In this document: in pieces, positions 1-64,000 of the stretch | How the letters are laid out: each line of letters starts with the position of its first letter | Position numbering within the stretch: the stretch's first letter is position 1 | Assembly (NCBI GenBank): GCA_016932785.1 | Contig: JAFGCJ010000002.1 | Span: forward strand, 273,777-337,776 | From: Candidatus Dojkabacteria bacterium | GTDB lineage: Bacteria > Patescibacteriota > Dojkabacteria > SC72 > JAFGCJ01 | Direction: 5' to 3' | DNA: 64,000 bases | Notes under the pieces: generated by a model | What the model saw: only the letters and a program-made list of their open reading frames with translations | What the model was told of the DNA's origin: nothing | The model's database searches: none | Translations under genes and position numbers: made by a program

Positions 1-526
1 TGACAAGATTAACCTCACCACTTTCAACAATTTCTGCCATACTATCTATGTAACCACCCATACCTTTTATTTGCGGTGTAAATAGCGGGCTATCCGATCC
101 TAATGCTTTTTGCTGGTCATGGGTCATAATGGCATTATCATAATATGGGGTAACGGTGAAGCCTAAACCGTACAAATCAGGCCTTAAATCATCATAGCTT
201 GTAAGCCGGTGAGGTAGCATATCGGCCTTACACACTAAGAAATGTCTCTTACCTAAAGCATGTCCAAATTGTATAGAAGCCCCGAATATAGTCACAGTCT
301 GCTGATTAAGACTAAAACGGATAGCACCTTCAGGAAAAAATGATGGATCGAAAACAGGATCAACAACACATGGAAGAGGGAAAAACTCGTCCGATAATGT
401 TCCAACACGTTCTCCGAGAGCTCTTCTAGCAGAATTAATTGTACTAACGCCAAGGAAATAGAGCACATTCTCTCTAGTATCGGGTTTCAAAGTTTTTGGG
501 TCATCGTATCGTTCAGTTATAAACAA
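1..526 (-). CDS. partial CDS: N-terminal ~175 codons of an unrecognised soluble protein (C-terminus beyond window edge)
   Basis: Hand translation of the minus strand is open from an in-frame stop at 551-553 down to nt 1 (..LFITERYDDPKTLKPDTRENVLYFLGVSTINSARRALGERVGTL..IKGMGGYIDSMAEIVESGEVNLV). It is absent from the ORF track because it has no stop in the window. There is no ATG; TTG at 526-524 is the first candidate start. Family not recognised. Confidence 0.5.
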   Translation of the reverse strand, partial: MFITERYDDPKTLKPDTRENVLYFLGVSTINSARRALGERVGTLSDEFFPLPCVVDPVFDPSFFPEGAIRFSLNQQTVTIFGASIQFGHALGKRHFLVCKADMLPHRLTSYDDLRPDLYGLGFTVTPYYDNAIMTHDQQKALGSDSPLFTPQIKGMGGYIDSMAEIVESGEVNLV

Positions 527-818
527 TATGTCAAGTGTTTTGATCTTAGATTATTTAGCCTAATAAATTATACTCCAAGTTAGGCCTTATCGCACGAACA
601 ATTATTATTGAATTTACATAATCCATTCCCAATATTTACATCACTCAACCAACTTATATCAAAAATGATTTACATTCTATCTCATTAACTCACCAATCTT
701 TCTAAAACCCGACTTACTTAGCACCTAAAAACCTTTAAGTGGCCTAACCCAGAAGAAATATTGTTTTTCCATAATAAGTGCTATAAACTTAAATAATACT
801 TTATTAAACAGTCCGTCT

Positions 819-1580
819 ATGGAAATCCTTCTATATTCACTCCTCTTATCATTAGGAATTCAGATTCTATTTTTTATTTTTGCTTTCCTTTTAAAGACGG
901 ACAAACTTACTGACCTTACATACGGGTTGACCTTCATAATTCTAGTTTTTTTCGCGATTACCCTGTCTCCTATGATTACAGTCAACAAAATAATCTTATT
1001 AGCAATGATCTGTTTATGGGCCCTAAGATTAATTTCCTACCTGTTCTATAGAATCAACAAAATGAAAAAGGATACACGGTTTGATGAGATGAGAACTGAT
1101 TTCCTCAAATTCGCACGGTTCTGGATCTTTCAGGGAATTTCAGTATGGATAATAATGCTCCCGTCATTAATATATTTTTCCCAACTAAAGTCTCACAGTT
1201 TCTCTATAGTCTCGGTATTAGGAATTATCATTTGGTTTACTGGACTATTGATTGAAACAATCGCTGACATTCAAAAGTTTATGTTTAAAAGCAAACCTGA
1301 GAATAAAGGCCTATGGATCGAATCGGGTCTATGGAAATATTCCCGTCATCCAAATTATTTCGGTGAAATTCTTTGCTGGGTAGGAGTTTTTACATTCATT
1401 ACGCCGATATTACGAAACTGGGAATTTTTAACAGTAATAAGCCCGTTATATATCACAACATTATTACTTTTTGTATCAGGAATCCCAATATTGGAAAAAA
1501 GATATAACGAACGCTACAAGAACAACAGAGATTATCAGGAGTACAAAAACTCAACAAGCTTGTTGATACCACTGCCATAG
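819..1580 (+). CDS. DUF1295 / steroid 5-alpha-reductase-like polytopic membrane protein
   Basis: 253-aa multi-TM ORF. The C-terminal WKYSRHPNYFGEILCWVG motif is typical of the DUF1295/ICMT-fold family. Confidence 0.75.
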   Translation: MEILLYSLLLSLGIQILFFIFAFLLKTDKLTDLTYGLTFIILVFFAITLSPMITVNKIILLAMICLWALRLISYLFYRINKMKKDTRFDEMRTDFLKFARFWIFQGISVWIIMLPSLIYFSQLKSHSFSIVSVLGIIIWFTGLLIETIADIQKFMFKSKPENKGLWIESGLWKYSRHPNYFGEILCWVGVFTFITPILRNWEFLTVISPLYITTLLLFVSGIPILEKRYNERYKNNRDYQEYKNSTSLLIPLP

Positions 1581-1759
1581 AAACTTCTCCGAAAATATCT
1601 TGGAAGTTGACATTATCGCTCCAAAATCCGTCCCAAAATTTACCCTACTGCTTTTATAACGAAATTACGCTATAATATGTAACTTAAGAAATGAACACAG
1701 TAATCTTAAAACCATTATCTCTAGTAATTTCCAGTATTAATTTTTAATTACCTTATATT

Positions 1760-1969
1760 ATGGCAACTGGTACAGTTAAAACAGTTACCGACAGAGGTTT
1801 CGGCTTCATAAAGCAAGACGATTCAGAAAACGAAATCTTCTATCATGAGTCCTCTCTAGAAGGCGATCTTGCCGAGAGGAAATTGAAAGTCGGTGACAAG
1901 GTCAGCTTTGAGGTTGAACAAGCCGAAAAAGGACCAAGGGCAGTAAATATTGCACTCGCAGAAGAATAA
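1760..1969 (+). CDS. cold-shock domain protein (CspA family)
   Basis: 69 aa. GTVKTVTDRGFGFIKQDD is an RNP-1-like (K/R)GFGFI motif and EIFYHES is RNP-2-like. Size is typical for a cold-shock domain protein. Confidence 0.9.
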   Translation: MATGTVKTVTDRGFGFIKQDDSENEIFYHESSLEGDLAERKLKVGDKVSFEVEQAEKGPRAVNIALAEE

Positions 1970-1997
1970 TTCCTCGAGCGCATTCTTATTGTAAATG

Positions 1998-2029
1998 AAA
2001 GAGAAGGTACACATGTATCTTCTCTTTTT
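1998..2029 (+). terminator. rho-independent terminator after the csp gene
   Basis: Hairpin AAAGAGAAGGTAC / GTATCTTCTCTTT followed by a T-run, about 30 nt after the stop at 1969. Confidence 0.75.
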
Positions 2030-2437
2030 GGTCATCCAACGAAAAAACGTATTCTACAGATTTTTCATACCGAGCTTGATACAGCGCCAGCTAGAGAGAG
2101 TTCTTTCTTTGAAACAGACATTAAAGAAATAGAGATTTTCGCGACACATCTTGCTCACTTCGAATATAAAAAACAGACAGAAACCAGAGATACAATAATT
2201 GGAATAGTGACAATGGACGTCAATCCGGTTAATATTGCCTGATCTGATTTTCAAAAAGTATTGCGTTATAACCAACAGTTCCCACGTTTGTTTCATTACC
2301 TATCCCATCTTGTCTCAAAGACGTCCTATTCTTTCAAAACACCTCCTCGTAATGTATCATTGAAGATATGGTTTATACGTATCTACGAGACACCATGCAG
2401 CAGATGCCAAACCTCGAAAATAGATAAAAAAGTGATT

Positions 2438-3199
2438 ATGTTTTCACAAGTTTTACAAAAAACTACTCAAGAAATAGCTCAGGAAATTGTTGCTGCTTAT
2501 AATTCTTCAAGTGGAATTTTCTCAAATAAGATCAACGCAGAGGATTTAACACCAGTAACAACCATTGACAACAAAATTCAATATTTATTTTGGGTAATCC
2601 AGTTGGATTACGCAACAAAATCATCGTTACTTTATAAAAATGCCCATAACCTATGGGAAGATAATAATCAATGGGTTAGCGTAGATTACTTGCAATCTAT
2701 ACCAGACAAGGAGTTAATGAATATGATTCTCACAAAACTACACCCCAGATATCCAAAAGAGATATACATTCGATTCAAAACAAATGCTGATAAGCTGAAG
2801 TCCGATTATTCTTCTAAAGCAATTAACATCGTCAAAAATTCTGACTCTGCAAATGAGTTACTTAAAAGAATCAGGGACTTTAGAGGATTCGGCCCCAAGC
2901 TCGGTAACTTACTCACACGGACCTATATAGACATTCTGGATCTAAAATATAATGACCTAGACTCAATAATGCCTCCTGTAGATATACATGATGTGAGACA
3001 AACTTACGAATGGGGCTTAATTAATGACAAGAGCATGACAAACAAAAACATCAACACCGTAAAGAAAATCTGGAATAGAGCCTGTATTGAGTCAAAAGTA
3101 AGCTGGATAAAATTTGATAAAGCACTTTGGCTTCTCGGATCAGAAGGAAAAAGGACAGGTAATTTAGCGAAAGACTTTGACGATAATTTAGGTTTGTAA
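2438..3199 (+). CDS. HhH-GPD-like DNA glycosylase superfamily protein (tentative)
   Basis: ORF 2261..3199 trimmed to Met60 (MFSQVLQK..). FRGFGPKLGNLL is a helix-hairpin-helix-type loop. It is followed by PPVDIHDVRQT, which resembles the vDtHv.Rv segment of endonuclease III/AlkA-type enzymes. Catalytic residues were not verified. Confidence 0.45.
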   Translation: MFSQVLQKTTQEIAQEIVAAYNSSSGIFSNKINAEDLTPVTTIDNKIQYLFWVIQLDYATKSSLLYKNAHNLWEDNNQWVSVDYLQSIPDKELMNMILTKLHPRYPKEIYIRFKTNADKLKSDYSSKAINIVKNSDSANELLKRIRDFRGFGPKLGNLLTRTYIDILDLKYNDLDSIMPPVDIHDVRQTYEWGLINDKSMTNKNINTVKKIWNRACIESKVSWIKFDKALWLLGSEGKRTGNLAKDFDDNLGL

Positions 3200-3262
3200 T
3201 GACTATTCTTGCCTCTAACGGCAATTTTTCACCACGATTTCAAGCACTTCTTAGTTGAAATT

Positions 3263-3898
3263 CTACATTTCTGAATCAGGAGACAGACTCGTCCATTTCA
3301 CCTTAGTTTTATCATTTTTATCAACCACGCAATTATACTTTTTGCCTACCTGGAAATAAGACAGACTATACTCTGGAAGAGGTATCTCCTTAGAGAAGGA
3401 ATACTTTTCAATCTCATCTCCTGATATCTCCAAGATGAACTTGTACAACTGATTTCCGTCCTTCTTGCGATCTGTCTTCTCAATCCCAAGAATTTCTGCA
3501 ACTCCAGATTTACCAGGTGTAAAATCTTCTGTGACATTGCCCACTACATTTTTGGGCTTCGGATCATCGGTATTATCAAAAAAAACTTTTGTTTTATCTT
3601 GCGGATCGTACTTAACGTAGAACATGTTCCCGGGCTGAAACAACGAAGTCTCCAATCTCGATATAATCGTTCTAATTGAGGCCTTAAATGGCTCTTCTCC
3701 TTCAGGATAAACCTCAAGCTCTACAACTACTAAGGGCTGATCATTTACAGTCATATATCCGGCACCACTCTCCGATAGTTTGATAACTTTTGCCACAGCA
3801 CTTTTACCTGTCTCCAAAACTCTTTTCTGTTCAGAATCTCCGAAAAATGCCTTAAAGGTAGTACCCAATGACGCAAAAAGATTGCTGAAGTAGCCCAT
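3263..3898 (-). CDS. hypothetical protein
   Basis: ORF 3263..3952 trimmed to Met19 (MGYFSNLFASLG..). Long uninterrupted frame with no motif recognised. Confidence 0.5.
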   Translation of the reverse strand: MGYFSNLFASLGTTFKAFFGDSEQKRVLETGKSAVAKVIKLSESGAGYMTVNDQPLVVVELEVYPEGEEPFKASIRTIISRLETSLFQPGNMFYVKYDPQDKTKVFFDNTDDPKPKNVVGNVTEDFTPGKSGVAEILGIEKTDRKKDGNQLYKFILEISGDEIEKYSFSKEIPLPEYSLSYFQVGKKYNCVVDKNDKTKVKWTSLSPDSEM

Positions 3899-4023
3899 GA
3901 TTAGAGTAACCAATTTATTAACAAGATAATAGCCTCTCTGATGACCAAACACAATCCTTAATTCCTACCCCATCTAGAACCTCCCATTGACAACATATTT
4001 TCTGTAGACTAACATGAAAAAGT

Positions 4024-4545
4024 ATGACAGCTACTATTTCACCTCCAACAGAATCGCCTGGCGAAGACACACTAGGACCAGCAGAAGAACATGATGAAAT
4101 GGCACAACCCGAAGCAACTCCTGTACAAGAAACTGAAAGGCTCGGTCCTATACGTAAACTCCTCGATGTCTTCCAAGAAGCAATGGTACGGCTCGAACTC
4201 ACCGAATCACGAGAACAAATTATTGAGGCTTACGCTGTAGGTCTTCAGCAAATTGACGAAGGGATCGCATCAAGAAAATACGACCCAAGATTGGGTTTGG
4301 TCGCGGCAGGAACACTATGTACAAACTGGCAATGGCGAGGAATGCCAAATGGTATAGACCGTATAGAAGCGCAAAGTTTCGTCCTCGTGCATAACAAATT
4401 CAATAGAAGAACTCCCATCACCATCATACCAAGAGAAGAACCGGTATATGAGGAGATACCGACAGGAAGAGGACACGACGAGGGAACTTGGTCTATTCAG
4501 GAACTCTCATTACACGCAAAAAAAGTAAGTCAACAAAATCCATAA
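4024..4545 (+). CDS. hypothetical protein (G+C-rich ORFan)
   Basis: 173-aa ORF preceded by TTGACA-N17-TAACAT. It is visibly G+C-richer than its neighbours, with alternate-frame shadow ORFs at 3918..4202 and 4245..4427. Confidence 0.5.
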   Translation: MTATISPPTESPGEDTLGPAEEHDEMAQPEATPVQETERLGPIRKLLDVFQEAMVRLELTESREQIIEAYAVGLQQIDEGIASRKYDPRLGLVAAGTLCTNWQWRGMPNGIDRIEAQSFVLVHNKFNRRTPITIIPREEPVYEEIPTGRGHDEGTWSIQELSLHAKKVSQQNP

Positions 4546-4716
4546 GAGAATTTTTTAATCTCAAACATCACTTTCATCGAAACTTATCGCACGGCTCACC
4601 AACTCAGGCTGTCATATTTTTAAGGATGTAGATCGGAATTTCACCTTTACAGCAAAAATCCACCAGATCGAGTAGTCCTGTCTGTACCCCTACGCTAAAT
4701 CAGACTTAACCGAGAT

Positions 4717-5937
4717 CTATGATTCCTTAGTTTTTGACCTCCGCCTAACTACAAAGATCACAATAATTACTACAACAACACCGAAAACAAAGCAGACTAG
4801 ACCGCCACAAACCAAGAACACCCACGTGTAACTCACCAAATCATCATCTTCATCAACCTCCTCCTCTTTCTCATCAAAGCCATACTCATCCTGCTCATAC
4901 TCTATAAATATTTCCTTCTCCTCTTCGGTAAGTTTTTCATAATCTGGAATATCCATCACTTCCGAGACATACCCAGTATCATCAATATAGAGGTAACCCC
5001 CTTCGCCCAGTTCGGTCACCTCTCCATTGATTGAATCAGTAATTTCCAATGTTCCTTCATAAGTAAAGTATTCCGATATACCTATCTGATCATCATATCG
5101 AACCTTAAACGTCGTACCCCTAACTCCAACAGTCGAGGTTGGAGTCTCAATCTCGAACTTGGCACGAACTCCCTTCGGAGTATGAACATTCGTTGTCACC
5201 TCACCCATTCTTAAGCTGATAGCAGTCTTTGCAAGATTTCCCTGAACAAAAAACTGAGCGATGGCAAAATTCGTCATTTCCTTAATGTCCATCTCGGCTA
5301 CCTTCTCGAAAACAACAGTACAACGTGACTCAAATCCGGTAGCAATATAATCACCCATATGAAGCTTATCTCCAACCTTTGCTTCCCTATAGGAATCATT
5401 CCCACGTATTTGAACTTCCACATCACCCTCGATCCTCTTAATTACAACCTCAAGATCTTCTGAAAATGTAATTTTATCACTCCCCATAGATGCTTCCGTG
5501 CAACAGTCGCTTAATACTTCTTCACAATCTCGTTGTACATAATACTGGCTGTTACAGTTATCAACGCAGTCACAATATGCTTTTATCTCATCATACCAAT
5601 CGTATGCGTAAGTCCCAGGCGTTACTCTATCCTCCCAACCAACACAGGTCCCCGGACTATCAAAGGAAGTATACCTCACAATCGAGTTACAGCCTGAATT
5701 TCCAACACATTCGTTATATGCATCTAGATTACTCTCCGGCAAAGTCGCTCGATTCTGCTGGCATTCATTGTACTCATCCTCACATTCTTGTGATTCAGAC
5801 TCACTTACATCAGGATCATTACAGATGTTCGTATACTGCGCATTTGCTGACTCAAAGTTTGAGAAGAAAAGTACCACAAATACTGCTACACCAAGAGAAA
5901 AAGTTAGTAAAGTAAAAGCGCTATATTTAAGCTTCAT
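4717..5937 (-). CDS. membrane-anchored Cys-rich protein with FecR-like domain
   Basis: N-terminal signal/TM (FTLLTFSLGVAVFVVLFF), then a Cys-rich acidic region. KVGDKLHMGDYIATGFESRCTVVF resembles the FecR-domain core. There is a C-terminal TM plus a basic tail. Confidence 0.6.
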   Translation of the reverse strand: MKLKYSAFTLLTFSLGVAVFVVLFFSNFESANAQYTNICNDPDVSESESQECEDEYNECQQNRATLPESNLDAYNECVGNSGCNSIVRYTSFDSPGTCVGWEDRVTPGTYAYDWYDEIKAYCDCVDNCNSQYYVQRDCEEVLSDCCTEASMGSDKITFSEDLEVVIKRIEGDVEVQIRGNDSYREAKVGDKLHMGDYIATGFESRCTVVFEKVAEMDIKEMTNFAIAQFFVQGNLAKTAISLRMGEVTTNVHTPKGVRAKFEIETPTSTVGVRGTTFKVRYDDQIGISEYFTYEGTLEITDSINGEVTELGEGGYLYIDDTGYVSEVMDIPDYEKLTEEEKEIFIEYEQDEYGFDEKEEEVDEDDDLVSYTWVFLVCGGLVCFVFGVVVVIIVIFVVRRRSKTKES

Positions 5938-5977
5938 TGCTGTTTTTATAAAAATTTGAATAGTCCGATGATCGGTT

Positions 5978-6163
5978 CTACAGATTCAGATAACTCATCA
6001 ACTCGTAGACCATAAATGCCGGCCATACAATAGCCTTAAGAATACCTAGCACTCCGACCCAAAATCCACTCGCAGTCGAAATGAAGTAGATAACGGCTCC
6101 AATAAAACCCAGGCCATATATTGCACCCGCAGGGGCAGCATAGGAAACATGCTTCTTCGCCAT
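5978..6163 (-). CDS. small two-TM membrane protein
   Basis: 61-aa ORF with two clear hydrophobic helices (GAIYGLGFIGAVIYFI; GVLGILKAIVWPAFMV). Confidence 0.5.
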   Translation of the reverse strand: MAKKHVSYAAPAGAIYGLGFIGAVIYFISTASGFWVGVLGILKAIVWPAFMVYELMSYLNL

Positions 6164-6295
6164 TAAAATCGATAAATAATGTTAAATAAATCGCCTTCTT
6201 TGTAGAATCTAAAATATACCATTCTGCAAAATTATCGTCCAGTTAGGTGTTAGCTAGTGTTCGTGAGAGTTCATAACATCTGCTAAAATAGGATC

Positions 6296-6973
6296 ATGAA
6301 CAACATTGACGTAAAAAAACTAAAGCTTTTTGTTTGCTCAACAACAATTACATCTCGGCTTCTTCCAAAGTTTGAAGACTTTGTTGGACGGAAAGCCGAT
6401 GGAATGAAGGTGGCTTTTATACCCGATGGCGCATTAGCCGAAGAAGGCAGCGAAAAATGGATCAACGAGTTTCAAAACAGTCTCAAAAAAATCGGATTCA
6501 AGTTAACAGAATACCACCTGGGAAAAGTACAAGATAAAAATCATTCATCACTTCTTGCTTTCGATGCTATTTTAGTAGCAGGTGGATCAAGTTGAAAATT
6601 AATAGATCTTTACCGAAAAACCCGTTTCGATGTCTTCCTTAATCAAGCTTTCGAAAAAGGAATAACATATATCGGCTCCAGTGCGTCAGGTATGATACTA
6701 TCATCATCTTTGGATTCGTCAGACTGGTACATCGGAGAAGAGGAACGGGGAACAAAAGAAATTCAGGGACTTGGGTATCTTTCCTTCCAAGTTTATCCTC
6801 ACTTTGAAGAAAAATTTCTTCCGGAAATATTAAAAAAGAGAAACCATGGGCTCAATTACTTACTACTAAAAGATGGTGAGGCTTTTTCGTATGATGGGCA
6901 GGTAATGAAGTTTTATGGAGAGAAGAACCTATATCCCAGGGATGATATAGACAATTTACGACCTACAAGCTGA
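6296..6973 (+). pseudogene. peptidase S51 (dipeptidase E/cyanophycinase family) interrupted by one in-frame TGA
   Basis: ORFs 6296..6595 and 6692..6973 are in the same frame, and hand translation of 6596-6691 is open. The only interruption is TGA at 6593-6595. The joined product reads ..AILVAGGSS*KLIDLY..ITYIGSSASGMIL.. This matches the GGGNTFxLL and catalytic GxSAG motifs of PepE-like enzymes. Confidence 0.7.
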
Positions 6974-6979
6974 AAGAGT

Positions 6980-6994
6980 AACCGAATGACACGG
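6980..6994. repeat. left arm of a 15-bp perfect inverted repeat bracketing the 7.0-8.0 kb G+C-rich cassette
   Basis: AACCGAATGACACGG is the exact reverse complement of 8013-8027. Confidence 0.8.
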
Positions 6995-7026
6995 GTAAAA
7001 AAGGAGAAATTGGCAAGAAAATTCGG

Positions 7027-7260
7027 CTACTCTTCGTCTCTGGTTTCACCTCCTTGTATAAGGGTGGTTTGACGAGCTCGAAGCTCGTTTTCGCACTTTT
7101 CGCACAAATGCGAAATTCTCGTCAAGCCAAAACTTTTTATGTGATGGTCGCAAAACCACTTCTTGCAACCGTCACATTTAATGACTGCATTATTTCCGCA
7201 GCCTCTATGACATTTGACAAGAAATCCTATGTAGGGTCGGAAGGCCCTTCTTTTAGCCAT
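7027..7260 (-). CDS. small AN1-like zinc-finger protein
   Basis: MAKRRAFRPY.. start chosen (ORF track gives 7281). The Cys/His pattern C-x3-C-x7-C-x2-C-x4-C-x2-H..H-x-C plus CEKC resembles an AN1-type two-zinc finger. It overlaps the upstream gene by 8 nt, suggesting translational coupling. Confidence 0.55.
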   Translation of the reverse strand: MAKRRAFRPYIGFLVKCHRGCGNNAVIKCDGCKKWFCDHHIKSFGLTRISHLCEKCENELRARQTTLIQGGETRDEE

Positions 7261-7933
7261 CTTGACCTCCTTCCCCACCACTGCAAAACTTCTCTAGGGT
7301 AAGGGGTATTCCCTCACCCGAGATCTCTCCGTCGAGAGATCGCTGATGGATAGCCTCGAAGTGCTCGCAAGTAACCGTCTCCCCAGGAATCCAGCGAACC
7401 GGTTTACACATGATCAACCAGCTCCTCGCATATTCCGCTCCCAGAAGACATTGTTCGTCTTCCTTTAGATACAGACTAGCGAGTCCGTCCTTTACGACGG
7501 TTTCTTCGCTAGCCGGAAGGCCTTCAGGAGAGAACACGTACGCATACATATTCCCTGTGACTTCCTTTTTCCAAATAACTGCTCGTTTCTTAGGTCCAAC
7601 AGTGCCTATCCAGACCTTAATGAGTACGACTTCGTCGAAGTCGTACCCAAATACGGCCATGCCGCCGGAATGGTCGTAATACTCAAAACAACCGGTCCAA
7701 CGCACCTGTTGACCGGTCTGAGGATTTACAACTTTTCTCGGAAGATTCTTGGCCTCTTCCGGGAGATTTTCAAACCCACATTCTTCAAACTCACCAGTCT
7801 GCTGAATTTCCTCAACCTCGGCATTTGCCTCGCCGAGAGTCATGTATTGTTGCTTGTTCAATTGATCAGCAACAATAACCAAAACCACCAATAAAACGAC
7901 TATAAGAATAGCCAAAAGAAATTCGTTCCTCAT
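7253..7933 (-). CDS. membrane-anchored hypothetical protein (G+C-rich ORFan)
   Basis: AAGGAGG RBS 6 nt before the ATG at 7933. N-terminal TM LLAILIVVLLVVLVIV. No family motif recognised. Confidence 0.6.
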   Translation of the reverse strand: MRNEFLLAILIVVLLVVLVIVADQLNKQQYMTLGEANAEVEEIQQTGEFEECGFENLPEEAKNLPRKVVNPQTGQQVRWTGCFEYYDHSGGMAVFGYDFDEVVLIKVWIGTVGPKKRAVIWKKEVTGNMYAYVFSPEGLPASEETVVKDGLASLYLKEDEQCLLGAEYARSWLIMCKPVRWIPGETVTCEHFEAIHQRSLDGEISGEGIPLTLEKFCSGGEGGQDG

Positions 7934-7958
7934 CGTCGGCCTCCTTTTTCGTTTTTAT

Positions 7959-8010
7959 GTTGAACCAGAACAAAACCCACAAAAACATGCTGGCTTTATT
8001 CTGGTTCAAC
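7959..8010 (-). promoter_or_regulatory. 12-bp perfect stem hairpin in the 5' region of the cassette
   Basis: GTTGAACCAGAA (7959-7970) and TTCTGGTTCAAC (7999-8010) with a 28-nt loop. It sits between the right IR arm and the RBS of 7933. Confidence 0.6.
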
Positions 8011-8012
8011 TT

Positions 8013-8027
8013 CCGTGTCATTCGGTT
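8013..8027. repeat. right arm of the 15-bp inverted repeat
   Basis: CCGTGTCATTCGGTT followed by TTTAAAG. Exact complement of 6980-6994. Confidence 0.8.
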
Positions 8028-8153
8028 TTTAAAGATCGTCTGTTTTACCAGACCTATAGTATTGTACCATTTGTTGACCTATGTCATCAACACAACCACG
8101 GAAACCCAGATGCACAATAAGGATAAATAAACCGCGAAAATATTAGATTTGCT

Positions 8154-9170
8154 TCAATTCCGACTCCCATCAAAATCCATATATCTGCTCACCCACTCTT
8201 TAAAAGTCCATTCTTTATTCCACCACACCCTGTCTGTCCGCTGGACCCATTCCCAAATAATGGTTCTATCGTGCAACATAAAAACTTTCCACCTCTCTTC
8301 AAATTCCTCCTGTTTTCCTTGAGCCTCAAGATAAGCATTCACAAATGCATATGCCAAATCAACATTTTCCGTATCAAAATATACGCTAAACATTCGCGAC
8401 AAATCGGCCTCCCCGTTTCCAAAACTTGATTCCATAAGATCAAACAAACCCGTTACCTCCCAGGAATCATCAACCTTATCAACAACCATATTTCCAGGTT
8501 TGTAATCCTGCATAACAAAGGCAACCTCAAATGGCATTTTCATAGAGGGCCTCGCTTTATCCAGGATATCTTGAGCCCACTCAACTTCAGAATCGGGTGT
8601 CATCTTATTATATCCACGTGATTTTTCTAGGCGATCCATAATTTCTCCTTCGTACCATGTGACATAATCAGGTTTGAATGGAATAACGTTGCTCGTCTCA
8701 ATATCGTATTTACCGGGAAAATCCCATGTAAGTTTTTGAGCTTCGGCAAGCATCCGCCCCTGTGCTTTTGCTATCTCGAGTCTATCCTCCTTTGAAAAAT
8801 CGGCATCATCTATACTGTCAGACAAGTGATGACCGGACATTCTAGGCATGATGACATAAGACCAGCCAAATATAGACTCATCTTCATCAAGAAGATACGG
8901 CCAAGGGACCGGAACCTTCGTTTGTTCGTGAAGAAGATCGGCAAAAAATTTTTCAGTTTTGAATTGCCAAGGATAATGCGGAACACCACGAAGTACATAT
9001 TCCCCCTTGCTACTTGTCAAAAACATATTCTGTCCAAACAGCCCTGCTTCAGTCTCAGCAGTATCTCTCAATTTGCCAAGATCAAACTTATCAAGCGCTT
9101 TTTGAAGCTGGGAATCCGATATTTCTCCGAGTCTGTCTGAGTATTTTTTAGATTTATTGGTCTTATTCAT
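8154..9170 (-). CDS. phosphotransferase enzyme family protein (APH/choline-kinase-like fold)
   Basis: 338 aa. VMQDYKPGNMVV is a catalytic-loop-like xDxKPGN motif and TGLFDLMES is the D-x-x metal-binding-segment equivalent. Substrate unknown. Confidence 0.6.
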   Translation of the reverse strand: MNKTNKSKKYSDRLGEISDSQLQKALDKFDLGKLRDTAETEAGLFGQNMFLTSSKGEYVLRGVPHYPWQFKTEKFFADLLHEQTKVPVPWPYLLDEDESIFGWSYVIMPRMSGHHLSDSIDDADFSKEDRLEIAKAQGRMLAEAQKLTWDFPGKYDIETSNVIPFKPDYVTWYEGEIMDRLEKSRGYNKMTPDSEVEWAQDILDKARPSMKMPFEVAFVMQDYKPGNMVVDKVDDSWEVTGLFDLMESSFGNGEADLSRMFSVYFDTENVDLAYAFVNAYLEAQGKQEEFEERWKVFMLHDRTIIWEWVQRTDRVWWNKEWTFKEWVSRYMDFDGSRN

Positions 9171-9344
9171 AGCTATATAACAACGTTAATGCCAGATTAT
9201 TTCATAAAGATAAGGAATTGTACACCAAAACAACGTTTTTGACCCCTCTTGCTGCCAAAACGCCAGCCATCCCATAGTGTACACTGAGCCCCAAGAATGC
9301 TATAATAGCAGACCTTTTCAATTATTTCATAGATACAAATCAAA

Positions 9345-10865
9345 GTGGCAGAATATGTAATCGCACAACAGATAGATATTCGACCTGAAGCCCCTGTCTT
9401 TGTTATTGCAACAGAAACTCAACCCCTAGAAAGGCCAACTCTTCAAGAAAATCTCGAACAACTTCCCGAGACAGTACGGATAGAATTTTTCAGACAATTA
9501 AGAGAACTTGAAATTGGTCCTCAATGTCATGGTAATTGTCCATTTTGTTGCTGTGAAGACACCCCATATCCTGCAAGTTCACCCATTGCAGCCGAATATC
9601 TTCGCTTCCATGAAATAGATACAGCAATAAGAGAATTGGCCACTATAGATCATGAAACGGGAATATATCTTCCAAGCTTCTTTCTTGGAAGTGATGTACT
9701 GGAGTGGAAAGACCGCCAGTTAACATATCTCGACATACTAAAACTAATACACGATATATACGGACCTGAAGCACTGGCTTATAAATACATATCGACAAGA
9801 GTCCCCGAAGGAACGGAATATCTTGTGGGAGATATTCTTAGGCTGTGTGACGGTCTTCTTAGTTCTCTACGCAACAAAGGGTATGATTATCCCGCATTTA
9901 AATTTGCTATCTCACTCACAAACCACAATGCTGTAAGAATAGCAGGAATAGTTGATTCCCTGCTTTCTGAAGGCATCATCGGCCGAGATGGAATAACTCC
10001 TTCAGGATCCACAGCATTGATACTGAGAAATAGAAGACTTGCCACAAAATCTGACGATGGACTTTCCTCTGTCGCGCCTGAAATAATCGGTGTTATGGGA
10101 GGCCTGCTTGAACCACTAGACGAGCCTCTGATAGGAGGTTCCACGGAAATTCTTAGATTCCCCAATGCCACATTGAGCCTTGATCAGTTTGATCAAGAAG
10201 GGAGACTGGCAGGTCGAAGAATACGAAAAGTTAAGGACGATCGATTCTTCAAACTTACCGGTATTGCCGGAATAGCTGGATCACCTGTAGTAGGATCTGC
10301 CGTACTTCACGACGCCACAATCTGCAATATTATCGAAATGAGCCCTCTGACAAGACAAAGACGCCACGGAGTAAGAACCTACCCTATAAGATTTACAACA
10401 CCAGACGGAAGTATTTTCTACAGAGTACTGCGACGTAGCTCATTAGGTAACGGCTTAATTCCCCAGGTAACAGTTAGTATCTTCGATGAATCAGGTTCAT
10501 TGATCACTTACGGTCCATCAGGTCCATTTCTAAAGTTTATCCCCGAAGAAAATATACTCATGAAGCTATATCAAATCTATGTGAAATCATTTGCCAAGAA
10601 AACTGATGGAATCAGACACCCATCCCGTCATGAACTCGACTTTATACATAGTGCAATAGCAGAAATCCAGAACCCACACAGACCTATGCTAGCGGACTTT
10701 TACCCTACCCCCAAACGTAAAATGCTAAGACTCATGTCAAGAATTCTAAGTGAGGCGATATATCCCTTAGATCCAGACCATACCTCACCTCCTTTGTTAA
10801 CATCGACAGAACAACGCAACCGTATAGAACTTGAATCCATAGTTACGTCACTTTCAAAGCCCTAG
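9345..10865 (+). CDS. hypothetical protein with CxxxCxxC motif (possible divergent radical-SAM-like), G+C-rich
   Basis: 506-aa ORF with a GTG start. An extended -10 (TGcTATAAT, 9298-9306) lies upstream. GPQCHGNCPFCCCED contains C-x3-C-x2-C with an aromatic residue before the last Cys. Confidence 0.55.
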   Translation: MAEYVIAQQIDIRPEAPVFVIATETQPLERPTLQENLEQLPETVRIEFFRQLRELEIGPQCHGNCPFCCCEDTPYPASSPIAAEYLRFHEIDTAIRELATIDHETGIYLPSFFLGSDVLEWKDRQLTYLDILKLIHDIYGPEALAYKYISTRVPEGTEYLVGDILRLCDGLLSSLRNKGYDYPAFKFAISLTNHNAVRIAGIVDSLLSEGIIGRDGITPSGSTALILRNRRLATKSDDGLSSVAPEIIGVMGGLLEPLDEPLIGGSTEILRFPNATLSLDQFDQEGRLAGRRIRKVKDDRFFKLTGIAGIAGSPVVGSAVLHDATICNIIEMSPLTRQRRHGVRTYPIRFTTPDGSIFYRVLRRSSLGNGLIPQVTVSIFDESGSLITYGPSGPFLKFIPEENILMKLYQIYVKSFAKKTDGIRHPSRHELDFIHSAIAEIQNPHRPMLADFYPTPKRKMLRLMSRILSEAIYPLDPDHTSPPLLTSTEQRNRIELESIVTSLSKP

Positions 10866-10919
10866 TAAAACACCAGATTCATCAACACTATTTTCAACAT
10901 TCACAGAAACAATGCTACA

Positions 10920-11702
10920 ATGATTGTGCCTAATGGCATCAACCTAAAAATGACACACGAAACACGTCCCAGAACAGTTAAGATAAATGGTCGCCGCTAC
11001 ACCTACCTAACCCTTGGGGAGCAACAACCACTCATTTTTATTCCCGGATGGTGCGATCAATCAGACGACTATCTTGGACTGATCAAAGAACTATCCAAGA
11101 ACTTCAAAGTTTATGTCCCTGATCTCCCCAATTTTGGAAAATCCAGAACAAAGGAAAAATTTTGTTTTGATACATATTCGAAATTTCTTACCGGCTTCAT
11201 TGAAACGCTCAAAATCAAAAACCCTACCATTGTAGGTTTTTCATTCGGTGGGATAATCGCTGTTGATCTTGCCTATAAAACAGATCTGAAATCAGTATTC
11301 TTAATAAACTCACTGGGGGCACCTGATATGAAACCGAAGCTATTTCTTTTTATTTCTATTCTAGCAAATACTATCCTTGAAATCGGGTCTTCACCAGTAC
11401 ATATGACAAAGATACTCTACCACTGGTTCAGAAACTTCCTTTCAAACGTATGGAGGAGAGATTTCCGGAGCTTCCAGAATCAAATTCTATACACAGGCCA
11501 TCCATCCATTTCCAAAGTTGATGAGAAGATTACAGTTATCTGGTCTATCAATGATGTAATCTTCAAACCCGAATATCCCTTCATTTTAAAAAATTCATTT
11601 CAAAATGCCAGGCTAATTCGCCTGCCCGGAGGTCACTTTGACTGCACCCTAAATCCCAAAAAATACGCAAAAATAATTACCAAAAACGGGTCTGAAAACT
11701 GA
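10920..11702 (+). CDS. alpha/beta hydrolase fold protein
   Basis: IFIPGWCDQSDDY, VPDLPNFGKS and the nucleophile elbow GFSFGG. The start could instead be Met11 (10950). A TGcTACAAT extended -10 lies at about 10907-10915. Confidence 0.7.
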   Translation: MIVPNGINLKMTHETRPRTVKINGRRYTYLTLGEQQPLIFIPGWCDQSDDYLGLIKELSKNFKVYVPDLPNFGKSRTKEKFCFDTYSKFLTGFIETLKIKNPTIVGFSFGGIIAVDLAYKTDLKSVFLINSLGAPDMKPKLFLFISILANTILEIGSSPVHMTKILYHWFRNFLSNVWRRDFRSFQNQILYTGHPSISKVDEKITVIWSINDVIFKPEYPFILKNSFQNARLIRLPGGHFDCTLNPKKYAKIITKNGSEN

Positions 11703-11792
11703 CACCTTTCGAGAAACTCATTTCCAATTTGTCAGCTAAAATAAAAATCTGTATTATGAAACTAAACCCCTTAACTTTTTATCTCCAAATAA

Positions 11793-12038
11793 ATGGCGGA
11801 TGATAATAATTCATCAAGATCGCAAGCACAGAAAAAAGCGCTTAGATCTTTTCTTTTACATCTTATAATTTTTGTCGTGGTAAATCTCATTATCATGATA
11901 ATTCCGGTATTTTATGACGGAAATTTCGACTTTACGTTCGAGGATAGAGGGCCAATGCTTTATGGATCGATTGGCTGGGGACTAGGATTGGCAATTCATG
12001 GAACGGTAGTCCTGGTTGACAGATTGATGAACAAGTAA
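11793..12038 (+). CDS. 2TM domain-containing small membrane protein
   Basis: 81 aa. The pattern LRSFLLHLIIFVVVNLIIMII .. GWGLGLAIHG is typical of the 2TM family. Confidence 0.65.
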   Translation: MADDNNSSRSQAQKKALRSFLLHLIIFVVVNLIIMIIPVFYDGNFDFTFEDRGPMLYGSIGWGLGLAIHGTVVLVDRLMNK

Positions 12039-12079
12039 CGTTCGAACTGTAGATTTTTTAAGTTCACACTGAAAAACGC

Positions 12080-12094
12080 CACCGAAAGGACGGG
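12080..12094. repeat. left arm of an imperfect inverted repeat bracketing the 12.1-13.1 kb G+C-rich cassette
   Basis: CACCGAAAGGACGGG compared with the reverse complement of 13086-13100 (AACCGAAAGGAAGGG): 13/15 identical. It shares the AACCGAA core with the 6980/8013 pair. Confidence 0.6.
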
Positions 12095-12115
12095 CATATC
12101 CGTGGAGCGGATATG

Positions 12116-12148
12116 AATACCATATTAGGGGGATGGTATTGCGTTTTT
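12116..12148 (+). terminator. rho-independent terminator after the 2TM gene
   Basis: AATACCAT / ATGGTATT stem followed by GCGTTTTTAT. It is preceded by a second 8-bp hairpin, CATATCCG / CGGATATG (12095-12115). Confidence 0.6.
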
Positions 12149-12172
12149 ATGTCGGAGAGACAGCTTTCAGCT

Positions 12173-13066
12173 TCATTGATTCTGCAGAGCTGGATACTGC
12201 TCCCTCACTGTTTCTTGCCAGATTCCATAGGAATCGTGTTCCTTGAATCCTATGGGAATCCCGTACTCATCTACTTCAGCCTCTTGAGCAAACTCTCCGA
12301 AGAGCTGAGTCCACTCTTTTTGCACAGAGACCCACATAGCATCCTGTTCTGGTTCTCCGTAACCTTTGAAATACCAGAACATCTGAATCCACTGGGCCTC
12401 TGCTTCCATCTCTGGAAGTTTTTTCTTGAGAGTGGAGATCGCACGATCACCAAACTCTTGAGATCCAATGCCTCCGACCTCCTGCTCCAGATCTGAATAG
12501 ATCTGAGAAATTTGCCGTAGATGGATGTACTCCTGGGTCAAACACGACCAGGAGTTTGGGCTCTCCAAGAGAGCCGGATAGACATTCAAATCGAAGCGGA
12601 GAACTTTATAGCTCCCCACAATAACAATCTCTATGGGGTCGATCTCTACTTGAACTGCTCTCTTAGGCACAGGCTGATATACAACTGTCATCATCTGTGC
12701 TTTCCAGAATCCTTCATCGCCAAGGCTCATGACGCTTTGATGATCCTGATCACGAGCCTGTTGAAGAAATTCCTCTGAGGCCAATGAAGCCAAGCGTGGG
12801 ATATCTTCCCTCTTGGCCGTCTTTTCGAGGAGCTCTAAGAATTGCTCCTTCATTTCGCCCACAGGAACAGATGACGCAACTACCTCCTCAGATGGTACAG
12901 AAGTGTCCGTCGGGCTAAAGACAACAGTCGGCTCGATTGTCACAGTCTCGGGTCTCGATGACCCGGCTGTAACAAACCCAGCCGCGACTAGCAAGATAAC
13001 AACCACGAGTATTCCCAAAACGCGCAAGTTTCTTTTCTTCCTTGTCTTCTTTGACATTTTTATCAT
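12173..13066 (-). CDS. membrane-anchored hypothetical protein (G+C-rich ORFan)
   Basis: 297-aa ORF with a basic N-terminus and TM (VLGILVVVILLVAAGFV). Five alternate-frame shadow ORFs in the track indicate elevated G+C. Confidence 0.6.
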   Translation of the reverse strand: MIKMSKKTRKKRNLRVLGILVVVILLVAAGFVTAGSSRPETVTIEPTVVFSPTDTSVPSEEVVASSVPVGEMKEQFLELLEKTAKREDIPRLASLASEEFLQQARDQDHQSVMSLGDEGFWKAQMMTVVYQPVPKRAVQVEIDPIEIVIVGSYKVLRFDLNVYPALLESPNSWSCLTQEYIHLRQISQIYSDLEQEVGGIGSQEFGDRAISTLKKKLPEMEAEAQWIQMFWYFKGYGEPEQDAMWVSVQKEWTQLFGEFAQEAEVDEYGIPIGFKEHDSYGIWQETVREQYPALQNQ

Positions 13067-13085
13067 TCCCCCAACACAATTTTTT

Positions 13086-13100
13086 CCCTTCCTTTCGGTT
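13086..13100. repeat. right arm of the inverted repeat
   Basis: CCCTTCCTTTCGGTT followed by TTTTAATG. This has the same ..TTCGGTTTTT..AA context as 8013-8034. Confidence 0.6.
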
Positions 13101-13330
13101 TTTTAATGAACTTGAGGCCCATAGAGGGCACTCTTCAGTCATATTATAGCCCACAGTCCACAATGAAGTAAAACCCATTAACAAAAGGAAAATCGTCAAG
13201 AACAGACATCAAAATTTTCTACAAATTCTGTTTTCATGATCTCACACCACATCAGTTAGATCACTTTTCCTATAACAATTCGTATGCAATAATGTATAAG
13301 ACCTCGAATATATTTTAATATCAAATCATC

Positions 13331-13819
13331 ATGCCTAAATCCAAAAAGAAATCCTCCTCAAAAACAGAAGACAAAATTGAAAAGAAAATTTCAGAGGCAA
13401 TAACCCGGAATGCTCCCAAAATTCTAGACGCGCTAATACCCACGATTCTTTTTCCCATCGTATACCTGCTTTTAAATAAATACTACAGAGACATAAAACT
13501 ATTTAACGAGAACTTCAGAGATATTCTTCCCCTTATTAATTTCTCCTTCCTCGCGGGTTTCGTGTTAAGCTTCACTCGACTATTTTTCTGGAATGATAAG
13601 TACAAAAGGATAACAACTATCGCAAGTAATCTTATTTTCCTTTACGTCAATTATCATGTCTGGAATATTTTTCCCTTTGATACCTCAGTAATAGGCAATC
13701 CCAAAACATGGGACACGGTGTTCAGGGTTTTAATGGTAATTGTTACCGTAGCATCAATTTTCGGTACTTTTGCAGAACTCGTAAGGCTTATGACCCCGAA
13801 GGAAGAAGAAAAGAAATAG
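13331..13819 (+). CDS. hypothetical 4-TM membrane protein
   Basis: 162-aa ORF with a Lys-rich N-terminus and several hydrophobic helices. No motif recognised. Confidence 0.5.
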   Translation: MPKSKKKSSSKTEDKIEKKISEAITRNAPKILDALIPTILFPIVYLLLNKYYRDIKLFNENFRDILPLINFSFLAGFVLSFTRLFFWNDKYKRITTIASNLIFLYVNYHVWNIFPFDTSVIGNPKTWDTVFRVLMVIVTVASIFGTFAELVRLMTPKEEEKK

Positions 13820-14190
13820 AGGAGAATAGTACTTACGCAATTTTTTACTCTCCTTAGCCGACAAGCAAGTATCTACACACAAGTGAAAATAAAGCATTAG
13901 TGACCATTATTAATACTCCAAGGGCCAAGGGTATTTTATAAATATCTCCTTTCATATTTCTGCTGTATAAATTTATCATCGGAATTGAACGATTACTCAT
14001 ATAGATACGTGAACCGACCCCAAAAGCAACCAACTCCTCAGTACATACGCCCTCGAACACACCAAAAGTCACCTACTCGTCAAACTCCTGACATTTACGC
14101 TCAACCATTATTGTGGTAACATGCCCAGGGTCATTTTCGGACAAGAATAATGACTTTACACGAAAAACTTGAATTTTTTACTACACAAAC

Positions 14191-17100
14191 TTGACTCTAG
14201 CATTAATATCGTTCGCAATATTCTTCATAATAAGCGCCATTATTCTTGTGACGGCCTATTTCAGTCCAATTCCAAGAAAAATAGGCTTCAGAAATATTAG
14301 GCGACGTTTCGGTAATACTGTTCTTGTTGTTATTGGCTCACTTGTTGGTGCCGCTCTAATTTCTGGATCACTTGTTCTATCGGACTCTCTAGACAAAACG
14401 TTTGTAGATATTGTTCACAGAATGATCGGAGAACAGGATGCAGAGATTACCCTCAGCGAGAAAGCCTACAGCAACAAACCACTACCCTACTTAGCTGAAG
14501 AAGAGACCGAAGAGATAAAGGATATGCTGGATATCGATGAAGTTGATGGAGTTTTCACTTCGCTTGCTATTAGAACCTCGCCACAGAAAATTAACGACGA
14601 GGGAGAACCAGTTATCAACACCTATCAAATACGTATAGACGGAGTTGACATGGAATCTCTAAAGAAGTTTGGGGAGTCCCCGGTCGAATTAGTCGATATC
14701 AAGGACAATGAAGTTCTTATTTCAAAACCTCTTGCCAAGAAACTTGAGCTTTCTGTCGGAGACACAATCCGTGCACCTTATGGTCCGCTTAGTATCGACT
14801 TCAAAGTAAAGAAAATATATGAAGAAAACGGACTTATTGATGGTTGGAGAATAATAACCACCAACAAATATCTAACCTCTCAGCTTGGAATTCCAAAAGA
14901 CTCCTACAATACAATTGTTATTTCCGCTAAAGGTGGAATCGAACCGGAGAACTACGATGGACCAGAATTTGAAAAAACTTTGGAAAAGGCCCTTGAGGAT
15001 TTCGACTCAGATACCTACGAACTCTCAGTTATGGAGTGGAAAAAAGAAGCCCTTGAAGGCTATGGAATGAAAACCTTCGTAATAATGTTTATTGTGCTTA
15101 GCTTTTTCGGAGTATTTTCCGGTATTTTGCTCATAGTTAATCTTTACTCAATGCTTGCCGAAGAACGTAAACGCGAAATGGGGATCCTGAGAGCCATAGC
15201 CCTCACAAGACTTCAACTGACGAAAACATTTATATATGAAGGGTTTCTCTACACTCTTATTTCGTCCGCAATAGGATCAATCCTCGGAGTTGGAATCGGC
15301 TATATATTGGTACACAGTCTCGACCAGATGTTTGCGAAAATGATGTCATTGACAGGAGGAGAAGACCTCTTCAAACTTTCATTCGGCTTCAAATGGCAAA
15401 GTCTCCTTATCGCTTTCAGCGCGGGCTTTCTCTTTACAATTGTAACTGCCATTCTCTCCAGCTACAAAATAAGCAAATTAAGTATTGTAACTGCAATAAA
15501 AGACATCAAAGAAAAAGCAGATCTTCAAATCGGATGCAAATGGATTGCAAAAACATTCGTTTATGGTCTAGGACTATTTTCAAGTCTGCTTTTTACTCTT
15601 TCCTTCTTTGTTATTAGAACATTTATGGATGAAGGAAGAAATCAGGATGGAAATCCGCTTGCCGAAATGACAACCAGCAACTATAACGATACGGTAGATT
15701 TAATACAGGCCCACGTCCTTTATATAGGTATTCAGTTAACACTTGCACTGGGAGTAATGTTCATTAACAGGATCGCAAAGGCGCTATTAAAAAAGGATAT
15801 TGACAGAGTAACAGTAACAATAGCTTCCCTTTCAAACATAGCAATCACAGCATCTATGATAACCCTAGATTCCTTCAGATCAGCTTTTATGCAGGATGCC
15901 GGAACAGCATTATTTTTCATTCTAAGTGTATCTCTGGTGATATCACTTGCCCTAGCTGTTACGTATAACCTGAATATCATTTCGACAATTCTCGGCTACC
16001 CTCTTCGGAGAATAGGCAGTCTCAGATCGGTTGTGAGAATGGCGTTTCGTTATCCAGCTGAAAATATTAAGAGAACGGGAATTACTTTAGTTATGTTTGC
16101 CCTTATAATTTTCTTAATTGCCTATGTAAGCATGGTAAAGGCAACGGTGGATCAAGAGACAAGAAAAATGCTACTTAACACTCTTGGCGGATACGACCTG
16201 ATAATAATTCCCGGTCCTGACACAACAATGCAACAAACAGACCAGATTATCGAAGATCTAGAAGATTTAAAGGATGTTGACAGAGTATCAAAGATGGGAC
16301 AAACCGTTGTTGTTTTACCTCAGTACAAATATAAGGACTTGGAGGAGGCACAGTATTGGGGAGATCCTTCACAAACACCAAGTCATTCGGAGGAAGATAG
16401 TTTCCGCTCCTACTATAGCAGTCTTCCTGAAGATTTCATTAAGAAAGCAAGAATTTCGTTATCTGAACGGGCAAAAGGATATGAAACCGACGAAGAGGTC
16501 TGGGATAAGGTTATTGAAGACAGCTCTAAGATTGTCCTGGGAGATGCATTTGCGGCAACGCAAGGCTTTGGACAACAGCCGAAAATCTCTGTCGGAGACA
16601 AGGTAATTGTTTCCGATCTTTTCGAGCAAAAAGATATTGAGAAGGAAGTTATTGGAATAGTAAAAGCTCAAGAAGGAGGAAGTCCGTCAGCTAGCTTCTC
16701 ACCTTACATTATAACTACCAACAAGCACGTAGAGGAAGAATTCGATGAGAATTATTTAAATCGATATTCTGCAAAAAGTCTTCTAGCCGCTTTTAATGGA
16801 GATAACACTATCGAGAAGACAAATTCTATAAAAAAAGAGCTAATTAGTTACAATATATCAATGATAATGAATATTGATGATATGACAGAAACAGCTATTT
16901 CTTTTATAAATTCAATGATGATACTTCTCCAGGGATTCCTCGCATTCTGCCTGATAGTAGGAACTTCAGGACTTGCAATAATAATAACCAGAGCAGTACA
17001 CGAAAGACGGCAGCAAATAGGAATGATGCGTAGTCTTGGGTTCCAAAGGTGGATGATACTTGCAAGTTTCTTTATTGAGTCAACCTTCATAACAATGCTA

Positions 17101-17316
17101 GGAATAGTGATAGGACTTTCAACAGGGACTATCGGTGCTCTCATCTCCTTCGAAGTAGCATACCAGGATCAACCTGACGTTTCACCGGTATTTCCCATCC
17201 GGGAAATAGCACTAATTTGTCTGTTTGTTTACATAGCATCCATGCTGTTTGCTATCCTTCCTTCAATAAAAGCCGCTCGTTTGAGTCCGGTTGAAGCAAC
17301 TGACTATCCAGAATAA
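14191..17316 (+). CDS. ABC transporter permease, MacB/FtsX family with two FtsX modules and large extracytoplasmic domains
   Basis: 1041 aa with a TTG start. N-terminal FRNIRRRFGNTVLVVIGSLVGAALI and internal AFRYPAENIKRTGITLVMFALIIF are typical FtsX-type starts. EERKREMGILRAIALTR and HERRQQIGMMRSLGFQR are the conserved intracellular loops. Confidence 0.85.
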   Translation: MTLALISFAIFFIISAIILVTAYFSPIPRKIGFRNIRRRFGNTVLVVIGSLVGAALISGSLVLSDSLDKTFVDIVHRMIGEQDAEITLSEKAYSNKPLPYLAEEETEEIKDMLDIDEVDGVFTSLAIRTSPQKINDEGEPVINTYQIRIDGVDMESLKKFGESPVELVDIKDNEVLISKPLAKKLELSVGDTIRAPYGPLSIDFKVKKIYEENGLIDGWRIITTNKYLTSQLGIPKDSYNTIVISAKGGIEPENYDGPEFEKTLEKALEDFDSDTYELSVMEWKKEALEGYGMKTFVIMFIVLSFFGVFSGILLIVNLYSMLAEERKREMGILRAIALTRLQLTKTFIYEGFLYTLISSAIGSILGVGIGYILVHSLDQMFAKMMSLTGGEDLFKLSFGFKWQSLLIAFSAGFLFTIVTAILSSYKISKLSIVTAIKDIKEKADLQIGCKWIAKTFVYGLGLFSSLLFTLSFFVIRTFMDEGRNQDGNPLAEMTTSNYNDTVDLIQAHVLYIGIQLTLALGVMFINRIAKALLKKDIDRVTVTIASLSNIAITASMITLDSFRSAFMQDAGTALFFILSVSLVISLALAVTYNLNIISTILGYPLRRIGSLRSVVRMAFRYPAENIKRTGITLVMFALIIFLIAYVSMVKATVDQETRKMLLNTLGGYDLIIIPGPDTTMQQTDQIIEDLEDLKDVDRVSKMGQTVVVLPQYKYKDLEEAQYWGDPSQTPSHSEEDSFRSYYSSLPEDFIKKARISLSERAKGYETDEEVWDKVIEDSSKIVLGDAFAATQGFGQQPKISVGDKVIVSDLFEQKDIEKEVIGIVKAQEGGSPSASFSPYIITTNKHVEEEFDENYLNRYSAKSLLAAFNGDNTIEKTNSIKKELISYNISMIMNIDDMTETAISFINSMMILLQGFLAFCLIVGTSGLAIIITRAVHERRQQIGMMRSLGFQRWMILASFFIESTFITMLGIVIGLSTGTIGALISFEVAYQDQPDVSPVFPIREIALICLFVYIASMLFAILPSIKAARLSPVEATDYPE

Positions 17317-17342
17317 AAATTATAAATTTAGATTTAATAAAA

Positions 17343-18026
17343 ATGAGTAAAAAAGAGAAAATTGTAGATGCAAAAAACCTCAAAAAAATCTACAACCAAG
17401 GTCATCCCAATGAAGTGCAAGCTCTCAAGGGTATCGACCTTACAGTTGATAAAGGAGAAACAATGACAATAATGGGTCCATCCGGTTCCGGGAAAACTAC
17501 ACTACTCAACTGTATTTCAGGTATCGACGAGGCTACATCCGGTGAGATTTTCGTTGCTGGAAAAGACCTCCAGAAAATGAAAGACGGTGAAAAAACAAGG
17601 TACAGAGCCAAAAATATGGGCTTTATTTTCCAGACCTTCAACCTTATACCTGTACTAACCGCAGTAGAAAATGTCGAAATGCCCCTTCTTGTTACAGGCG
17701 TAAAGGCAAAAGAAGCACGCGAGCGTTCACTAGAGATGCTAAAAATTGTTGGACTTGAGGATCGGGCAGAGCACAAACCATCTGAACTTTCAGGAGGTCA
17801 GGTCCAAAGAGTTACAATCGCCAGATCTCTTGTTCACAGGCCGGCAATAGTCTGGGCTGACGAACCTACAGGAAATCTCGACAGTAAAACAGCTCACAGC
17901 GTCTTCGATTTAATGCTCGAACTCAACGATAAGTACAATGAAACTTTCGTTGTAGTGACCCACGATGAGGAAATTGCAAAGAAAACCCAGCGAATAGTAA
18001 ATATCGACAGCGGTAAACTCGTATAG
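17343..18026 (+). CDS. ABC transporter ATP-binding protein (MacB/LolD-like)
   Basis: Walker A GPSGSGKTTLLN, signature LSGGQVQRVTIARSL, Walker B IVWADEPTGNLD. It lies 26 nt after the permease. Confidence 0.92.
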   Translation: MSKKEKIVDAKNLKKIYNQGHPNEVQALKGIDLTVDKGETMTIMGPSGSGKTTLLNCISGIDEATSGEIFVAGKDLQKMKDGEKTRYRAKNMGFIFQTFNLIPVLTAVENVEMPLLVTGVKAKEARERSLEMLKIVGLEDRAEHKPSELSGGQVQRVTIARSLVHRPAIVWADEPTGNLDSKTAHSVFDLMLELNDKYNETFVVVTHDEEIAKKTQRIVNIDSGKLV

Positions 18027-18138
18027 CACGATAGTATCTTTACAAATATTTTCCGCAAAAATTTTCTAGAGGTTGTTGACGTAGATTAAACAAAACTACG
18101 ATAATAAACCGAATATAAGAAATGTCTTTACTAACTGG

Positions 18139-18987
18139 ATGAAAATAAACCAAACTAAAGTACATGGACAAACCATAGAATACTACGATCAGGGAATTGG
18201 AGATACTCTACTGATGATTCATGGTCTTCTTAATGCTAAGGAGGGACTAGAACCTTCGGCGGACATACTATCCAAGAATTTCAGGATAATAGTACCTGAC
18301 TTACCCGGTTACGGCGGATCAGACCAATTTCTAGAAGGTGAATCCCACGAGGAATTTGCAGACTTTCTATCAGACTTTATTGAAGAGCTTTCACTATCCC
18401 ACATACACATACTTGGAACGTCGTTTGGAGGCACAATCGCAATAGATTTTGCCTCAAGATATCCTCAAAAAACAAACAAACTAATTCTTCGTGCTCCTCT
18501 CTACGACAGCAACCAGATCCCGAAAATGATTAGCAACGACATTTCAAAATCACTCATAAAAAACATAACCAAACCCGTCATACTTCAGAAACATATTGCC
18601 AGAATCGTCTGCAAAATTTACGCAGATGTTGTAGAGAAAAAGACATCCGACCTCCAAGACCAAAATTCCTCTGAAGTACTCCAGAAAACAACCAACATAT
18701 GGCTTAACAGAATGAATGACGAAAGGGTCAGAGAAATGATGAGAAATATTCTAATAAACCTTTTATACATAGACCTAAGACCGCAGATTAAACAGATCAC
18801 CAATGAGACACTGATTCTCTGGAAAAAAGGTGACCATTTCGTAGGAGAATCGGGAGAAGAGCTGCATAAAATCTTGAAAAACTCGAAGTACCTTGAAATG
18901 CATGGCAAATACCACGCAATGATCAATGACAACATAGATGTACTAACCAGACGCATAACAGATTTTCTTAATGAACAAAACAAGTAA
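18139..18987 (+). CDS. alpha/beta hydrolase fold protein
   Basis: LLMIHGLLN, VPDLPGYGGSD, nucleophile elbow GTSFGG. Confidence 0.7.
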   Translation: MKINQTKVHGQTIEYYDQGIGDTLLMIHGLLNAKEGLEPSADILSKNFRIIVPDLPGYGGSDQFLEGESHEEFADFLSDFIEELSLSHIHILGTSFGGTIAIDFASRYPQKTNKLILRAPLYDSNQIPKMISNDISKSLIKNITKPVILQKHIARIVCKIYADVVEKKTSDLQDQNSSEVLQKTTNIWLNRMNDERVREMMRNILINLLYIDLRPQIKQITNETLILWKKGDHFVGESGEELHKILKNSKYLEMHGKYHAMINDNIDVLTRRITDFLNEQNK

Positions 18988-19708
18988 CCCCAAAATTTCT
19001 ATTGTTATTCCTGCCTTTAATGAGGAAGGATACATAGACGAGTGCCTCGAGTCTATTCTCAACCAAGACTTCGATCAAGATTATGAGGTAATAGTTGTAA
19101 ACAATACATCTACCGATAATACAGAAAAGATTGTAAGAGAGTATAAAAATGTAATCCTAGTAGAGGAACAAATAAAAGGTATCGCACAGGCAAGACAAAC
19201 GGGCTTTATGGCAGCAAAATCAGATATTATCGTATCAACCGATGCTGATGTAATCGTTCCAAGAACCTGGCTTTCTTCAATATGGAATCTTATGCTAGAC
19301 AACAAAGACGCTGTAGCAATTGGAGGATATTGGATATTATACGGAAACCCAATCTTCGAGTTCATATACAAAAAAGCTGCAGATTTAGATATTCTCACCA
19401 AATTAACCAAGATTTATAGCGGACAACCCCTTTCAACAGCTAATCTTGCAGTGAGAAAGTGGGCCTGGGAAAAAGTCGGCGGTTTTGACACAGAAATAAA
19501 AACAGCCAGTGGTATGGATGACATAGATATAACCCTCAAGCTCTCCAAAATTGGAAGGGTCATTGCTTCAAATGATTTTATCGTAAGGGCATCGGCAAGA
19601 AGGTATATCAAAAAACCATGGACTATACCTTTAAGACTGATAAACGCCTTATCCTTCTCTCTTTTTGGAAGAGGAATCTGGAGAAAGGGCAATTCTGACG
19701 TAAGATAG
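18971..19708 (+). CDS. glycosyltransferase family 2
   Basis: ISIVIPAFNEEGYIDECLESILNQ .. YEVIVVNNTSTDNT .. VSTDADV (DxD). It overlaps the upstream gene by 17 nt. Confidence 0.8.
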   Translation: MNKTSNPKISIVIPAFNEEGYIDECLESILNQDFDQDYEVIVVNNTSTDNTEKIVREYKNVILVEEQIKGIAQARQTGFMAAKSDIIVSTDADVIVPRTWLSSIWNLMLDNKDAVAIGGYWILYGNPIFEFIYKKAADLDILTKLTKIYSGQPLSTANLAVRKWAWEKVGGFDTEIKTASGMDDIDITLKLSKIGRVIASNDFIVRASARRYIKKPWTIPLRLINALSFSLFGRGIWRKGNSDVR

Positions 19709-19806
19709 GTATTTTTGACATCCTCAAGAATTATCAACATACCTGCAAGGCTTAACATGCTATAATGAAACCACCGACATCCGTGATAAATTTTTACTAG
19801 CCCATT

Positions 19807-21549
19807 ATGTCGTTTGCCACAGAATATCCTAACAACAAACAGAAGAATTCTACTGGATCTCCCCCACCATCTTCTCAGAACACTTCAAATGCACCTGCAG
19901 CACCTGGTTCAGGAGCCACCCAATCAGATATAACGTCTCAACAAACTCAAAAGCAGTCTCAGCAGACTTCAATACCGACACCTACAACAAATCAACCGAC
20001 AACAGCTACGCAACCGGCCGTGCCACCCCAGGGTACCAATCCTGTTCAACCAAATGTCCAATTGACATCTTCACCACAGAATACGACATCAGGAACTTCT
20101 AAAGCCGCAGCAGATACATCTATGCGATCTCAAACGTCCAATCAGGTACCAACAGCTGCCGAACCGACTAAAACGCTCAGCAAACAGCCAACCCAGCAAC
20201 AAGTAACTCCCGAGAAAGTAACACCCAAACCAGAAGAAAACTCTCTTCCGCCACTATCCAAACAACCGACACCATCAAAATCAGCAGCAATTTCACAACA
20301 AGCAGTCAGTTCTAAACAGCCAACTCCTACAAACGGAAGATTAAAAATACCCGTCTGGCTAATAATTGTACTTTCAATTATATTACTCGGAGCAATAGGA
20401 ACTGCTGTTTATTTTTTTGTGCTGAAAGACTCCGACTTTTTGAAAGATTTAGGTCTCTCCTCGGATGCTAAAACATGCACCTATGAAGGTAACACATACA
20501 ACGACGGTCAGGCTTTCACAGCCTCAGACGGATGTACCAAGTGCACCTGCACTAACGGAACCACTGAATGTTCCGATGAGGAATGTACATCAAAGGAAAA
20601 CCTCCCAGAAGTACCCGAAGGCTACAGCGATCTTTCTGAAGAAGCTATAACCTATGGAGCCGGAGATTCAGACAATCGAGAGATATATCTAATGAGGAAC
20701 GTATCCGACACACCTAGAAAAATTGGAGACGGCATGTATCCAGCCATGTCACCTGATCAAAAAGCAGTAGCATACACCGAGCAAACCAGTGGCAATACTG
20801 AAGATGCAGATACTATCTATTTCTATAGCATCGGAGACAGATCAACATTGGAGATGACCCAAGATGGAGGAAACATACAACAAGTTACATGGTCACCTGA
20901 CGGTAATTATTTCGTCGTAATATCAGGAACATCTTCTGTAGCAACCAATACAGTCTACTCATATCCAGAACAGGAAAAAATATACGAATTCGACTCAGTG
21001 GCAGGAAAGGCTATGTTTTGGATCAACGAAGACAGAATAATCTTTAACGAGCCTCAGGAAGTTACCCCAGACAGACCATGGGAAAGCGGAATGGGAACAG
21101 GAGTATCATCTGCTGAAATAGTGGCTCAGACCCAAAAGACAAACCAATTACTCACCGCGGAGGCATTAGTCGAGTACGAACTAATCGACGTCACTGCTGA
21201 TGGAAATATACTCTATTCAAAGACTATTGCTAGCAGTCAAAACCAATGGTCACAGGACGACCTACAGGCCACATACTGGGAAATGAGTACCTCCGGAGAA
21301 GACAATACTCAAGTCGGCCATCCGGACATAACTGTTGAAGAAAAAATACTAGGACTTACAGACAAATCAATAAACGATTATCAGGTACTCAGTTATCAGA
21401 TGAACCCTGACCATACAAACTGGTATGCTTATGTTCTTGTTGAGTCCGACGGAGACAGTACAACAGACGGTGAAATCTTCGTTATAGATACGACAGCAGA
21501 AACAGACACCTCTCTGAAAATCGGAGACGGCTATTCTGTTTCCTGGTAA
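19807..21549 (+). CDS. single-pass membrane protein: Q/T/P/S-rich N-region, VWC-like Cys module, TolB/PD40-like beta-propeller region
   Basis: About 180 aa of low-complexity sequence, then TM IPVWLIIVLSIILLGAIGTAVYFFVL. This is followed by CTYEGNTYNDGQAFTASDGCTKCTCTNGTTECSDEEC and then PD40-like strings (YPAMSPDQKAVAY, VTWSPDGNYFVV). Confidence 0.6.
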   Translation: MSFATEYPNNKQKNSTGSPPPSSQNTSNAPAAPGSGATQSDITSQQTQKQSQQTSIPTPTTNQPTTATQPAVPPQGTNPVQPNVQLTSSPQNTTSGTSKAAADTSMRSQTSNQVPTAAEPTKTLSKQPTQQQVTPEKVTPKPEENSLPPLSKQPTPSKSAAISQQAVSSKQPTPTNGRLKIPVWLIIVLSIILLGAIGTAVYFFVLKDSDFLKDLGLSSDAKTCTYEGNTYNDGQAFTASDGCTKCTCTNGTTECSDEECTSKENLPEVPEGYSDLSEEAITYGAGDSDNREIYLMRNVSDTPRKIGDGMYPAMSPDQKAVAYTEQTSGNTEDADTIYFYSIGDRSTLEMTQDGGNIQQVTWSPDGNYFVVISGTSSVATNTVYSYPEQEKIYEFDSVAGKAMFWINEDRIIFNEPQEVTPDRPWESGMGTGVSSAEIVAQTQKTNQLLTAEALVEYELIDVTADGNILYSKTIASSQNQWSQDDLQATYWEMSTSGEDNTQVGHPDITVEEKILGLTDKSINDYQVLSYQMNPDHTNWYAYVLVESDGDSTTDGEIFVIDTTAETDTSLKIGDGYSVSW

Positions 21550-21597
21550 AACAGAAATATCTTAAAATCAAACCCTTTGCATTAAAGGTAATTACCT

Positions 21598-22398
21598 ATG
21601 AGTAATTTTTTGCCAGTACATGAAGAAATAAAACCTATCTATGAGTCCAAAGATCTTCTGGCTTTTGATAAGCCGATAGGTCTCCCTACAACATATAGAA
21701 GCACTTCAGATAACAGCGACTGCTTGATCAAAAGAGTATCTCAGCACTACCCCGACGTACTGACTGTTCAAGGATTTCAACCCAACGAAGGTGGTCTACT
21801 ATATAGACTGGATAATCTGACAAGTGGAATAGTTCTCATTGCAAGAAATCAAAAAACTTTTGACCACTTAAAAGAAATACAAGACAAAAATTTGCTTATA
21901 AAGAGATACTTTGCACTCTGCGAGAAAACCAGAAAATTCCAAAACGTTGCACTAAACCAGAAAACCATCGAAACTCAGAATTCCAAGAAGTATCCTACAT
22001 TTATGTCTTTACCTCAGGATTTCTTTAACATTGTAGGTCTTGAACCATTCGAAACAGAGAAAGCAGATTACCAGATAATTAATTATCCAATAGGTCACAG
22101 TAAAAAATCTTCTAGAAAAATGATAGCAGTGAAAGGGAAAAACTACAAAACAAGAGGAAAATCCCGCTCGGCGACAACAGCCTTCAGAATATTATCTGCA
22201 AAGGACAATCTTGTTCTTGTAGATGTCATAATTACCAAGGCAATCCGTCACCAGATACGGGTTCATCTTTCTTCAATAGGCCTGGGTATAATAGGTGACA
22301 AAATCTATCATCCTAACGGAGCAATCCTCGACAATCCCAGACTATATCTACACTGCGGAATAGTTTCTGTAACAGAAAATCCTCTGGAATTTGAATAA
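21598..22398 (+). CDS. pseudouridine synthase, RluA family
   Basis: LLAFDKPIGLPT, catalytic-Asp motif LYRLDNLTSGIVLIAR, and IRHQIRVHLSSIG. Confidence 0.8.
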   Translation: MSNFLPVHEEIKPIYESKDLLAFDKPIGLPTTYRSTSDNSDCLIKRVSQHYPDVLTVQGFQPNEGGLLYRLDNLTSGIVLIARNQKTFDHLKEIQDKNLLIKRYFALCEKTRKFQNVALNQKTIETQNSKKYPTFMSLPQDFFNIVGLEPFETEKADYQIINYPIGHSKKSSRKMIAVKGKNYKTRGKSRSATTAFRILSAKDNLVLVDVIITKAIRHQIRVHLSSIGLGIIGDKIYHPNGAILDNPRLYLHCGIVSVTENPLEFE

Positions 22399-22414
22399 AA
22401 TTTGGCAAATATAT
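22398..22414. repeat. 17-nt exact direct repeat, copy 1 (upstream of rubrerythrin)
   Basis: AAATTTGGCAAATATAT is identical to 23069-23085. It contains TTGGCA, which with N17 and TAAAAT could form the rbr promoter. Confidence 0.7.
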
Positions 22415-22448
22415 TTCTTAACTGTAAAATTAATACATAAATTTTTAT

Positions 22449-23042
22449 TTGAATACTATGAACAAACTATTAGAGGTACTGTCCAAAGCATTCATTGGCG
22501 AAAGCATGGCAAGAAATCGCTACACCTTCTACGGAAAAATTGCCCAAAAAGAAGGATACGAGAAAATCGGCGAAATATTTTTACTTACGGCAAATCAGGA
22601 GAAAGAACACGCAAACTGGCTTTTTAAGCTGATCCAAGAGGTAAAGGATAAAACAGGAGACAAGACAGATCCAATAGTGGTTGAATCTGAGGTTCCATCG
22701 GTTCTCGGAACCACAGAAGAAAACCTCAAAGCAGCAATGGCCGGAGAAAACTACGAGCACACTTCGATGTACCCGGAATTCGCTGACATTGCCGAAAAAG
22801 AAGATTTTCCTAAAATAGCTGACAGGCTCAGATCAATTGCCAAAGCAGAGAAAAACCATGAAGAAAGATATTCCATCTATCTGCAACAGCTTGAAACAGG
22901 AACACTATTTAGAAAAGAAAAACCAGTAAAATGGGTCTGCAGAGAATGCGGATATGTACATGAGGGAACAGAACCTCCAGCCGAATGCCCTTCCTGTTCA
23001 CATGAAAAGAGCTTCTACGAGCTAAAATGTGACTGCGCGTAG
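22449..23042 (+). CDS. rbr: rubrerythrin
   Basis: Ferritin-like diiron region (ESMARNRYTFYG.., ..EKEHANW.., ..GENYEHTSMYPEF.., ..AEKNHEERY..) plus a C-terminal rubredoxin-like WVCRECGY..CPSCSH. Confidence 0.9.
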   Translation: MNTMNKLLEVLSKAFIGESMARNRYTFYGKIAQKEGYEKIGEIFLLTANQEKEHANWLFKLIQEVKDKTGDKTDPIVVESEVPSVLGTTEENLKAAMAGENYEHTSMYPEFADIAEKEDFPKIADRLRSIAKAEKNHEERYSIYLQQLETGTLFRKEKPVKWVCRECGYVHEGTEPPAECPSCSHEKSFYELKCDCA

Positions 23043-23068
23043 CTGAAGGCTTTCAATATATTACTGTC

Positions 23069-23085
23069 AAATTTGGCAAATATAT
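23069..23085. repeat. 17-nt exact direct repeat, copy 2 (downstream of rubrerythrin)
   Basis: AAATTTGGCAAATATAT, 27 nt after the rbr stop. Confidence 0.7.
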
Positions 23086-23232
23086 GTCCAAAACATGTCA
23101 ACTACTTGTTGTCGGGTCGTGACAGATATGCATATTTAACTTTCCTTGCAACGAAAGTTAAATCCTTGCGTTAAGACATTTCAAATGGTAAATTGTTAAT
23201 AACTCATCACTTATCTTAACTGCTCGAAGTTC

Positions 23233-24939
23233 ATGACACAGTTCGGATTAGAATTCTTTAACTACATAGCATCTATTCTCGGAATACTTGTTTCATTATC
23301 GTCTGCAATCCTCTTTTATATAACACAACGCGTCGAATCTTCAATGAAGACATTCTGGCGCGCATTCGGATTTGCTGCGCTTTCCTTTGCTATCATTTTA
23401 TCTCTTCTCGAACGAAAATTTCCTGACATGGCTTTAACGGCACTACTTATTGAACTCGTAGGTTTCGCAAGCATTTTCAGAGGAGTACTTTCTGAACCTA
23501 CTCTTACACATCTAAGACAGGTGAAAGAAGACTCTACCAAAAAACTCGAAGATTTCAGCAAGAGCCGAAAAGAGAAGATTAGAAAAATTTTTCTTATTTC
23601 GTCCGCAGCACTGTTTATTATTGCGACGATGGCAACATTAATCTACTTCAATGACCTCATCCTCGAGAAGGTCAGCTTCGGTCCCTACCTAGCGCCAGGA
23701 TTGATAACACTATCCTCCATCTTCATTGCATGCACAATATTTCTTCAGGTTAAAAGGTATTTCACAGAAGGGGGAAACATCAGAACCAAGCTTTTGAACT
23801 TATGGCCTCTTATCGCATATGTGTTTCTACTAATAAGAGGAATACTACTGGTACTATACAGACTACCTGAGACAGATATCCTATTCCTTCACAAGATGAA
23901 AACTGTCTTTAGCGTCCCCTGGCAGATCTCGATACTTATGAGTCTTCTCGGTTTTATTTTTCTCGGATTATGGGTATGGGAATTCATCAAACCTCGTTTC
24001 TTTTTGAGAACATATGTCACTTTTCTCGCTATAGCATCTATAGTATCAAGTTTGGGTTCATTAATTTTCACACTTTTAATATTTAGAATAGTAGAACAAG
24101 ATAATCTTGAACTCATGACCGAAGGAGCACAGGCCCAATATCTTGTTATGGAAGACCGATCAAGAACAGCACTGATACTTGCCAGGTCAATTGCATCAGA
24201 CATAAACATCTCTGACGGGAAAATTGCCGATGACTATTCTGCCATATATGACAGAACTGAAACACAGCTTCTTGCTACGGGAACAGATGTTTTAAGAGTT
24301 TTCGATGCAAACGGAAACGTAGTCGTCAGTCCAAGTGACATTCGGGATCAAAATTTATCGTTCGAAGATGATCAAATCCTGCAACAAGTCCTTGAAAACA
24401 ATCAACCCGTCAAAACCTTCGGCGTTGAATCACACGTACTATCTCCGGTACTTATAGCACGCGGAATATATCCCATCATGAGCGGTAATAACCTAGTCGG
24501 TGCTGTAGAAGTCGGCTACAAGATGGATACAGCCTTTGTCGATTTTTCAAAAGATCTAACAGACCTCGACGTTACAATCTACACTGATAAAAACAGATCC
24601 GCAACCACTCTTTACAAGGAAGATGGCGTTTCAAGATGGGTTGGATCCAATGAGACCAATGAAGTGGTTCTAGAAAATGTACTCAAAGATGGAGAAAGCC
24701 AAAGTCTAGCTCTAGACCGGCTAGGTATAGATTTCTATAGTGCGTTTGTACCGATAAGAGACTTTAATGGCAAAATCATTGGAATGGTTTCTGTGGGATC
24801 TCCAACATATGAGCTATTTGAAAGTTCCAGACAGCAGCTACTGACAGCATTTTTAATTTTGACTCTCGTATCAATTGTGGCTGCAATGATAGGATATTTT
24901 GCCCTTCAAAGCTCTAAATCCATGGTAAAGGAAATTTAA
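23233..24939 (+). CDS. polytopic membrane protein with extracytoplasmic Cache-like domain and no recognisable output domain (tentative)
   Basis: About 8 N-terminal TM helices, then a ~250-aa soluble region closed by a last TM (LLTAFLILTLVSIVAAMIGYFAL). The ORF ends about 10 aa after that TM. The Cache assignment rests on architecture and weak pattern only. Confidence 0.45.
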   Translation: MTQFGLEFFNYIASILGILVSLSSAILFYITQRVESSMKTFWRAFGFAALSFAIILSLLERKFPDMALTALLIELVGFASIFRGVLSEPTLTHLRQVKEDSTKKLEDFSKSRKEKIRKIFLISSAALFIIATMATLIYFNDLILEKVSFGPYLAPGLITLSSIFIACTIFLQVKRYFTEGGNIRTKLLNLWPLIAYVFLLIRGILLVLYRLPETDILFLHKMKTVFSVPWQISILMSLLGFIFLGLWVWEFIKPRFFLRTYVTFLAIASIVSSLGSLIFTLLIFRIVEQDNLELMTEGAQAQYLVMEDRSRTALILARSIASDINISDGKIADDYSAIYDRTETQLLATGTDVLRVFDANGNVVVSPSDIRDQNLSFEDDQILQQVLENNQPVKTFGVESHVLSPVLIARGIYPIMSGNNLVGAVEVGYKMDTAFVDFSKDLTDLDVTIYTDKNRSATTLYKEDGVSRWVGSNETNEVVLENVLKDGESQSLALDRLGIDFYSAFVPIRDFNGKIIGMVSVGSPTYELFESSRQQLLTAFLILTLVSIVAAMIGYFALQSSKSMVKEI

Positions 24940-24960
24940 AGTTCTACCCTTTCAGACAGA

Positions 24961-27900
24961 ATGAACAAGATCAAAGAAGAATTGAAAAGAAGACGCCCCA
25001 TTTTAGGAATAATAATTTCTGTTTCAGTCTTACTTATAGCGGTTATGTTTCCTGTTGCATCACTATTTGAAAATAATTTTCTTGTAAGAATATTTAGGGA
25101 AGGCAATATTAAAGAGAACACCTCCACGAAATTCATAATGTCCATTCCATTTACAAATCAAATATATTTCACTTACGACCTGGGAAAAATTACCATCGAT
25201 GAGCACGGCGCACAGATGAAAGAAGACCAGACAAAGGGAGAAATCGAATTACTTGATCATTTGGAGTTCGAAAGAGGATCAGAGATTCAGGGATTCAAAG
25301 AATACAGCGTTACATCAGATTCATCTTCAATCACTTATCAGATATCGGACGACTATGACAACTGGTACTACTTTAACGGAGAAAAATGGGAACCTGTACA
25401 AGACTGTTCCACCTGTGAAAACAGTGCAAATGAAATTAACGAACATATTGACGATATAGATTTCAAAGAAGGATTTGTAAAAATAAAGACTATACTGAGG
25501 TCCGATGGCAATACAAGTCCAAGGCTGTTAAGACTTGAGCTAGAAATCAACGGGAGCGAACCACGGCTAACACAGAGGCAACGGAACTGGATGACAGTTC
25601 TTGGAGCTTCAGACAATTCCTCCTTAAGCAAGGACAATAATAAGACTATGCAGGAAGGATGTCTGTGCGACAGAGGAATAACGATTATGAGTGTCAGATA
25701 TAACGGCCCTGACGGTGTGACTATCAATGTTACAACAAGAAAATATGGAGACGTTGGAGCATTCATAAATGTACAAGACGGAGACATAATAACAATTGAC
25801 GGTTCGGATCTAGAATTTGCCCGTCTTGGTGCTGAAACAGATTTTGAAATCTCTGGAATCTGTGAAGACGAATTTGACGAAGAATGCATCAAAACAATTA
25901 CGGTTCATACTTCATGCTCAGAACCCATCTTTGGTATAGCCTTTGAAAATATTTCTGTTCTGTCATACATTGACGGGAACGGTAATGTATGTGACGACGA
26001 AAATGATCCTCCTTTAATTCTAGATGATGCTGCAACAATATGTGCAAACACCATGGCCGTCATTGACGTTCTGGCAAACGACAGTGATCCAGACGGCGAG
26101 ATCCTACCAGGAACCGTAGATATAATCTCTAATCCTTCTAAAGGCTCTACTGATATTAATTCACAAACAGGAGTAATACACTATACACCCAATAAAAATT
26201 ACACGGGGACAGATACTTTTATATACGAAGCCTGTGACACAAATAATGCATGCGGAACAGCTACCGTGACAATAATTATTAACGACTGTTCACAAAATGA
26301 CCCACCTGATCCACAAAACGACTACACAAAAATTTGCACAAATGAAAGAACTACTATTAATGTTCTTTCAAATGACTCTGATCCTAATGGAGAAATAGAC
26401 CGTAACACTCTAGAGATTGTATCAGGACCACTACATGGTACAGTAGACGATCTAAACAAGATCCAGGGTTCAATTACTTATACTCCCGATCAGGACTATG
26501 TTGGAAATGACACAATAATTTACCAAATATGCGATAACGACGGAGCATGCTCTTCGGCATCAGTATTTATAACTGTAGAGGAATGCTCCCCACTACCACA
26601 GGTCAACCCGGATCAAGCTCAGCTCTGCGTTAATACAAAAGTGCAGGTTGACATTCTTGCAAACGACTACGATCAAAACAATTCTCTTGATCCAGCAAGT
26701 GTAGCTGTTATCTCCGGACCTGGAAATGGCACATATGAAATTGATCAATCCAACGGAAAAATTACATATATTCCATACAAAGATTTCATCGGAACAGACC
26801 TTCTGAGCTACAGGGTATGCAACTCAAATAATGATTGTTCCACAACAACCCTCACGCTCACTGTTAAGGCATGTACCACAGTCAATCCCCATCTAGTCCT
26901 TGAGATCGACGACTCAGCCATTTGTGATCACGAGGACGTAACAATAACTGCAAAAGGTGTCGTTGTACTGCCTCAAGGTCAGTATGCGAAGCTCCGTTTA
27001 GCCTGGAGAATAGCCGAGCCAGAAGAAAAGCGTACAGAAATAGAATATTATAATTACGGCATAGTCAGCAATGGGTACTCTTTTTTGAAAGATATACCAT
27101 GGCCGGGAATAGACGAGGACGAGGGGATCATCAAAATAGAGGTGACTGCAACCTTGCTTGATCCCGTTACAAATGAGCCTATACTGTCAGAAGACGCACT
27201 CGAAGAATACTACTGGTTCCCATGGATATGTCCACCACCTCCCCCGCCTCCACCTCCACCTCCTCCACCAACAGACTATGAGGGATCAATTAGTATTAAC
27301 ACAAACCTTTGCGGTGTAACATACGGAAACGTTAATCTGACATTCACAGGGCAGACATCTATAAATCCCGATACTATAGAAAACCTTGAATATTCTCTTA
27401 TAACTGCGCTTGAAGAAGGATCTTCCTGGAGAGAAATAGACTTGTCAAAATCAGGTACTTTCATTTTCGACACATTTAATTTAAATAACGGTACATACTA
27501 TCTGGTTGTTAGGGCAACCCTAAAGGACGCCACCGAAATCTATTCTGAATACTGTTCGTTCACTGTAGATCAGACAAAAGCCGATCCAGAGTGCCTAATA
27601 TTTGGAGCAAACCAATTTGTTCTCGAATCTCAGCCTTCACCAATATCCGAAAGTGGAATAATATCTCTTGTAAAAAATGAGCCGCATATCTTTTATCTAG
27701 AGGCCAAATGTGCCTCCAGAGCAGGAGTCGTAAATATGGACACCTCAGAATATTACCCTCTTTCCTATGATCCATATTTGAAGCTGTGGACAGGAGATTT
27801 AACCTTCAAAGAAGAGGGAACGTTCAAGCTTCAGGGAGTAGTCTCCGGTGGAAGCCACAGTTATTTCAGAGAGATCAATACCGCTTTTGTAACTGAGAAG

Positions 27901-28692
27901 TCAACAATTATTGATTCCGACTCGAAAAACCCACTCGAAGAGGTGAATATAACGATCTACAACAAGGATCCGGACACACAAGAATTTTCAAAATGGAACA
28001 GCGAAACTTACAGCATAAGCAATCCTATGAAAACAGACAAAAACGGTGAATTTAGTGTAATTCTTCCGGAAGGTGTCTACTACCTTGAGGCAACAAAGTC
28101 AGGATACAATCCCTCTACTTCCTTGATAACAGAACTGGAGGAACACAGTGTGGTTACAGGTAATATTGAACTTGAACCAAAAGGAAATTTTCTCGCTCAA
28201 ATAGGTCGTTTCTTTAGTAAAAAAGGAAACACATATAATTTTCCGCTCACTATTCATCCTCTTCCAGACCATTATCTACTAGAAATAGGAAGCAGTGTAC
28301 CGGAAATTACGGCCTACAATTCAGAAGGACAATTAGTAAACATTTTAGAAACATACAGTGATAAACCACGAGTAGTAATGGTATATAGCAGCTGGAACAC
28401 ACTGGCTGAAGAGCAGGTAAAACAATTTGTCAGTCTATCAAATACACTCGATGAATACTCCTTCATTCCGATTTCAACCATGGAGCCCGACAACGTAAAC
28501 CTTACATACCTTGATAGAGGAAGATACGACTTGGAATTTTACAAACCCTCAAACTCTTTTTATGACAATTATTTTATTATAAGTTTGCCCGAATTTTTCC
28601 TGATTGACGAGAGTAATAAGGTTCAGGGTATAATAGTAGGACCGAGATCTGAGCAAGAGCTCGAGAGAACAATAACAGATATACTGGACTGA
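24961..28692 (+). CDS. giant surface protein: three tandem Ig/cadherin-like ~95-aa repeats, poly-Pro linker, carboxypeptidase-regulatory-like domain, C-terminal thioredoxin-fold domain lacking CxxC
   Basis: N-terminal TM. Repeats carry the pattern C.N....(I/V)(D/N)VL(A/S)ND.D.(D/N)..(I/L)....(V/L)..(I/V)S.P..G. ...G.I.Y.P...(Y/F).G.D...Y..C(D/N)....C. There are 13 consecutive Pro codons. VNITIYNKD..TDKNGEFSVILPEGVYYLEATKSGY is CarboxypepD_reg-like. RVVMVYSSWNTLAEEQVKQF aligns to the TlpA/ResA FWAsWCxPC site. Confidence 0.7.
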   Translation: MNKIKEELKRRRPILGIIISVSVLLIAVMFPVASLFENNFLVRIFREGNIKENTSTKFIMSIPFTNQIYFTYDLGKITIDEHGAQMKEDQTKGEIELLDHLEFERGSEIQGFKEYSVTSDSSSITYQISDDYDNWYYFNGEKWEPVQDCSTCENSANEINEHIDDIDFKEGFVKIKTILRSDGNTSPRLLRLELEINGSEPRLTQRQRNWMTVLGASDNSSLSKDNNKTMQEGCLCDRGITIMSVRYNGPDGVTINVTTRKYGDVGAFINVQDGDIITIDGSDLEFARLGAETDFEISGICEDEFDEECIKTITVHTSCSEPIFGIAFENISVLSYIDGNGNVCDDENDPPLILDDAATICANTMAVIDVLANDSDPDGEILPGTVDIISNPSKGSTDINSQTGVIHYTPNKNYTGTDTFIYEACDTNNACGTATVTIIINDCSQNDPPDPQNDYTKICTNERTTINVLSNDSDPNGEIDRNTLEIVSGPLHGTVDDLNKIQGSITYTPDQDYVGNDTIIYQICDNDGACSSASVFITVEECSPLPQVNPDQAQLCVNTKVQVDILANDYDQNNSLDPASVAVISGPGNGTYEIDQSNGKITYIPYKDFIGTDLLSYRVCNSNNDCSTTTLTLTVKACTTVNPHLVLEIDDSAICDHEDVTITAKGVVVLPQGQYAKLRLAWRIAEPEEKRTEIEYYNYGIVSNGYSFLKDIPWPGIDEDEGIIKIEVTATLLDPVTNEPILSEDALEEYYWFPWICPPPPPPPPPPPPPTDYEGSISINTNLCGVTYGNVNLTFTGQTSINPDTIENLEYSLITALEEGSSWREIDLSKSGTFIFDTFNLNNGTYYLVVRATLKDATEIYSEYCSFTVDQTKADPECLIFGANQFVLESQPSPISESGIISLVKNEPHIFYLEAKCASRAGVVNMDTSEYYPLSYDPYLKLWTGDLTFKEEGTFKLQGVVSGGSHSYFREINTAFVTEKSTIIDSDSKNPLEEVNITIYNKDPDTQEFSKWNSETYSISNPMKTDKNGEFSVILPEGVYYLEATKSGYNPSTSLITELEEHSVVTGNIELEPKGNFLAQIGRFFSKKGNTYNFPLTIHPLPDHYLLEIGSSVPEITAYNSEGQLVNILETYSDKPRVVMVYSSWNTLAEEQVKQFVSLSNTLDEYSFIPISTMEPDNVNLTYLDRGRYDLEFYKPSNSFYDNYFIISLPEFFLIDESNKVQGIIVGPRSEQELERTITDILD
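26020..26875 (+). repeat. three tandem ~285-nt coding repeats inside the giant surface protein
   Basis: Units start near 26020, 26300 and 26590. Each ends on a ..(V/I).(I/V)...C string (TVTIIINDC / FITVEEC / LTLTVKAC). They are diverged at the DNA level. Confidence 0.7.
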
Positions 28693-28782
28693 TCGATATT
28701 CTTTAGTTCTCCCAACAAATATCGGGCGCGTTTCAAGTTTCGGTCACTAGCCTATTTATCTTATTTGTTATTTCCTCATCTT

Positions 28783-29655
28783 ATGGCCGAGAAGAAAACA
28801 GAGAAAAAGGTTGAAGTATCGTCCCCTGTTGATTCTTCAACTACAACCACACCTGAAGCTCCAGCAAAGAAATCTTCGAAAGGACTTCTTATCGTTCTTG
28901 TAATAATTCTTGTACTTGTTATCCTAGGGCTTACCTGTTCATTAATTTGTGTTGTTTCGGGTTTCGGATCTGACATAATCGACCAAATAACAGAGGAAAG
29001 CACCGATGAGGAAGACGACGATGAAGAAGAATCTGAAATTAATGAAGACGAAGATACGAATGACGACGATGAAGAGGAAGAAAGTACACCTGCAAGATCT
29101 ACATTTAGCGGCAGTGTCGTCTCTGGAACATATGCTTCCGGATGGCAGATAAAAGAATACCTAGACGGCGCGGGATCTTCGATGCTTGTCTCCGGAGTTA
29201 CTTACCAGGGACTAACCGGTCTCGAAATTTATACTCCATCAAACAAGCTTGTCTTTAAAATGAGTGCTGTAAGTGGAATCGGAGGAACAGACGCATGTGA
29301 AAAACTCCATACATTCTCCGATACAAGTGCATCCTACATTTCTGATGTACAGACTAGATCTTTAGCAAGCGGAGTAACAACAACCGTCGTCGATCTATCA
29401 GCATCTACCTATTCACAATTCAACCTGTTTGACTTAAAAGCCAGAAGGATTGGTTCTGATCTATACTACGACAAAACATCCGCCTCAAGTTTTGACACAG
29501 CATGCGGGATAGACTACCAATTTTGGTGGTTTAATAATCTCAAGTTCAAAGCTGACGGATCAGATACTTCAGGTTATGATGTAGAGATAATGAATTCTCC
29601 AACTCCTTCTGAATTTACTGAACTGGAGAACATTCTCGGATCTCTGTCAGTATAG
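28783..29655 (+). CDS. membrane-anchored protein with acidic low-complexity linker
   Basis: ATG at 28783 (MAEKKTEKK..) is preferred over the TTG at 28765. TM LLIVLVIILVLVILGLTCSLICVV, a D/E-rich stretch, then a ~190-aa C-terminal domain of unknown family. Confidence 0.55.
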   Translation: MAEKKTEKKVEVSSPVDSSTTTTPEAPAKKSSKGLLIVLVIILVLVILGLTCSLICVVSGFGSDIIDQITEESTDEEDDDEEESEINEDEDTNDDDEEEESTPARSTFSGSVVSGTYASGWQIKEYLDGAGSSMLVSGVTYQGLTGLEIYTPSNKLVFKMSAVSGIGGTDACEKLHTFSDTSASYISDVQTRSLASGVTTTVVDLSASTYSQFNLFDLKARRIGSDLYYDKTSASSFDTACGIDYQFWWFNNLKFKADGSDTSGYDVEIMNSPTPSEFTELENILGSLSV

Positions 29656-29696
29656 TCAAAAAATTTTCTGCCCAGAAAAATTTATAGATTTATATT

Positions 29697-29948
29697 ATGG
29701 CCGTATTTAAACGGTTAATATTGGGCAGTTACATCATTTCTAGAGTTATTATAGCTATTTCAATTTTTATACCAGGAATAGCTTTCTTGCTAATCGCCAT
29801 AAGCAGAAGCCCATTTACACGACCTGCTGAGGCAGATTTTAAATCTGGTCAAATAAAATCTCAGATCACACAAGAAGAAAATATTGAAGACACCTCTGAG
29901 CACGTAGAAATTGGCTTCACTCAGGTCATAAGACCACTTTCAAGGTAG
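29697..29948 (+). CDS. small membrane protein
   Basis: 83-aa ORF with one or two TM segments (IISRVIIAISIFIPGIAFLLIAI). Confidence 0.4.
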   Translation: MAVFKRLILGSYIISRVIIAISIFIPGIAFLLIAISRSPFTRPAEADFKSGQIKSQITQEENIEDTSEHVEIGFTQVIRPLSR

Positions 29949-29952
29949 GCTT

Positions 29953-30651
29953 TTAATTACTGAAGGTAAACTTTTCAAGGTCAATTATTTTTGAGCCGAT
30001 ATTATCTTCTGTAATACTTTTGACCAAAAATGCATTCTCTACTTTGAAATCACCTACAAAGAGTCTCCTCAAGTCAACAGAATTGCCATAAACACCAATT
30101 TTCCTTCCAAGATCGGCTATAAGCTTTCGAACGTATGTCCCGCTTGAACAGACGATTTCAAAAGTAACAACAGGCCAGTTAAATTTCTTTATTTCAAAAC
30201 TATAGACGTTTATCTTTTTAGGCTCGAGGAAGAATTTTATTCCTTTTCTAGCTAGAGAATAGGCCCTCTCTCCCTTAACACGTTTTGCAGAATATTTTGG
30301 AGGGATCTGTGCAATCGGCCCTACAAACAAAGCCAAAGGGCCTTCAATATCCTTACTTGTAAATTTAGGAAGTTTGCCACATCGCTCGATGACTTCACCA
30401 GTTGAATCCATTGTATCTGTCTCGTATCCGAACTCAGCTCTGACTTCATACCCTTTTTTCAACTTCTGCAGTGAGTCATTTAATTTTGTTCCTTTGCCGA
30501 GCAGAATTACTAGAAGACCCGTTGCAAAAGGGTCAAGGGTGCCTGAATGTCCGATTTTCTGATCTTTTGGAAGAATTTTCTTCAACTTTCTTATCACATC
30601 GTACGAAGTGACACCTTTCTCCTTATCGACAAGAAGGATACCATCAAACAT
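29953..30651 (-). CDS. truB: tRNA pseudouridine(55) synthase
   Basis: GILLVDKEKGVTSYDVIRKLKK and the catalytic-Asp motif GHSGTLDPFATGLL, followed by ..QIPPKYSAKRVKGERAY. Confidence 0.9.
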   Translation of the reverse strand: MFDGILLVDKEKGVTSYDVIRKLKKILPKDQKIGHSGTLDPFATGLLVILLGKGTKLNDSLQKLKKGYEVRAEFGYETDTMDSTGEVIERCGKLPKFTSKDIEGPLALFVGPIAQIPPKYSAKRVKGERAYSLARKGIKFFLEPKKINVYSFEIKKFNWPVVTFEIVCSSGTYVRKLIADLGRKIGVYGNSVDLRRLFVGDFKVENAFLVKSITEDNIGSKIIDLEKFTFSN

Positions 30652-30674
30652 ATAGGCCCATTTAATGAATTAAA

Positions 30675-33446
30675 CTAAAAGGTTGATGTTGCAATAAAGG
30701 TAAGTTGGTCAGTATAGGTCCCAGTCCCATCTTCTATATCGGGACTTGCTCCAATTGCCCACTGCACACGTCCTCCCTGAACTGGATTACCATTCGTGTT
30801 AAGAATTTCTACCGGAGCAGATTGAGGAAGATCACAATAATAATCATCGCCTGAAGTACAGTCACAGTCACCGTGTATATTTAGGAACCCAGAAGTTGCA
30901 GTACTAACAAATCCACTGGGATGGTTAAGACCGTAATATCCACTTCCAGTTCCAGTAATCTGATACTCTGACCCCGAAGGAACGCTTGGGATTTCATTGC
31001 TAGCATCCTTATACAAAGCCTGGTTAGCACTGATAACGGTGACCACTCCTCCAGAGTCAGCATTTGTCTCAATATCCATCCAGATAGAATTTACGGTACC
31101 CGTAAGACCGTCGGCATGAAGTATACCGGTATCACCAGAGTTCCGAACCTCAGTTATAAGCATCTCACCAAGATCTACCACATAACCGGCATCATCACTT
31201 GCCCCGCTGTGGCTATCACAGGGACTGGTACCACCGGCAGCATCACAATCTACATCCGTAGTCGCCGTATCAATATCAAAACTTAATACCGTATCCACAT
31301 ACCCCGTTACATTGACAGTGTCATCATCAATGATAGGAACGGAAAGTTCACCGAAATCGATGTCCGTGCCATTATCAAGAGTTATCTGAGTATCATACTC
31401 TCCTACGTTATCAGGATTAATAATCAGAGTATCACCTTGACTCGGAGTATCTGTGTTTGTACCTATTTTAATGTGAACAACACTATTGGAAGCAATCTCT
31501 GTTGCACCCGCATCCGTAGGAGCCGTAAAAGTAATTACGTCATTTGTAGAATCAATATTTACCCCCCAAACTCCACTTCCTGCACTTGCCGCCAAGGTTT
31601 TATCTGCCCCATCATCCTCAAGATCGATATCGTCTATACCAATACCATTAAAATCAAAGTCATTTGTACCATCAGTAGTAGTTTGATTCGGAACAAAATC
31701 AACAGTTATAGTATCTCCAGATGAATTTATGGCATAAGTAGTTGTAAACTGAATATCATGATTCGACGCAGTGCTAACCTGCAACCTTGTCATAGTATCT
31801 TTTATCCCGACAAGACTAAACGCCCCTGTACCAGTAAGACCCGACACCTTCCAGTACTCCACCCCACCATCCATGACGACCTCAACGTTGGGATTTAGCT
31901 CATCCACATAGAACAAACCTTCACAATCAGGACCAACATCCTCAACCGATTGAGCATTAGGACAAATAGCCACTTGATCCCCTAAACCTTTTCTTACATA
32001 TAATGAATACGATCCTCCGCGAGAACCAGGCAGATCAGAAAAGCCTCCCGGATAGTGGAAAAACGCCTTTCCTTCACCAACGCCTGCATCCAACTCCTCC
32101 CAATTTAGATCCTCATCTACAAACTCCACGTCAAACTCCGCCACTCTAAGGTCACCTTCCTTAACACCTATTTCTACATCTCCAAGTTGCGGGTTCTCCC
32201 CTACATCCACAATCCACGAATCTGTTCTAACAGCATCAAGATTTTCAGCCAAGTTTATTACCTTGAAATGCTGCTCACAGTGAGTTGCATAGTCACAAGT
32301 ACCAGAGCCATCACACCCAGCCTGACACAAGAAGCTCCCGCCACGAGCATAATTATCATCACCATATGCAATGCTGAATGAATAAGTATCATTACACACA
32401 TTTTCGGCCTCACACTGACCACTGGAACATGCCGTGCCCGGTGGACAATTCCTCCAATCAAGTTCACCAGTCGGAAAGCTACAACTACCATCAGCTGCGC
32501 ATCTCATAACTTCTCTTCCCTGCTGACACAAAGAATCATTACACATACTAAATTCTCCATAATTGCAACTCAGGACATTATCCGTCCCACAGTTATCTGT
32601 GAGCGTATATCCTTCTTCCGCAACAACCTGCTGAAGATACGAATCCGTCTGATCGTCAGAGCTACGGCAGGAACCTGAACCATCACAAGATGTGAACCAC
32701 TGTGTACCAGTACAATTACCGGACACACAGGTTTCTCCGTAATAACAGTAGTACTCAGGGGAAACCTCAGATACAACTCCATTACCGGTACATGTTGAAC
32801 CAGATGGTATACTCTCTACATAGTCATTGGTATCACAAGATCCGTTCCCATCGCAATATCCATCTCCCCGTTTTCTTTGACACTGTCCATTGCAGCTCCA
32901 CGAAGTATATTGACACTCACTATCCGGATCGTGATTATCGTTAACATTATGACAAATTCCAGCCGTTCCATCATATGCATCGCACCGCTGACACGTTCCC
33001 GAGCAAGAAATATTACAACAGAAACCGTCGACACAATATCCTGAAGTGCATTCACTTGAATTAGAGCATGACTGTCCGTTATTCTTTGTAGAATCTGTCT
33101 CCGGAGAATGATATATCGTAGTACCTGGTGAACCTACTCGAACGACATCCTCCTGATCATCTGTCTGATCGTCTGAGGTTGAAACTCCTTTTACTCCTCC
33201 TGATGCACCATTTTCATCTTCATCACTAGAACGAGAAAATTGCGTTTCCTCTGACTTATCGAGGATATCATCATCTTCATCTTTAGAAGAAATAGGATCA
33301 AAAAGATAGATCCACAGCCAGAGAAGCAATAACAACATAATCATTATCTTCATACTGGTTTTAAGAACATCGCTATCAAGCCATGGAAATCTATTTTTCA
33401 ATTTCCATTTAATATTTCTTGCTTTTAGTCTTAATCTCGTAAACAT
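30675..33446 (-). CDS. large secreted Cys-rich surface protein (ORFan)
   Basis: 923 aa. N-terminal TM (IMIMLLLLLWLWIYLF), an acidic linker, about 300 aa of Cys-rich repeats (e.g. CSNSSECTSGYCVDGFCCNISCSGTCQRC), then a Thr/Asp/Gly-rich beta-type region. Confidence 0.65.
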   Translation of the reverse strand: MFTRLRLKARNIKWKLKNRFPWLDSDVLKTSMKIMIMLLLLLWLWIYLFDPISSKDEDDDILDKSEETQFSRSSDEDENGASGGVKGVSTSDDQTDDQEDVVRVGSPGTTIYHSPETDSTKNNGQSCSNSSECTSGYCVDGFCCNISCSGTCQRCDAYDGTAGICHNVNDNHDPDSECQYTSWSCNGQCQRKRGDGYCDGNGSCDTNDYVESIPSGSTCTGNGVVSEVSPEYYCYYGETCVSGNCTGTQWFTSCDGSGSCRSSDDQTDSYLQQVVAEEGYTLTDNCGTDNVLSCNYGEFSMCNDSLCQQGREVMRCAADGSCSFPTGELDWRNCPPGTACSSGQCEAENVCNDTYSFSIAYGDDNYARGGSFLCQAGCDGSGTCDYATHCEQHFKVINLAENLDAVRTDSWIVDVGENPQLGDVEIGVKEGDLRVAEFDVEFVDEDLNWEELDAGVGEGKAFFHYPGGFSDLPGSRGGSYSLYVRKGLGDQVAICPNAQSVEDVGPDCEGLFYVDELNPNVEVVMDGGVEYWKVSGLTGTGAFSLVGIKDTMTRLQVSTASNHDIQFTTTYAINSSGDTITVDFVPNQTTTDGTNDFDFNGIGIDDIDLEDDGADKTLAASAGSGVWGVNIDSTNDVITFTAPTDAGATEIASNSVVHIKIGTNTDTPSQGDTLIINPDNVGEYDTQITLDNGTDIDFGELSVPIIDDDTVNVTGYVDTVLSFDIDTATTDVDCDAAGGTSPCDSHSGASDDAGYVVDLGEMLITEVRNSGDTGILHADGLTGTVNSIWMDIETNADSGGVVTVISANQALYKDASNEIPSVPSGSEYQITGTGSGYYGLNHPSGFVSTATSGFLNIHGDCDCTSGDDYYCDLPQSAPVEILNTNGNPVQGGRVQWAIGASPDIEDGTGTYTDQLTFIATSTF

Positions 33447-33726
33447 CCCTACTCTTCTAGTAATAAGAGAAGTAAATGCCCGAATAAAGAAAAACTAACC
33501 CTTGGAAATGGGCAGATCATAGCCAGAATTACTGACTTAACTAACATTCAGGCAGTTTAATTAAACTGAGTTATGAGCCTAATATCAATCTATAGGAATT
33601 TCCATCCAAAGTCAACCCTGCAAAACCCCAGATATGCCTATAACAATGCGAAATATTGCGTAGGAACATAGTTCGAGTAGAAACATCATCAACTTTGAGC
33701 TATAATTACAACAATTTAATAGAAAA

Positions 33727-33938
33727 ATGCTTTGACGGAGAGGAATGGGCTCCTGAGCAGCAAGGCGAAAAGTAAGTAGCCGAGACGTAGTTCCTGCGTA
33801 AAAGGATACCCTGATGTTGATTCCACAAAGTCAGGACAAAGGCAAAATCAGCGATGATTTTGCAAAAAGGGGTGGCACCACGATAAACTCGTCCCCAAAC
33901 AAATGGATCTTTAGGATTCATCTGTTTGGGGATTTTTT
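33727..33938 (+). promoter_or_regulatory. T-box riboswitch leader (Trp specifier) with intrinsic terminator, upstream of trpS
   Basis: UUGACGGAG-AGGAAUGGG-CUCCUGAGC carries UGG at 33746-33748. Stem III is GCAAAATCA/TGATTTTGC. The T-box core AAAAAGGGGUGGCACCACG lies at 33864-33882. The antiterminator is GGGG / bulge UGGCACC / ACGA-UCGU / CCCC. The competing terminator CCCCAAACA..TGTTTGGGG plus U6 lies at 33893-33938. A TATAAT is present at 33701-33706. Confidence 0.85.
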
Positions 33939-33961
33939 GTTAAACTTATTATTAATATATT

Positions 33962-35476
33962 ATGAACAACCACAAAAAAATCAAAAACAAACTAGACAAA
34001 CTTGGATTTAAGTACCAGACTATTGACCTTGCCACAGAGTCTTTGGATCTCGACGAACAGGTCCGCGCAGGGAATCTTAAATACAGCGAATGTGTTGGAA
34101 CACTTCTAATCAAAGACCAACGGGGTAATTACTATGCTTTCCTTAGAAGAGACGACAGAAAAATGGATGCCGAAAAGGTGAAAACGATTATTGGAAGCGA
34201 CTCATTTGATTTCTGTGATGACAAAGACCTTGAAAAAATAGGATTCGAATCAGGACTTCTTTCTCCAGTACTACTAAACGACGGCAAAAAACCAATCAAA
34301 GTATTTGTAGATCAAAATATCAAAAAGATGAAAGTCGTTAACTGTGGACCGGCAATTCCCGGTGCAACCCTCCGTCTCGATAAAGACGATCTCCTCAAGG
34401 CAGTTGGAGAATATGAATTTATAGATTTTACACAGCCTAACCCCCAGAGATCTGATGATCTTTTCTCCTCTGATAAGGTTGTTTACACCGCTGATACCCC
34501 AACAGGTCAGATGCATATCGGACATTACGTTGGAACACTAGAAAATCGGGTTAAGCTCCAAGATAGATTCAACTGTTTTTTCGGACTTGCCAACTATCAC
34601 TCATTTTCATATATGCAAAAAGGTGAGGGCCTCTATAAGAATCCAGATTTTATTCACGAAGTGACTCTACAGGTTGCCATGGATAATCTAGCGGTAGGAA
34701 TAAACCCCGAAAAGTGTACCTACTATATCGAATCAGATGTTCCTGAGACATGTGAACTTGCAATGCTCTTCAGCATGCTGGTATCACACAACCGCGCCCT
34801 AAGAAATCCGACCATTAAGGACGAAATTAAACTAAAAGGCATGGGAAATCAGTTCTCACTTGGATTCATCAACTATCCAATGCTCCAAGCAGCGGATATC
34901 CTTATATTTAAAGCCGAATTAATTCCTGTCGGCAAAGACCAGTTGCCCCATATTGAGCAATCGAGAGAAATAGCCCGAGACTTTAACGAGCTATATGGTG
35001 AGACATTCCCAATTCCAGAGGGTCTTGTAGGAAAGGTCGGAATGCTTCCAGGACTTGATAACAAAAAAATGAGCAAAAGTCTCGGAAATGCTATCGTATT
35101 CACTGATTCCGACGAAGAAATCAAAAAGAAAATAATGAGCATGTACACCGATCCTAACAGGATACATCCGACTGATCCTGGCAAGGTAAAAGACAACCCC
35201 GTATTTATATACCATGAAGCTTTCAATCCAGATAAGGAAGAAATTGAAGATTTGAAGGAACGCTATGAAACCGGAAAAGTCGGCGATGTGGAGGTAAAGG
35301 AGAAACTGGCAAATGCTATGATTAATTTCATCGCTCCAATTCGAGAAAGAAGAAAGAAATACGAGGATAATCCTGACCTTCTAAGAGAAATTCTATCAGA
35401 AGGCGGCAAAAAAGCTAGAAAAGAAGCAAAGAAAACCATGTCCGAAGTCAGAGAAAAGATGAAACTGGACTTCTAG
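33962..35476 (+). CDS. trpS: tryptophan--tRNA ligase with N-terminal YbaK/ProX-like (tRNA_edit-type) domain
   Basis: Residues ~1-165 follow the YbaK pattern (..CVGTLLIKD..YYAFLRRDDRKMD..GFESGLLSPVLL..VNCGPAIPGATLRL). The class Ic core has TPTGQMHIGHYVG (HIGH), PMLQAADIL, GKDQLPHIEQSREIARDFN and KKMSKS. The upstream T-box has a UGG specifier. Confidence 0.85.
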   Translation: MNNHKKIKNKLDKLGFKYQTIDLATESLDLDEQVRAGNLKYSECVGTLLIKDQRGNYYAFLRRDDRKMDAEKVKTIIGSDSFDFCDDKDLEKIGFESGLLSPVLLNDGKKPIKVFVDQNIKKMKVVNCGPAIPGATLRLDKDDLLKAVGEYEFIDFTQPNPQRSDDLFSSDKVVYTADTPTGQMHIGHYVGTLENRVKLQDRFNCFFGLANYHSFSYMQKGEGLYKNPDFIHEVTLQVAMDNLAVGINPEKCTYYIESDVPETCELAMLFSMLVSHNRALRNPTIKDEIKLKGMGNQFSLGFINYPMLQAADILIFKAELIPVGKDQLPHIEQSREIARDFNELYGETFPIPEGLVGKVGMLPGLDNKKMSKSLGNAIVFTDSDEEIKKKIMSMYTDPNRIHPTDPGKVKDNPVFIYHEAFNPDKEEIEDLKERYETGKVGDVEVKEKLANAMINFIAPIRERRKKYEDNPDLLREILSEGGKKARKEAKKTMSEVREKMKLDF

Positions 35477-35949
35477 ATTTTTATTAAAGAATTTTCGTAA
35501 TCCTTAACTCTCTTCGGTTTACCAGTTCGGCTAAGCTCTATCTCGTGGCCCTCTGCTTTTAATTTTGCCACATGAGCCTCAGTTCCTCCCGGATACTTAG
35601 GATTTAATTCTCCACCTGCTTTAAGTGTCCTCCAGTAAGGTGTAATTTCATCAATTTTCTTACCACGCTCTTCCATATCCTCTTCCGCTGCCTTAGCGAC
35701 AAGTCCGACAAAAATACCGGTAACCATGGGACAACAGAAATCGGCTTTATATTTTTTGGAAAAGTAATCACGTATCTCTTCCTGGGTTATAAGCTTCCCT
35801 TTTGGAACTTTCTTCATAAGTTCCTCATACTCCGGGGCTGGAGGAATTACCATCTTTCCATGCATCTTCCAATTTCCACGAGGTTCGACATCTTTAATCA
35901 TTAGCTCTGTCTTGGAATTGAGCATCTCACGAGCTGTTTTTCTTGCCAT
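35473..35949 (-). CDS. MGMT/Atl-like DNA-binding-domain family protein (tentative)
   Basis: 158 aa. VPKGKLITQEEIRDYF .. ITPYWRTLKAGGELNPKYPGG .. KLKAEGHEI resembles the iP.Gkv.ty..ia / vPwhRVv..G.l / L..EG pattern of the methylated-DNA-protein-Cys methyltransferase DNA-binding domain. No PCHR active-site Cys is seen. Confidence 0.4.
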   Translation of the reverse strand: MARKTAREMLNSKTELMIKDVEPRGNWKMHGKMVIPPAPEYEELMKKVPKGKLITQEEIRDYFSKKYKADFCCPMVTGIFVGLVAKAAEEDMEERGKKIDEITPYWRTLKAGGELNPKYPGGTEAHVAKLKAEGHEIELSRTGKPKRVKDYENSLIKI

Positions 35950-35983
35950 AACAAGTAACTTCCAAATTAGATTGACACGATCT

Positions 35984-38173
35984 TTACAGATATTTCAGAA
36001 TTTTAGCCTTGTCCATGTCAACAAACTCAACATTATCCTTATCTCTCTTTTTCATCTCAACCTTATCTTCCTTAAGAGTTTTTTCACTGATAACTATTCT
36101 TAATGGAATACCAATCAAATCAGCATCAGCAAATTTCACTCCTGGTGAAACGTCCGACCTGTCATCCCAAAGAATTTCAACCCCAGATTCTGAAAGATCG
36201 TTATATAGTTTTTCTGATTCTTTTGTGATCTTCTTACCATCGCCAATAGAAACAAGAATCACAGAGAACGGAGCAATGCTCCTGGGCCACACTATTCCGT
36301 TCTCATCGTGATGCATTTCAACAACTGAAGCCATAGCACGTCCAACGCCAATCCCATAGGCTCCCATCCACATAGGTTTTTCCTTCCCATCCTTATCAAC
36401 AAAATAAGCCTTGTGAGGATTAGTGTAATAATGATCATATTTAAAGATATGTCCAACCTCAATTGACTTCTTCTCCTTTAAATAACCGTCCTTACATTTG
36501 GGACACTTCGCACCATCGTATGCCGAGGCAATATCGTCTATCTTTGAAACTTTGAAATCACGACCATAATTAACATTGAATGAATCTGTTGTCTTTTCTT
36601 TAAGTCCTCCAATGAGGTTTTTAGACATTTTTAGTGCAATATCTCCGACATAAATCACATTATCCCTACCCTCATCATGACCCCACGAGTGAACCCACCC
36701 ACTCTTTGTACCAATACTCGTAAGGTCCTCCTCATCAGCATAGTCAAGAACATCAATATCGTCGAACAGATTGGCAATCTTTGTAGCGTTAGCCTCGAGA
36801 TCTCCTCGTACAACGGCAATTATCAATCGCCCCTTTTTGTCTTTGAAAACAACATTCTTAAGAAAATGGGACTTTGGCTTCTTATAATGCTCCACATTTT
36901 CATCCATGGTACATACCCACTCAGGCTGCTCAATAATCTCAAAAGGTTTTTCTTCTTCATCTATGTTTACAGAATCCCTCACAAATTCTGCCTTCTCGAC
37001 GTTTGCTTTATAGCCACACCGGTCACACATGACAATCTTATCTCCTCCTGCACTAAACACCTTGTCCTCTCGAACATCTACGAAGTCTTTTACTTTGAGA
37101 TCCCGTCCAATATTCACATTCTTACGAAAGACTCTCTCCTTATGGGCACCGTCATAATAGTTCTTGTTATATTTAACAGACTCATCGATAATAAGCTCAA
37201 CTTTGCTATCCAGCCCTATCGGAGAAACATAACCAATAAACGATCCCAACTCATCAATCTCAGATTTTGTTGCAGGTCGTATAGTCTTGTACTTAAGCAG
37301 TCTTCGAAGCTTAATGAAGTCAATCCTGTAATCTCCACGTATCGTAATACATATGTACTTTTTCCCATCAACAACATAGACCATGTTCTTCAAAGTTTTT
37401 TCCGGATGTTGTGCATAGAATTTTAGGATCTTCTTATACTCCTTCTGGTTCTTCGACACATCCTCAACTTCCATTCGGAGTTCTTTCTCGTCTTCATCAA
37501 AATATAAATCCAATTCCTGAACTCTTTCAGGGGTAATTACCATAAATTCATGACTATAATCTCCTCCGAGCGCACCATTGTCGGCAATCACAGCCTCTGT
37601 CTTAAGCCCAACACGATTAAAAATCTTCTCGTAGGCCTTCCAGTATGCATCGTAGGTCTTCATAAAAGACTTTTCATCCCTCTCATAATTGTAAGCATCC
37701 TTCATCAAAAACTCTCGAACCCTTATTAGTCCTCCCCGGGGCCTCAACTCATCCCTGAACTTGGGAAGAAACTGATATACATTTATAGGAAGATCTTTAT
37801 AGCTCGGCTTTTCTGACTTTATAACTTCAGTCATAAGCGCTTCAGCTGTAGCACTCATTGCAAAGGTACGGCCAAAATGATCCTTAGCCACAATCATTTG
37901 TTCCCCAAATGCCTCATCACGGTTAGTAATTCTCCAAGGCTCAATAGGCTGCATTATAGGCAGTTCCATTCTCTGAGAACCAATGGCCTCCATCTCCTCA
38001 ACGATTATCTTAATAATCTTATCCTTAACTCGATAACCAAGCGGCATGAATGCATATCTCCCAGTAGCAACCTGCCGAATGAAACCTCCCCTATAAAGGA
38101 GTCTGTGACTTTCAGCCTGTGCATCAGATGGAACGGTCTTAGATGTTTTCAAAAAGTATTCAGTAAATTTCAT
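35984..38173 (-). CDS. proS: proline--tRNA ligase, bacterial type, with duplicated INS (YbaK-like) editing module
   Basis: Class II motifs (FRDELRPRGGLIRVREFLMKDAY; GAYGIGVGRAMASVVE) and a C-terminal anticodon-binding region. At 729 aa it is longer than the usual ~570 aa. It has two INS-like units (LKNMVYV..ITIRGDYRIDFIKL..YVSPIG..NVNIGRDLKV and LKNVVFK..AVVRGDLEANATKI..NVNYGRDFKV). Confidence 0.9.
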   Translation of the reverse strand: MKFTEYFLKTSKTVPSDAQAESHRLLYRGGFIRQVATGRYAFMPLGYRVKDKIIKIIVEEMEAIGSQRMELPIMQPIEPWRITNRDEAFGEQMIVAKDHFGRTFAMSATAEALMTEVIKSEKPSYKDLPINVYQFLPKFRDELRPRGGLIRVREFLMKDAYNYERDEKSFMKTYDAYWKAYEKIFNRVGLKTEAVIADNGALGGDYSHEFMVITPERVQELDLYFDEDEKELRMEVEDVSKNQKEYKKILKFYAQHPEKTLKNMVYVVDGKKYICITIRGDYRIDFIKLRRLLKYKTIRPATKSEIDELGSFIGYVSPIGLDSKVELIIDESVKYNKNYYDGAHKERVFRKNVNIGRDLKVKDFVDVREDKVFSAGGDKIVMCDRCGYKANVEKAEFVRDSVNIDEEEKPFEIIEQPEWVCTMDENVEHYKKPKSHFLKNVVFKDKKGRLIIAVVRGDLEANATKIANLFDDIDVLDYADEEDLTSIGTKSGWVHSWGHDEGRDNVIYVGDIALKMSKNLIGGLKEKTTDSFNVNYGRDFKVSKIDDIASAYDGAKCPKCKDGYLKEKKSIEVGHIFKYDHYYTNPHKAYFVDKDGKEKPMWMGAYGIGVGRAMASVVEMHHDENGIVWPRSIAPFSVILVSIGDGKKITKESEKLYNDLSESGVEILWDDRSDVSPGVKFADADLIGIPLRIVISEKTLKEDKVEMKKRDKDNVEFVDMDKAKILKYL

Positions 38174-38236
38174 TATAAATCTAGTTTAATTTATTTTTAG
38201 GACAGCGTCTACTTTACTTCCAGGGTTTGCTGTACA

Positions 38237-38503
38237 ACAAAAAACTCGCCTATACACACCAGTCTTACTGGTATGCAAAGACGAGCTTTCTCGTGTTACC
38301 ACTTTGCTTTGATTTAACGTTACCGCTAAACCCTCTCTAACTGACTCCATAACTTACGTGAATCAGTGTCCCATTTATTTGCTTCGGTCGGGCTTCCGAA
38401 AAAAGTTGGTGCTGCTATGCAGCTTTTCCTCTTTCACTCCCAGGCGGGTTCGCTCAATCTCTCAACTTCGCTACTATTCCTGTTCACAGTGAGCTATTCA
38501 ATT
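38237..38503 (-). promoter_or_regulatory. T-box riboswitch leader (Pro specifier) with intrinsic terminator, upstream of proS
   Basis: Read on the minus strand: AAUAGUA..GAA-CCC-G specifier region (CCC = 38448-38446). The T-box core is CAAAGCAAAGUGGUAACACGAG (38312-38291). The antiterminator is GCAAAG / bulge UGGUAAC / ACGAG-AAAG-CUCGU / CUUUGC (38307-38275). The terminator is CUCGUCUUUGCAUACC..GGUGUGUAUAGGCGAG plus U6 (38286-38239). Confidence 0.8.
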
Positions 38504-38509
38504 AAGCAA

Positions 38510-38538
38510 ATTATATATTTTGATATCGATACTGTCAA
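38510..38538 (-). promoter_or_regulatory. consensus sigma70-type promoter of the proS leader
   Basis: Minus strand TTGACA (38538-38533), N17, TATAAT (38515-38510). It lies immediately after the stop of the upstream gene. Confidence 0.75.
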
Positions 38539-38544
38539 AAGGTC

Positions 38545-39207
38545 TTATTTGTAAAAAGCCATATTCATAAAGGTCTGCTCTGTCACTACGGCAAAATCAG
38601 GAGCATATTTTGGACGAACATGATCTGAAAATAAAACTTTATTTGGATCCCTGCGCACTACCTGATTCTGACCGGAAAATAGAAAATATTGAGGGCTCCC
38701 TGCAACACAACCAAGATCAGTCCAAATAAATTGAGAAGACGCATGTCCTCTTACTGAATCCCAGCTTTTACGAGAAAAGGTAAAGGCGGCTGAGGCAATT
38801 ACTCTTGAAATCATCCAGAAATTTGACTGGCCCATTTCCATAATCTTAAACTTTGCATTCTGACCAGGCCATCTATTTGACGAGATAATTTTAAATAGAT
38901 CAGGACAACCTGTTATAGCAGTAATTTCATGAACCGAAGCAAAGGCCGCTATTGGAATATTACTATCGGGTTCAGGCATACAAGACAGAAATTGTACATA
39001 CTTAGCATTTTCAAGAACGGGGTCACTTGCAGGACCACCATCCCACGCAACATCAATTCTTTCCCAATCCATTTTGCTGCACCAACTAATTACACCCCCT
39101 AATTCTTCAAAAACCCTTTCAGGATCTTCAAACGGGTTGCTCCAAACAAGACCCAACACAGGATCTTCACCTCTTTCCTGGATTTGATTAAGTTGCTCTG
39201 ACATCAC
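38545..39207 (-). CDS. hypothetical protein
   Basis: 220-aa ORF between tyrS and the proS leader. No family motif recognised. Confidence 0.55.
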   Translation of the reverse strand: MMSEQLNQIQERGEDPVLGLVWSNPFEDPERVFEELGGVISWCSKMDWERIDVAWDGGPASDPVLENAKYVQFLSCMPEPDSNIPIAAFASVHEITAITGCPDLFKIISSNRWPGQNAKFKIMEMGQSNFWMISRVIASAAFTFSRKSWDSVRGHASSQFIWTDLGCVAGSPQYFLFSGQNQVVRRDPNKVLFSDHVRPKYAPDFAVVTEQTFMNMAFYK

Positions 39208-39281
39208 GAATATTAAAACCCTATTAAGTAACTATATGGGATTTTACCACTATAGGCACAGTCAAACAAATGAAAAAACTT

Positions 39282-40907
39282 CTATCTCATTAGGTTCTCC
39301 AGACGTGTAATCAAATCCGCCATACTCTTAGGTTCAAAATGCCTTCTGGCGGGTTCCAAAATCTTTACTACTGCTTCAGATACAGCTGTCTTTAGATCCA
39401 ACGGATGAAGCTTGCCTTCCTCAAACAGATTAAACATTTCCTGCTCAGATTCAAAATTGATATCTCCTCCATGTTTCTTTTCTCTTTTGACCTCTAGCTT
39501 TCCTAAAATAGGAAAAACCAAGTGCTTCGCCCAATCTAAAACGGGATTAAACTCAATCTCCCTTTCAGGACAGAAAGCTCCATTTATCTTCCTTCGTATC
39601 TCATCGACACTGTCATGGATAAACACACACGTATCAGGCTTAGATTTACTCATTTTCATCTCTGACCAAAGTTCTCTAAGCCTTGCCTTATCCTTAATCG
39701 GCCAAACTGGCGGCTTACCAAGACCAAGAATTAGGTGGTGATGAATTGCAACAGGCTTTATCTTATTCTTGCTTTCGTCCAATAATGGAGAGACCTCGAG
39801 TTTTTCAGCAACTTCGCGAGCTATAACATGTGCCTTCCTCTGATCCATACCCCCATGAGCAATATTTACACCAATATTAAAAATATCATTAACCTGCATC
39901 GGCGGATATACAAGCCAGGCAAAGCATTGATTCTCTCCCTCACGCCTACCCATAATCGTGGAACTCTTTACTACACGAGCCAGAGTCAGATTCTTGGAGA
40001 CATCAATAAACGATTGCCAGTACTTATCATTATTGTGATAAAACTCAGATCCAAGGATAAAATTCACTTTCAACGGATCAGCCCCGGCACACTTCAACGA
40101 TGCAATTAATGCTTCCTTAAAATATCCCACTGCAACTTCAGTTATCGTCTCAAGATCTCCATTTAGCTTTCCATTTATCCAGGCATGCCAATCTGCAAGC
40201 AAGATATTGCACTCAACACCGGCCTTGAGTAGATCCTTGATTTTAAGAGCAGTCATAAGTCCGCTCCCAATATGGAGTTTACCGGAAATTTCAAAACCAA
40301 TATAATGGCGAAGCTTAGTTTCTCCAACTATCAGCGATTCCAGATCCTTCTCCGTAAGACACTCTTCAAGATTTCCCGTTATTAAACTTTTCTTCTTTTC
40401 TTGGCTGAGAGAAAGACTCATCTCTATTTTCTCCTTATTACTTAATTTATCGGCCAATTGGGTCACTCTAACATTATGCAATTTACTCAGTGCTTCTTCA
40501 ACACTAAGGTTTATACCCTTAGCCAAATCCCCGGCTCCCATACTCCATCTATCCATATCCGCGGCTTCTTTATCAACCAATATTGGGATGTCAAGCAGGA
40601 AAGGATTTAAACACCCTGGCCGAAACTTAAAATTTTCCGCTAATGCTTGTTCGTCCAGAATATCCCATTTCCCGATGTTTTTCCTCAGAAGCTTCTGATC
40701 AATGCGTTGATCCCCCTTAAGCAGAACAGCAAAAAAGCCCTCAGATGTTTTCACAACTAAAGTCTTTATTGCAATTTGCGGATCATAATTCTTGTCCACT
40801 GAAGAATCGACCTTTCGAGCAGATATGGCCCTATCCGTAAAAGTAATTTCTTCAAAGTTCAGTCCTATTTTCTTCAATTTTCTGGCAACAGAATCAAATG
40901 TATGCAT
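39282..40907 (-). CDS. tyrS: tyrosine--tRNA ligase, archaeal/eukaryotic type, with N-terminal YbaK/ProX-like domain
   Basis: The core closely parallels M. jannaschii TyrRS from memory: HYIGFEISGKLHIGSG, LLADWHAWIN, YPPMQVNDIFNIGVNIAHGGMDQRKAHVIARE, KMSKSKPDTCVFIHDS and HGGDINFESEQEMFNLFEEGKLHPLDLKTAVSEAVVKILEPARR. The N-terminal ~160 aa follow the YbaK pattern (..IAIKTLVVK..FFAVLLKGDQRID..FRPGCLNPFLL..SMGAGDLAKGINLS). Confidence 0.88.
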   Translation of the reverse strand: MHTFDSVARKLKKIGLNFEEITFTDRAISARKVDSSVDKNYDPQIAIKTLVVKTSEGFFAVLLKGDQRIDQKLLRKNIGKWDILDEQALAENFKFRPGCLNPFLLDIPILVDKEAADMDRWSMGAGDLAKGINLSVEEALSKLHNVRVTQLADKLSNKEKIEMSLSLSQEKKKSLITGNLEECLTEKDLESLIVGETKLRHYIGFEISGKLHIGSGLMTALKIKDLLKAGVECNILLADWHAWINGKLNGDLETITEVAVGYFKEALIASLKCAGADPLKVNFILGSEFYHNNDKYWQSFIDVSKNLTLARVVKSSTIMGRREGENQCFAWLVYPPMQVNDIFNIGVNIAHGGMDQRKAHVIAREVAEKLEVSPLLDESKNKIKPVAIHHHLILGLGKPPVWPIKDKARLRELWSEMKMSKSKPDTCVFIHDSVDEIRRKINGAFCPEREIEFNPVLDWAKHLVFPILGKLEVKREKKHGGDINFESEQEMFNLFEEGKLHPLDLKTAVSEAVVKILEPARRHFEPKSMADLITRLENLMR

Positions 40908-40931
40908 GTATATAGAATAACAAAATAAACA

Positions 40932-41014
40932 TCCAGGGGGCAGGATTCGAACCTGCGAAGCCTTTCAGCGTTGGATTTACAGTCCAATGCATTTGACCAC
41001 TCTGCCACCCCTGG
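40932..41014 (-). tRNA. tRNA-Tyr (anticodon GUA), class II with long variable arm, no encoded CCA
   Basis: Minus strand: CCAGGGG-UG-GCA(GAGUGGUCAAA)UGC-A-UUGGA(CUGUAAA)UCCAA-CGCUGAAAGGCUUC-GCAGG(UUCGAAU)CCUGC-CCCCUGG-A. It has a 7-bp acceptor stem, the T-loop consensus and discriminator A. It ends 24 nt upstream of the tyrS ATG. Confidence 0.92.
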
Positions 41015-41018
41015 TATG

Positions 41019-41045
41019 ATGCCTGGCTTCGGCGATGCCTGACAT
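41019..41045. repeat. REP-derived remnant (two direct copies of the REP right arm) abutting the tRNA-Tyr 5' end
   Basis: ATGCCTGgcttcggcgATGCCTGACAT. The second copy matches the right arm of the REP at 46138-46150 except for one base. Confidence 0.55.
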
Positions 41046-41376
41046 ATATAATCGAGACATAGCTCACAACCACTGGCCTTTACTTCATGAAGATGGAGGA
41101 AAAGGGTAAAACCCAAATGGCTGTGAGCTTTTTTATTGGAAGTAGACCTGGATCAAACGAGTGCCAAAGGCTAGCCTCTTTCCAGGTCTTTGGAGATCAC
41201 AATATTTGTTTAGCACAAGAGTGCTAACTAGTTGTAATCACCGCGATACACTACTATCACCTCCTCTATAAAGAACAGCGGTTATTTTAGGCCTTAATTC
41301 CAGATAATACTCCTGGTCGGCCACCGCTCAATAAATCCGTACAAAATTAACTTTTCATTAAGCGAAAGCCCACCGG

Positions 41377-41400
41377 TGCCAGGCATAGCCTATGCCAGCA
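41377..41400. repeat. REP-like palindrome (degenerate copy, opposite orientation)
   Basis: TGCCAGGCATAG-C-CTATGCCAGCA has the same core as the REPs flanking the RAYT gene. It carries one A.A mismatch at the variable arm position. Confidence 0.65.
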
Positions 41401-41475
41401 TATTCAATTCTGCGTCCATTCGGCATAACACAAATCTGCTCTTTAAGTATTTTTTGCTTTTAGCAGCGGTTTTGC

Positions 41476-41838
41476 CAAATAAAAACGCCTTTACACAAAC
41501 CCGATCAGCTCGATCAGATTTATGCAAAGGCGTTCAGTAAACGCGGTACCACTTTGCTTTAGTCTATTGTCTTTTAACAATAAAAAAACACCACGGCGGG
41601 TGTTCGAAGTCAAGACAATAAACTCTTGTCCGGAGTGCTCTGACTTCTTTGCCGACACACTCTTTTCGCTGTCACGGGCGAAACCCGTCAATCTTTTAAC
41701 TGTAATAGTACAGTTTTTTGAGATGAAGCTCAGGAGGGTAATTCTGAAGTTTACTTGCGAAAGCCTTGCTCCAACCGGCTTTTCTCATTTGCCACAGAAA
41801 ACTTCTTACTATTTCTCCGTCAACGCTTTTAAATGAAC
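41476..41838 (-). promoter_or_regulatory. T-box riboswitch leader (Tyr specifier, full-length Stem I) with intrinsic terminator
   Basis: Read on the minus strand: GCGUUGACGGAG-AAAUAGUA-[GAAGUUU..distal..AAACUUC]-AGAAU-UAC-C-CUCCUGAGC (UAC = 41740-41738). The T-box core is AAAGCAAAGUGGUACCGCG (41560-41541). The antiterminator is GCAAAG / bulge UGGUACC / GCGUU-UACUG-AACGC / CUUUGC (41557-41524). The terminator is AACGCCUUUGCA..UGUAAAGGCGUU plus UUUUUAUUU (41534-41476). Confidence 0.85.
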
Positions 41839-41845
41839 TAATTAC

Positions 41846-41874
41846 ATTATATCATAATTTTGTTTTTTTATCAA
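41846..41874 (-). promoter_or_regulatory. near-consensus sigma70-type promoter of the Tyr T-box leader
   Basis: Minus strand TTGATA (41874-41869), N17, TATAAT (41851-41846). Confidence 0.7.
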
Positions 41875-42007
41875 GGTTTTTATGCATTAAAACCCCATAA
41901 ACAAAGACAAATACTTAAAATTGACCCCAATCGAAAACACAAATATAATCGAAACATGGACTCAGTCTTTTTCAGATTTCACTACCTAATTTCATCTCTC
42001 CTCATAT

Positions 42008-44131
42008 ATGTCAGATTTAAAAGATAGTTCTTCGACACCCAAGTCAGAAGAAAACCAAACATCTTCTCCCAAAAAATCAGGGCGTGGGAAAACTGTTGTA
42101 ATAATCCTGCTGGTTTTAGCGATCATTCTTGTCTGTTGTGTTTCTGCAGGAATAATCGGATATATTATTTATAAAAATTCTGAAGGAGACGGTAAAAGCA
42201 CCTTTACTCCAAAAAAGTTTGACCTCACACTTAATGAAGTTCAACAGGAGGTTACACAGACTTTCGGTACGGACGCAGGAGAGATTGAAGTAACAGACAA
42301 TTCAAGCCCAATCTTTGGCACCAAGATTCAAATCGGGGAGAACTTCCTAGACGAAGAAGAACAAATATCGATAAGTTTCAGAGAGATCACGGACCTTGAT
42401 ATTCCCGATGATCTAAATGCTGTAAGTGATCTAATAGTACTTACAAAAACAAACCCAGATTTGATGTTTAATCATCCTGTAGCAGTCACCATTCCTTACG
42501 ACAAAACGGAAACAAAATACGGCGAGCTAATTGGAGCCTACGAATACGACGAAGATACAGGGACAATCGAATCTACAACACTACTTGAGCACGACCAGGA
42601 CAATGGAACTGTGACTTTTCTAACCTCACACTTTACTAATTTCTTCCTGATAGAACTTGAAAAAACGTGGAACGATATAAAGTCTGGAGAATATGACACA
42701 GGATTTCGACCAGTCAATGACGGTTGGTTTATAGAAAACTGGGGAGCATATATAACTGACCGAGGCAACTGTATCGGAATGTCCACAGTTGCAAAATATG
42801 TTTACTCCCATCAGGACTTGTTCGATGATGAGTTTTACGATGCTCTGCGAGAGGGTGATGTCGACGATCAGAAGGACGACAAGATTGCAAATGAGCTGGC
42901 AGCACGTGCCCAGCTATCACTAAGCAACAGATGGAACACAATTAAGCAGGATCTGGATAGATTCAGCAAACTTGAGCAACCATCTCCTTCAAGTTTTCAT
43001 GGCAAGGCTATACTAATGAATTTCTTCGTTACAGGAGAACCTCAGGTTTTGTACGTTATGAAATTTTGGAAAGAATACAAGACCGATGGCACATGGGTAT
43101 GGAAAACTGGAAGATATCACGCAATAATGACCTACAAATATGAAGGCGGAAAATTCGCCCTCTATGACCCCAACTTCCCCTATCGTAAAGGCAAAACCAG
43201 CTGGGACAACGAGGTAACCTATTCGTGGGATAAAGGATTCGGAGTCTACGATGACGGTTATGGAGGCTACAACTACTTCCGGCATATCGGGCCAAACCTG
43301 GTTATCCAAGACAGTTTAATTGCAGGCCTGATCGACAAAGCCAAGGGAGGATTCCAGGATGACGAATTCCCCGAAATCGAATTCTATTCCCCAGAGGATG
43401 GATCAACAGTAACCGGGAAATCTGTAGTAATAACAGGAAAAGTATCTGGTGGAAAATACGAAACCGAAGCCGGAGAAAAGTACATGCACTGGTATCACCA
43501 AAACGAAAAAGGCGGTATCCAATATGTCCGCGGACCGGTAAATGCAGATGGTACATTCAGTCAGGAACTACCAGTAGTACCAGGAAGCAATACTGTAAAC
43601 GTACTCCTAGCCGGCTCACAGCCAAATAAAGAATGGGCCGGATACGACTCTATTTCCTTTGATGCAACAGTAAAACCTGCCGACATGATTGTCACTCTGA
43701 CCTGGAGTAAAAACCAAAGCGATATTGACCTTCATGTCACAGATCCCCAGGGTAATCACGTTTGGTATAGCAACATGAACGCCCCTACTGGAGCTCAGTT
43801 GGACTTCGACAATACCTCAGGATATGGGCCGGAGCACTACACGATAAGCTCAGAAGAAGGAGACCAGATGCCATACGGTAATTACAAAGTGGATGTCGTT
43901 TACTATGCAGATCATGACGCAGACTACGATTCTACACAGCCCGTTCCCTGGACTATTACCGCACGATGGGTAAGCAGAATTCTTCCTGATACTCAAGAAA
44001 AAATATGGGAGAGCGTAACAAGATCTGGAGTTCTGACATCGGAAGGACAGACAACTGGAGCTTATACGATTAATTACGAAGAGCCTGCTACTGATGAAAT
44101 TGAAATCGTTGCAAATCCATTTGGGATATAG
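42008..44131 (+). CDS. membrane-anchored protein with putative papain-like Cys-His-Asp domain and C-terminal DUF2135 (YfaP-like) domain
   Basis: TM VVIILLVLAIILVCCVSAGIIGYIIY. Candidate triad: GNCIGMS, RYHAIM and LYDPNF. The C-terminal LTWSKNQSDIDLHVTDPQGNHVWYSN..GAQLDFDNTSGYGPEHY matches the DUF2135 signature as I recall it. Confidence 0.6.
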   Translation: MSDLKDSSSTPKSEENQTSSPKKSGRGKTVVIILLVLAIILVCCVSAGIIGYIIYKNSEGDGKSTFTPKKFDLTLNEVQQEVTQTFGTDAGEIEVTDNSSPIFGTKIQIGENFLDEEEQISISFREITDLDIPDDLNAVSDLIVLTKTNPDLMFNHPVAVTIPYDKTETKYGELIGAYEYDEDTGTIESTTLLEHDQDNGTVTFLTSHFTNFFLIELEKTWNDIKSGEYDTGFRPVNDGWFIENWGAYITDRGNCIGMSTVAKYVYSHQDLFDDEFYDALREGDVDDQKDDKIANELAARAQLSLSNRWNTIKQDLDRFSKLEQPSPSSFHGKAILMNFFVTGEPQVLYVMKFWKEYKTDGTWVWKTGRYHAIMTYKYEGGKFALYDPNFPYRKGKTSWDNEVTYSWDKGFGVYDDGYGGYNYFRHIGPNLVIQDSLIAGLIDKAKGGFQDDEFPEIEFYSPEDGSTVTGKSVVITGKVSGGKYETEAGEKYMHWYHQNEKGGIQYVRGPVNADGTFSQELPVVPGSNTVNVLLAGSQPNKEWAGYDSISFDATVKPADMIVTLTWSKNQSDIDLHVTDPQGNHVWYSNMNAPTGAQLDFDNTSGYGPEHYTISSEEGDQMPYGNYKVDVVYYADHDADYDSTQPVPWTITARWVSRILPDTQEKIWESVTRSGVLTSEGQTTGAYTINYEEPATDEIEIVANPFGI

Positions 44132-44276
44132 GACTGGAAGAACGAATTAATACGAATAAATCGGATAGCAATTCGAATTTGAAGCAGACAGCAAGTTGGT
44201 CGATAGAGGCACCGGGGGCAGAGTCGCCCTCTCACGTGTAAAGGGCGACCCCGCCGAAGGCGTGGAAACAGATAAT

Positions 44277-44561
44277 TCATGGCCATGACTGGGCGGGCTG
44301 AATTTTTGTAATGACGCACGAGCCCTCTATCATTTCATGATCTGAAACTGATGAGGGACAGCTGAGTTCTCCAGTAAAGAGATTCTTTTCAGCACACCCG
44401 CTGTACGGAATAGAAAAACCCTCTGGAGATCTGTACAGAGCTTCAGCCTTGTAGTCACAGTCCACGGTCATGTTCTTATATACAAGCCCCCCCACTGCAA
44501 TCAGGAGCAACACAGCCAGTACCACCACTCCTGCTCTTCTTGCTACGATCCAGAATTTCAT
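44277..44561 (-). CDS. small membrane-anchored hypothetical protein (G+C-rich)
   Basis: ORF 44277..44663 trimmed to Met35 (MKFWIVARRAGVVVLAVLLLIAV..), which is preceded by GGGAGGTGAGGGAG. Confidence 0.5.
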   Translation of the reverse strand: MKFWIVARRAGVVVLAVLLLIAVGGLVYKNMTVDCDYKAEALYRSPEGFSIPYSGCAEKNLFTGELSCPSSVSDHEMIEGSCVITKIQPAQSWP

Positions 44562-44787
44562 CTCCCTCACCTCCCAGACAAAAGTCCCTATCATCTCTGA
44601 TAGAGCTACATAAAAACACACAGTATTCTTATGAAGCCCTATCAGATCCCAACTTGCTGTCAAAGAACGGGGCTTGAAGTCCGCAAGACCCGGAATTTGA
44701 GCCCAGAGACATTCGACCCTAAATTTTGGGCAAGATTATAGCACAAAGTGGAATCTAATAGGCAAATCTGTAAAACAAAGGATCCCC

Positions 44788-46077
44788 TTATATCAATCTG
44801 GCCGAAATTACCAACAATCCGACCAAAGCAATCAACCCCATTGCACTCGCCACCCTTGCATAGTATTTCTCCGAGCCGGAAACCCGCGCTATGAAAGCCT
44901 TAAACATACTGTTACTCGAAACAGCCATAACAATAGTAAGCCAAGCCAGACCACTAGACAAATCACCCGCCCTAAACTGCCTGGCCATTGAAAGAGTAAC
45001 AGCATCAACATCAGCAATTCCAGAAACAATACCTACAACAGCATAACCGAAAGAACTCAAGTTCATTCCGGCAAAAGCCCTTGTAATAAAAGAGATAACC
45101 GAATAGATCAACCCAAACATTATTGCAGGCCGAAGAGAAAGCGGACTACCGAGTTTTATCTCCGCCTCATTCTTATCCTCTGAACCTACCTCTGCCTTGT
45201 TTGACCACCTTGCCAAAACAGCAATACCAGCAAGAGACATCACTAGTATAGGAAGTGTATCTAACGACAACATGGAAAAATCCACAACCCAGACTTCAAG
45301 CATTACTCTGAAAAGCTTAACCACCGTCGCGGCGACTGCGGCAAAAGCATAGGCATCAACATATTTTGGGTTCTTCTTACTATCCTGAGCGGTCGACTGA
45401 GTAACTGCGGTACTACTTACCAAACCACCCAGAACCCCAGTCAAACCGATCCCATGCGCCCCACCTACCATCTTTGTAAGAACATAACCCACAAAACTCA
45501 CACCAGAAACGAAAATCACCATCAGCCATGTTTCGTACGGATTAAATGCGTCATTTACACCAAGTATTGCAAAATCCTTATTCGGCAATAACGGCAAAAT
45601 TACGAAAACCATGAAAACAAACTTAAGAGTGTCATACCACTCAATCTGCTTCGTCTTCTTCGCAAAACCATGCAGCAAGTCCTTTGCCGAAAGCAAAATA
45701 GCAAGTATAACCGAAAGAATTACTGCCAGATTCTGATAATCCTCTATCATCGAAACCGAAGATAAAACATAGACCAATAACACACTAAGCTCAGTAGTAA
45801 GCCCCATATACCCCTTCACAGCCGAAACATAATATGACGTGACGATTAAAATTATTATCCCGCCTAAAACAATATATATGAGAACAGGAAGATCATTCCG
45901 CTGCGCAATATACGATGTTATCGCTCCGAGAAGCGCAACTATTAAATACGTCCTGATACCAGCGAAACCCCGCTTCTTCTTACGCGTACCTTTCTGCTGG
46001 TATATCTCACGCTCAAGACCGACGAGACCACCGATTGCTACTGAAACAAGGAAGTTCGTAAGAAGAGACAGCTCCAT
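44788..46077 (-). CDS. MgtC/SapB family plus DUF4010 membrane protein
   Basis: Start taken at MELSLL.. (Met15 of the track ORF). VAIGGLVGLEREIYQQKG..FAGIRTYLIVALLGAI is the MgtC N-terminal signature. About 12 TM segments overall. Confidence 0.7.
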   Translation of the reverse strand: MELSLLTNFLVSVAIGGLVGLEREIYQQKGTRKKKRGFAGIRTYLIVALLGAITSYIAQRNDLPVLIYIVLGGIIILIVTSYYVSAVKGYMGLTTELSVLLVYVLSSVSMIEDYQNLAVILSVILAILLSAKDLLHGFAKKTKQIEWYDTLKFVFMVFVILPLLPNKDFAILGVNDAFNPYETWLMVIFVSGVSFVGYVLTKMVGGAHGIGLTGVLGGLVSSTAVTQSTAQDSKKNPKYVDAYAFAAVAATVVKLFRVMLEVWVVDFSMLSLDTLPILVMSLAGIAVLARWSNKAEVGSEDKNEAEIKLGSPLSLRPAIMFGLIYSVISFITRAFAGMNLSSFGYAVVGIVSGIADVDAVTLSMARQFRAGDLSSGLAWLTIVMAVSSNSMFKAFIARVSGSEKYYARVASAMGLIALVGLLVISARLI

Positions 46078-46123
46078 AATGTACAAGCAGTTTAAATTAG
46101 GGCTATTAGATTGTAGCACAGGA

Positions 46124-46150
46124 TGTCAGGCATAGGCTATGCCTGACATA
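46124..46150. repeat. REP palindrome flanking the RAYT gene (3' side)
   Basis: ATGTCAGGCATAG-G-CTATGCCTGACAT has 13-nt perfect arms around a single central nt. It overlaps the last codons and stop of the RAYT ORF. Confidence 0.8.
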
Positions 46151-46607
46151 GAGTCTTTGTAAAATGAATGTATCGTGGATTAATGTATAACCACTTGTAA
46201 AAGGAAGGGTCGTATACATACCCTTCCTTGACCGGATTTCTCTCGATATACCTGATCAGCCTACGTAAACTGCTCTTTGTGAAAACAGATTTTGCTTGAT
46301 AACGCCCCTGAAAAGTATGCCCCACAAGCCTATATTTCAAATTGAAATATTTCGAATATGATGTTAAAAGTCTCTGCATAAGAATTGATATCTCATCGCC
46401 AAAACCCTGCCTAACAACCAAATGAAAATGATTATCCATAAGACAATATCCTATTAGCTCTATACCACAATCAAAGACAGTCCTCTTCAATTTACTAATA
46501 AAGAATAACCGGTCTATTCTCGACCGAAAAATCCTTTTTTTTCTATTACCACGATTGTATACATGATATATAACACCAGATTTATAGTCCCTCTTAACTC
46601 TATTCAT
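46137..46607 (-). mobile_element. REP-associated tyrosine transposase (RAYT; IS200/IS605 Y1 transposase-like)
   Basis: 156 aa. VIYHVYNRGN, the HUH motif LMDNHFHLVV, GHTFQGRYQAK and the catalytic-Tyr region LIRYIERNPVKEG. It is flanked on both sides by cognate palindromes. Confidence 0.85.
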
Positions 46608-46660
46608 AAAACCATTCTAAGGGCAAATTCTTAAGAATCCATTAACAAATATCCTTCCGG

Positions 46661-46685
46661 TGTCTGGCATAGGCTATGCCAGACA
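46661..46685. repeat. REP palindrome flanking the RAYT gene (5' side)
   Basis: TGTCTGGCATAG-G-CTATGCCAGACA has perfect 12-nt arms. It differs from the 46124 copy by an A>T change that is compensated in the other arm. Confidence 0.8.
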
Positions 46686-46686
46686 T

Positions 46687-46722
46687 AAAAAGAGAAAGCC
46701 CCTTTCGAGGCCCTCTCTTTAC
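46687..46722 (-). terminator. rho-independent terminator of the 46748..47014 gene
   Basis: Minus strand AAAGAGAGGGCC-UCGAAA-GGGGCUUUCUCUUU followed by UUUAU. Confidence 0.6.
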
Positions 46723-46747
46723 ACCACTTGAATAAAAGGAAATTTTC

Positions 46748-47014
46748 TTAGCTAACCCCTTCTTCTTGCTTTTTCTTTGCGGACAATGCAGCAAGTACAA
46801 GAATCAAAACAATCAATAAAACTAAGCAACAAACCAAACCGTAAGTAAGTCTTCCACCTTCAATCAAACGCTCAAAAAAGTTTTTCGTATCGTCATCGGT
46901 AGCACCAGAGACAGTCCCGTTATCTTTTGCAAAAACAACTGCCGACATGGCAATATTTCCAGAAACAAAGGCTTTACTAAAGGTTTCTTTAATTTTTGCT
47001 ACGATATTTTTCAT
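46748..47014 (-). CDS. small tail-anchored membrane protein
   Basis: 88-aa ORF with a C-terminal TM (LTYGLVCCLVLLIVLILVLAAL) and a terminator downstream. Confidence 0.45.
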   Translation of the reverse strand: MKNIVAKIKETFSKAFVSGNIAMSAVVFAKDNGTVSGATDDDTKNFFERLIEGGRLTYGLVCCLVLLIVLILVLAALSAKKKQEEGVS

Positions 47015-47081
47015 GGTCTTTTTATAAAAACTTGGTTAAAATTGATTAACCTGTTAATATTTTACTATAGATATATTACAG

Positions 47082-48617
47082 GTGTCAATACTACAGGATA
47101 TGCCAAAACAACAACCCGCCAACACTATAGGTGTAACAAGAAATCCTTTTACCAAGGTAACTTCCCTTGTTTTGACAATATCCGTTCTTATATACGGTTT
47201 AGTCGTTCGGATTGCAACAATAACCGATTTTAAAATATATAAAGATAGTTATAAATTTTTACTCCTTGCGAGAGCTTTTCAGCAGGGACAACCGATTTCG
47301 GAGATTTACCCAAATTATCCAGATTTCCTAGGCGTTGTTTTTTATAAGTGGCTTTACCCCTTCCTAATAGGGATTACAGCCCGAATCGTAGAGTTCTTCC
47401 AGTTTGACAAGGGGAATTTTCTAAGCAACAACTACTTTGAATATATAGCCAATGCAATAGTAATACTATCCTCAATCGCCACTCTATTTATTCTCTACAA
47501 GATCTGCAAGTCCTTGAAATTCACGAAAATACAGACATTAGGAACACTCATTCTATTCTGGCTTTCAGGAACTCAAATTATTTGGAATAGATTCATAATT
47601 ACAGATACACTGGCCGGCCTCATCGTGGCAATTGTCTTCTACATTTGGGTCAGAATTCTTGAAAATCCAAGAAAGCAAAGCCTAAAGACAAGAGTATCGC
47701 TTTGGTTATCATGTATTGCTGCGGCAATTTGCCGACCTGAACTTGCTGTTCTTTTAGTTTTTCCCATAGTTGTATCACTGCCTAATAACGCCACAACAAA
47801 ATCGGCGCTTACTTTTCACAAATGGACTAGAATATCATGGGGAGCATTTGTACTCATAACGGCAATCTCCTTTATTTTCTCAAAGATTTTTACAAGAAAT
47901 ATAAGTGGAGACATACTTCTATGGGGATTAATTGCCCTTCTTGCTGTTGATGTTTTCCTGAAGAAAACGGACAAATCGATTGTTATTCCAACATATGCTG
48001 CCCTGACAGTTGGAATACTTGAACTCATATATTTTCTATTCAATCCTTACATATCGAGATACATTGTAATTCTCATGCCACTCCTAACAATTCTCGGTGG
48101 GTATAGCCTAGGATTTACAATCAGGGACACCATTAAAAATTTAAACTCAGTACCCTCGAAACTACAGCGGTACATGGGTAAATCAGCGATCTTGGTCACA
48201 GCCGGAACTCTAATAGTAATTCAGTTTATATCGCCTTTTTTGGCAGGGCCCTCTGAAGAAAAAGACTATCAGGGAGAAGTAGCTGAAAAAGTCTGCGACT
48301 ACATAGACAAGGAAACCAAGAAAACTCCTGGTTCCATTGAGATTCTAGTTAAACAAGAGGAGGCATTCCTGTGGGAAGAAAAGTGTCATGACTACGACAT
48401 CCAGTATTATAAGGAAGGAATTCCTGAATCAGACGCCGACATGATATTTATCGTCTTCGAAAAGCACGCGATAAGTGATGTCGAGAGAGCAGCAATTATT
48501 GGTGATTACAAGGGTAATTTGTTCTACGAGATGTCTTTTGTTACTAAGGGGTTATATAGGGATGGTACGGTTGTTGAGAGTGATACTGAAGTTGAGGTTT
48601 TGGAGTTTGTGAGGTAG
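47082..48617 (+). CDS. polytopic membrane protein, GT-C (ArnT/PMT-like) glycosyltransferase candidate
   Basis: 511 aa with about 10 TM segments and a C-terminal soluble domain. GTG start; an ATG alternative is at 47100. The family call rests on topology and neighbourhood only. Confidence 0.45.
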   Translation: MSILQDMPKQQPANTIGVTRNPFTKVTSLVLTISVLIYGLVVRIATITDFKIYKDSYKFLLLARAFQQGQPISEIYPNYPDFLGVVFYKWLYPFLIGITARIVEFFQFDKGNFLSNNYFEYIANAIVILSSIATLFILYKICKSLKFTKIQTLGTLILFWLSGTQIIWNRFIITDTLAGLIVAIVFYIWVRILENPRKQSLKTRVSLWLSCIAAAICRPELAVLLVFPIVVSLPNNATTKSALTFHKWTRISWGAFVLITAISFIFSKIFTRNISGDILLWGLIALLAVDVFLKKTDKSIVIPTYAALTVGILELIYFLFNPYISRYIVILMPLLTILGGYSLGFTIRDTIKNLNSVPSKLQRYMGKSAILVTAGTLIVIQFISPFLAGPSEEKDYQGEVAEKVCDYIDKETKKTPGSIEILVKQEEAFLWEEKCHDYDIQYYKEGIPESDADMIFIVFEKHAISDVERAAIIGDYKGNLFYEMSFVTKGLYRDGTVVESDTEVEVLEFVR

Positions 48618-48825
48618 AGGGGAAAGAATTCACACATAAACAATCTATATTTCACAGAAAGGAACAGCAAGAGCAGCAGCAGAAATGACCCAAAGGGCCC
48701 ACCAAGATATTCACCAGTTCCAGTCCCGTTGGGACTGATGAATATCAAGGCTTCGTCCACCAGATCTTTCCCCACTTCGTTCATGGGACGTGAGAAAAAT
48801 TGGTGTCAGGTAAAGGTGCTGCGTC

Positions 48826-50460
48826 CTAGGGGTCTACCCCAAACGCAATTCCGCAGTAGGTTTCCGCTCCGTTGCTGTCGATAACGTAAGCCCGCACCGT
48901 GTGGTACGTGCCAGCACTCCAGTTTCCAACGAGCGCCGTCTGAGTGTTCACATTGAGATTCCGGTACATGTCCACGGTCCACCAGATTTCTTCTATCTCG
49001 GCTGTACTGGTAACATGGACTGTCGCGTAGATGTCCTGGTTCTTGGGAACATACCACCACGTCTCGAATCTGGTCGTTGGAGCCAGAGAGATATTACACT
49101 CGATCTGCTCCTGCATTTGCGACTGGTGCCCGTTCAATATCAAAGGGAGATACACCAGGCTTTGCTCTTCCCAGCAGGCTACACGAACATGCGCATAGGA
49201 ATTCCCGGTCTCTTCGTCGTCCGAGTATCCCTGGAGCCAACAACTGTTGCTAAGAGCCACCACATCGGGGTAATTAGCCCCGAAAAGCGCCTCGGGTACA
49301 ACAGTCTGGCTTTCTGTGATGACAACTCCATCGCGCTGGACGAGAGCCATCTGGAGACCCGACAGGTCTTCCAACGGGTTGCTCTGCGTCGTGATCGAGC
49401 GGTATGTGACGTTGATACCGACACTTGATTCCGTGACCGCCGGATACATTTCATGGCGATTGGTCACATCGGTCAGCGCCCAGTCCCGCAAGTGGACACC
49501 TGCAGAAGAGTACGTCGTACCAGAGATGTGCCACGTAGCTCCGGGAACCTCATCCTCGTGAGCCCAGGTCACATGGACACGCCCGTTCCCGTCAATCGCA
49601 ACGTCAGGAAACTGATCGAACCCCGCCAAGAGCAAGTCCTCTCTGTGAGCGACCGCTGCATTCGACGGATCCAGCCAAGCGACACTTACGTCTCGCCGGC
49701 ATTCTGCAACCCCACAGCTATCATTGTAGTACCTACTGCTGTGATAGGCCGCAACGATCAAAGTATCACCATCTACCTGTCGCGAAGCCATGCGAACAGC
49801 AGAAGCTGTCCCGGCAGCTCCGGCAGGAGATACCGATCGCTCAGACCCGACAGTCGCAATGCCGGCACTCACAGTCACGGGAACCGCGTCTAGTTCTTGG
49901 TTGTGGCGATACACTACGACCCAGGAGTTCCCACCAGCATACGCCAGGGCGATACCGCCAAGGTTGGTCGACACCGAAGGAGTAAACGTCACTGTAGGAG
50001 CTAGCACTGTGCCTCCCACATTGTAGTGGGTGCACCTCACCGCACCCGGACCCGAGGTCCCAGCGACATACTCCGACCAGCAAACTATTACCTGCTGGCC
50101 ATTCCAAGAGCTCGCGATCTTTACGCGCGCGCCGTTTCCTGTCACCGTATACACCCCTTGAACTGTTACCGTCTTGTTCAACACTATGAGATCGCTCATC
50201 GTGACGGTTCCATCTGAGGCATAATCAGCGGCTAGAACTCGGCTATCCGACAGATTAACAAGTTCGACATGTGCCCCTGATCCCAAGTCCAAGACAGGAC
50301 CGAGTACGATGCTTTCGTTTCCAGCAGCCAACACATCGTCGGCAGTGCTCTGGGAAGAGGGGGCAGCGACCACATTCTCGCCTGGAAGGGCCAGAATAAG
50401 CGCCACCAATCCAACAACAGCGGCCAAAACCGCAATACATACATTCAATTTCTTGTTCAT
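48826..50460 (-). CDS. secreted hypothetical protein (strongly G+C-rich ORFan)
   Basis: Track ORF trimmed to Met56 (MNKKLNVCIAVLAAVVGLVALILALP.., a signal peptide), which is preceded by AAGGAG. A spot count gives 35/60 G+C at 49861-49920. Many alternate-frame shadow ORFs are present. Confidence 0.65.
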   Translation of the reverse strand: MNKKLNVCIAVLAAVVGLVALILALPGENVVAAPSSQSTADDVLAAGNESIVLGPVLDLGSGAHVELVNLSDSRVLAADYASDGTVTMSDLIVLNKTVTVQGVYTVTGNGARVKIASSWNGQQVIVCWSEYVAGTSGPGAVRCTHYNVGGTVLAPTVTFTPSVSTNLGGIALAYAGGNSWVVVYRHNQELDAVPVTVSAGIATVGSERSVSPAGAAGTASAVRMASRQVDGDTLIVAAYHSSRYYNDSCGVAECRRDVSVAWLDPSNAAVAHREDLLLAGFDQFPDVAIDGNGRVHVTWAHEDEVPGATWHISGTTYSSAGVHLRDWALTDVTNRHEMYPAVTESSVGINVTYRSITTQSNPLEDLSGLQMALVQRDGVVITESQTVVPEALFGANYPDVVALSNSCWLQGYSDDEETGNSYAHVRVACWEEQSLVYLPLILNGHQSQMQEQIECNISLAPTTRFETWWYVPKNQDIYATVHVTSTAEIEEIWWTVDMYRNLNVNTQTALVGNWSAGTYHTVRAYVIDSNGAETYCGIAFGVDP

Positions 50461-50877
50461 TTCGTAGCTCCTTTTTTTTCGTGTCTGATTTTTGAACTTT
50501 ATTAACACCTTTTTACCTGATTTGCCCGTTTTAGCTAGCGGATATACTAAAGACAAAAATCTACCAAAATGATGAGGCCTTGAACCACCTCTTATCCCCA
50601 GTATATCCGCTGCTATAACAAGCAACTTTTTTCTGCTGCTGCTTTACTAAAACCGATAGCTATTTTCTCGTGGTCTACCATTAAATAAGGTAAGCACACA
50701 ACAAGCCATCGTAAATAGCATTATAACCTTTAATAAAGCAACTTTATCAAAGAACTAATTAATTGCTATATAAAATTATTATACCAGATACAGCCAATAA
50801 ATTAAATACACTATAGGTTGTCACGAGGCGCTATTTCTGATATACTTTCACCATATATTAACTATTTACTAGCCAAA

Positions 50878-52344
50878 ATGAACGCGATTAGCCAAGGCCT
50901 AAAAAGTAAGCTCATTATGGGATATAGAATTCTCATAATTCTAGCGATACCACTTCTATTCGGAGCATACCTTTGGTTCAGGAATACCTTACCCTTAGGT
51001 TATTCTAAACGATATGAAATTCAAATTGGAACAAACGATGACAACCAGTCAAAGGCCTGCTATTTCAGAAATCAAGTTGCAGATGGAAGAATGAGTGAGA
51101 CATTCACAATGAATAACGACTTTTACAGAAAACTTTACAGCGGACCAATATATGTTGTCTGCAATCCTTCCCTACAAACTGAAGATATTGACAGTATAGA
51201 GTTCACTGCAACATTCAAATCTGACCAAAGTATCCAGATTGGAATGACAGATTACGATAGTTATTACTATCAAAGCCTTTACCTTACAAATATCTTTGGA
51301 TGGAATCACGTAAGACTTCCAGATAATACTGATATTTATTCTCAAAACAAAATCGGCAGAAAAGACGAGATTACCTTAGAGGAGTGGCTCAAAAACAACG
51401 TTAAAGACAGCAATCCCAGGGTTGGCATAACAAAAGATATCAAAATTGCACCAGAAATCATTTATGACGAAACCGAAATCGAATCACTGGCAAAGCCCGG
51501 CAAAACCACCTCTATCAGCACTCCGATCAGAGGTGGCAACTACACTATCTATACAGTACTCCAAGATGAAATTGCCATCAATGTAACCAAAAGAGATTTC
51601 AATAGATCCAAAGGTTCAGACCAAATAGAACTCATTCTTTTCGATCACGAGGGAAATGAAATAGATAATCAGACAATCGCCGACGATGGAACCACAGGAA
51701 CCAGGGACACAAACTCTGAATCCACTCAGTCAGCTCAAATCAATAAAAAGAGCATTAAGACAGGCCTCTACACTCTTGAAGTCAATAGCGGCTCAGACCT
51801 ACAAATAGAGGATATAACAATCAATTCAGAAAAGGTCGTCTTCAAAGGCTTTATATATCCCCTTTCACAAGTAACAATTTTCACGAAAACCGACATATCA
51901 AGTAGAATCGAGTTTTATTCCCACAGAAATGACACTAGTCAGAAAGCTACGGTTAACGACGGAAGAGAGTTTATTGTTGGTCAGCAAGGTACAAAAGAAA
52001 TAAATCTTACAGAGGAATCCAACACTATTGCAATCGAAGAAGGAGGAATACAGATTCTTGGAACAACATACTTTTCGTTTACAGAAGATCAGTATTTCCT
52101 TCCATCACAATATTACCTGACCAAAAGCATCAGCGATGAAAACGACCTTAATATACTGAAAAACTACTCAAACCCTCAATCAAGAGCACATGATTTTGTT
52201 GAAGTAACTCAGATTATTTCAAAAGAGGATTTCATTTTCGCAGAAGACAATATTGTTATTTTTGCTATTAACTTCGAACCCGACGGGTCGCCAATAATTC
52301 TTGGCGATATTGCAGTAAAGTTTGAAAAATTCAGAGATAACTAA
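50878..52344 (+). CDS. membrane-anchored hypothetical protein
   Basis: ATG at 50878 is preferred over the TTG at 50818. TM ILIILAIPLLFGAYLWF. The stop overlaps the next gene's ATG by 1 nt (TAATG). Confidence 0.55.
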   Translation: MNAISQGLKSKLIMGYRILIILAIPLLFGAYLWFRNTLPLGYSKRYEIQIGTNDDNQSKACYFRNQVADGRMSETFTMNNDFYRKLYSGPIYVVCNPSLQTEDIDSIEFTATFKSDQSIQIGMTDYDSYYYQSLYLTNIFGWNHVRLPDNTDIYSQNKIGRKDEITLEEWLKNNVKDSNPRVGITKDIKIAPEIIYDETEIESLAKPGKTTSISTPIRGGNYTIYTVLQDEIAINVTKRDFNRSKGSDQIELILFDHEGNEIDNQTIADDGTTGTRDTNSESTQSAQINKKSIKTGLYTLEVNSGSDLQIEDITINSEKVVFKGFIYPLSQVTIFTKTDISSRIEFYSHRNDTSQKATVNDGREFIVGQQGTKEINLTEESNTIAIEEGGIQILGTTYFSFTEDQYFLPSQYYLTKSISDENDLNILKNYSNPQSRAHDFVEVTQIISKEDFIFAEDNIVIFAINFEPDGSPIILGDIAVKFEKFRDN

Positions 52345-54215
52345 TGACAATAGAACTTCAACTCAAAAACCGAAAAAACTGGGTACTGTTCCTTTTGTAC
52401 ATAGGACTCATTCTTACAACGTTAATTGCAAGCATCTCAGAGCTAATAGGAATTAAGTACATTTCAACGTTTATTACTGCAAGACCACTGATAATAATCT
52501 CTATACTTGCTTCTCTTGTCGCTGTTTTCATCTTTAGGGATGACCTTAAGAGCATTATCAATCAGTGGTCAGAAACAACAGAAAGGAAAATTACCCCAAA
52601 TCAGATATTTACTTCAAACATATTAATGGGTTTCATCTTTATTGGTACCCTATTAAGGTCACTGAATCTCGATGCATTCGATCTTCACCCTGATGAGGCT
52701 ATTGTTTATTTTGTTGCAAGGAACATCAACAGAACAGGGTACGCAATACTAGATTCCGGACTTTTCTATGCCAGAGGAATACTCCAGGAATACCTGATTT
52801 CTTTTTTAATAAAGAACTCCGGTTCAAGTGAGACAATCCTGAGAGTTCCCAGTGTAATAGCAGGAATCATCGTTATCATCGCTGCTTACTTTCTTGGTAA
52901 AAAGCTAAAAAACAACATCTTAGGTATACTGACATCTTTATATATAGCCATATCAGGCTGGCAAATAATCTTTTCGAGATACGCCAGGATGTATATCTTC
53001 TTTCAACTATCTTTTGTAGCATACATTATTTTCTTCTACCAGGGACTTGTTGAAAAAAAGGTTTTTTACAACATTCTAACTGTTATAACAGGTATAGCGT
53101 GTATTTTCCTCTATGAAATGTCACCTGTAATATTTTTACCCTTCATATTCCTTTTGATCTATAACTATAGGAAATGCCTTAAAGACCCGAGATTCTGGAT
53201 TTCTAGCACAATCCTGATTTTTACCTTTATCATCTATAAGTACATGTCCAATATCGGAATGGTTCAGATGCGAGGCGCAGGAACACAGGATCTTCTTGAA
53301 AGATCCATAGGTGGGTATAGCGGCGGAAATCTATCAGCTTACCCGCTTTCACTGCTTCAGATGTTTCCTATGCTTACATTGTTTTTGATAGCAGGAGCCG
53401 CCATTTTCATTATCATTAAAAAGAGAAACCTATACTACAAATATCTAGGATGGACATTTTTAAGCAGTTTGACGCTAGTTACAATTACTGACCTGATTGG
53501 CGCAAAAAATCAGCCCAGATACATATTTTTTCTGTTCCCTATATTCGTGACTCTTGCGATATACGGTCTGTACTGCATTTCCTCTTTTATAGCATGGTTA
53601 ATATCAAAAACCTACGATGTAATAACAGATATAACCGAATATACAAAAGAGAGAAGCTATCCCCTGATTATAGCCGTGATTCAGCTATGCATATTTTTAA
53701 TGCTTTTCTTTTCAAACGACGTAGAAATTGGCTTAACACTATGGAATGAACAGAAAACAGGAACTGAGTCATTCGGAATGTACGATATTACAACAACAAT
53801 TAGACACCTCCCAGACTGGGAAAATGCAGCCGAATATGTATCAAAAAATTACTCGGAAAATGATGTAATTATTACTACGGCAGAGTTAAGTCTTCTACCT
53901 CAGTATTACCTCAAAGACAAGATTATCGATTACTGGCTAAGAACAGAAAACTGGGAAGAGTCAACCTTTACAACCCAAGATGGTAGAAAACTGGATATCT
54001 ATCAGGGAGTTGACATTCTAAATACCAAAAGTGCGCTAGAGAATGTCATTGCTCACAACGAACGAGTGTGGATACTAACCAACCACTCAATATTCATTGA
54101 GGGACACAACAAACCCGAAGTCATAAAATTTTTCCGTGAAAACGAAGACCATATTGAATTCGAATCTGGTCAGGAATCAAAGGTATACCTTTTCGATAGA
54201 AACGCTGAGGAGTAA
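52344..54215 (+). CDS. GT-C family glycosyltransferase (ArnT / PMT_2-like)
   Basis: 623 aa, polytopic. The first extracytoplasmic loop FDLHPDEAIVYFVARNI carries the D-E-type motif typical of ArnT/PMT enzymes. There is a C-terminal soluble domain. Confidence 0.6.
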   Translation: MTIELQLKNRKNWVLFLLYIGLILTTLIASISELIGIKYISTFITARPLIIISILASLVAVFIFRDDLKSIINQWSETTERKITPNQIFTSNILMGFIFIGTLLRSLNLDAFDLHPDEAIVYFVARNINRTGYAILDSGLFYARGILQEYLISFLIKNSGSSETILRVPSVIAGIIVIIAAYFLGKKLKNNILGILTSLYIAISGWQIIFSRYARMYIFFQLSFVAYIIFFYQGLVEKKVFYNILTVITGIACIFLYEMSPVIFLPFIFLLIYNYRKCLKDPRFWISSTILIFTFIIYKYMSNIGMVQMRGAGTQDLLERSIGGYSGGNLSAYPLSLLQMFPMLTLFLIAGAAIFIIIKKRNLYYKYLGWTFLSSLTLVTITDLIGAKNQPRYIFFLFPIFVTLAIYGLYCISSFIAWLISKTYDVITDITEYTKERSYPLIIAVIQLCIFLMLFFSNDVEIGLTLWNEQKTGTESFGMYDITTTIRHLPDWENAAEYVSKNYSENDVIITTAELSLLPQYYLKDKIIDYWLRTENWEESTFTTQDGRKLDIYQGVDILNTKSALENVIAHNERVWILTNHSIFIEGHNKPEVIKFFRENEDHIEFESGQESKVYLFDRNAEE

Positions 54216-54230
54216 ATTTCTGTTGTCGGA

Positions 54231-54956
54231 TTAAGCTTCTCCATAAAAATATACCATAAAGGAGAATTTCTTTAGTATCGGGATCTTCTCCAGTATTGCA
54301 TCAATTCTATCATACAAGGGAAAAAGTGCCTTAGGAAAAGGCAAAGTGTAAAGAAAATTACCAACCTCAATAGTCCTAAAACCATACATTTCTCCCCACT
54401 TTTTCATATTCTTCTTGGTTATTTGCAGCATTCCCCGTTCCTCAGGTATTGTAAGAATTTCCCAAGTATTCTTCGGGAATAATCTATTCGGCTCCATAAA
54501 AACTGCCCTTCCACCAGGTTTAAGGATTCTTTTCACTTCTTTGACCGCCTCTACAGGATCAGGAATGTGATGCAAAGTTGTGGCATAAAACACGCAATCA
54601 AAACAGTTATCGGGAAACTTTGTCTTTTGCCCATTGTCCACAGTGAGAGTAACCCTGTTGTATTTTTTCAGCTTATCTTCGGAAATCTTTATCATTTCAT
54701 ATGAAATATCAATTCCGTGAAAATCAAGACTGGGAAACCTCCTCATCAGATGTTTAGCGTGAATAGCTGAGCCGATTCCAATCTCCAGTATTCTTTCTGT
54801 ACCTTCGAGTCGCAGTAGATCAATTATTTTATCTAATTTCTTGATATGATTCCTATTCTCACGACTGATTATCTTATCAACGAAATCATACTCCTGGGCC
54901 GTTTTGTTATGGTATTCCTTTTGTTTCTGAAGTTCATCGTTATTTTTTTCTACCAT
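54231..54956 (-). CDS. class I SAM-dependent methyltransferase
   Basis: Motif I ILEIGIGSAIHA. DCVFYATTLHHIPD and LKPGGRAVFMEP are typical of the Methyltransf_11/25 type. Confidence 0.8.
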   Translation of the reverse strand: MVEKNNDELQKQKEYHNKTAQEYDFVDKIISRENRNHIKKLDKIIDLLRLEGTERILEIGIGSAIHAKHLMRRFPSLDFHGIDISYEMIKISEDKLKKYNRVTLTVDNGQKTKFPDNCFDCVFYATTLHHIPDPVEAVKEVKRILKPGGRAVFMEPNRLFPKNTWEILTIPEERGMLQITKKNMKKWGEMYGFRTIEVGNFLYTLPFPKALFPLYDRIDAILEKIPILKKFSFMVYFYGEA

Positions 54957-56108
54957 TTACTCACACAAAAATTTAACATACTTCTCGGCCACAGATTTTA
55001 TAGTAAAATCTCTACTCATTTCTCTGCTCTTCTCGCCATATTTTATTCGCAAATTACGGTCATTAACAATCTTTTCAATTTTTTGAGCTAGGTCGTCACT
55101 ATCCGCAACCCTAGCAAAGATACCATTTACACCTTCCTTGACAATATCCTCTGCTCCTCCACATTTCGTGCTGACTATTGGCAATCCTGTATACATAGCC
55201 TCAACTAACACAATTCCAAACCCTTCGTGCAGAGAAGACATAACATAAATGTCACTTGCTTCTAAATACTGAAATTTCTCTTCGTCTGATAATCTTCCAA
55301 GAAAATGGACTCTTTCTCGGACACCCAGTTTTTCAGCAAGATTTTCCAGGATTTTTTTGTCTGGACCTTCGCTGACAATTAACGATTCTACGTTTTCCGG
55401 AAGTTTCGCCAAAGCCTCAATTAGATAGTTATATCCTTTTCTGCCTATTATTCTACCAACAGAAATCAGATAAAGCTTAGATTCATCGAGACCTAACTGT
55501 TCACGAGATTTCTTGTCATATTCACAAAACACGCTACCAAGGCTCAAAACGTCAATCTCCTTTTTTATCCCAAACCATTCGCGAGCCTTAGTCTTGACAT
55601 CATTACTTATTGCACTTAGTCTATTCGAAAGTAGTGTAACAAGGTGAACTGTCCACCTAAAGAAAAACCACCTGTGAGGAGACCAAACTTGATCAGGTTT
55701 GTATAAATCTCCACCAACAATTGTCAGATAATGTTTTCTTTTAAAGAGTTTCGCCAGTACCAATCCGAGAACTCCCGATGGAACAGCAAACCACGAGTAC
55801 ACAATATCGTACTTATTCTTTCTCATTAATTCGAGTCCCTTCAGAAAACCCAAAATTGGAAACGTCACCAGTGTCACAAGGGGAGCATTACTCCAGGATG
55901 ATCTTCCAACCGACCTGATTCTATATACCCTAATACCATTAATTTTTTCCTCCTTACTAAGATCGGACGAGCCTGCGGTCAAAACGTCTACCTCTATATT
56001 GGAACATTTCCTTTTAGCTTCCTCAAATATTTGCTTACAGGCAATACCTCCACCGCCACCGAGTGGTGGATATTCATAGTTTACAAGTAGAATATGGTAA
56101 TTCCTCAT
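54957..56108 (-). CDS. glycosyltransferase family 4 (GT-B)
   Basis: Start at MRNYHILLVNYEYPPLGGGGG. The C-terminal EGFGIVLVEAMYTGLPIVSTKCGGAEDIV is the GT4 E-x7-E region. Confidence 0.85.
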   Translation of the reverse strand: MRNYHILLVNYEYPPLGGGGGIACKQIFEEAKRKCSNIEVDVLTAGSSDLSKEEKINGIRVYRIRSVGRSSWSNAPLVTLVTFPILGFLKGLELMRKNKYDIVYSWFAVPSGVLGLVLAKLFKRKHYLTIVGGDLYKPDQVWSPHRWFFFRWTVHLVTLLSNRLSAISNDVKTKAREWFGIKKEIDVLSLGSVFCEYDKKSREQLGLDESKLYLISVGRIIGRKGYNYLIEALAKLPENVESLIVSEGPDKKILENLAEKLGVRERVHFLGRLSDEEKFQYLEASDIYVMSSLHEGFGIVLVEAMYTGLPIVSTKCGGAEDIVKEGVNGIFARVADSDDLAQKIEKIVNDRNLRIKYGEKSREMSRDFTIKSVAEKYVKFLCE

Positions 56109-56147
56109 TAAAAAATAGTACCAAAGTAAATACCAACAATACAAGAA

Positions 56148-57095
56148 CTACTCTTTCTCATACACCCTCCTCACACTATAAATCTTCTTCCCATTCAACT
56201 CGTAATAACTCCTTATTAACAACTCCCCCATCAACCCAAGAACAATAAACTGCGACCCAGTAACAAAAAACATCACCGAAACAATAAGCATGGGGTTTCC
56301 CGTCATATCAAAATCCTGAAAAATCTTCATACCAATCAAGGCTAATCCAGCAACAAAACTCAGCACATAGGAGACCAACGCAACAGGACCCAATATCTGA
56401 ATCGGCGTAGTCTTGTGCATCAACAGAAACTTAAGGTTTGCAATGTCCAGTATAACCTTGAACGTTCTCATGAGACCGTACTTACTTTTTCCTTTTTTTC
56501 TAGGTCTGTGGTTGACTTCCATCTCAGCAATACGGGCGCCATATTCACCGGCTATCTCAGCTATAAACCTGTGAAGTTCACCATATAATTTCAGCTCATT
56601 AGCTAATTCTTTTGTCATAACCTTGAGTGCACAACCTCTATCGTGTATCTTTGTTCCAAACATTCTTTTGATTATTAAATTGGCTATTCTTGATGGAAAT
56701 TTTCTAACAAGGGCTTTGTCTTTTCTATTTTTCCTCCATCCGACAACCATATCAAGATCGTCTTTTTTCAGCTTTTCTATCATAGCTGGGATATCTCTGG
56801 GATCGTTCTGCATATCAGAATCCATCGTAACAATAAGATCGCCCTTTGAGTAATCGAAACCTGCCATTAGCGAGGCTGTCTGCCCGCTGTTCCTTCTAAA
56901 ATCAACAATCTTATGATTAGAGTATTTCTTAACAATATTTTGAAGAACAAAAAGTGTATCGTCCGTTGATCCATCATTGATCCAGATGACCTCGCAGTCT
57001 AGACCTGTAGTACCCATAGCTTGGTTAATCTCCTTGGCAAGAGGTTTCACATTTTTCTCTTCATTATATGCGGGTAGAACTATTGATATATCCAT
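56148..57095 (-). CDS. GT2 polyprenyl-phosphate glycosyltransferase (DPM1/ArnC-like) with C-terminal TM helices
   Basis: ISIVLPAYNEEKNV.., WINDGSTDDT, MDSDMQNDP (DxD), plus two C-terminal TM segments. Confidence 0.85.
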   Translation of the reverse strand: MDISIVLPAYNEEKNVKPLAKEINQAMGTTGLDCEVIWINDGSTDDTLFVLQNIVKKYSNHKIVDFRRNSGQTASLMAGFDYSKGDLIVTMDSDMQNDPRDIPAMIEKLKKDDLDMVVGWRKNRKDKALVRKFPSRIANLIIKRMFGTKIHDRGCALKVMTKELANELKLYGELHRFIAEIAGEYGARIAEMEVNHRPRKKGKSKYGLMRTFKVILDIANLKFLLMHKTTPIQILGPVALVSYVLSFVAGLALIGMKIFQDFDMTGNPMLIVSVMFFVTGSQFIVLGLMGELLIRSYYELNGKKIYSVRRVYEKE

Positions 57096-57181
57096 TCCTG
57101 TATTATATCATGCTGGAATAGTATTTTTCAACCTATAGTATAAACAGAGGGCCGGGAAGCAAAACAAAATCTGTGACCAAA

Positions 57182-57562
57182 CTAGCAACAATAATACTTA
57201 TCTTTCACACCTTTCTTTCTATCACCAAAAGGATTTCCATACTTTCTAACATTTTTCATCATTTCATTATTAGATGGTGTATTATCGCCTTTCTTCGCAA
57301 GAATTCTTCTAGCCTTAAGGATAGCGTCATAGAGCTTAACACCGTTCGGGCAGGCTATTTCACAAGCTCTGCAGCCCGTACAGCAAAAAATCTGATCCTT
57401 GTCGATCTTTCCGTTCTTGAGCATAAATGCCCTTCCTCTAGCCGAATATCCTTCACGTCTCAAAGCTTTGAATACAGGACAAACACTCCTGCAAAATCCA
57501 CAATTTGAGCATTTTCTGAGTATCTCTTTAATTTCAAGCAATTCTTTTTCTTCTCTGCTCAT
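57182..57562 (-). CDS. 2x[4Fe-4S] ferredoxin-type protein (GlcF/HdrD N-terminal-like)
   Basis: CSNCGFCRSVCP and CTGCRACEIACP clusters, with SARGRAFML between them as in GlcF. Confidence 0.75.
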   Translation of the reverse strand: MSREEKELLEIKEILRKCSNCGFCRSVCPVFKALRREGYSARGRAFMLKNGKIDKDQIFCCTGCRACEIACPNGVKLYDAILKARRILAKKGDNTPSNNEMMKNVRKYGNPFGDRKKGVKDKYYCC

Positions 57563-57594
57563 TTACCTTTGAAAGCCTTCAAAACTTAGAAAAT

Positions 57595-58776
57595 TTAACC
57601 AATTGACCGGAAAACACCGTCAGGATCGTATTTTTTCTTTATTTTTATAAATTCTGCCCTTACATCTTCTGGCATATATTCCGATTTTGCTGTTCCATAA
57701 CCATGCTCTCCTGTAACATTTCCGCCTATTTTAACAACAAAATCCAACATTTCCCGCAGCAGATCTTCCTGGTCCGTCCTAAAACGTGGATGAAAGATTC
57801 CATATCCGATATGGCCAAAGACAGGAATTTTGTGCTTTCTAAACCAATTCAACAAATTTTCCTTTTGATCTATTTTCGTAACGTAGGGATCGTCAAGCAG
57901 CATAAATCCAGCAGCAGTAAGAACACTTCCCAACCCTACTCTACTCTTCCAAACTTTTCCTTTTTCAATGGCTTTTACACTACCTCGAGAGTAGTCAGAA
58001 TACTCAATTATCAGCCTATAATTGGAAGGAGAAATTTTTGAATATTCGCAACATATCGGGCACATAAACTCAAGCATAGCAACATTTTTGTCGTCCTGTA
58101 GTTCACTTATCTTTGAAATGAGCTCTACAATCGAATCAAATTCCAGAATATCATAAGATATGTCTTTATTTATCTTAATAGTATCAAGTATAAGTCTTGT
58201 TACAATACCAAAAGTTCCTTCTTTTCCCGAAAGCCTCTTGATTTCATCATCGTCATCTATTACTCGAGTTTTGCCTGTACCATCGACAAATTCTATTTCT
58301 CTTACCCAATCCGACATTCTTCCATATCTCATTCCCCTCATACCAATAGCGTTAGTAGAATACATACCACCAATTGTTGCAGCCATCAACGACGCTGGTG
58401 TAACAGGAAAAAAACGGTCAGACAAAGCAAGACAGTCATTAAGTTCAGAAAGAATAACACCTGAACCTACTTCCACAGATGATCCTGTTAATTTTATGAA
58501 ATCAAAAGCAGATAGATCTAAAACAATACCGGTTGTAGGGACACTGGCACCAGTCATAGAAGTTCCACCACCTCGAACAGTTAGCAAAATCTCGACTTCG
58601 TTTGCTAATTTCACAACCTCAGACACTTGGCGAAGTTCGGTCGGAATTATAACTGCATCGCATTGACCAGACACAACACTAAAATCAGTAGAACAAATAT
58701 CTAGATCTGAAGGACCTTCAAAAACAATCTGCGGATATCTATCTTTTACTTTTTCGAGAAATGAAGAATCATTCAT
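57595..58776 (-). CDS. FAD-linked oxidase (GlcD / D-lactate dehydrogenase-like)
   Basis: Start at Met22 (MNDSSFLEK), giving an ATGAATGA overlap with the upstream stop. VRGGGTSMTGASVP is the FAD_binding_4 motif. C-terminal GEHGYG. Confidence 0.8.
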   Translation of the reverse strand: MNDSSFLEKVKDRYPQIVFEGPSDLDICSTDFSVVSGQCDAVIIPTELRQVSEVVKLANEVEILLTVRGGGTSMTGASVPTTGIVLDLSAFDFIKLTGSSVEVGSGVILSELNDCLALSDRFFPVTPASLMAATIGGMYSTNAIGMRGMRYGRMSDWVREIEFVDGTGKTRVIDDDDEIKRLSGKEGTFGIVTRLILDTIKINKDISYDILEFDSIVELISKISELQDDKNVAMLEFMCPICCEYSKISPSNYRLIIEYSDYSRGSVKAIEKGKVWKSRVGLGSVLTAAGFMLLDDPYVTKIDQKENLLNWFRKHKIPVFGHIGYGIFHPRFRTDQEDLLREMLDFVVKIGGNVTGEHGYGTAKSEYMPEDVRAEFIKIKKKYDPDGVFRSIG

Positions 58777-59566
58777 CAGTACTAAATATTGAAGAAATAT
58801 CCTTAATATTAATATTGTGATAAGGAATTGATCGTTCATTAGAATTACGAAGCCTTAACAGACACATTGGGCATGACGTATAAATAAGTTGCGCCTTTAT
58901 AGATAATGCCTCCTTAATCCTGTTCCCACAGATATCGTTGGATATTTGAGTATTATTAGTACCCATTCCAGCACCACCTCCACAGCAGGAAGCCTTTTCC
59001 TTGTTTTTTTGCATTTCTACAAAGTCACCTCCACGCGCCTTAAGCGATTCATTAATAATAAATCTCGGTTCATCATAAATACCCGAATATCTTCCAAGGT
59101 GACAAGGATCATGATACGTAATAAGAACATCCTCCTTCGCTACTTGAAGTAGATGACCCTCTGTCAGCTTTGACTTTTTTTCAAGTTCATTAGCAATCAC
59201 AACTGACGAGTGTTCAACATTAATATTCCAATTCCCCTCCAAGATCTCTTTGTAATCATTACTCAGTACTCTATAGCAAGCTGGACAATTTGTAATTATT
59301 TTACCAACCCCATACTCATGAAAAATTTCGGCATTCTTTTTTACCAAAGTAACGAAATCATCGAATTCACCAGAATTATTTACCGGCGAACCACAACAAT
59401 TTTCTACACCTTCTAGCTCAATAAATTCAATCCCTAATAATCTGAATATGCTCCGATATTTCTCCAGAAGATCTGTTAATACAAACCGTGTTAAACAACC
59501 CGGATAATATAAGGTATTTCCAGTAGAAAATTTTTCAAATAGTTTTCCGAAAAAACTCATAGACAA
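58769..59566 (-). CDS. CCG-domain (Fe-S)-binding protein (GlcF/HdrD C-terminal-like, LutA-like)
   Basis: Two Cys-rich CCG domains: YYPGC..NCCGSP..NCPACY and YHDPCHL..SCCGGG..SCPMC. Confidence 0.75.
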   Translation of the reverse strand: MSMSFFGKLFEKFSTGNTLYYPGCLTRFVLTDLLEKYRSIFRLLGIEFIELEGVENCCGSPVNNSGEFDDFVTLVKKNAEIFHEYGVGKIITNCPACYRVLSNDYKEILEGNWNINVEHSSVVIANELEKKSKLTEGHLLQVAKEDVLITYHDPCHLGRYSGIYDEPRFIINESLKARGGDFVEMQKNKEKASCCGGGAGMGTNNTQISNDICGNRIKEALSIKAQLIYTSCPMCLLRLRNSNERSIPYHNINIKDISSIFSTDE

Positions 59567-59645
59567 AAGAATATTACCAGAAGCCGACTCTCTTGTTTAG
59601 GTATAGGCTTAAGACTGTTTATACTATTTTATTAGTACCAAGAAA

Positions 59646-59689
59646 TTGACATTTACATTCCTCTAGGTTATACTGAGTGAGCACTCAGT
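59646..59689 (+). promoter_or_regulatory. promoter (TTGACA-N17-TATACT) overlapped by an 18-bp palindromic operator candidate
   Basis: TTGACA at 59646-59651, TATACT at 59669-59674. The palindrome ACTGAGTG-AG-CACTCAGT at 59672-59689 covers the GTG start (59677) of the TetR gene. Confidence 0.6.
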
Positions 59690-60291
59690 TATTTATTAAA
59701 GATAGCATAAGAAATCGAAGAAGAAACAAGGAAAAAACAAGAAAAGAAATCACTAGGGCTGCTATCAAGATCTTTACAAAACAGGGCTTCGTTAAAACGT
59801 CAACGCTGGAGATAGCCAAGGAAGCAAAGGTCGCGCATGGTACAGTCTTTTTCCACTTCCCTACAAGAGCCGAGCTTATGATCGAAAGTATCTACAGGAC
59901 AATGGATAAACTGGCCTACGAGCTAGACCTACTCTCACGGAAAACAACTGATCTTCGAAAATTGTGCAGGCTTTTTCTAAGAGAAATTTCCATTAAAGAG
60001 ACCTTTTATTCCCGACTAGTTCGCGATTTGCCTCAACTTCCTTTAGACATTCAGCGACTAGTCTTTGCATCCCTCAGTGGTTTTTCTACACACTTTGTTG
60101 AAGTAATAGAAAGAGGCCAAAAGAAAGGTAACTTCAGAAATATTACACCTAAAACTGCAGTCTTCTATTGGTTTGGAATGGTGAACTATCTTTATTCCTA
60201 TCCAGAGCTACTAGGCACGAAGAAAATAACCAAGAACGAGGAGACAGAATTAATTGATTTCTTTATTAAAGCACTGAAAAATCGAGGCTGA
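59677..60291 (+). CDS. TetR/AcrR family transcriptional regulator
   Basis: The N-terminal HTH is RKEITRAAIKIFTKQGFVKTSTLEIAKEAKVAHGTVFFHFPTRAEL. It is divergent from the FAD-oxidase operon. GTG start with essentially no leader. Confidence 0.8.
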   Translation: MSTQLFIKDSIRNRRRNKEKTRKEITRAAIKIFTKQGFVKTSTLEIAKEAKVAHGTVFFHFPTRAELMIESIYRTMDKLAYELDLLSRKTTDLRKLCRLFLREISIKETFYSRLVRDLPQLPLDIQRLVFASLSGFSTHFVEVIERGQKKGNFRNITPKTAVFYWFGMVNYLYSYPELLGTKKITKNEETELIDFFIKALKNRG

Positions 60292-60334
60292 TTTATGCCC
60301 CCACTGCCTAAAATAATTTATTAAATTTATATAA

Positions 60335-60619
60335 ATGGCTGACAAATCAAACGGGCCAAAACCCAGCAAAGTCTGCATTGTATGCACTATGCCTATGGTA
60401 AAGCCGGAAGATTATCCAGGAGGAAACACGGCTCTGGATTATTGCGTACATTGCGGAACAGAGAATGGAATATACCCCTACAGGAAACTAGTAAAGGGAT
60501 TTGCAGAGTTTATGCAAAAAACTCAAGGAATGGACCCAGATCAGGCAATGAAGGCGTCAAAAGAATTCATCGACAACTGCGAAGCGGTAAAGCAGGGCCG
60601 CGTCAAAGTTGAGAAGTAG
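60335..60619 (+). CDS. putative zinc-ribbon domain protein
   Basis: 94 aa. CIVC..(19)..CVHC zinc ribbon followed by a helical tail (KGFAEFMQKTQGMDPDQAMK). This is the Zn_ribbon_2-like layout. Confidence 0.55.
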   Translation: MADKSNGPKPSKVCIVCTMPMVKPEDYPGGNTALDYCVHCGTENGIYPYRKLVKGFAEFMQKTQGMDPDQAMKASKEFIDNCEAVKQGRVKVEK

Positions 60620-60641
60620 CAATTGTGCAAGAAGCTGCCCA

Positions 60642-60677
60642 GAGGGAGGAGTGTTTTATACACTCCTCTCTTCTTTT
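60642..60677 (+). terminator. rho-independent terminator
   Basis: GAGGGAGGAGTG-TTTTATA-CACTCCTCTCTTC followed by TTTT. Confidence 0.7.
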
Positions 60678-60694
60678 AATAAAATGCAACAGTT

Positions 60695-60735
60695 AACGGA
60701 GGGCTTGCTTAACGCAAGCTCCCCCGTTTTGTTTT
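60695..60735. terminator. second hairpin between convergent genes (possibly bidirectional)
   Basis: AACGGAGGGCTTGC-TTAAC-GCAAGCTCCCCCGTT followed by TTGTTTT on the plus strand. It lies about 30 nt beyond the stop of the minus-strand RRM gene. Confidence 0.55.
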
Positions 60736-60761
60736 CTTATGCTAATACAAAAGGAAAAGTG

Positions 60762-61019
60762 TTACTTATTCTCTGATGGTCTCGCAAAGTCAACTTTCAA
60801 CTGTCTTCCATCCAGCTCCTTACCGTTCAGGGTGTCAATAGCAGCCTGAGCTTCAGCTTCACTGGACATTGTGACAAAGGCAAAGCCTCTTGATCTTCCA
60901 GAGATCTTGTCACGAATTATGCTACATTCCTCAACAGTACCAGCCTGGCTGAAGAACTCGCTTAGGGCCTCTTCGGTCGTGTCCCAACTGAGGTTGCCTA
61001 CAAAAACCTTATTGTTCAT
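60762..61019 (-). CDS. RNA-binding protein (single RRM domain)
   Basis: 85 aa. RNP-2 is KVFVGNL and RNP-1 is RGFAFVTM. Confidence 0.9.
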   Translation of the reverse strand: MNNKVFVGNLSWDTTEEALSEFFSQAGTVEECSIIRDKISGRSRGFAFVTMSSEAEAQAAIDTLNGKELDGRQLKVDFARPSENK

Positions 61020-61213
61020 TAAAGATAATGAATAAAAAATAAAAACTAACTACTGAAAAAAGAATAAATCTTTCTGAGCCGTAAACTTGTTCATGTAGCT
61101 CAATTTCTGTAGCCGAGATATTATATCAAAAACATAGAGAAAAGTTTATATCGATGATAGTATGAATTTATTATGATAAAATAGGATTAAATAATTTGTA
61201 ATTAATCAAACTT

Positions 61214-61966
61214 ATGAAGAAGCTCCGGACCTATAACCTAATAATGGGCTTTTTTCATCTAATTCAGGCTGGTCTGATGATTGCCCTCAGTAACGATTTC
61301 GCTCTTCCAGTGACAACACGTTATCTTAGATTTAATATACAAACTCAATCATTGCAACCCAAGTCTGAAGAGATAGCTACTCTCAAAATAGGCCCTCTGG
61401 TAGCACTTTTCTTACTTATGTCCGCGATGGCCCACTTTCTATTAACAATTCCGAGAATTTACAACTGGTACACCAAGAATCTAAAAAAGGGGATAAACTA
61501 CGCCAGATGGTACGAGTATTCCCTCAGTTCCTCGGTAATGATTGTTGTAATAGCAATGCTTACTGGAGTTTATGACTTGAGTAGTCTCATTCTAATGTTT
61601 TCAATAAATGCGATGATGATATTCTGCGGACTAATGATGGAAAGGCACAATCAAAACACCAAGAAAACGGACTGGGTGCCGTATGTGTTCGGTTGCTTCG
61701 CAGGAGCTGTACCTTGGGTTGTTATTGCCCTTTATCTATTCGGTTCAGCCGACGGAGAGAATCGAGCACCAGATTTCGTTTACTATATATTCTTCTCGAT
61801 TTTCCTGTTCTTCAACTCTTTTGCTGTAAATATGTTTTTGCAGTACAAGAAGGTTGGAAAATGGAAGGACTACTTATTCGGAGAAAAGGTATACATTTTG
61901 CTCAGTCTGCTTGCCAAATCACTACTAGCCTGGCAGGTATTCGGAGGAACTTTGAGACCGGAATAA
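61214..61966 (+). CDS. heliorhodopsin
   Basis: 250 aa with 7 TM. There are long collinear matches to heliorhodopsin 48C12 as I recall it: FHLIQ..LSNDFALP, RWYEYSLSSSVMIV (Glu101 is the counterion position), FGCFAGAVPW, FLFFNSFA, and LQYKKVGKWKDYLFGEKVYILLSLLAKSLLAWQVFGGTL. Lys235, codon 61916-61918, is at the Schiff-base position. Confidence 0.88.
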   Translation: MKKLRTYNLIMGFFHLIQAGLMIALSNDFALPVTTRYLRFNIQTQSLQPKSEEIATLKIGPLVALFLLMSAMAHFLLTIPRIYNWYTKNLKKGINYARWYEYSLSSSVMIVVIAMLTGVYDLSSLILMFSINAMMIFCGLMMERHNQNTKKTDWVPYVFGCFAGAVPWVVIALYLFGSADGENRAPDFVYYIFFSIFLFFNSFAVNMFLQYKKVGKWKDYLFGEKVYILLSLLAKSLLAWQVFGGTLRPE

Positions 61967-62024
61967 AAAAAATTACGTTAAAAAACCAGCTTTACTTCAT
62001 GTAAATGAGTGATAAAATCGTCCT

Positions 62025-62546
62025 ATGTCCTCAGAGGTTCGGATTGATAACACTCCAGAAAGAGACAAAGCCCTTAATGTAAGTGTTGTATTGGTTACCG
62101 GTTTCACCCCTATAGATGGAATATGCTTCCTGCTTGCAGAAAGAACGGAAACAGGACAAATGACTTTTCCGGGAGGTACTATGGAACCAGAAGAAATTTC
62201 TACAGTAGAAACAGCCACAAGAGAGCTTAGAGAAGAGACAGGTCTTGAGATGCCTATTTCAATACAAAACGAACTTGCTCCACCTATCCCATTACGAAGA
62301 ATTATGGACGACGGTGCAATAATAGACTTTCATATATTTGTCGTGCCTCTGGTACATATGTGTACTGCAGTGACTAACGGACTAGACGAAGAAATCGGGA
62401 AATGGAAATTCTATTCTGAAAGCCAAATCTACAGTGGAAACGATAAATTCCGAGATGTGCGGTGGATTTTAGACCATATTAGAATAAAAGCCCCTGCCTA
62501 TTTTCTTGTAGAATGCGCCTTAATGCAGCCCCGCCCGTTTAGGTGA
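62025..62546 (+). CDS. NUDIX hydrolase
   Basis: Nudix box GGTMEPEEISTVETATRELREETGL (G-x5-E-x7-REUxEExGU). Confidence 0.85.
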   Translation: MSSEVRIDNTPERDKALNVSVVLVTGFTPIDGICFLLAERTETGQMTFPGGTMEPEEISTVETATRELREETGLEMPISIQNELAPPIPLRRIMDDGAIIDFHIFVVPLVHMCTAVTNGLDEEIGKWKFYSESQIYSGNDKFRDVRWILDHIRIKAPAYFLVECALMQPRPFR

Positions 62547-62550
62547 AGGC

Positions 62551-63162
62551 CTACTCCTGCCAGATCCTATCAGCATTTAATCTAGGCTCCCAGTCACCTT
62601 CATCATCTTTTTCAACAATAAGTTTACCCTTTATCGTGACCGGTTTAGATATATCGACATAATTACCATCCTGATCCTGGACCTTAAGATCGCTCAACTG
62701 ATACATGGACGGAAGTTGATCCATCGAGTTTCTGCCATCATTTAGATCAATCACAAGGCGAATGTAAGTACTCTTTCTATCGGTATCATCTTTGTCATAT
62801 AACCTAATTGTGCAGGTACTCATACAATATACTGAAGTTGGAATACCAAGCAGTCCCTCAACCTCAACAATTTCTGTAGAATTAGATTCGTCAAATGCCT
62901 CATCAAAGGTAATATTAACAACCTCGTCCTCTTTTTCCTCATCGTCTGAGGTATCTTCGTCAGTCTTGGGAAGAAAAGACATTATTGTCGCACAACCTCC
63001 ACAGATCCAAAGAGGACTCGATACAACAATGAGTACCACTACAACGATTATAATTGTCCTTATAGTTTTTCCCTTCTCTTTCGCCTTAACAACTTCTTTG
63101 TCTTCTACATTTACCTTGGTAGTCTTATCCTTACTCTTATCAGAGGTTTTAGCCTTTGACAT
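62551..63162 (-). CDS. membrane-anchored hypothetical protein
   Basis: 203 aa. Lys-rich N-terminus, TM IIIVVVVLIVVSSPLWICGGCATIM, an acidic linker and a C-terminal domain of unknown family. Confidence 0.55.
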   Translation of the reverse strand: MSKAKTSDKSKDKTTKVNVEDKEVVKAKEKGKTIRTIIIVVVVLIVVSSPLWICGGCATIMSFLPKTDEDTSDDEEKEDEVVNITFDEAFDESNSTEIVEVEGLLGIPTSVYCMSTCTIRLYDKDDTDRKSTYIRLVIDLNDGRNSMDQLPSMYQLSDLKVQDQDGNYVDISKPVTIKGKLIVEKDDEGDWEPRLNADRIWQE

Positions 63163-63391
63163 AATTTTGTACTGAAATTTTAATTGTTGGGGCTTGGCAG
63201 TATTATAATAAAAATTTCAATCAAGATCTATATCAAAAGGTATACTTTATACCACAACACAGACAAAAGAGATACAGAGCCAACTAGTCACGCCTCAAGG
63301 CTTCAACAGGATCCAATCTTGCAATGCCTTCCCCTAAAGACTACCATTATAAGGTAGCAACTAATTGAAGATTAATTTCATTCATCAATAC

Positions 63392-63817
63392 ATGTCAAAA
63401 GATAAAACAAAAACCTGGACATGTCCAAAATGCGGACGGATCTTCCAGAAAAAGAATCAGCCTCATAGTTGCAGAAATATACCATTAAGCGATCACTTCA
63501 AAAACAAAGACCTCGCGAAGAAAATTTACAAAAAACTCTACGAAGAAACAAAAAAGAAGGTAGGACCATGCAAAGAAATATCACTCCCTTGCTGCATTCA
63601 CTGGTTTGGAACATATGATTTCATTGCGCTATTACCAAAGAAAGACAGGCTAGAGGTCAGGTTGGCTTTAGACGTTAAACTCAAGAAAAAAAGGATATTT
63701 GCAACGGTGCCACTATCAAAGACATTATCCAAGAATTGCTTAAACTTATATTCCGAAAATGAAATAGACGATGAACTACTTGACTGGATTAAGAAATCTT
63801 ACGAATTCAAGTCCTAA
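63392..63817 (+). CDS. hypothetical protein with N-terminal zinc-ribbon-like CPKC..H..C motif
   Basis: ATG at 63392 (MSKDKTKTWTCPKCGRIFQKKNQPHSC) is preferred over the TTG at 63365. It may be DUF5655-like, but that is not verified. Confidence 0.5.
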   Translation: MSKDKTKTWTCPKCGRIFQKKNQPHSCRNIPLSDHFKNKDLAKKIYKKLYEETKKKVGPCKEISLPCCIHWFGTYDFIALLPKKDRLEVRLALDVKLKKKRIFATVPLSKTLSKNCLNLYSENEIDDELLDWIKKSYEFKS

Positions 63818-63824
63818 ATACCGC

Positions 63825-64000
63825 TCATGAACTCATTATCCTCATGATTTCTCCGATGTATTTCGCATCCTCCGGCTCGCTACCCGTATACTCAGTAACA
63901 CTCCCCCCTACTACTTCTCTCTTCTCAGTAACTCCCCGCAGGACATCAACGAGAGTATTTCTCGTCAGTCCGCCTGGAGCCAGACACTTCACATGTCTGA
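63825..64000 (-). CDS. partial CDS: C-terminal 58 codons (start beyond window); possibly a methyltransferase
   Basis: Hand translation of the minus strand gives ..HVKCLAPGGLTRNTLVDVLRGVTEKREVVGGSVTEYTGSEPEDAKYIGEIMRIMSS* with the stop at 63827-63825. The L.PGG string is only weakly suggestive of a methyltransferase. Confidence 0.4.
   Translation of the reverse strand, partial: RHVKCLAPGGLTRNTLVDVLRGVTEKREVVGGSVTEYTGSEPEDAKYIGEIMRIMSS

What the first reader, a model, noticed from the sequence alone, without database searches (positions are those of the whole stretch)
33727..33938. Trp T-box with an apparently ultrashort Stem I yet a transcription terminator
The K-turn-like elements UUGACGGAG / CUCCUGAGC are shared with the Tyr leader. 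In the Tyr leader they enclose AAAUAGUA, a ~60-nt distal stem and AGAAUUACC. In the Trp leader they enclose only a 9-nt loop, AGGAAUGGG, carrying UGG. The tRNA-elbow-binding distal platform therefore seems to be missing. As I recall, this is known for actinobacterial ileS 'ultrashort' T-boxes that act on translation. This leader instead has a clear antiterminator/terminator switch (GGGG-UGGCACC-ACGA..UCGU-CCCC versus CCCCAAACA..TGTTTGGGG plus U6). The Pro leader also has only ~20 nt above its specifier loop.
Basis: partly seen in the sequence, partly recalled or inferred. Interest (0 to 1): 0.6.

Follow-up and report, generated by a model that had tools for sequence, protein, structure and literature searches.

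The report
Terminator-type Trp T-box lacking elbow platform
A tRNA-sensing RNA switch in front of the tryptophanyl-tRNA synthetase gene of an uncultured CPR bacterium (Dojkabacteria) has lost the arm that normally grips the tRNA elbow but still ends in a transcription terminator, a pairing that current reviews treat as not viable and that is conserved with compensatory mutations in five related genomes.

Summary
Window 33723-33938 (+) is a T-box leader (Rfam RF00230, 59 bits, E 1e-12, below the 93-bit gathering score). The covariance model deletes 72 Stem I positions. What remains is a K-turn, a 4-bp helix (GGAG/CUCC) and a 9-nt apical loop, AGGAAUGGG, carrying UGG. The downstream gene is TrpRS, fused to a YbaK-type editing domain.

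The organism is a Candidatus Dojkabacteria (WS6, Patescibacteria). Five homologous leaders, whose TrpRS is 77-48% identical, share the design. Compensatory changes occur in Stem I, Stem II, Stem IIA, the IIA/B pseudoknot, antiterminator helix A2 and the 20-bp terminator. Each terminator is worth -25 to -34 kcal/mol and is followed by a U-tract. A 19-57 nt AU-rich spacer without a Shine-Dalgarno sequence follows.

The T-box bulge UGGN tracks the tRNA-Trp discriminator: UGGU with A73 in the same loci, and UGGC in the clade whose tRNA-Trp has G73.

The decoding module therefore resembles the actinobacterial ultrashort (class III) T-boxes, while the expression platform is a classical intrinsic terminator. 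Reviews held here (2020-2024) tie short Stem I to translational control and call the elbow platform essential for transcriptional T-boxes. I rate it a new variant of a known kind. Function is inferred, not tested.

The parts
33678..33706 (+). Sigma-70-like promoter (TAGAAA, 17-nt spacer, TATAAT). The -10 box lies 22 nt before Stem I, so the transcript has no room for extra upstream structure.
   Evidence: 10 of 12 matches. A UAUAAU box sits in the same place in all five homologous leaders.
33729..33758 (+). Ultrashort Stem I: 2-bp base (GC/GC), K-turn-like GA motif (UUUGAC / UGA), 4-bp helix GGAG/CUCC and a 9-nt apical specifier loop AGGAAUGGG.
   Evidence: The Rfam model deletes 72 Stem I positions here. 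Helix pairs covary (G-C to C-G, A-U to G-C) and are 100% paired in six sequences. The leave-one-out model scores 56 bits.
33746..33749 (+). Specifier UGG (Trp codon, 33746-33748) followed by a conserved purine G (33749) and preceded by GAA (33743-33745).
   Evidence: UGGG is invariant in all six leaders. The downstream gene is TrpRS. The tRNA-Trp genes in related loci have anticodon CCA.
33760..33785 (+). Stem II, with the invariant S-turn signature GAA (33767-33769) and AGUA (33775-33778).
   Evidence: Rfam alignment. Four lower-helix pairs all show changes on both sides. GAA and AGUA are invariant columns.
33786..33806 (+). Stem IIA (CGUA/UGCG) and the IIA/B pseudoknot (loop UCC pairing with downstream GGA).
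   Evidence: IIA covaries. The pseudoknot has six different complementary pairs in six leaders: UCC/GGA, CCC/GGG, UUUUC/GAAAG, GAAC/GUUC, GAGU/ACUC, AAAC/GUUU.
33810..33835 (+). Linker hairpin (CCUGAU ... GUCAGG) between the pseudoknot and Stem III. It is absent from the Rfam consensus and its role is unknown.
   Evidence: Present with covarying arms in all six Trp leaders and in the window's Pro leader. The Rfam model treats it as an insertion.
33842..33863 (+). Stem III (GCAAAAUCA / UGAUUUUGC with a GCGA loop), preceded by purines AAAG and followed by AAAAA.
   Evidence: A Stem III hairpin folds at this position in all six leaders.
33869..33896 (+). Antiterminator with the T-box sequence: helix A1 GGGG/CCCC, 7-nt bulge UGGCACC (UGGC at 33873-33876 would pair with G73-CCA of tRNA-Trp), helix A2 ACGA/UCGU.
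   Evidence: The N of UGGN covaries with the tRNA-Trp discriminator base.
33891..33938 (+). Intrinsic terminator: hairpin GUCCCCAAACA...UGUUUGGGGAU (-25.3 kcal/mol) plus a U-tract. Its 5' arm overlaps the 3' strand of the antiterminator.
   Evidence: The 20-bp consensus helix has 10 pairs changed on both sides, 95% of cells paired, and 0 of 500 shuffles reach the observed covariation.
33962..35476 (+). Regulated gene: TrpRS (class I, PF00579, residues 173-456) fused to an N-terminal YbaK-type editing domain (PF04073, residues 34-146).
   Evidence: It starts 23 nt after the U-tract, and no Shine-Dalgarno sequence lies in the spacer.

Best explanation
This is a tRNA-Trp-sensing T-box transcription attenuator controlling trpS in a Dojkabacterium (CPR). 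Its Stem I has been reduced to a K-turn, a 4-bp helix and an apical specifier loop.

Proposed mechanism:
1. Transcription starts about 15 nt upstream of Stem I.
2. The anticodon CCA of tRNA-Trp pairs with UGG in the loop.
3. With no distal double-T-loop platform there is no contact to the tRNA elbow. The codon-anticodon helix is instead held by the Stem II S-turn, positioned by the K-turn and the IIA/B pseudoknot, as in actinobacterial class III T-boxes.
4. If the tRNA is uncharged, its G73-CCA end pairs with UGGC in the T-box bulge and stabilises the weak antiterminator (about -7 kcal/mol). RNA polymerase then reads through into trpS.
5. If the tRNA is charged or absent, the much stronger terminator (-25 kcal/mol plus U-tract) forms and transcription stops 23 nt before the start codon.

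Shown here by computation: the architecture, its conservation and covariation, the match between specifier and gene, the covariation between bulge and discriminator base, the mutually exclusive antiterminator and terminator, and the absence of a sequestrable Shine-Dalgarno sequence.

Inferred: tRNA binding, compensation by Stem II, and the transcriptional read-out.
For: - Family identity: RF00230 aligns full length with Stem I deleted. The same deletion appears in homologous leaders L157, L159 and L163 and in L167 and L172.
- Unbiased fold: RNAalifold recovers the short Stem I, Stem II, Stem IIA and the terminator.
- Antiterminator-state structure: 97.6% of cells paired, against 36-46% when partners are slid. 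Nine pairs change on both sides, and 0 of 500 shuffles reach the observed covariation.
- Terminator: 95% paired, ten pairs changed on both sides.
- Pseudoknot: six different complementary sequence pairs.
- Ligand identity: UGG-G is invariant and the downstream gene is TrpRS. The bulge reads UGGU in L163, L167 and L172, whose own tRNA-Trp genes have A73. It reads UGGC in the clade whose tRNA-Trp genes have G73 (L160-L162).
- Terminators: -25 to -34 kcal/mol with U-tracts, against antiterminators of -6.6 to -8.1. AU-rich spacers of 19-57 nt without a Shine-Dalgarno sequence follow.
- The window's Tyr and Pro T-boxes use the same terminator style, and another hairpin plus U-tract terminator lies nearby.
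- The leave-one-out model scores 56 bits, E 8e-14.
Against: - There is no experimental evidence for tRNA binding or antitermination.
- Published work holds that disabling the elbow platform cripples transcriptional T-boxes, because tRNA must bind before the polymerase reaches the terminator. A leader without it might therefore respond poorly, or need a compensating element that I did not identify.
- Only six leaders from two clades were available, so several of the double changes may be single inherited events.
- For the window's own clade, the G73 tRNA-Trp is seen only in sister genomes, not in the window.
- The score is below Rfam's gathering threshold (59 against 93 bits).
- Close relatives (L158, L160, L162, L170) lack the T-box altogether, so it is dispensable in this lineage.
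Confidence: 0.78

Rival explanations
1. The leader is a working transcriptional T-box, but the elbow contact is not really lost. Another element supplies it or replaces its kinetic role. Candidates are the conserved linker hairpin (33810-33835), the Stem II distal extensions seen in relatives, a protein, or polymerase pausing.
For: The linker hairpin is conserved with covarying arms in all six Trp leaders and in the Pro leader, and it is absent from the Rfam consensus. L157, L159 and L163 carry 20-27 nt insertions on top of Stem II. The literature argues that a kinetic aid is needed for co-transcriptional sensing.
Against: The hairpin loop sequence is not conserved, whereas an elbow-docking platform would be expected to be. 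I did not find a clear equivalent of the hairpin in the Tyr leader, which keeps its platform, so I could not settle whether the hairpin tracks loss of the platform. The window's own Stem II has no distal extension. No double-T-loop motif was recognised anywhere else in the leader.
Confidence: 0.15
2. The 3' hairpin does not act as a terminator but controls translation or mRNA stability, making this a class III-like sequestrator as in Actinobacteria.
For: Every ultrashort Stem I T-box described so far is translational. The 3' arm contains GGGGA, which weakly resembles a Shine-Dalgarno sequence.
Against: The hairpin is followed directly by a conserved run of 4-6 U. It ends 19-57 nt before the start codon. 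No Shine-Dalgarno sequence lies within 15 nt of any of the six start codons, so neither the start codon nor a ribosome-binding site is inside the hairpin. The Tyr and Pro leaders of the same genome use the same hairpin plus U-tract design.
Confidence: 0.05
3. The leader is a decaying, non-responsive relic of a canonical T-box after a Stem I deletion. It acts only as a constitutive partial terminator, or not at all.
For: Sister genomes have lost the T-box entirely (L158, L160, L162, L170). The score is below the Rfam threshold.
Against: The same reduced design persists in lineages whose TrpRS is only 48-50% identical to the window's. Compensatory changes occur in every helix, the UGG-G specifier is invariant, and the bulge tracks the tRNA discriminator base. 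This is a pattern of purifying selection on tRNA recognition.
Confidence: 0.04

Closest known systems
Class I transcriptional T-box (for example Bacillus subtilis tyrS; Rfam RF00230)
   Same: K-turn at the base of Stem I; Stem II with the S-turn signature; IIA/B pseudoknot; Stem III; T-box sequence with a 7-nt UGGNACC bulge; mutually exclusive antiterminator and intrinsic terminator; control of an aminoacyl-tRNA synthetase gene; GAA-codon-purine context of the specifier.
   Different: Everything distal to the specifier is missing, including the AG bulge and distal loop that form the interdigitated double-T-loop elbow platform. The specifier sits in an apical loop instead of an internal loop. 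An extra linker hairpin precedes Stem III. The leader scores 59 bits, below the 93-bit family threshold.
Class III ultrashort T-box (ileS of Mycobacterium tuberculosis, M. smegmatis and Nocardia farcinica; Sherwood, Grundy and Henkin 2015, as cited in PMC7583486 and PMC10482949)
   Same: Short Stem I without the elbow platform; specifier in an apical loop; the Stem II domain and pseudoknot are retained and are presumably required.
   Different: The expression platform here is an intrinsic terminator with a U-tract, not a Shine-Dalgarno sequestrator. The specificity is Trp (trpS), not Ile (ileS). The host is a CPR bacterium, not an actinobacterium. The loop is 8-9 nt and keeps GAA-UGG-G, against the 5-6 nt described for class III. 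The origin is probably independent, since the K-turn and helix are identical to those of the canonical Tyr leader in the same genome.
Class IV intermediate Stem I T-box (for example Actinomyces odontolyticus ileS)
   Same: No elbow platform. The window's Pro leader resembles this class: its specifier sits in an internal loop capped by only 20 nt.
   Different: The Trp leader has no helix above the specifier at all. Class IV examples are described as translational, whereas both the Pro and Trp leaders here end in terminators.
Class II glyQS T-box
   Same: Both are naturally reduced transcriptional T-boxes, which shows the family tolerates loss of a whole domain.
   Different: glyQS loses Stem II and the pseudoknot but keeps the long Stem I with its platform. 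This leader does the reverse.

Membership tests
T-box leader (RF00230), in general | T-box sequence forming a 7-nt bulge (UGGN...) in an antiterminator helix | tested here: met
   AGGGGUGGCACCACG at 33868-33882. The Rfam alignment and the fold place the bulge as expected, and it is conserved in six leaders.
T-box leader (RF00230), in general | Specifier codon that matches the amino acid of the regulated gene | tested here: met
   UGG at 33746-33748 is invariant in six leaders. The downstream gene is TrpRS.
T-box leader (RF00230), in general | The N of UGGN is complementary to the discriminator base of the cognate tRNA | tested here: met
   UGGU occurs with A73 tRNA-Trp in the same loci (L163, L167, L172). 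UGGC occurs in the clade with G73 tRNA-Trp (L160-L162). This is indirect for the window itself, because its tRNA-Trp gene is not in the window.
T-box leader (RF00230), in general | Score at or above Rfam's gathering threshold | tested here: not met
   59.3 bits against 93. The shortfall comes from the 72 deleted Stem I positions.
T-box leader (RF00230), in general | Direct, charge-sensitive binding of the cognate tRNA | not testable with these tools
   This requires binding and antitermination assays.
Class I (canonical transcriptional) T-box | Long Stem I with an AG bulge and distal loop forming the tRNA-elbow platform | tested here: not met
   The covariance model leaves 5 nt in place of 72 positions. 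The same is true in five homologs. The leave-one-out model of the short form matches at 56 bits.
Class I (canonical transcriptional) T-box | Intrinsic terminator that competes with the antiterminator | tested here: met
   Hairpin at 33891-33933 plus U-tract, overlapping the antiterminator's 3' strand. It covaries in six leaders.
Class I (canonical transcriptional) T-box | Stem II S-turn and IIA/B pseudoknot | tested here: met
   GAA and AGUA are invariant. Stem II and IIA covary. The pseudoknot has six complementary variants. The three-dimensional S-turn itself was not testable.
Class III (ultrashort, translational) T-box | Short Stem I without the platform, with the specifier in an apical loop | tested here: met
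   4-bp helix plus an 8-9 nt loop carrying UGG. The loop is larger than the 5-6 nt quoted for class III.
Class III (ultrashort, translational) T-box | Shine-Dalgarno sequestrator / anti-sequestrator expression platform | tested here: not met
   There is no Shine-Dalgarno sequence in or near the hairpin. The hairpin is followed by a U-tract and ends 19-57 nt before the start codon in all six leaders.
Class III (ultrashort, translational) T-box | Found upstream of ileS in Actinobacteria | tested here: not met
   The gene is trpS and the organism is Candidatus Dojkabacteria, a member of Patescibacteria.

The most novel reading that the evidence does not exclude
Dojkabacteria carry a natural T-box that senses tRNA during transcription without any contact to the tRNA elbow. 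It arose independently of the actinobacterial ultrashort class, by deletion of distal Stem I from a canonical leader. One 8-kb stretch of this genome holds a graded series that all end in terminators: Tyr with a full platform, Pro with a 20-nt cap, and Trp with nothing above the specifier. That would show the elbow platform is not a general requirement for transcriptional T-boxes. It would also provide a natural system to test the kinetic argument that links Stem I length to the mode of regulation.
Probability: 0.55. Interest if true: 0.7.

Novelty: new variant of a known kind. Interest (0 to 1): 0.62.

Why it matters
Current models of the T-box mechanism tie Stem I length to the level of control. 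The elbow-binding platform is said to be essential for transcriptional T-boxes, because it speeds tRNA capture before the polymerase reaches the terminator. It is said to be dispensable only in translational ones, which have no time limit (PMC7583486, section 6.2).

A conserved, covarying leader that combines an ultrashort Stem I with a strong intrinsic terminator is a natural counter-example. Either elbow-independent capture is fast enough in these organisms, or an unrecognised element or slow transcription compensates.

The three leaders in this window offer matched constructs for that test. The finding also shows that CPR bacteria use T-boxes that standard Rfam thresholds miss: all three leaders here score below the gathering cut-off. 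T-box censuses therefore probably undercount this group.

Tried and rejected
- Locus scans with the fused TrpRS in genome contigs and metagenome contigs returned only TrpRS cores at 50% identity or less, mostly from Firmicutes, Melainabacteria and other Patescibacteria. A T-box core regex found no leader upstream of trpS in any of those 156 loci, so they gave no comparative data.
- Relatives came instead from the protein database plus contig look-ups. L158, L164 and L174 have no recognisable leader, and L161 is cut at the contig end.
- Older key papers (Vitreschak 2008, Sherwood 2015, Kreuzer and Henkin 2018) are not held. I therefore could not rule out that one of them mentions a short Stem I T-box with a terminator.
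- A full decoding-module alignment for a covariance model (A2) was unusable because of variable Stem II insertions. I restricted the model to the Stem I module (A3, R1).
- The single-sequence minimum-free-energy fold pairs GCUUUG with CAAGGC. I rejected this because the pairing is not kept in the homologs.
- Other reading frames for the specifier (AUG, GGG, AAU) were rejected, because the gene is TrpRS and the bulge tracks the tRNA-Trp discriminator base.
- The C. glutamicum his 'T-box-like' element was considered as a precedent for a short transcriptional T-box. The authors themselves doubt that it is a T-box: it lacks Stems II and III and has a poorly conserved T-box sequence.

Full report
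**1. The observation**

No T-box in the window reaches Rfam's gathering score of 93 bits. In E-value mode RF00230 matches three places:
- 33723-33899 on the plus strand (59.3 bits, E 1.4e-12 locally and 2.2e-10 window-wide);
- 38274-38496 on the minus strand (55.9 bits);
- 41523-41832 on the minus strand (88.9 bits).

For the first match the model aligns from position 1 to 219 but replaces 72 Stem I positions with 5 nt. What is left is:
- a 2-bp base (G33729-C33758, C33730-G33757);
- the K-turn strands UUUGAC and UGA;
- a 4-bp helix, GGAG (33737-33740) with CUCC (33750-33753);
- a 9-nt loop, AGGAAUGGG (33741-33749).

The Tyr leader shares UUGACGGAG / CUCCUGAGC and encloses 61 nt between AAAUAGUA and AGAAUUACC. 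The Pro leader has exactly 20 nt above its specifier loop.

**2. Context and organism**

The downstream ORF 33962-35476 encodes a 504-aa protein with an N-terminal tRNA_edit (YbaK-type, PF04073) domain and a class I Trp/Tyr synthetase core (PF00579). A 100% identical entry is annotated as tryptophan--tRNA ligase of Candidatus Dojkabacteria (WS6, Patescibacteria/CPR). Full-length fused homologs exist at 77-45% identity.

A promoter-like site (TAGAAA, 17-nt spacer, TATAAT, 33678-33706) ends 22 nt before Stem I. All homologous leaders have UAUAAU in the same place. The transcript therefore has no room for extra upstream structure.

**3. Homologous leaders**

Locus scans of the genome and metagenome collections gave only distant TrpRS genes without T-boxes. 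Contig look-ups for Dojkabacterial homologs yielded five further leaders:
- L157 (TrpRS 77% identical to the window's);
- L159 (72%);
- L163 (50%);
- L167 (49%);
- L172 (48%).

Rfam aligns L157, L159 and L163 with the same Stem I deletion, leaving 4-7 nt in place of 72-74 positions. L167 and L172 have the same layout.

The Stem I helices are GGAG/CUCC (three leaders), CGGG/UCCG, GGGG/CCCC and CGGG/CCCG. The loops are AGGAAUGGG, AGGUAUGGG or AGAAUGGG, always ending in UGG-G.

**4. Structure support**

RNAalifold on the six-sequence alignment A1 independently predicts the short Stem I, the Stem II lower helix, Stem IIA and a 20-bp terminator. Of 38 predicted pairs, 19 show changes on both sides.

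For the antiterminator-state structure that I specified, 97.6% of cells pair, against 36-46% when the 3' partners are slid by 1-3 columns. Nine pairs change on both sides, and 0 of 500 shuffles reach the observed covariation. For the terminator, 95% of cells pair, against 30-44% when slid, with ten pairs changed on both sides.

Three helices could not be kept in register by MAFFT, so I checked them sequence by sequence:
- The IIA/B pseudoknot is complementary in all six leaders, with six different sequences: UCC/GGA, CCC/GGG, UUUUC/GAAAG, GAAC/GUUC, GAGU/ACUC and AAAC/GUUU.
- A linker hairpin between the pseudoknot and Stem III is present in all six with covarying arms. In the window it is at 33810-33835.
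- Stem III folds in all six.

The S-turn signature of Stem II (GAA ... AGUA) is invariant.

A covariance model of the Stem I module built only from the five non-window leaders finds 33723-33770 at 56 bits, E 7.9e-14. The next hit in 64 kb scores 14 bits.

One caveat applies to all of this. Six sequences in two clades mean that some of the double changes are shared by descent.

**5. Ligand identity**

The specifier is UGG and the gene is TrpRS.

tRNA-Trp (CCA) genes lie next to trpS in several loci. In L163, L167 and L172 the tRNA has A73, and the T-box bulge of the same locus reads UGGU. In L160, L161 and L162, the clade to which the window belongs, the tRNA has G73, and that clade's T-boxes (window, L157, L159) read UGGC.

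This is the known covariation between UGGN and the discriminator base in T-boxes. It argues that the acceptor-end interaction is under selection. The window itself contains only a tRNA-Tyr gene, so for the window this link is indirect.

**6. Expression platform**

In all six leaders the antiterminator has helix A1 GGGG/CCCC, the 7-nt bulge UGGNACC and helix A2 ACGN/NCGU. It is worth only -6.6 to -8.1 kcal/mol.

The competing hairpin begins inside the antiterminator's 3' strand (GUCCCC...) and is worth -25 to -34 kcal/mol. It is followed directly by 4-6 U. The start codon comes after a further 19-57 nt of AU-rich sequence with no Shine-Dalgarno motif.

This is the anatomy of an intrinsic terminator, not of a ribosome-binding-site sequestrator. 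The Tyr and Pro leaders of the window end in the same way, and other hairpin plus U-tract sites occur nearby.

**7. Mechanism**

The best-supported reading is a tRNA-Trp-dependent transcription antitermination switch. Its decoding module works like that of the class III ultrashort T-boxes: anticodon pairing with an apical-loop specifier, held by the Stem II S-turn and positioned by the K-turn and pseudoknot, with no elbow contact. Its discriminator and terminator work like those of canonical class I T-boxes.

The architecture and its evolutionary constraint are shown here. Binding, charge sensing and termination are inferred.

The loop keeps GAA-UGG-G, the 3' half of a canonical specifier loop (compare GAA-CCC-G in the Pro leader). 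The K-turn and helix are identical to those of the Tyr leader in the same genome. Both points suggest that the short form arose by deletion of distal Stem I within this lineage, independently of the actinobacterial class. This too is inference.

**8. Comparison with what is known**

- The 2020 review states that transcriptional T-boxes generally require a long Stem I with the interdigitated double-T-loop motif, that this motif is essential in them, and that intermediate and ultrashort Stem I are features of translational T-boxes (PMC7583486).
- The four-class scheme places short Stem I with an apical 5-6 nt specifier loop in class III, exemplified by ileS of Nocardia (PMC10482949).
- A 2024 paper repeats that translational T-boxes have the shorter Stem I (PMC11297988).
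- TBDB routes sequences with truncated Stem I to its translational model (PMC7778990).
- Translational T-boxes were first noted upstream of actinobacterial ileS (PMC1262725).
- Full-text searches for T-box together with Patescibacteria, Dojkabacteria or Candidate Phyla Radiation found nothing.

I could not read Vitreschak 2008 or Sherwood 2015, so an earlier passing mention of a short Stem I leader with a terminator cannot be excluded.

On this basis the leader is a T-box by mechanism and homology. It fails one defining feature of class I (the platform) and one of class III (the sequestrator). I rate it a new variant of a known kind.

**9. Rivals**

- A compensating element for the lost elbow contact remains possible (0.15). 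The candidates are the linker hairpin, Stem II extensions, a protein, or polymerase pausing. The hairpin loop is not conserved, and the window's Stem II has no extension.
- Translational or stability control (0.05) is contradicted by the U-tract and by the absence of a Shine-Dalgarno sequence.
- A decayed relic (0.04) is contradicted by covariation in every helix and by the tracking between bulge and discriminator base.

**10. Verdict**

Interest is 0.62. This is a specialist-level surprise that makes the kinetic rationale for Stem I length directly testable with three natural constructs from one locus.

Noticed in passing
L160 1232-1282; L162 760-807; L170 1391-1447: Sister Dojkabacteria have no T-box before trpS. 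Instead a short ORF rich in Trp codons starts only 7-9 nt after a UAUAAU box, so its mRNA is probably leaderless. The peptides are MMIKKINIVTFFWWSL*, MTGKKYTKVSSWWKL* and MQKYQCNKNVISSNFFWA*. In L170 a hairpin plus U6 (GGGCUUAAGCCC...UUUUUU) overlaps the UGG and stop codons. In L160 and L162 the ORF is followed by a conserved CUCUAA(A)CAAUUUAGGG(G)CUG, then a tRNA-Trp gene, then trpS. This looks like ribosome-mediated (leader-peptide) Trp attenuation that has replaced the T-box.
   Followed up: partly
window 33962-35476 (+) and 39282-40907 (-): Both TrpRS and TyrRS carry an N-terminal YbaK/ProX-type tRNA_edit domain (PF04073), which is unusual for class Ic synthetases. The TrpRS fusion is widespread in Dojkabacteria, while some relatives (P0008-P0023) have an unfused enzyme. 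NCBI annotates the window's TrpRS from an internal Met (382 aa) and so misses the domain.
   Followed up: partly
window 40932-41832 (-): The canonical Tyr T-box (41523-41832) is followed by its terminator, a 471-nt spacer, a tRNA-Tyr gene (40932-41014) and then tyrS (39282-40907). The T-box may therefore control its own ligand's gene together with the synthetase. tRNA-Trp genes likewise sit next to trpS in L160-L163, L167 and L172.
   Followed up: partly
window 41015-41485 (-): The 471-nt spacer between the Tyr T-box terminator and the tRNA-Tyr gene has no convincing ORF (the largest that does not overlap the tRNA is 54 aa). It folds far better than shuffled controls (-166 kcal/mol, z = -6.9) and has no Rfam match at E below 1. 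It may be an unclassified structured RNA.
   Followed up: partly
window 38274-38496 (-): The Pro T-box upstream of ProRS has a CCC specifier in an internal loop capped by only 20 nt (GCGAAGUUGAGAGAUUGAGC), with no AG bulge or distal-loop platform. It still has a terminator plus U6 and a 12/12 consensus promoter. It is a second platform-less transcriptional T-box in the same genome.
   Followed up: partly
L163 3107-3183; L167 3104-3177; L172 3105-3181: The tRNA-Trp genes of one Dojkabacterial clade carry A73, the archaeal/eukaryotic-type discriminator base (from my own knowledge), instead of the usual bacterial G73. Some of these genes encode the CCA end and some do not.
   Followed up: no
window 33810-33835 (+); also 38340-38367 (-) in the Pro leader: A conserved hairpin (NNNGAU ... 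GUCNNN) lies between the IIA/B pseudoknot and Stem III in Dojkabacterial T-boxes. It is not part of the Rfam consensus and its role is unknown.
   Followed up: partly
window 30675-33446 (-): A 923-aa protein with an N-terminal hydrophobic segment and many Cys-rich repeats (CxxxxC patterns) is encoded divergently just upstream of the Trp leader. It was not characterised.
   Followed up: no

Follow-up and report, generated by a model that had tools for sequence, protein, structure and literature searches.

The tryptophanyl-tRNA synthetase (TrpRS) encoded at 33962..35476 (+) in the window, a 64,000-nucleotide stretch of a Candidatus Dojkabacteria contig, carries an N-terminal domain of the YbaK/INS superfamily in which the residue at the position of the superfamily's conserved Lys is glycine. 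As judged from the alignments, loss of this Lys is a hallmark of a distinct subfamily, here termed clade A, whose members in Patescibacteria either form part of TrpRS or are encoded next to it. In textbooks, TrpRS and TyrRS serve as examples of synthetases without editing domains, a view that such a large, selected, TrpRS-linked subfamily challenges; it also breaks the Lys plus GXXXP rule given in reviews of the INS/YbaK superfamily.

Domain architecture and fold

The ORF and its Pfam and NCBIfam matches describe a 504-residue protein made up of a YbaK/INS-fold domain (residues 1-160; 33962..34441, +), a linker (PQRSDDLFSSDK, residues 161-172; 34442..34477, +) in which pLDDT dips to 68-77, and a bacterial-type TrpRS core (residues 173-504; 34478..35473, +). 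A YbaK/ProX-like domain on TrpRS had been proposed in a sequence-only reading of this DNA, which allowed for there being no YbaK homology at all; homology was found by Pfam, profile and Foldseek comparison. Residues 33-146 match PF04073 (tRNA_edit; E 8.8e-20); the score of 71.5 bits exceeds the gathering cutoff of 25.5, and the alignment takes in 113 of the 123 profile positions. The AF2 model of the domain has a pLDDT of 93.6 and a pTM of 0.89, with residues 151-160 still ordered, and Foldseek matched it to TTHA1699, YbaK, APE2540 and Atu3699 (E ~1e-11 to 1e-10, TM 0.71-0.78). The top 37 PDB matches are all of the YbaK fold (TM 0.6-0.78) and include YbaK/ProX-type proteins, ProRS INS domains and designs on the TTHA1699 scaffold (3RI0/3RIJ), as well as SadB (9QZK) and Maqu_0641 (3MEM), larger proteins of which the fold is a part.

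The core passes the TIGR00233 trpS equivalog (276.3 bits, cutoff 176.75; NCBIfam), with PF00579 spanning residues 173-456 of the 504-aa protein. Its HIGH (residues 185-188; 34514..34525, +) and KMSKS (residues 369-373; 35066..35080, +) motifs are in place, and H185, G187, H188, K369, M370 and K372 are invariant across 45 aligned fusions. These results show a complete TrpRS with a genuine folded YbaK/INS-superfamily domain (residues 1-160) tethered to it by ~12 residues. The full-length AF2 model (pLDDT 90.1) gave no confident domain-domain arrangement (pTM 0.73, linker pLDDT 68).

The best sequence and structure matches of the domain are free-standing ProX/PrdX-type proteins, namely A. pernix APE2540 (1WDV; E 7.6e-22, TM 0.76/0.86), T. 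thermophilus TTHA1699 (2CX5/2Z0K) and ProXp-ala (5VXB), all of which keep the Lys and none of which is linked to TrpRS. YbaK (H. influenzae HI1434, PDB 1DBU/1DBX; E. coli 2DXA) shares the fold (Foldseek E 2.6e-11, TM 0.71-0.79) and the Pfam family, and its K-T-L-L strand, GXXXP loop and Gly-rich loop can be aligned with the domain. However, YbaK is a free-standing Cys-tRNA(Pro) deacylase with K46, whereas the domain has Gly at this position, sits on a class I TrpRS and bears an R62/R63/D64 signature unlike YbaK; it scored below the TIGR00011 YbaK/EbsC Cys-tRNA(Pro) deacylase equivalog cutoff (31 bits against 153.25). The INS domain of bacterial ProRS, responsible for cis-editing of Ala-tRNA(Pro), is likewise a YbaK-fold module inside an aminoacyl-tRNA synthetase, and that of S. 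aureus is matched by the family profile with E 2e-18. INS nevertheless depends on K279 and interrupts a class II enzyme between its motifs 2 and 3, while the TrpRS domain lacks the Lys and stands at the N-terminus of a class I enzyme; the match to ProRS model NF006625 was local (31.5 bits against 558). The literature searched yielded no report of a YbaK fusion to TrpRS or TyrRS in bacteria.

Loss of the conserved lysine

G46 (34097..34099, +), within the motif C44-VGTLLI-K51 (34091..34114, +), falls on the conserved Lys column both in pairwise phmmer alignments and when a 33-sequence family profile is aligned to solved structures from the PDB, as the sequence-only reading had claimed. The residue aligned to it is Lys in APE2540 (IVKTLIV), S. 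aureus ProRS INS (IAKTMIF), H. influenzae YbaK (SFKTLLV, K46), E. coli YbaK (VYKTLLV) and lpg1207 (LAKTVII). The further statement that this Lys is strictly conserved in the family proved too strong, as PF04073 contains a second, K-to-P clade of standalone proteins, e.g., in Cohnella.

A Lys shifted by a few residues, which would have overturned the assignment, was sought by alignment and rejected. The one Lys in the vicinity, K51, is also found in Lys-bearing relatives and aligns with the second Lys of the ProXp-ala NLFLKD motif; its distance from position 46 along the strand is an odd number of residues, which turns it to the opposite face. Every INS-superfamily member characterised so far relies on the conserved Lys together with GXXXP (PMC11286415), and K279A ProRS serves as an editing-defective enzyme (PMC3973320). 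From the alignments we infer that the Lys-dependent hydrolysis of INS, YbaK and ProXp-ala would be unable to operate in the TrpRS domain.

Other elements of the canonical site are retained. The GXXXP loop is intact in alignment and sequence (G98-L-L-S-P102; 34253..34267, +), and G129 (34346..34348, +), whose counterpart in ProRS INS is the Gly of the 'GAN' motif, is the sole invariant residue of the fused-domain family. Column statistics and DSSP place R62-R63-D64-D65 (34145..34156, +) where a hydrophobic-x-G-D ('RGD') motif is usual. In the AF2 model, DSSP assigns strands to residues 44-52 and 57-63 with a four-residue turn between them and, going by this strand register alone, R63 is predicted to be the cross-strand partner of position 46.

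A TrpRS-associated subfamily without the lysine

Homologues were detected with the full-length protein as query and by exhaustive profile search; a word-indexed search with the domain alone as query returned no matches. The sequence-only reading had suggested surveying TrpRS fusions for Lys or Gly at this column, and the survey gave a clade-wide loss in which G46 is one state among Ser, Pro, Ala and Gly. Lys is present in 0 of 84 clade A domains, where position 46 is S in 35, P in 22, A in 14, G in 10, T in two and Q in one. Position 62, hydrophobic in Lys-bearing relatives, is R or K in 79/84, and R63 occurs in 76/84 compared with 20/86 of the Lys-bearing relatives. The Pro of GXXXP (P102) is kept in 44/84 clade A domains, against 86/86 of those relatives. 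Within the 34-member subclade that holds the window protein, R63, D64 and D65 are fixed (100%) and P102 reaches 97%.

The clade A signature is thus a small residue at 46 followed by T-L, R/K62-R63-x-D65, G98, G129 and physical linkage to trpS. The window protein has each of these (G46-T47-L48, R62-R63-D64-D65, G98, G129, TrpRS fusion) and is nested inside the clade in the neighbour-joining (NJ) ordering, although monophyly is provisional given that it comes from a distance tree of ~190 short sequences. Repeated co-evolution of K46 loss and R62 gain was considered and rejected, because the NJ ordering places both changes in essentially one clade; their coupling is a single historical event and not independent replication. 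Three points go beyond the sequence-only reading: the coupling of Lys loss to basic gains at 62 and 63, the commonness of the architecture in Patescibacteria, and the intact GXXXP loop of the window protein.

That reading had also called the fusion unusual, which holds against model organisms only: 49 of the best 120 TrpRS matches are fused, and those with names are from Patescibacteria, as are all named members of clade A. Besides N-terminal placement, the architectures include tandem domains from different subclades (P0033, P0034, P0039, P0121), a B3/4 (B3_4) domain ahead of the domain and TrpRS (P0134), a C-terminal fusion (P0163) and a separate domain gene 7 nt upstream of trpS (P0122).

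Two TrpRS fusions, P0062 and P0080, do bear the Lys, and these group with a different subfamily, that of the TyrRS fusions, instead of clade A. The comparison gene in the window (39282..40907, -) encodes a TyrRS of archaeal type whose N-terminal tRNA_edit domain keeps both the Lys (AIKTLVVK, as the sequence-only reading had noted) and GXXXP (GCLNP). This domain clusters with standalone 'GxVCP' proteins and with P0062 and P0080. The TyrRS and TrpRS domains belong to the same superfamily and occupy the N-termini of sister class Ic synthetases in the same genomes, but they share only 24% identity. Lys and GXXXP are kept in 8/8 TyrRS fusions (the window TyrRS and seven homologues), including that of the genome carrying P0001.

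Selection on the domain

The domain evolves ~1.7 times faster than the TrpRS core (pN 0.20-0.27 against 0.12-0.16). Selection was judged by comparing pN with pS, with synonymous sites being saturated (pS 0.79-0.97); pN lies far below pS, which at the codon level shows the domain to be under purifying selection. Despite this, it is absent from sister TrpRSs with 72-79% core identity; in one of these, L002, only a 58-nt gap follows proS. Faster evolution, pN far below pS and absence from sister TrpRSs together indicate that the domain is useful but dispensable.

The loss of the Lys, the rate of evolution and the complete absence from close sisters such as L002 are what would be expected of a decaying relic, i.e., a once-active editing domain that is now functionless and being lost as in the sister lineages. 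This we regard as very improbable. All of ~50 fusions have an unbroken ORF, even where domain identity falls to 20-30%; pN is far below pS, and AF2 confidence in the modelled fold is very high. Moreover, the clade-specific residues R62, R63 and D64 have been gained and fixed, and the fusion architectures arose repeatedly and independently.

Possible functions

The sequence-only reading had left open whether the domain is a binding module without catalysis or works by another mechanism, and both remain live options after this analysis. We tentatively favour the former, at a little under an even chance: on the sequence evidence, the domain may have been retooled as a cis-acting pseudo-editing module for the acceptor end of tRNA(Trp). 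Its basic patch (K51, R62, R63) and retained pocket would grip the acceptor/CCA end, helping a very small bacterial TrpRS to bind or hand over its tRNA without hydrolysis. The absence of the Lys from all 84 domains argues for this, as do replacements that share no functional group and the need for Lys and GXXXP in characterised INS members, together with the editing defect of K279A ProRS. Loss of the GXXXP Pro in 40/84 clade A domains, compared with 0/86 Lys-bearing relatives, indicates that the canonical catalytic apparatus is less tightly constrained throughout clade A. The basic gains at 62 and 63 fit binding to an RNA backbone, and a binding aid would also suit a domain that is fast-evolving yet selected and missing from sister TrpRSs. 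TrpRS is not known to have an editing activity, because Trp has no larger near-cognate among the proteinogenic amino acids.

The closest functional analogy, and a precedent for this proposed role, is found in P. falciparum, where TrpRS has an N-terminal AlaX-like domain that lacks key editing residues, is reported to be required for activity and has been proposed to aid tRNA binding (Khan et al., 2013, via PMC4828885). As in the window protein, a relative of a trans-editing factor, stripped of key editing residues, sits at the N-terminus of a TrpRS. The Plasmodium case differs in that the fold is AlaX and not YbaK, the TrpRS is of eukaryotic type and the origin is independent. If the domain is inactive, it would be the second independent case of a TrpRS recruiting a disarmed editing fold, and would suggest a general need of minimal TrpRS for help with tRNA.

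Several observations sit less easily with a binding module. The window protein and its subclade retain GXXXP, T47, D65, D117 and G129; elements of the canonical active site continue to coincide with the positions of strongest conservation; and position 46 is limited to small residues instead of drifting freely. The predicted location of R63 opposite position 46 suggests compensation rather than decay. The tandem copies and the B3/4 domain look less like a generic tag for RNA binding than like a set of enzymes that differ in specificity, and the canonical-looking, Lys-bearing domain on TyrRS of the same genomes suggests that proofreading modules on class Ic synthetases are selected for.

These points are consistent with an active but rewired deacylase that would proofread tRNA(Trp) in cis in an Arg-dependent manner, to which, going by the conserved residues, we give a lesser but still appreciable probability. 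R63, aided by R/K62, would supply the positive charge of the Lys and hold the A76 phosphate, while catalysis would fall to the retained GXXXP (here GLLSP) backbone and to groups of the substrate itself. Such an enzyme would act on tRNA(Trp) charged with a non-cognate amino acid, e.g., an aromatic one other than Trp or an analogue of Trp, possibly D-Trp. TyrRS and TrpRS are classical D-amino-acid mischargers, handled by DTD, and the domains on the two synthetases might conceivably stand in for a DTD that is missing; no paper linking DTD and Patescibacteria was found in the literature searched. Fixation of R63, D64 and D65 in the subclade, enrichment of R63 over Lys-bearing relatives, the modelled hairpin register and the variety of architectures, including C-terminal and separate-gene forms, all favour such an enzyme, as does retention of Lys and GXXXP in the TyrRS fusions. 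Set against it, the Lys is needed in every studied case, Pro stands at position 46 in 22/84 domains, GXXXP is degenerate in half of clade A, and a natural mischarging problem is not known for TrpRS. Furthermore, R63 accompanies the Lys in 20/86 relatives, and so is not a new replacement.

That clade A as a whole constitutes a new catalytic variety of INS, a Lys-independent deacylase with a cross-strand Arg, seems to us rather unlikely. If it were so, TrpRS would gain post-transfer editing in Patescibacteria, where it is assumed to need none, and the TrpRS domain and its Lys-bearing TyrRS counterpart could proofread aromatic or D-aminoacyl-tRNAs in these minimal-genome organisms. An active domain would add a catalytic solution not seen before in this much-studied fold, and would give Patescibacteria (CPR bacteria) a novel proofreading step.

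Translation start and leader of trpS

The public annotation shortens the protein to 382 aa, with the cut running through the domain: the NCBI model (P0002) has the N-terminus MKVVNCGP, corresponding to a start at M123 (34328). Were this correct, the upstream region would be untranslated and the domain would lie outside the protein, which we consider extremely unlikely. M123 falls within a β-strand of the confidently folded model, homologues conserve the full-length ORF and residues 1-150 are under codon-level purifying selection.

The upstream sequence points the same way. Upstream of trpS lies a T-box leader whose Stem I is drastically shortened (33723..33899, +; Rfam RF00230). It was missed at the Rfam gathering threshold and found only at the E-value threshold, with 59.3 bits against a gathering score of 93 and E 1.9e-12. 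A candidate UGG specifier lies within GGAGAGGAAUGGGCUCC. A terminator hairpin and U-run (CGUCCCCAAAC...GUUUGGGGAUUUUUUG; 33890..33941, +), read from the sequence and forming the 3' part of the T-box alignment, ends 21 nt ahead of the ATG at 33962, which supports this ATG as the true start over the 382-aa call. The fused trpS in L004 is also preceded by a homologous T-box leader.

Fold and architecture of the TrpRS fusion

The fusion is encoded by a single long ORF of 504 amino acids at 33962..35476 (+). Its N-terminal part, searched in isolation, matches PF04073 (tRNA_edit; the YbaK/ProX/INS family) over residues 33–146 (E 8.8e-20; score 71.5 bits, gathering threshold 25.5). The C-terminal two-thirds is trpS according to NCBIfam (TIGR00233; 276 bits, cutoff 176.75), with a Pfam match to PF00579 at residues 173–456. 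An AlphaFold2 model of residues 1–171 was very confident (pLDDT 93.6, pTM 0.89), and a Foldseek search of the PDB with this model gave 37 significant matches, every one of them to a YbaK fold (TM 0.6–0.78): proteins of the YbaK/ProX type and designs that use TTHA1699 as scaffold, together with ProRS INS domains and larger fold-containing proteins. The YbaK/ProX-like domain that the sequence-only reading had placed on this TrpRS is thus borne out by profile, model and fold search. The fold extends to approximately residue 160, with residues 151–160 ordered (pLDDT 98), followed by a linker of lower AlphaFold2 confidence (residues 161–172, PQRSDDLFSSDK) and the TrpRS core (residues 173–504), whose HIGH (185–188) and KMSKS (369–373) motifs are invariant among 45 fusions.

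By fold and HMM the domain belongs to PF04073 and the INS superfamily, but it gives only local, sub-threshold matches to the NCBIfam ProRS and YbaK models and so falls below both the YbaK and the ProRS-INS equivalogs. Of the superfamily's catalytic features it lacks the Lys but retains the GXXXP loop (G98-L-L-S-P102). The motif CVGTLLIK (34091..34114, +) places G46 (34097..34099, +) at the Lys position: pairwise phmmer alignment against PDB sequences pairs it with a Lys in both APE2540 (IVKTLIV) and TTHA1699 (IVKSLVF), and a profile of 33 fused domains puts five Lys residues in its column, those of APE2540, the S. aureus ProRS INS domain (IAKTMIF), H. influenzae YbaK (SFKTLLV, K46), E. coli YbaK (VYKTLLV) and lpg1207. 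Alignments, Pfam and the fold search leave room neither for a shifted Lys nor for a lack of YbaK homology. T47, D65, D117, G129 and D143 are conserved, and R62-R63-D64-D65 stands where a hydrophobic-x-G-D ("RGD") motif is usual.

A Lys-less subfamily linked to TrpRS

Searched exhaustively, 1.84 billion cluster representatives yielded 7,496 matches to the profile at E<=1e-3. Among the best 150 of these, the column held Lys in 85, a gap in two and another residue in 63 (P31, S14, A10, G4, Q1, E1, L1, R1). The best 120 TrpRS matches included 49 fusions of at least 450 aa with PF04073, and the survey of their Lys/Gly state that the first reading had proposed found Lys in only two (P0062 and P0080), Gly in the six closest (61–77% identity) and Ser, Pro, Ala or Thr in the rest.

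When ~190 domains were ordered on a neighbour-joining tree, the non-Lys sequences formed two blocks. Clade A, whose monophyly is provisional given a distance tree of short sequences, comprises 84 domains, 62 of them within proteins 450 aa or longer, and holds the window protein and essentially all TrpRS fusions; those of its members that carry names all come from Patescibacteria (labelled Dojkabacteria, WS6 or "Patescibacteria group"). Clade B comprises 19 standalone proteins of ~150 aa, P0197 and P0271–P0273 among them, in which the Lys column is Pro and the loop Pro is missing; they come from ordinary bacteria such as Cohnella xylanilytica, whose proteins are annotated as YbaK/EbsC family or aminoacyl-tRNA deacylase. 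The original observation is correct in all its particulars; its description of the Lys as strictly conserved holds for characterised INS members and not for the whole Pfam family, since clade B has Pro.

Clade A differs from the 86 Lys-bearing domains at several positions. Position 46 is Lys in all of the latter and small in clade A except for one Gln (S35, P22, A14, G10, T2, Q1). Position 62 is Arg or Lys in 79/84 clade A domains against Leu, Ile, Val or Met in 75/86, and position 63 is Arg in 76/84 against 20/86. In the GXXXP loop, the Gly at position 98 is kept in both sets (80/84 and 85/86), and the Pro at position 102 in 44/84 and 86/86. Within the window protein's 34-member subclade, R63, D64, D65 and G129 never vary, and P102 is kept in 97%. 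Both AlphaFold2 models have strands at 44–52 and 57–63 with a four-residue turn between, and from this strand register we infer that residues 46 and 63 would lie directly across an antiparallel hairpin from each other, their side chains on one face. As the coupling of K46 loss to basic gain is confined to one clade, it appears to be one evolutionary event and not repeated co-variation.

The usual clade A arrangement places the domain N-terminal to TrpRS. Four homologues (P0033, P0034, P0039 and P0121) carry tandem domains, the two copies being of different subclades; P0134 (744 aa; 221..2455 of locus L006) runs from a B3_4 domain of PheRS-beta/CtdA type through a Gly-type tRNA_edit domain to TrpRS; P0163 has its Lys-less domain C-terminal to the synthetase; and in P0122 the clade A domain has a gene of its own (168 aa), which stops 7 nt short of the gene for a class Ic synthetase of 331 aa. 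At another locus, L007, a standalone 153-aa clade A domain with Ser at the Lys column (342..803) is followed after 34 nt by a gene (837..1502) whose product, identified by eye from conserved motifs (YLGKKG..., HPARD), reads as pheS/PheRS alpha. This neighbourhood hints that the domain may associate with another aromatic-amino-acid synthetase.

The window also encodes an archaeal-type TyrRS with an N-terminal PF04073 domain (39282..40907, −), in which the Lys is kept as AIKTLVVK, confirming what had been read from the sequence, together with a GXXXP loop (GCLNP). Its closest unfused relatives are annotated as Pacearchaeota or Nanoarchaeota (DPANN archaea). Both features are kept in 8/8 TyrRS fusions recovered; one of these, P0280, lies on a 45,569-bp contig, and the Gly-type TrpRS fusion P0001 likewise lies on a 45,569-bp contig. 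In the neighbour-joining ordering the TyrRS domain clusters outside clade A, with standalone "GxVCP" proteins and the Lys-bearing TrpRS fusions P0062 and P0080. Because the TyrRS fusions keep the Lys and group apart, its loss is particular to the TrpRS-linked subfamily rather than a lineage-wide decay. A tRNA-Tyr(GTA) gene (40932..41014) lies directly upstream of the TyrRS gene (locus 39282..41014, −).

On these comparisons the most fitting description of the domain is a new subfamily, linked to TrpRS and lacking the Lys, that is real and wider in occurrence than the single window sequence could show. A literature search that covered few subscription journals turned up neither a bacterial fusion of YbaK with TrpRS or TyrRS nor an INS clade devoid of the Lys, and an earlier description is possible; the TrpRS-tRNA_edit architecture was already evident in automatic Pfam annotation.

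Gene start and selection

The public gene model, P0002 (382 aa, 100% identical), starts at M123 (window 34328), inside a beta-strand of the domain, and the first 122 residues are missing from the deposited protein. The public proteins identical to the window's carry the annotation Candidatus Dojkabacteria (WS6, Patescibacteria) and are encoded on a contig of 598,548 bp. A T-box leader lies upstream at 33723..33899 (+) (RF00230; E 1.9e-12; 59.3 bits, below the gathering score), with a drastically short Stem I (5 nt in place of 72 model positions) and a candidate UGG specifier. A canonical terminator and U-run close the whole leader (33723..33941, +) 21 nt before the trpS ATG. In a relative's locus, L004, the fused trpS also has a homologous leader in front of it (7733..7935), and a similar one lies upstream of proS-trpS in another, L002 (3431..3660).

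Codons of the window gene were compared with those of P0001 and P0004 (loci L004 and L005). Synonymous sites are saturated (pS 0.79–0.97), and non-synonymous differences are far fewer, at 0.20–0.27 in the domain and 0.12–0.16 in the core; the fused domain is therefore under purifying selection and evolving ~1.7 times faster than the core. The placement of leader and terminator, codon-level selection and fold prediction show that the 382-aa public start is mis-called, and the same evidence makes it extremely improbable that the N-terminal region is not translated. It also makes a vestigial relic very unlikely.

Core identity of 80% pairs with domain identity of 57–70%, and ~62% with 21–30%, and from TrpRSs with 72–79% core identity the domain is wholly absent. 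In L002, trpS begins 58 nt past proS. Purifying selection combined with absence from close TrpRSs indicates that the domain is beneficial, yet not essential to the TrpRS scaffold.

Possible functions of the domain

In all cases described among characterised INS-superfamily members, the conserved Lys and GXXXP loop stabilise the aminoacyl-tRNA during hydrolysis (PMC11286415), and the standard editing-defective ProRS is K279A (PMC3973320). The canonical Lys-dependent mechanism therefore cannot operate in the clade A domain. We tentatively read it as a putative pseudo-editing module binding the tRNA acceptor end, because the Lys is replaced clade-wide by chemically inert residues, Pro among them, the loop Pro is lost in half of clade A, basic residues have been gained, and the domain evolves faster and is dispensable. 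No need for editing is known in TrpRS, which argues the same way. Plasmodium TrpRS offers a precedent: its AlaX-like N-terminal domain has lost the editing residues, is reported to be needed for activity and was proposed to aid tRNA binding (PMC4828885).

It is possible, if on balance doubtful, that the domain is instead a rewired deacylase, the place of the Lys being taken by R63 alone or by R63 together with R/K62. The intact GXXXP loop and conserved pocket motifs of the window subclade speak for this, as do the limitation of position 46 to small residues opposite a fixed Arg, the tandem copies of different subclades, the co-fused B3/4 domain and the canonical-looking domain on the TyrRS of the same genomes. 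TyrRS and TrpRS are classical sources of the D-aminoacyl-tRNAs cleared by DTD, so a role in proofreading D-amino acids or analogues is conceivable. Pseudo-editing and rewired deacylation appear to be the two concrete mechanisms that remain.

Neighbouring genes

Divergent from the trpS leader, 30675..33446 (−) encodes a predicted secreted protein of 923 aa, Cys-rich and Asp/Thr/Gly-rich, with no match in the Pfam search. Between trpS and proS, a 158-aa ORF (35473..35949, −) overlaps the trpS stop codon by 4 nt and weakly matches an MGMT DNA-binding domain (E 0.029); ORFs of similar size (157–159 aa, no Pfam match) lie beside proS/trpS in L001–L004. The window proS (35984..38173, −) encodes a 729-aa bacterial-type ProRS with two INS-like stretches separated by a Cys-rich one; the first is canonical (LKNMVYV... 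GYVSP), and the second (FLKNVVFK... GWVHS) has the Lys without the loop Pro. Relatives have either a similar long ProRS (735–782 aa; L002, L003 and L004) or, in L001 (479 aa) and L005 (481 aa), an archaeal-type enzyme that lacks INS.

What the first reader, a model, noticed from the sequence alone, without database searches (positions are those of the whole stretch)
36548..37402. ProRS contains two tandem INS editing modules
Between class II motifs 2 and 3 the protein carries two collinear units. The first spans residues ~258-362: LKNMVYV..ITIRGDYRIDFIKL..GYVSPIG..LIIDESV..NVNIGRDLKV. The second spans ~436-542: LKNVVFK..AVVRGDLEANATKI..GWVHSWG..IYVGDIA..NVNYGRDFKV. Each is followed by a CxxC-containing linker (CDRCGY and CPKCKDGY). 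The E. coli-type enzyme has one such unit (IKTLLVK..LVRGDHELN..GINWDRDV). The duplication explains the 729-aa length. The second unit has lost the G.(V/L).P(I/V)G loop, which suggests subfunctionalisation.
Basis: partly seen in the sequence, partly recalled or inferred. Interest (0 to 1): 0.6.

Follow-up and report, generated by a model that had tools for sequence, protein, structure and literature searches.

The report
Prolyl-tRNA synthetase with two editing domains
This candidate-phylum bacterium's proline-charging enzyme carries two proofreading (INS) domains instead of one, an architecture I could not find described, and related proteins in other bacteria keep both domains after their charging site has decayed.

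Summary
The 729-aa ProRS (35984-38173, minus strand) has two INS-type modules. Each alone passes Pfam PF04073 (67 and 48 bits, cut-off 25.5). A confident AlphaFold model supports both folds.

The interpretation needs correction.
- The extra module is the first one (residues 215-373). It is a clean insertion ahead of the usual pre-INS hairpin. The second (398-556) is the resident INS.
- Both CxxC motifs flank the resident INS and are conserved in single-INS relatives, so they are not duplicated linkers.
- The altered loop GWVHSWGH is conserved in single-INS Patescibacteria ProRS, so it is not a result of duplication.
- Module 1 clusters with free-standing INS-like ORFs next to INS-less ProRS genes (99/100 bootstraps), never with module 2. 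Recent tandem duplication is therefore not supported.

Both modules keep the catalytic lysine. Both lack the gatekeeper histidine (F349, D530).

The family is rare: about 35 clusters at 90% identity. One group, in Patescibacteria, has an intact synthetase core. A second group, in other bacteria, has decayed class II motifs but conserved INS modules, Cys4 and anticodon domain. That group sits beside an uncharacterised HypD-like glycyl-radical enzyme.

Most likely both modules are active deacylases with different specificities. This is inferred, not shown.

The parts
35984..38173 (-). ProRS coding sequence, 729 aa plus stop; bacterial-type class II ProRS with an intact core
   Evidence: ORF. NCBIfam NF006625 proline--tRNA ligase scores 635.8 bits (cut-off 558); PF00587 93.8 bits, PF03129 61.6 bits. 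The model superposes on E. faecalis ProRS 2j3l with TMt 0.93. Identical to a 'hypothetical protein JW710_02235' of Candidatus Dojkabacteria.
37532..38173 (-). N-terminal part of the class II catalytic domain (res 1-214: motifs 1 and 2, ending in the strand SHEFMVIT)
   Evidence: Aligns 1:1 with residues 1-214 of S. aureus ProRS 5znj and with chain residues 9-221 of P. aeruginosa ProRS 5ucm. Motif 2 residues R140, D141, E142, R146, R153, E154, F155 are intact. Coordinates checked.
37055..37531 (-). Unit 1: the extra INS-type editing module (res 215-373), an insertion absent from single-INS relatives
   Evidence: Gap in alignments to all solved bacterial ProRS and to the closest single-INS homologues P0023, P0024 and P0026. 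PF04073 67.1 bits alone. Profile against PDB: INS of 5znj/2j3l E about 2e-14, YbaK 2e-3, ProXp-ala 0.23. Foldseek best matches are INS domains.
37388..37390 (-). K262, the unit 1 equivalent of the essential INS lysine (E. coli K279)
   Evidence: Aligned to the K of EKTIKTL in P. aeruginosa ProRS (chain 287 = native 279). Present in all long forms tabulated. K279A ProRS is used as the editing-defective enzyme (PMC3973320).
37220..37234 (-). GYVSP, the unit 1 GXXXP loop
   Evidence: Aligned to GSLGP of solved INS domains. The last position is mostly P, A or S across the family (T or E in two members). GXXXP/A is a signature used for INS/ProXp-ala relatives (bioRxiv 10.1101/2020.09.11.293571).
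37127..37129 (-). F349, at the position of the INS gatekeeper histidine (E. coli H369)
   Evidence: Ungapped alignment to GYHLINVN (5znj) and DKHYFGVN (5ucm). F in nearly all long forms, Y in two. Role of H369.
36983..37054 (-). Canonical pre-INS hairpin SAGGDKIVMCDRCGYKANVEKAEF (res 374-397) with the first CxxC (37016-37027)
   Evidence: Aligns with '[22 protein letters not shown]' of 5znj, where the alignment to solved ProRS resumes. C383 is invariant and C386 at least 90% conserved across 120 sequences, single-INS forms included.
36506..36982 (-). Unit 2: the resident INS at the canonical position (res 398-556), a variant with the GWVHSWGH loop
   Evidence: Aligned to the INS of 5znj and 5ucm. 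PF04073 48.5 bits alone. 52% mean identity to the INS of single-INS Patescibacteria ProRS.
36857..36859 (-). K439, the unit 2 equivalent of K279
   Evidence: Aligned to K of EKTIKTL of 5ucm. Invariant in 120 sequences.
36677..36700 (-). GWVHSWGH (res 492-499), which replaces the GXXXP loop with a 3-residue insertion
   Evidence: Alignment to 'G---SLGP' of 5znj. G492 and W497 are invariant; V494, H495 and G498 are at least 90% conserved across 120 sequences. H499 is conserved in all but one tabulated sequence (Y in P0120).
36584..36586 (-). D530, at the position of the gatekeeper histidine in unit 2
   Evidence: Aligned to the His of GYHLINVN and DKHYFGVN. Invariant in 120 sequences.
36278..36505 (-). 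C-terminal part of the catalytic domain (res 557-632) with the second CxxC (CPKC, 36494-36505) and motif 3 (GAYGIGVGR)
   Evidence: Alignment to solved ProRS. Motif 3 residues are intact. C557 and C560 are invariant.
35987..36277 (-). Anticodon-binding domain (res 633-729)
   Evidence: PF03129 at residues 638-723, 61.6 bits.
38510..38538 (-). Promoter-like site TTGACA-17-TATAAT (12 of 12 matches), about 335 nt upstream of the ProRS start
   Evidence: Consensus scan. A pattern match only; the overall number of sites is not above the shuffled expectation.

Best explanation
The gene encodes what is probably the working prolyl-tRNA synthetase of a Dojkabacteria (Patescibacteria) genome. Between class II motifs 2 and 3 it carries two complete INS-type editing modules.

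The resident INS (res 398-556) sits at the canonical position. It belongs to a Patescibacteria-wide variant in which the GXXXP loop is GWVHSWGH and the gatekeeper His is Asp. A second INS-type module (res 215-373) is inserted one beta-hairpin earlier, between the strand SHEFMVIT and the GGDKIVMCDRCGY hairpin.

The extra module is not a recent tandem copy of the resident one. Its nearest relatives are free-standing INS-like proteins of about 150 aa, encoded next to INS-less (archaeal-type) ProRS genes. It was therefore either captured from such a module or shares an old origin with it.

Inferred mechanism: the catalytic core mischarges tRNAPro with near-cognate amino acids, and the CCA end can be delivered to either of two hydrolytic pockets, each using the conserved lysine. 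Unit 1 has a hydrophobic pocket (Y246, I249, F349 at the E. coli I263, L266, H369 positions) plus GXXXP, and most resembles the classical Ala-tRNAPro site. Unit 2 has a polar pocket (M423, N426, D530, plus H495/H499) and probably clears a different, more polar substrate. The two pockets would thus perform in cis what INS plus a trans factor such as YbaK do elsewhere.

What is shown: the architecture, the fold, the insertion point, residue conservation, and the independent retention of both modules in paralogues that have lost the synthetase motifs. What is inferred: catalytic activity and the specificity of each module.
For: Architecture:
- Two PF04073 hits, each above threshold on its own.
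- Solved ProRS align to residues 1-214 and 374-721.
- There is a clean 159-aa gap in the nearest single-INS homologues.
- AF2 gives pLDDT 94.5 and pTM 0.89. The model superposes on 2j3l with TMt 0.93 and TMq 0.73, as expected for one unmatched domain.

Unit 1 is INS-type:
- Profile E about 2e-14 to the INS of 5znj/2j3l, against 2e-3 for YbaK and 0.23 for ProXp-ala.
- The top Foldseek hits are all INS domains.

Intact synthetase:
- NF006625 scores 635.8, above the 558 cut-off.
- Motif 2 and motif 3 residues are identical to single-INS relatives.

Origin:
- The clade of unit 1 plus free-standing ORFs (P0122 on L001, and L018) has 99/100 support; unit 1 plus unit 2 has 0/100.
- Both free-standing ORFs lie adjacent to an archaeal-type ProRS.

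Functionality of both modules:
- K262 and K439 are present in every family member tabulated, and K439 is invariant across all 120 aligned sequences.
- In group B proteins (P0019-P0039), class II motifs 2 and 3 are degenerate and PF00587 falls below threshold (20-22 bits against 29.3).
- In the same proteins, unit 1, unit 2, the four cysteines and the anticodon-binding domain are as conserved as, or more conserved than, in group A. Mean identity within group B / within group A: catalytic N part 0.46/0.70, unit 1 0.62/0.62, unit 2 0.71/0.71, ABD 0.61/0.53.

Pocket residues are read from the HMMER alignments. The roles of K279, L266, H369 and GXXXP are taken from PMC3973320 and bioRxiv 10.1101/2020.09.11.293571.
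Against: - There is no biochemical evidence for either module.
- Both modules lack the 'universal gatekeeper' histidine, and unit 2 also lacks GXXXP. Neither is a textbook INS active site, and cognate Pro-tRNAPro hydrolysis cannot be excluded.
- Pocket assignments rest on sequence alignment, because model coordinates could not be inspected.
- The phylogeny is neighbour-joining on 125 columns of highly diverged sequence. The comparison set was partly chosen by similarity to unit 1. An ancient duplication followed by loss in single-INS lineages is not excluded.
- I could not check whether the genome also encodes YbaK or ProXp proteins, or a second ProRS, because only 64 kb was available.
Confidence: 0.6

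Rival explanations
1. In-situ tandem duplication of the resident INS, followed by divergence and subfunctionalisation of the two copies.
For: The two segments have the same length, 159 aa each. They are collinear and significantly similar, including the N-terminal linker. Both lie in the same inter-motif region.
Against: Unit 1 never groups with unit 2 in bootstraps (0/100) and groups with free-standing INS-like ORFs (99/100). Unit 1 is less similar to unit 2 (24%) than to other INS domains (28-30%). Unit 2 still carries the GWVHSWGH and D530 signature of single-INS relatives, whereas unit 1 has a GXXXP-type loop. A copy of unit 2 would have had to revert. The CxxC 'linkers' are not duplicated elements.
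Confidence: 0.2
2. Unit 1 is a non-catalytic appendage, for example an extra tRNA-binding or scaffolding domain derived from an INS fold, and editing is done only by the resident INS.
For: Unit 1 lacks the gatekeeper His (F349). The T257-equivalent is variable and the P of GXXXP varies (mostly P/A/S). Appended, inactive editing-like domains are known in other synthetases (general knowledge).
Against: The catalytic Lys, the RGD motif, the GXXXP/A loop and the N.N..RD motif are invariant or nearly so across proteins only 45% identical overall. Its closest relatives are stand-alone proteins next to INS-less ProRS, the typical setting of an active trans-editing factor.
Confidence: 0.12
3. Functional replacement. 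The GWVHSWGH-type resident INS has lost or changed its Ala-tRNAPro activity in Patescibacteria, and the added unit 1 restores classical Ala editing. Unit 2 would be a structural relic or do something unrelated to editing.
For: Unit 2 lacks both GXXXP and the His. Unit 1 scores higher against PF04073 (67 vs 48 bits) and has the more canonical loop.
Against: The GWVHSWGH, D530 and K439 residues are invariant or nearly so across 120 sequences, and across group B proteins whose synthetase site has decayed. This indicates strong selection on that pocket. Most Patescibacteria ProRS have only this INS.
Confidence: 0.15
4. Assembly, frameshift or gene-calling artefact that joins two genes or repeats a segment.
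For: None beyond the origin of the sequence in a metagenome-assembled genome.
Against: It is a single uninterrupted ORF. The two units are only 26% identical, so this is not a collapsed or expanded repeat. The same architecture appears in more than 30 clusters from NCBI, JGI, ENA and Logan assemblies at 45-78% identity.
Confidence: 0.01

Closest known systems
Bacterial-type ProRS with one INS domain (E. coli; E. faecalis 2j3l, S. aureus 5znj, P. aeruginosa 5ucm)
   Same: Class II core, anticodon-binding domain, and an INS inserted between motifs 2 and 3 with the essential lysine. The whole model superposes on 2j3l with TMt 0.93.
   Different: There is a second complete INS-type module of 159 aa, inserted one hairpin earlier. 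Neither module has the H369-type histidine. The resident INS has GWVHSWGH instead of GXXXP.
ProRS plus YbaK 'triple-sieve' editing in trans (INS clears Ala-tRNAPro, free-standing YbaK clears Cys-tRNAPro)
   Same: Two INS-superfamily hydrolytic sites serve one synthetase (concept from PMC3973320 and PMC6344894, listed).
   Different: Here both sites are on one polypeptide. The additional one is INS-type, not YbaK-type: TIGR00011 scores 37 bits against a cut-off of 153, and the profile E-value to YbaK is 2e-3 against 2e-14 to INS.
ProXp-ala and other free-standing INS-superfamily trans-editing proteins
   Same: The nearest relatives of unit 1 are free-standing ~150-aa proteins encoded beside INS-less ProRS genes. 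This is the typical ProXp-ala situation.
   Different: These ORFs and unit 1 lack the ProXp-ala signature His, and by profile they match INS far better than ProXp-ala (E 0.23).
Eukaryotic-parasite ProRS with an N-terminal YbaK-like domain (e.g. PDB 5xio)
   Same: An additional INS-superfamily domain is fused in cis to a ProRS (molecule name).
   Different: Those are archaeal/eukaryotic-type ProRS with one appended N-terminal domain and no internal INS. Here there are two internal INS modules in a bacterial-type enzyme.

Membership tests
Bacterial-type (prokaryotic-like) prolyl-tRNA synthetase | Class II motifs 2 and 3 and overall sequence above the curated ProRS model cut-off | tested here: met
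   NF006625 scores 635.8 bits (cut-off 558) and TIGR00409 scores 519 (cut-off 306.7). Motif residues R140, D141, E142, R153, E154, F155, G604..R612 are intact.
Bacterial-type (prokaryotic-like) prolyl-tRNA synthetase | HGTP anticodon-binding domain C-terminal to the core | tested here: met
   PF03129 scores 61.6 bits at residues 638-723.
Bacterial-type (prokaryotic-like) prolyl-tRNA synthetase | Prolyl-adenylate formation and charging of tRNAPro | not testable with these tools
   Needs enzymology.
INS editing domain of ProRS - unit 1 (res 215-373) | YbaK/INS fold, inserted between class II motifs 2 and 3 | tested here: met
   PF04073 scores 67.1 bits. Foldseek best hits are the INS of 2j3l, 5znj and 5ucm, TMq 0.69-0.77. 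Position.
INS editing domain of ProRS - unit 1 (res 215-373) | Essential lysine (E. coli K279) | tested here: met
   K262 aligns to it and is present in all family members tabulated.
INS editing domain of ProRS - unit 1 (res 215-373) | GXXXP(/A) loop | tested here: met
   GYVSP at 314-318. The last residue is mostly P, A or S in homologues.
INS editing domain of ProRS - unit 1 (res 215-373) | Gatekeeper histidine (E. coli H369) | tested here: not met
   F349 occupies the column, with F or Y in all homologues.
INS editing domain of ProRS - unit 1 (res 215-373) | Hydrolysis of Ala-tRNAPro | not testable with these tools
   Needs deacylation assays.
INS editing domain of ProRS - unit 2 (res 398-556) | YbaK/INS fold at the canonical insertion point | tested here: met
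   PF04073 scores 48.5 bits. It aligns to the INS of 5znj and 5ucm. The whole-model superposition on 2j3l gives TMt 0.93.
INS editing domain of ProRS - unit 2 (res 398-556) | Essential lysine (K279) | tested here: met
   K439 is invariant in 120 sequences.
INS editing domain of ProRS - unit 2 (res 398-556) | GXXXP loop and gatekeeper histidine | tested here: not met
   GWVHSWGH replaces the loop and D530 replaces the His. Both are conserved, also in single-INS relatives.
YbaK (Cys-tRNAPro deacylase), considered for unit 1 | Sequence above the TIGR00011 cut-off, and closer to YbaK than to INS | tested here: not met
   TIGR00011 scores 37 bits against a cut-off of 153.25. The profile E-value is 2e-3 to YbaK 1dbu and 2e-14 to INS.
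ProXp-ala, considered for unit 1 and its free-standing relatives | Signature K45, H130, GXXXP/A (C. crescentus numbering) | tested here: not met
   The Lys and the loop are present, but the His column holds F or Y. The profile E-value to 5vxb is 0.23.
Tandem (in-situ) domain duplication | The two copies are each other's closest relatives | tested here: not met
   A unit 1 plus unit 2 clade appears in 0/100 NJ bootstraps; unit 1 plus free-standing ORFs appears in 99/100.

The most novel reading that the evidence does not exclude
The double-INS architecture may mark a previously unrecognised branch of tRNAPro quality control directed at proline analogues rather than only Ala and Cys.

Its aminoacylation-dead members (group B) would be stand-alone, anticodon-domain-guided trans-editing factors. 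They sit beside an uncharacterised HypD-like glycyl-radical enzyme that keeps HypD's proline-binding residues but has a C-V-S loop instead of the CXE motif retained by all characterised eliminases and isomerases. In bacteria that import and ferment a proline-like compound, they would clear tRNAPro mischarged with that compound.

The Dojkabacteria enzyme would be the catalytically intact member, performing the same two-pocket editing in cis.
Probability: 0.25. Interest if true: 0.85.

Novelty: new variant of a known kind. Interest (0 to 1): 0.66.

Why it matters
As far as I can tell, ProRS editing has been described with one INS in cis plus free-standing helpers in trans. Full-text searches found no paper describing a ProRS with two INS modules.

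This enzyme puts two homologous hydrolytic pockets on one synthetase. Both pockets have non-canonical specificity residues, so it is a natural experiment on how editing specificity is partitioned and how a CCA end chooses between sites.

The catalytically decayed relatives keep both modules. That indicates the modules are selected for their own sake. It also suggests a new class of ProRS-derived trans-editing factor linked to anaerobic metabolism of proline-like compounds.

The finding has a practical side as well. NCBI labels members of this family 'hypothetical protein', 'aminoacyl--tRNA ligase-related protein' or 'YbaK/EbsC family protein'. Such genomes may therefore look as if they lack ProRS.

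Tried and rejected
1. I first suspected unit 1 was a YbaK-type module, because its loop GYVSPIG recalled YbaK. This was rejected. Profile and fold searches put it with INS, and many INS domains have PG(Y/F)xSP(I/V)G loops.

2. I supposed the glycyl-radical enzyme beside group B genes was HypD. This was rejected as stated:
   - The best NCBIfam hit is HypD, but at 771-787 bits it is below the 1100 cut-off.
   - PDB scores tie with glycerol dehydratase.
   - The essential D278 and E436 of HypD are His and Ser.

3. The search for homologous proteins with the unit 1 profile, and with unit 1 alone, returned nothing, although the same profile finds the family in the representative library. This used two searches and prevented a full census and a survey of the TrpRS and TyrRS fusions.

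5. The listing of cluster members gave no taxonomy for group B.

6. The genome-contig scan found only two species representatives with unit 1.

7. I could not obtain model coordinates. The relative orientation of the two pockets and the geometry of H495, H499 and D530 could therefore not be examined.

8. Rfam found no leader RNA upstream of the gene.
Full report
**Observation**

The ORF at 35984..38173 on the minus strand encodes 729 aa.

Evidence for two modules:
- Pfam finds tRNA-synt_2b, HGTP_anticodon and two stretches of tRNA_edit (PF04073).
- NCBIfam's ProRS equivalog NF006625 scores 635.8 bits, above its cut-off of 558.
- The two units align by BLASTP at 26% identity over 122 residues, E=3e-9.
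- Scanned separately, each unit exceeds the PF04073 cut-off of 25.5 bits. Unit 1 scores 67.1 bits and unit 2 scores 48.5 bits.

**Anatomy**

Solved bacterial ProRS (S. aureus 5znj, P. aeruginosa 5ucm) align to residues 1-214 and then resume at residue 374.

The segment SAGGDKIVMCDRCGYKANVEKAEF (374-397) corresponds to the ordinary hairpin that precedes INS in single-INS enzymes. Residues 398-556 (the second unit) are the resident INS.

An alignment with homologues shows the same picture. The nearest single-INS proteins (P0023, P0024, P0026; 61-64% identical in shared regions) have a clean gap exactly over 215-373.

The first CxxC lies in the pre-INS hairpin and the second in the post-INS strand. 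C383, C557 and C560 are invariant across 120 aligned sequences, and C386 is at least 90% conserved; this set includes the single-INS forms. The four cysteines are thus one scaffold feature around the resident INS, probably a metal site (inference), and not a repeated linker.

**Structure**

AlphaFold2 on a 120-sequence alignment gives mean pLDDT 94.5 and pTM 0.89, with the same order of secondary-structure elements in both units. The model superposes on E. faecalis ProRS 2j3l with TMt 0.93 but TMq 0.73, as expected if one domain of about 160 residues has no counterpart.

Unit 1 modelled alone has pLDDT 85. Its best Foldseek matches are the INS domains of 2j3l, 5znj and 5ucm/8w8j (E 1e-9 to 3e-7), followed by free-standing YbaK and ProX proteins.

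A profile of unit 1 from 18 homologues hits INS of 5znj and 2j3l at E about 2e-14. It hits YbaK at 2e-3 and ProXp-ala at 0.23. Unit 1 is therefore an INS-type module. My initial idea that it was YbaK-like is rejected.

**Active-site columns**

These are read from the ungapped parts of the HMMER alignments.

| E. coli INS position | Unit 1 | Unit 2 |
|---|---|---|
| K279 (essential lysine) | K262 | K439 |
| GXXXP loop | GYVSP (last position mostly P/A/S in homologues) | GWVHSWGH (three residues longer) |
| H369 (gatekeeper His) | F349 | D530 |
| I263 / L266 (pocket) | Y246 / I249 | M423 / N426 |

K279A ProRS is the standard editing-defective enzyme (PMC3973320). The literature describes H369 as a gatekeeper whose loss switches INS from Ala- to Pro-tRNAPro hydrolysis. 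It describes L266 as tuning Ser against Ala (bioRxiv 10.1101/2020.09.11.293571). Both pockets here are therefore non-canonical: one is hydrophobic, the other polar.

The unit 2 signature (K439, G492, H495, W497, H499, D530) is invariant or nearly so in single-INS ProRS of other Patescibacteria, including Microgenomates, Shapirobacteria and WWE3. It is thus a lineage-wide INS variant that exists independently of the second module.

**Origin of the extra module**

In an alignment of 276 INS segments:
- Unit 1 is 24% identical on average to unit 2.
- It is 28% identical to the GWVHSWGH-type INS of single-INS relatives.
- It is 30% identical to other INS domains.
- It is 40% identical to one 149-aa protein, P0122.

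Neighbour-joining bootstraps make unit 1 monophyletic (96/100). They join it to P0122 and to a second free-standing ORF (L018) in 99/100 replicates. Unit 1 never joins unit 2.

P0122 is a complete ORF lying immediately upstream of an archaeal/eukaryotic-type, INS-less ProRS (L001). The L018 ORF lies immediately downstream of a 48%-identical ProRS of the same type.

The simplest reading is that a self-contained INS-type trans-editing module and unit 1 share a recent ancestor. The direction (capture or excision) is open. These are distance trees on short, divergent sequences with a sample biased towards unit 1-like INS domains, so an ancient duplication is not excluded. I give it 0.2.

**Distribution**

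The protein is identical to a 'hypothetical protein' of a Candidatus Dojkabacteria MAG (taxonomy).

- Among the 120 best clusters, 31 are long forms (689-782 aa). They were identified by the unit 1 HMM, and all carry both modules.
- An exhaustive HMMER scan of 1.84 billion representatives with the unit 1 profile finds only two full-length 50% clusters plus fragments above 1e-30.
- A scan of 185,579 species genomes finds two loci.
- A metagenome scan adds a few more.

The family is rare.

**Two groups within the family**

Group A (P0001-P0017) carries Patescibacteria or Dojkabacteria labels and Patescibacteria-like neighbourhoods. Its class II motif 2 and 3 residues are identical to ordinary ProRS.

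Group B (P0019-P0039 and P0121; P0018 is borderline) has degenerate motifs 2 and 3. Some members lack about 40 N-terminal residues, and PF00587 falls below its cut-off. Yet the following remain conserved:
- both lysines,
- both RGD motifs,
- both N.N..RD motifs,
- the GWVHSWGH loop,
- the four cysteines.

Mean pairwise identity within each group:

| Region | Group B | Group A |
|---|---|---|
| Catalytic N part | 0.46 | 0.70 |
| Catalytic C part | 0.48 | 0.76 |
| Unit 1 | 0.62 | 0.62 |
| Unit 2 | 0.71 | 0.71 |
| Anticodon-binding domain | 0.61 | 0.53 |

Selection has therefore been kept on both INS modules and on tRNA anticodon binding while the synthetic site decayed. This is the strongest available argument that both modules are functional, and that group B proteins act as tRNAPro-directed trans-editing factors (inference).

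**Context of group B**

Group B loci lie on contigs with outer-membrane and amino-acid-catabolism genes, at 46-58% GC.

In four distinct loci the gene is tail-to-tail with a glycyl-radical enzyme and its activase (L005/6, L007/8/15, L010, L011/14). In the fifth (L009) the enzyme is about 9.5 kb away, and the immediate upstream genes are a solute:sodium symporter and an Xaa-Pro peptidase. L005 also has a proline-racemase-family gene and a symporter next to the radical enzyme.

The radical enzyme's best NCBIfam model is HypD, but at 771-787 bits it is below the 1100 cut-off. Aligned to C. difficile HypD:
- It keeps H160, R156, S334, D339, F340, Y450 and T645.
- It has His for the essential D278.
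- It has Ser for E436 of the CXE motif (GCVSP), in all four distinct copies.

Residue roles are from PMC7077986. A 2026 review states that all characterised GRE eliminases and isomerases keep CXE (PMC13450708). This is therefore an uncharacterised GRE, probably acting on a proline-like molecule. The link suggests, but does not show, that the double-INS proteins deal with tRNAPro mischarged with a proline analogue.

**Mechanism proposed for the window's enzyme**

*Shown:*
- an intact class II core and anticodon domain,
- two INS folds emerging from adjacent hairpins between motifs 2 and 3,
- conserved catalytic lysines.

*Inferred:*
- Mischarged tRNAPro is proofread at two pockets of different chemistry.
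- Unit 1 resembles the classical small-hydrophobic (Ala) site.
- Unit 2 is a polar site for another substrate.
- This gives in cis the multi-sieve editing that other bacteria achieve with INS plus YbaK or ProXp in trans.

*Rivals, each with its refuting experiment in the structured fields:*
- in-situ duplication (0.2),
- a non-catalytic unit 1 (0.12),
- a relic unit 2 replaced by unit 1 (0.15),
- artefact (0.01).

**Novelty**

Full-text searches for ProRS editing in Patescibacteria, for INS/YbaK/ProXp domain architecture, and for two, tandem or additional editing domains found no description of a ProRS with two INS modules. No paper linked a ProRS paralogue to glycyl-radical enzymes. The held library is incomplete, so this shows absence from that library only.

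I class the finding as a new variant of a known kind: ProRS with INS editing. There is a credible route to something more novel through the group B proteins.

**Other things seen in the window**

Within 7 kb of the ProRS there are two further INS-superfamily fusions:
- A TrpRS with an N-terminal tRNA_edit domain (33962-35476). By eye, that domain has Gly where the catalytic Lys should be.
- An archaeal-type TyrRS with an N-terminal tRNA_edit domain that keeps the KTL lysine (39282-40907). It is preceded by tRNA-Tyr.

I could not survey how common these are, because the homology searches were exhausted.

Noticed in passing
window 33962-35476 (+): This is a TrpRS (TIGR00233 276 bits, above its cut-off) with an N-terminal PF04073 tRNA_edit domain of about 165 aa (68.5 bits). 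The domain is weakly similar to ProXp-ala/ProX proteins (E about 3e-3). By eye it has Gly (ECVGTLLIK) where INS-superfamily enzymes have the catalytic Lys. I know of no described editing domain on bacterial TrpRS.
   Followed up: partly
window 39282-40907 (-), with tRNA-Tyr(GTA) at 40932-41014 (-): This is an archaeal-type TyrRS (NF006330 404 bits) with an N-terminal PF04073 domain (60.8 bits) that keeps a KTL lysine and a GCLNP loop. It has no sequence match in the PDB. A tRNA-Tyr gene lies immediately upstream on the same strand. Together with the ProRS and the TrpRS, four INS-superfamily domains are fused to three synthetases within 7 kb.
   Followed up: partly
window 36677-36700 and 36584-36586 (-); homologues P0023-P0120: The resident INS of many Patescibacteria ProRS is a conserved variant. 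GWVHSWGH replaces the GXXXP loop and an invariant Asp replaces the gatekeeper His. The HxxxH-plus-Asp arrangement could be a metal site. Its activity is unknown.
   Followed up: partly
L005 10001-12196, L007 5616-7757, L009 10001-12262, L010 10001-12268, L011 825-3065, L014, L016: Double-INS ProRS-like proteins occur in non-Patescibacteria-like contigs. Their class II motifs 2 and 3 are degenerate, but both INS modules, the Cys4 cluster and the anticodon domain are conserved. They look like ProRS-derived trans-editing factors.
   Followed up: partly
L005 13209-15629 (-), L007 8719-11166 (-), L010 13188-15608 (-), L011 4057-6504 (-): A glycyl-radical enzyme lies beside those genes. It keeps HypD's substrate-binding residues (S334, D339, F340, Y450, T645, H160). 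It has His for D278 and a C-V-S Cys loop instead of the CXE motif that all characterised eliminases and isomerases keep. It is probably an uncharacterised GRE acting on a proline-like substrate.
   Followed up: partly
L001 976-1425 (+) and L018 about 9944-10396 (+): Free-standing ~150-aa INS-like ORFs, the closest relatives of unit 1, lie immediately next to archaeal-type (INS-less) ProRS genes. They have the Lys and GXXXP but no gatekeeper His, so they do not fit the ProXp-ala signature.
   Followed up: partly
representative-library hits P0124, P0131, P0134, P0137, P0149, P0155 and others: Many single-INS ProRS-like proteins of about 520-570 aa appear, by eye, to have a degenerate motif 2 (no FRDE...R..REF) while keeping a canonical-looking INS with a PGYASP(I/V)G loop. 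They may be further aminoacylation-dead ProRS paralogues.
   Followed up: no
window 38510-38538 (-): A perfect sigma-70 consensus (TTGACA-17-TATAAT) lies about 335 nt upstream of the ProRS start codon, just downstream of the stop of an unannotatable 220-aa ORF (38545-39207). No Rfam leader was found in between.
   Followed up: no
window 35473-35949 (-): A 158-aa ORF lies 35 nt downstream of ProRS on the same strand. It overlaps the convergent TrpRS stop by 4 nt. Its only family hit is a sub-threshold match to the MGMT DNA-binding domain (E 0.029).
   Followed up: no
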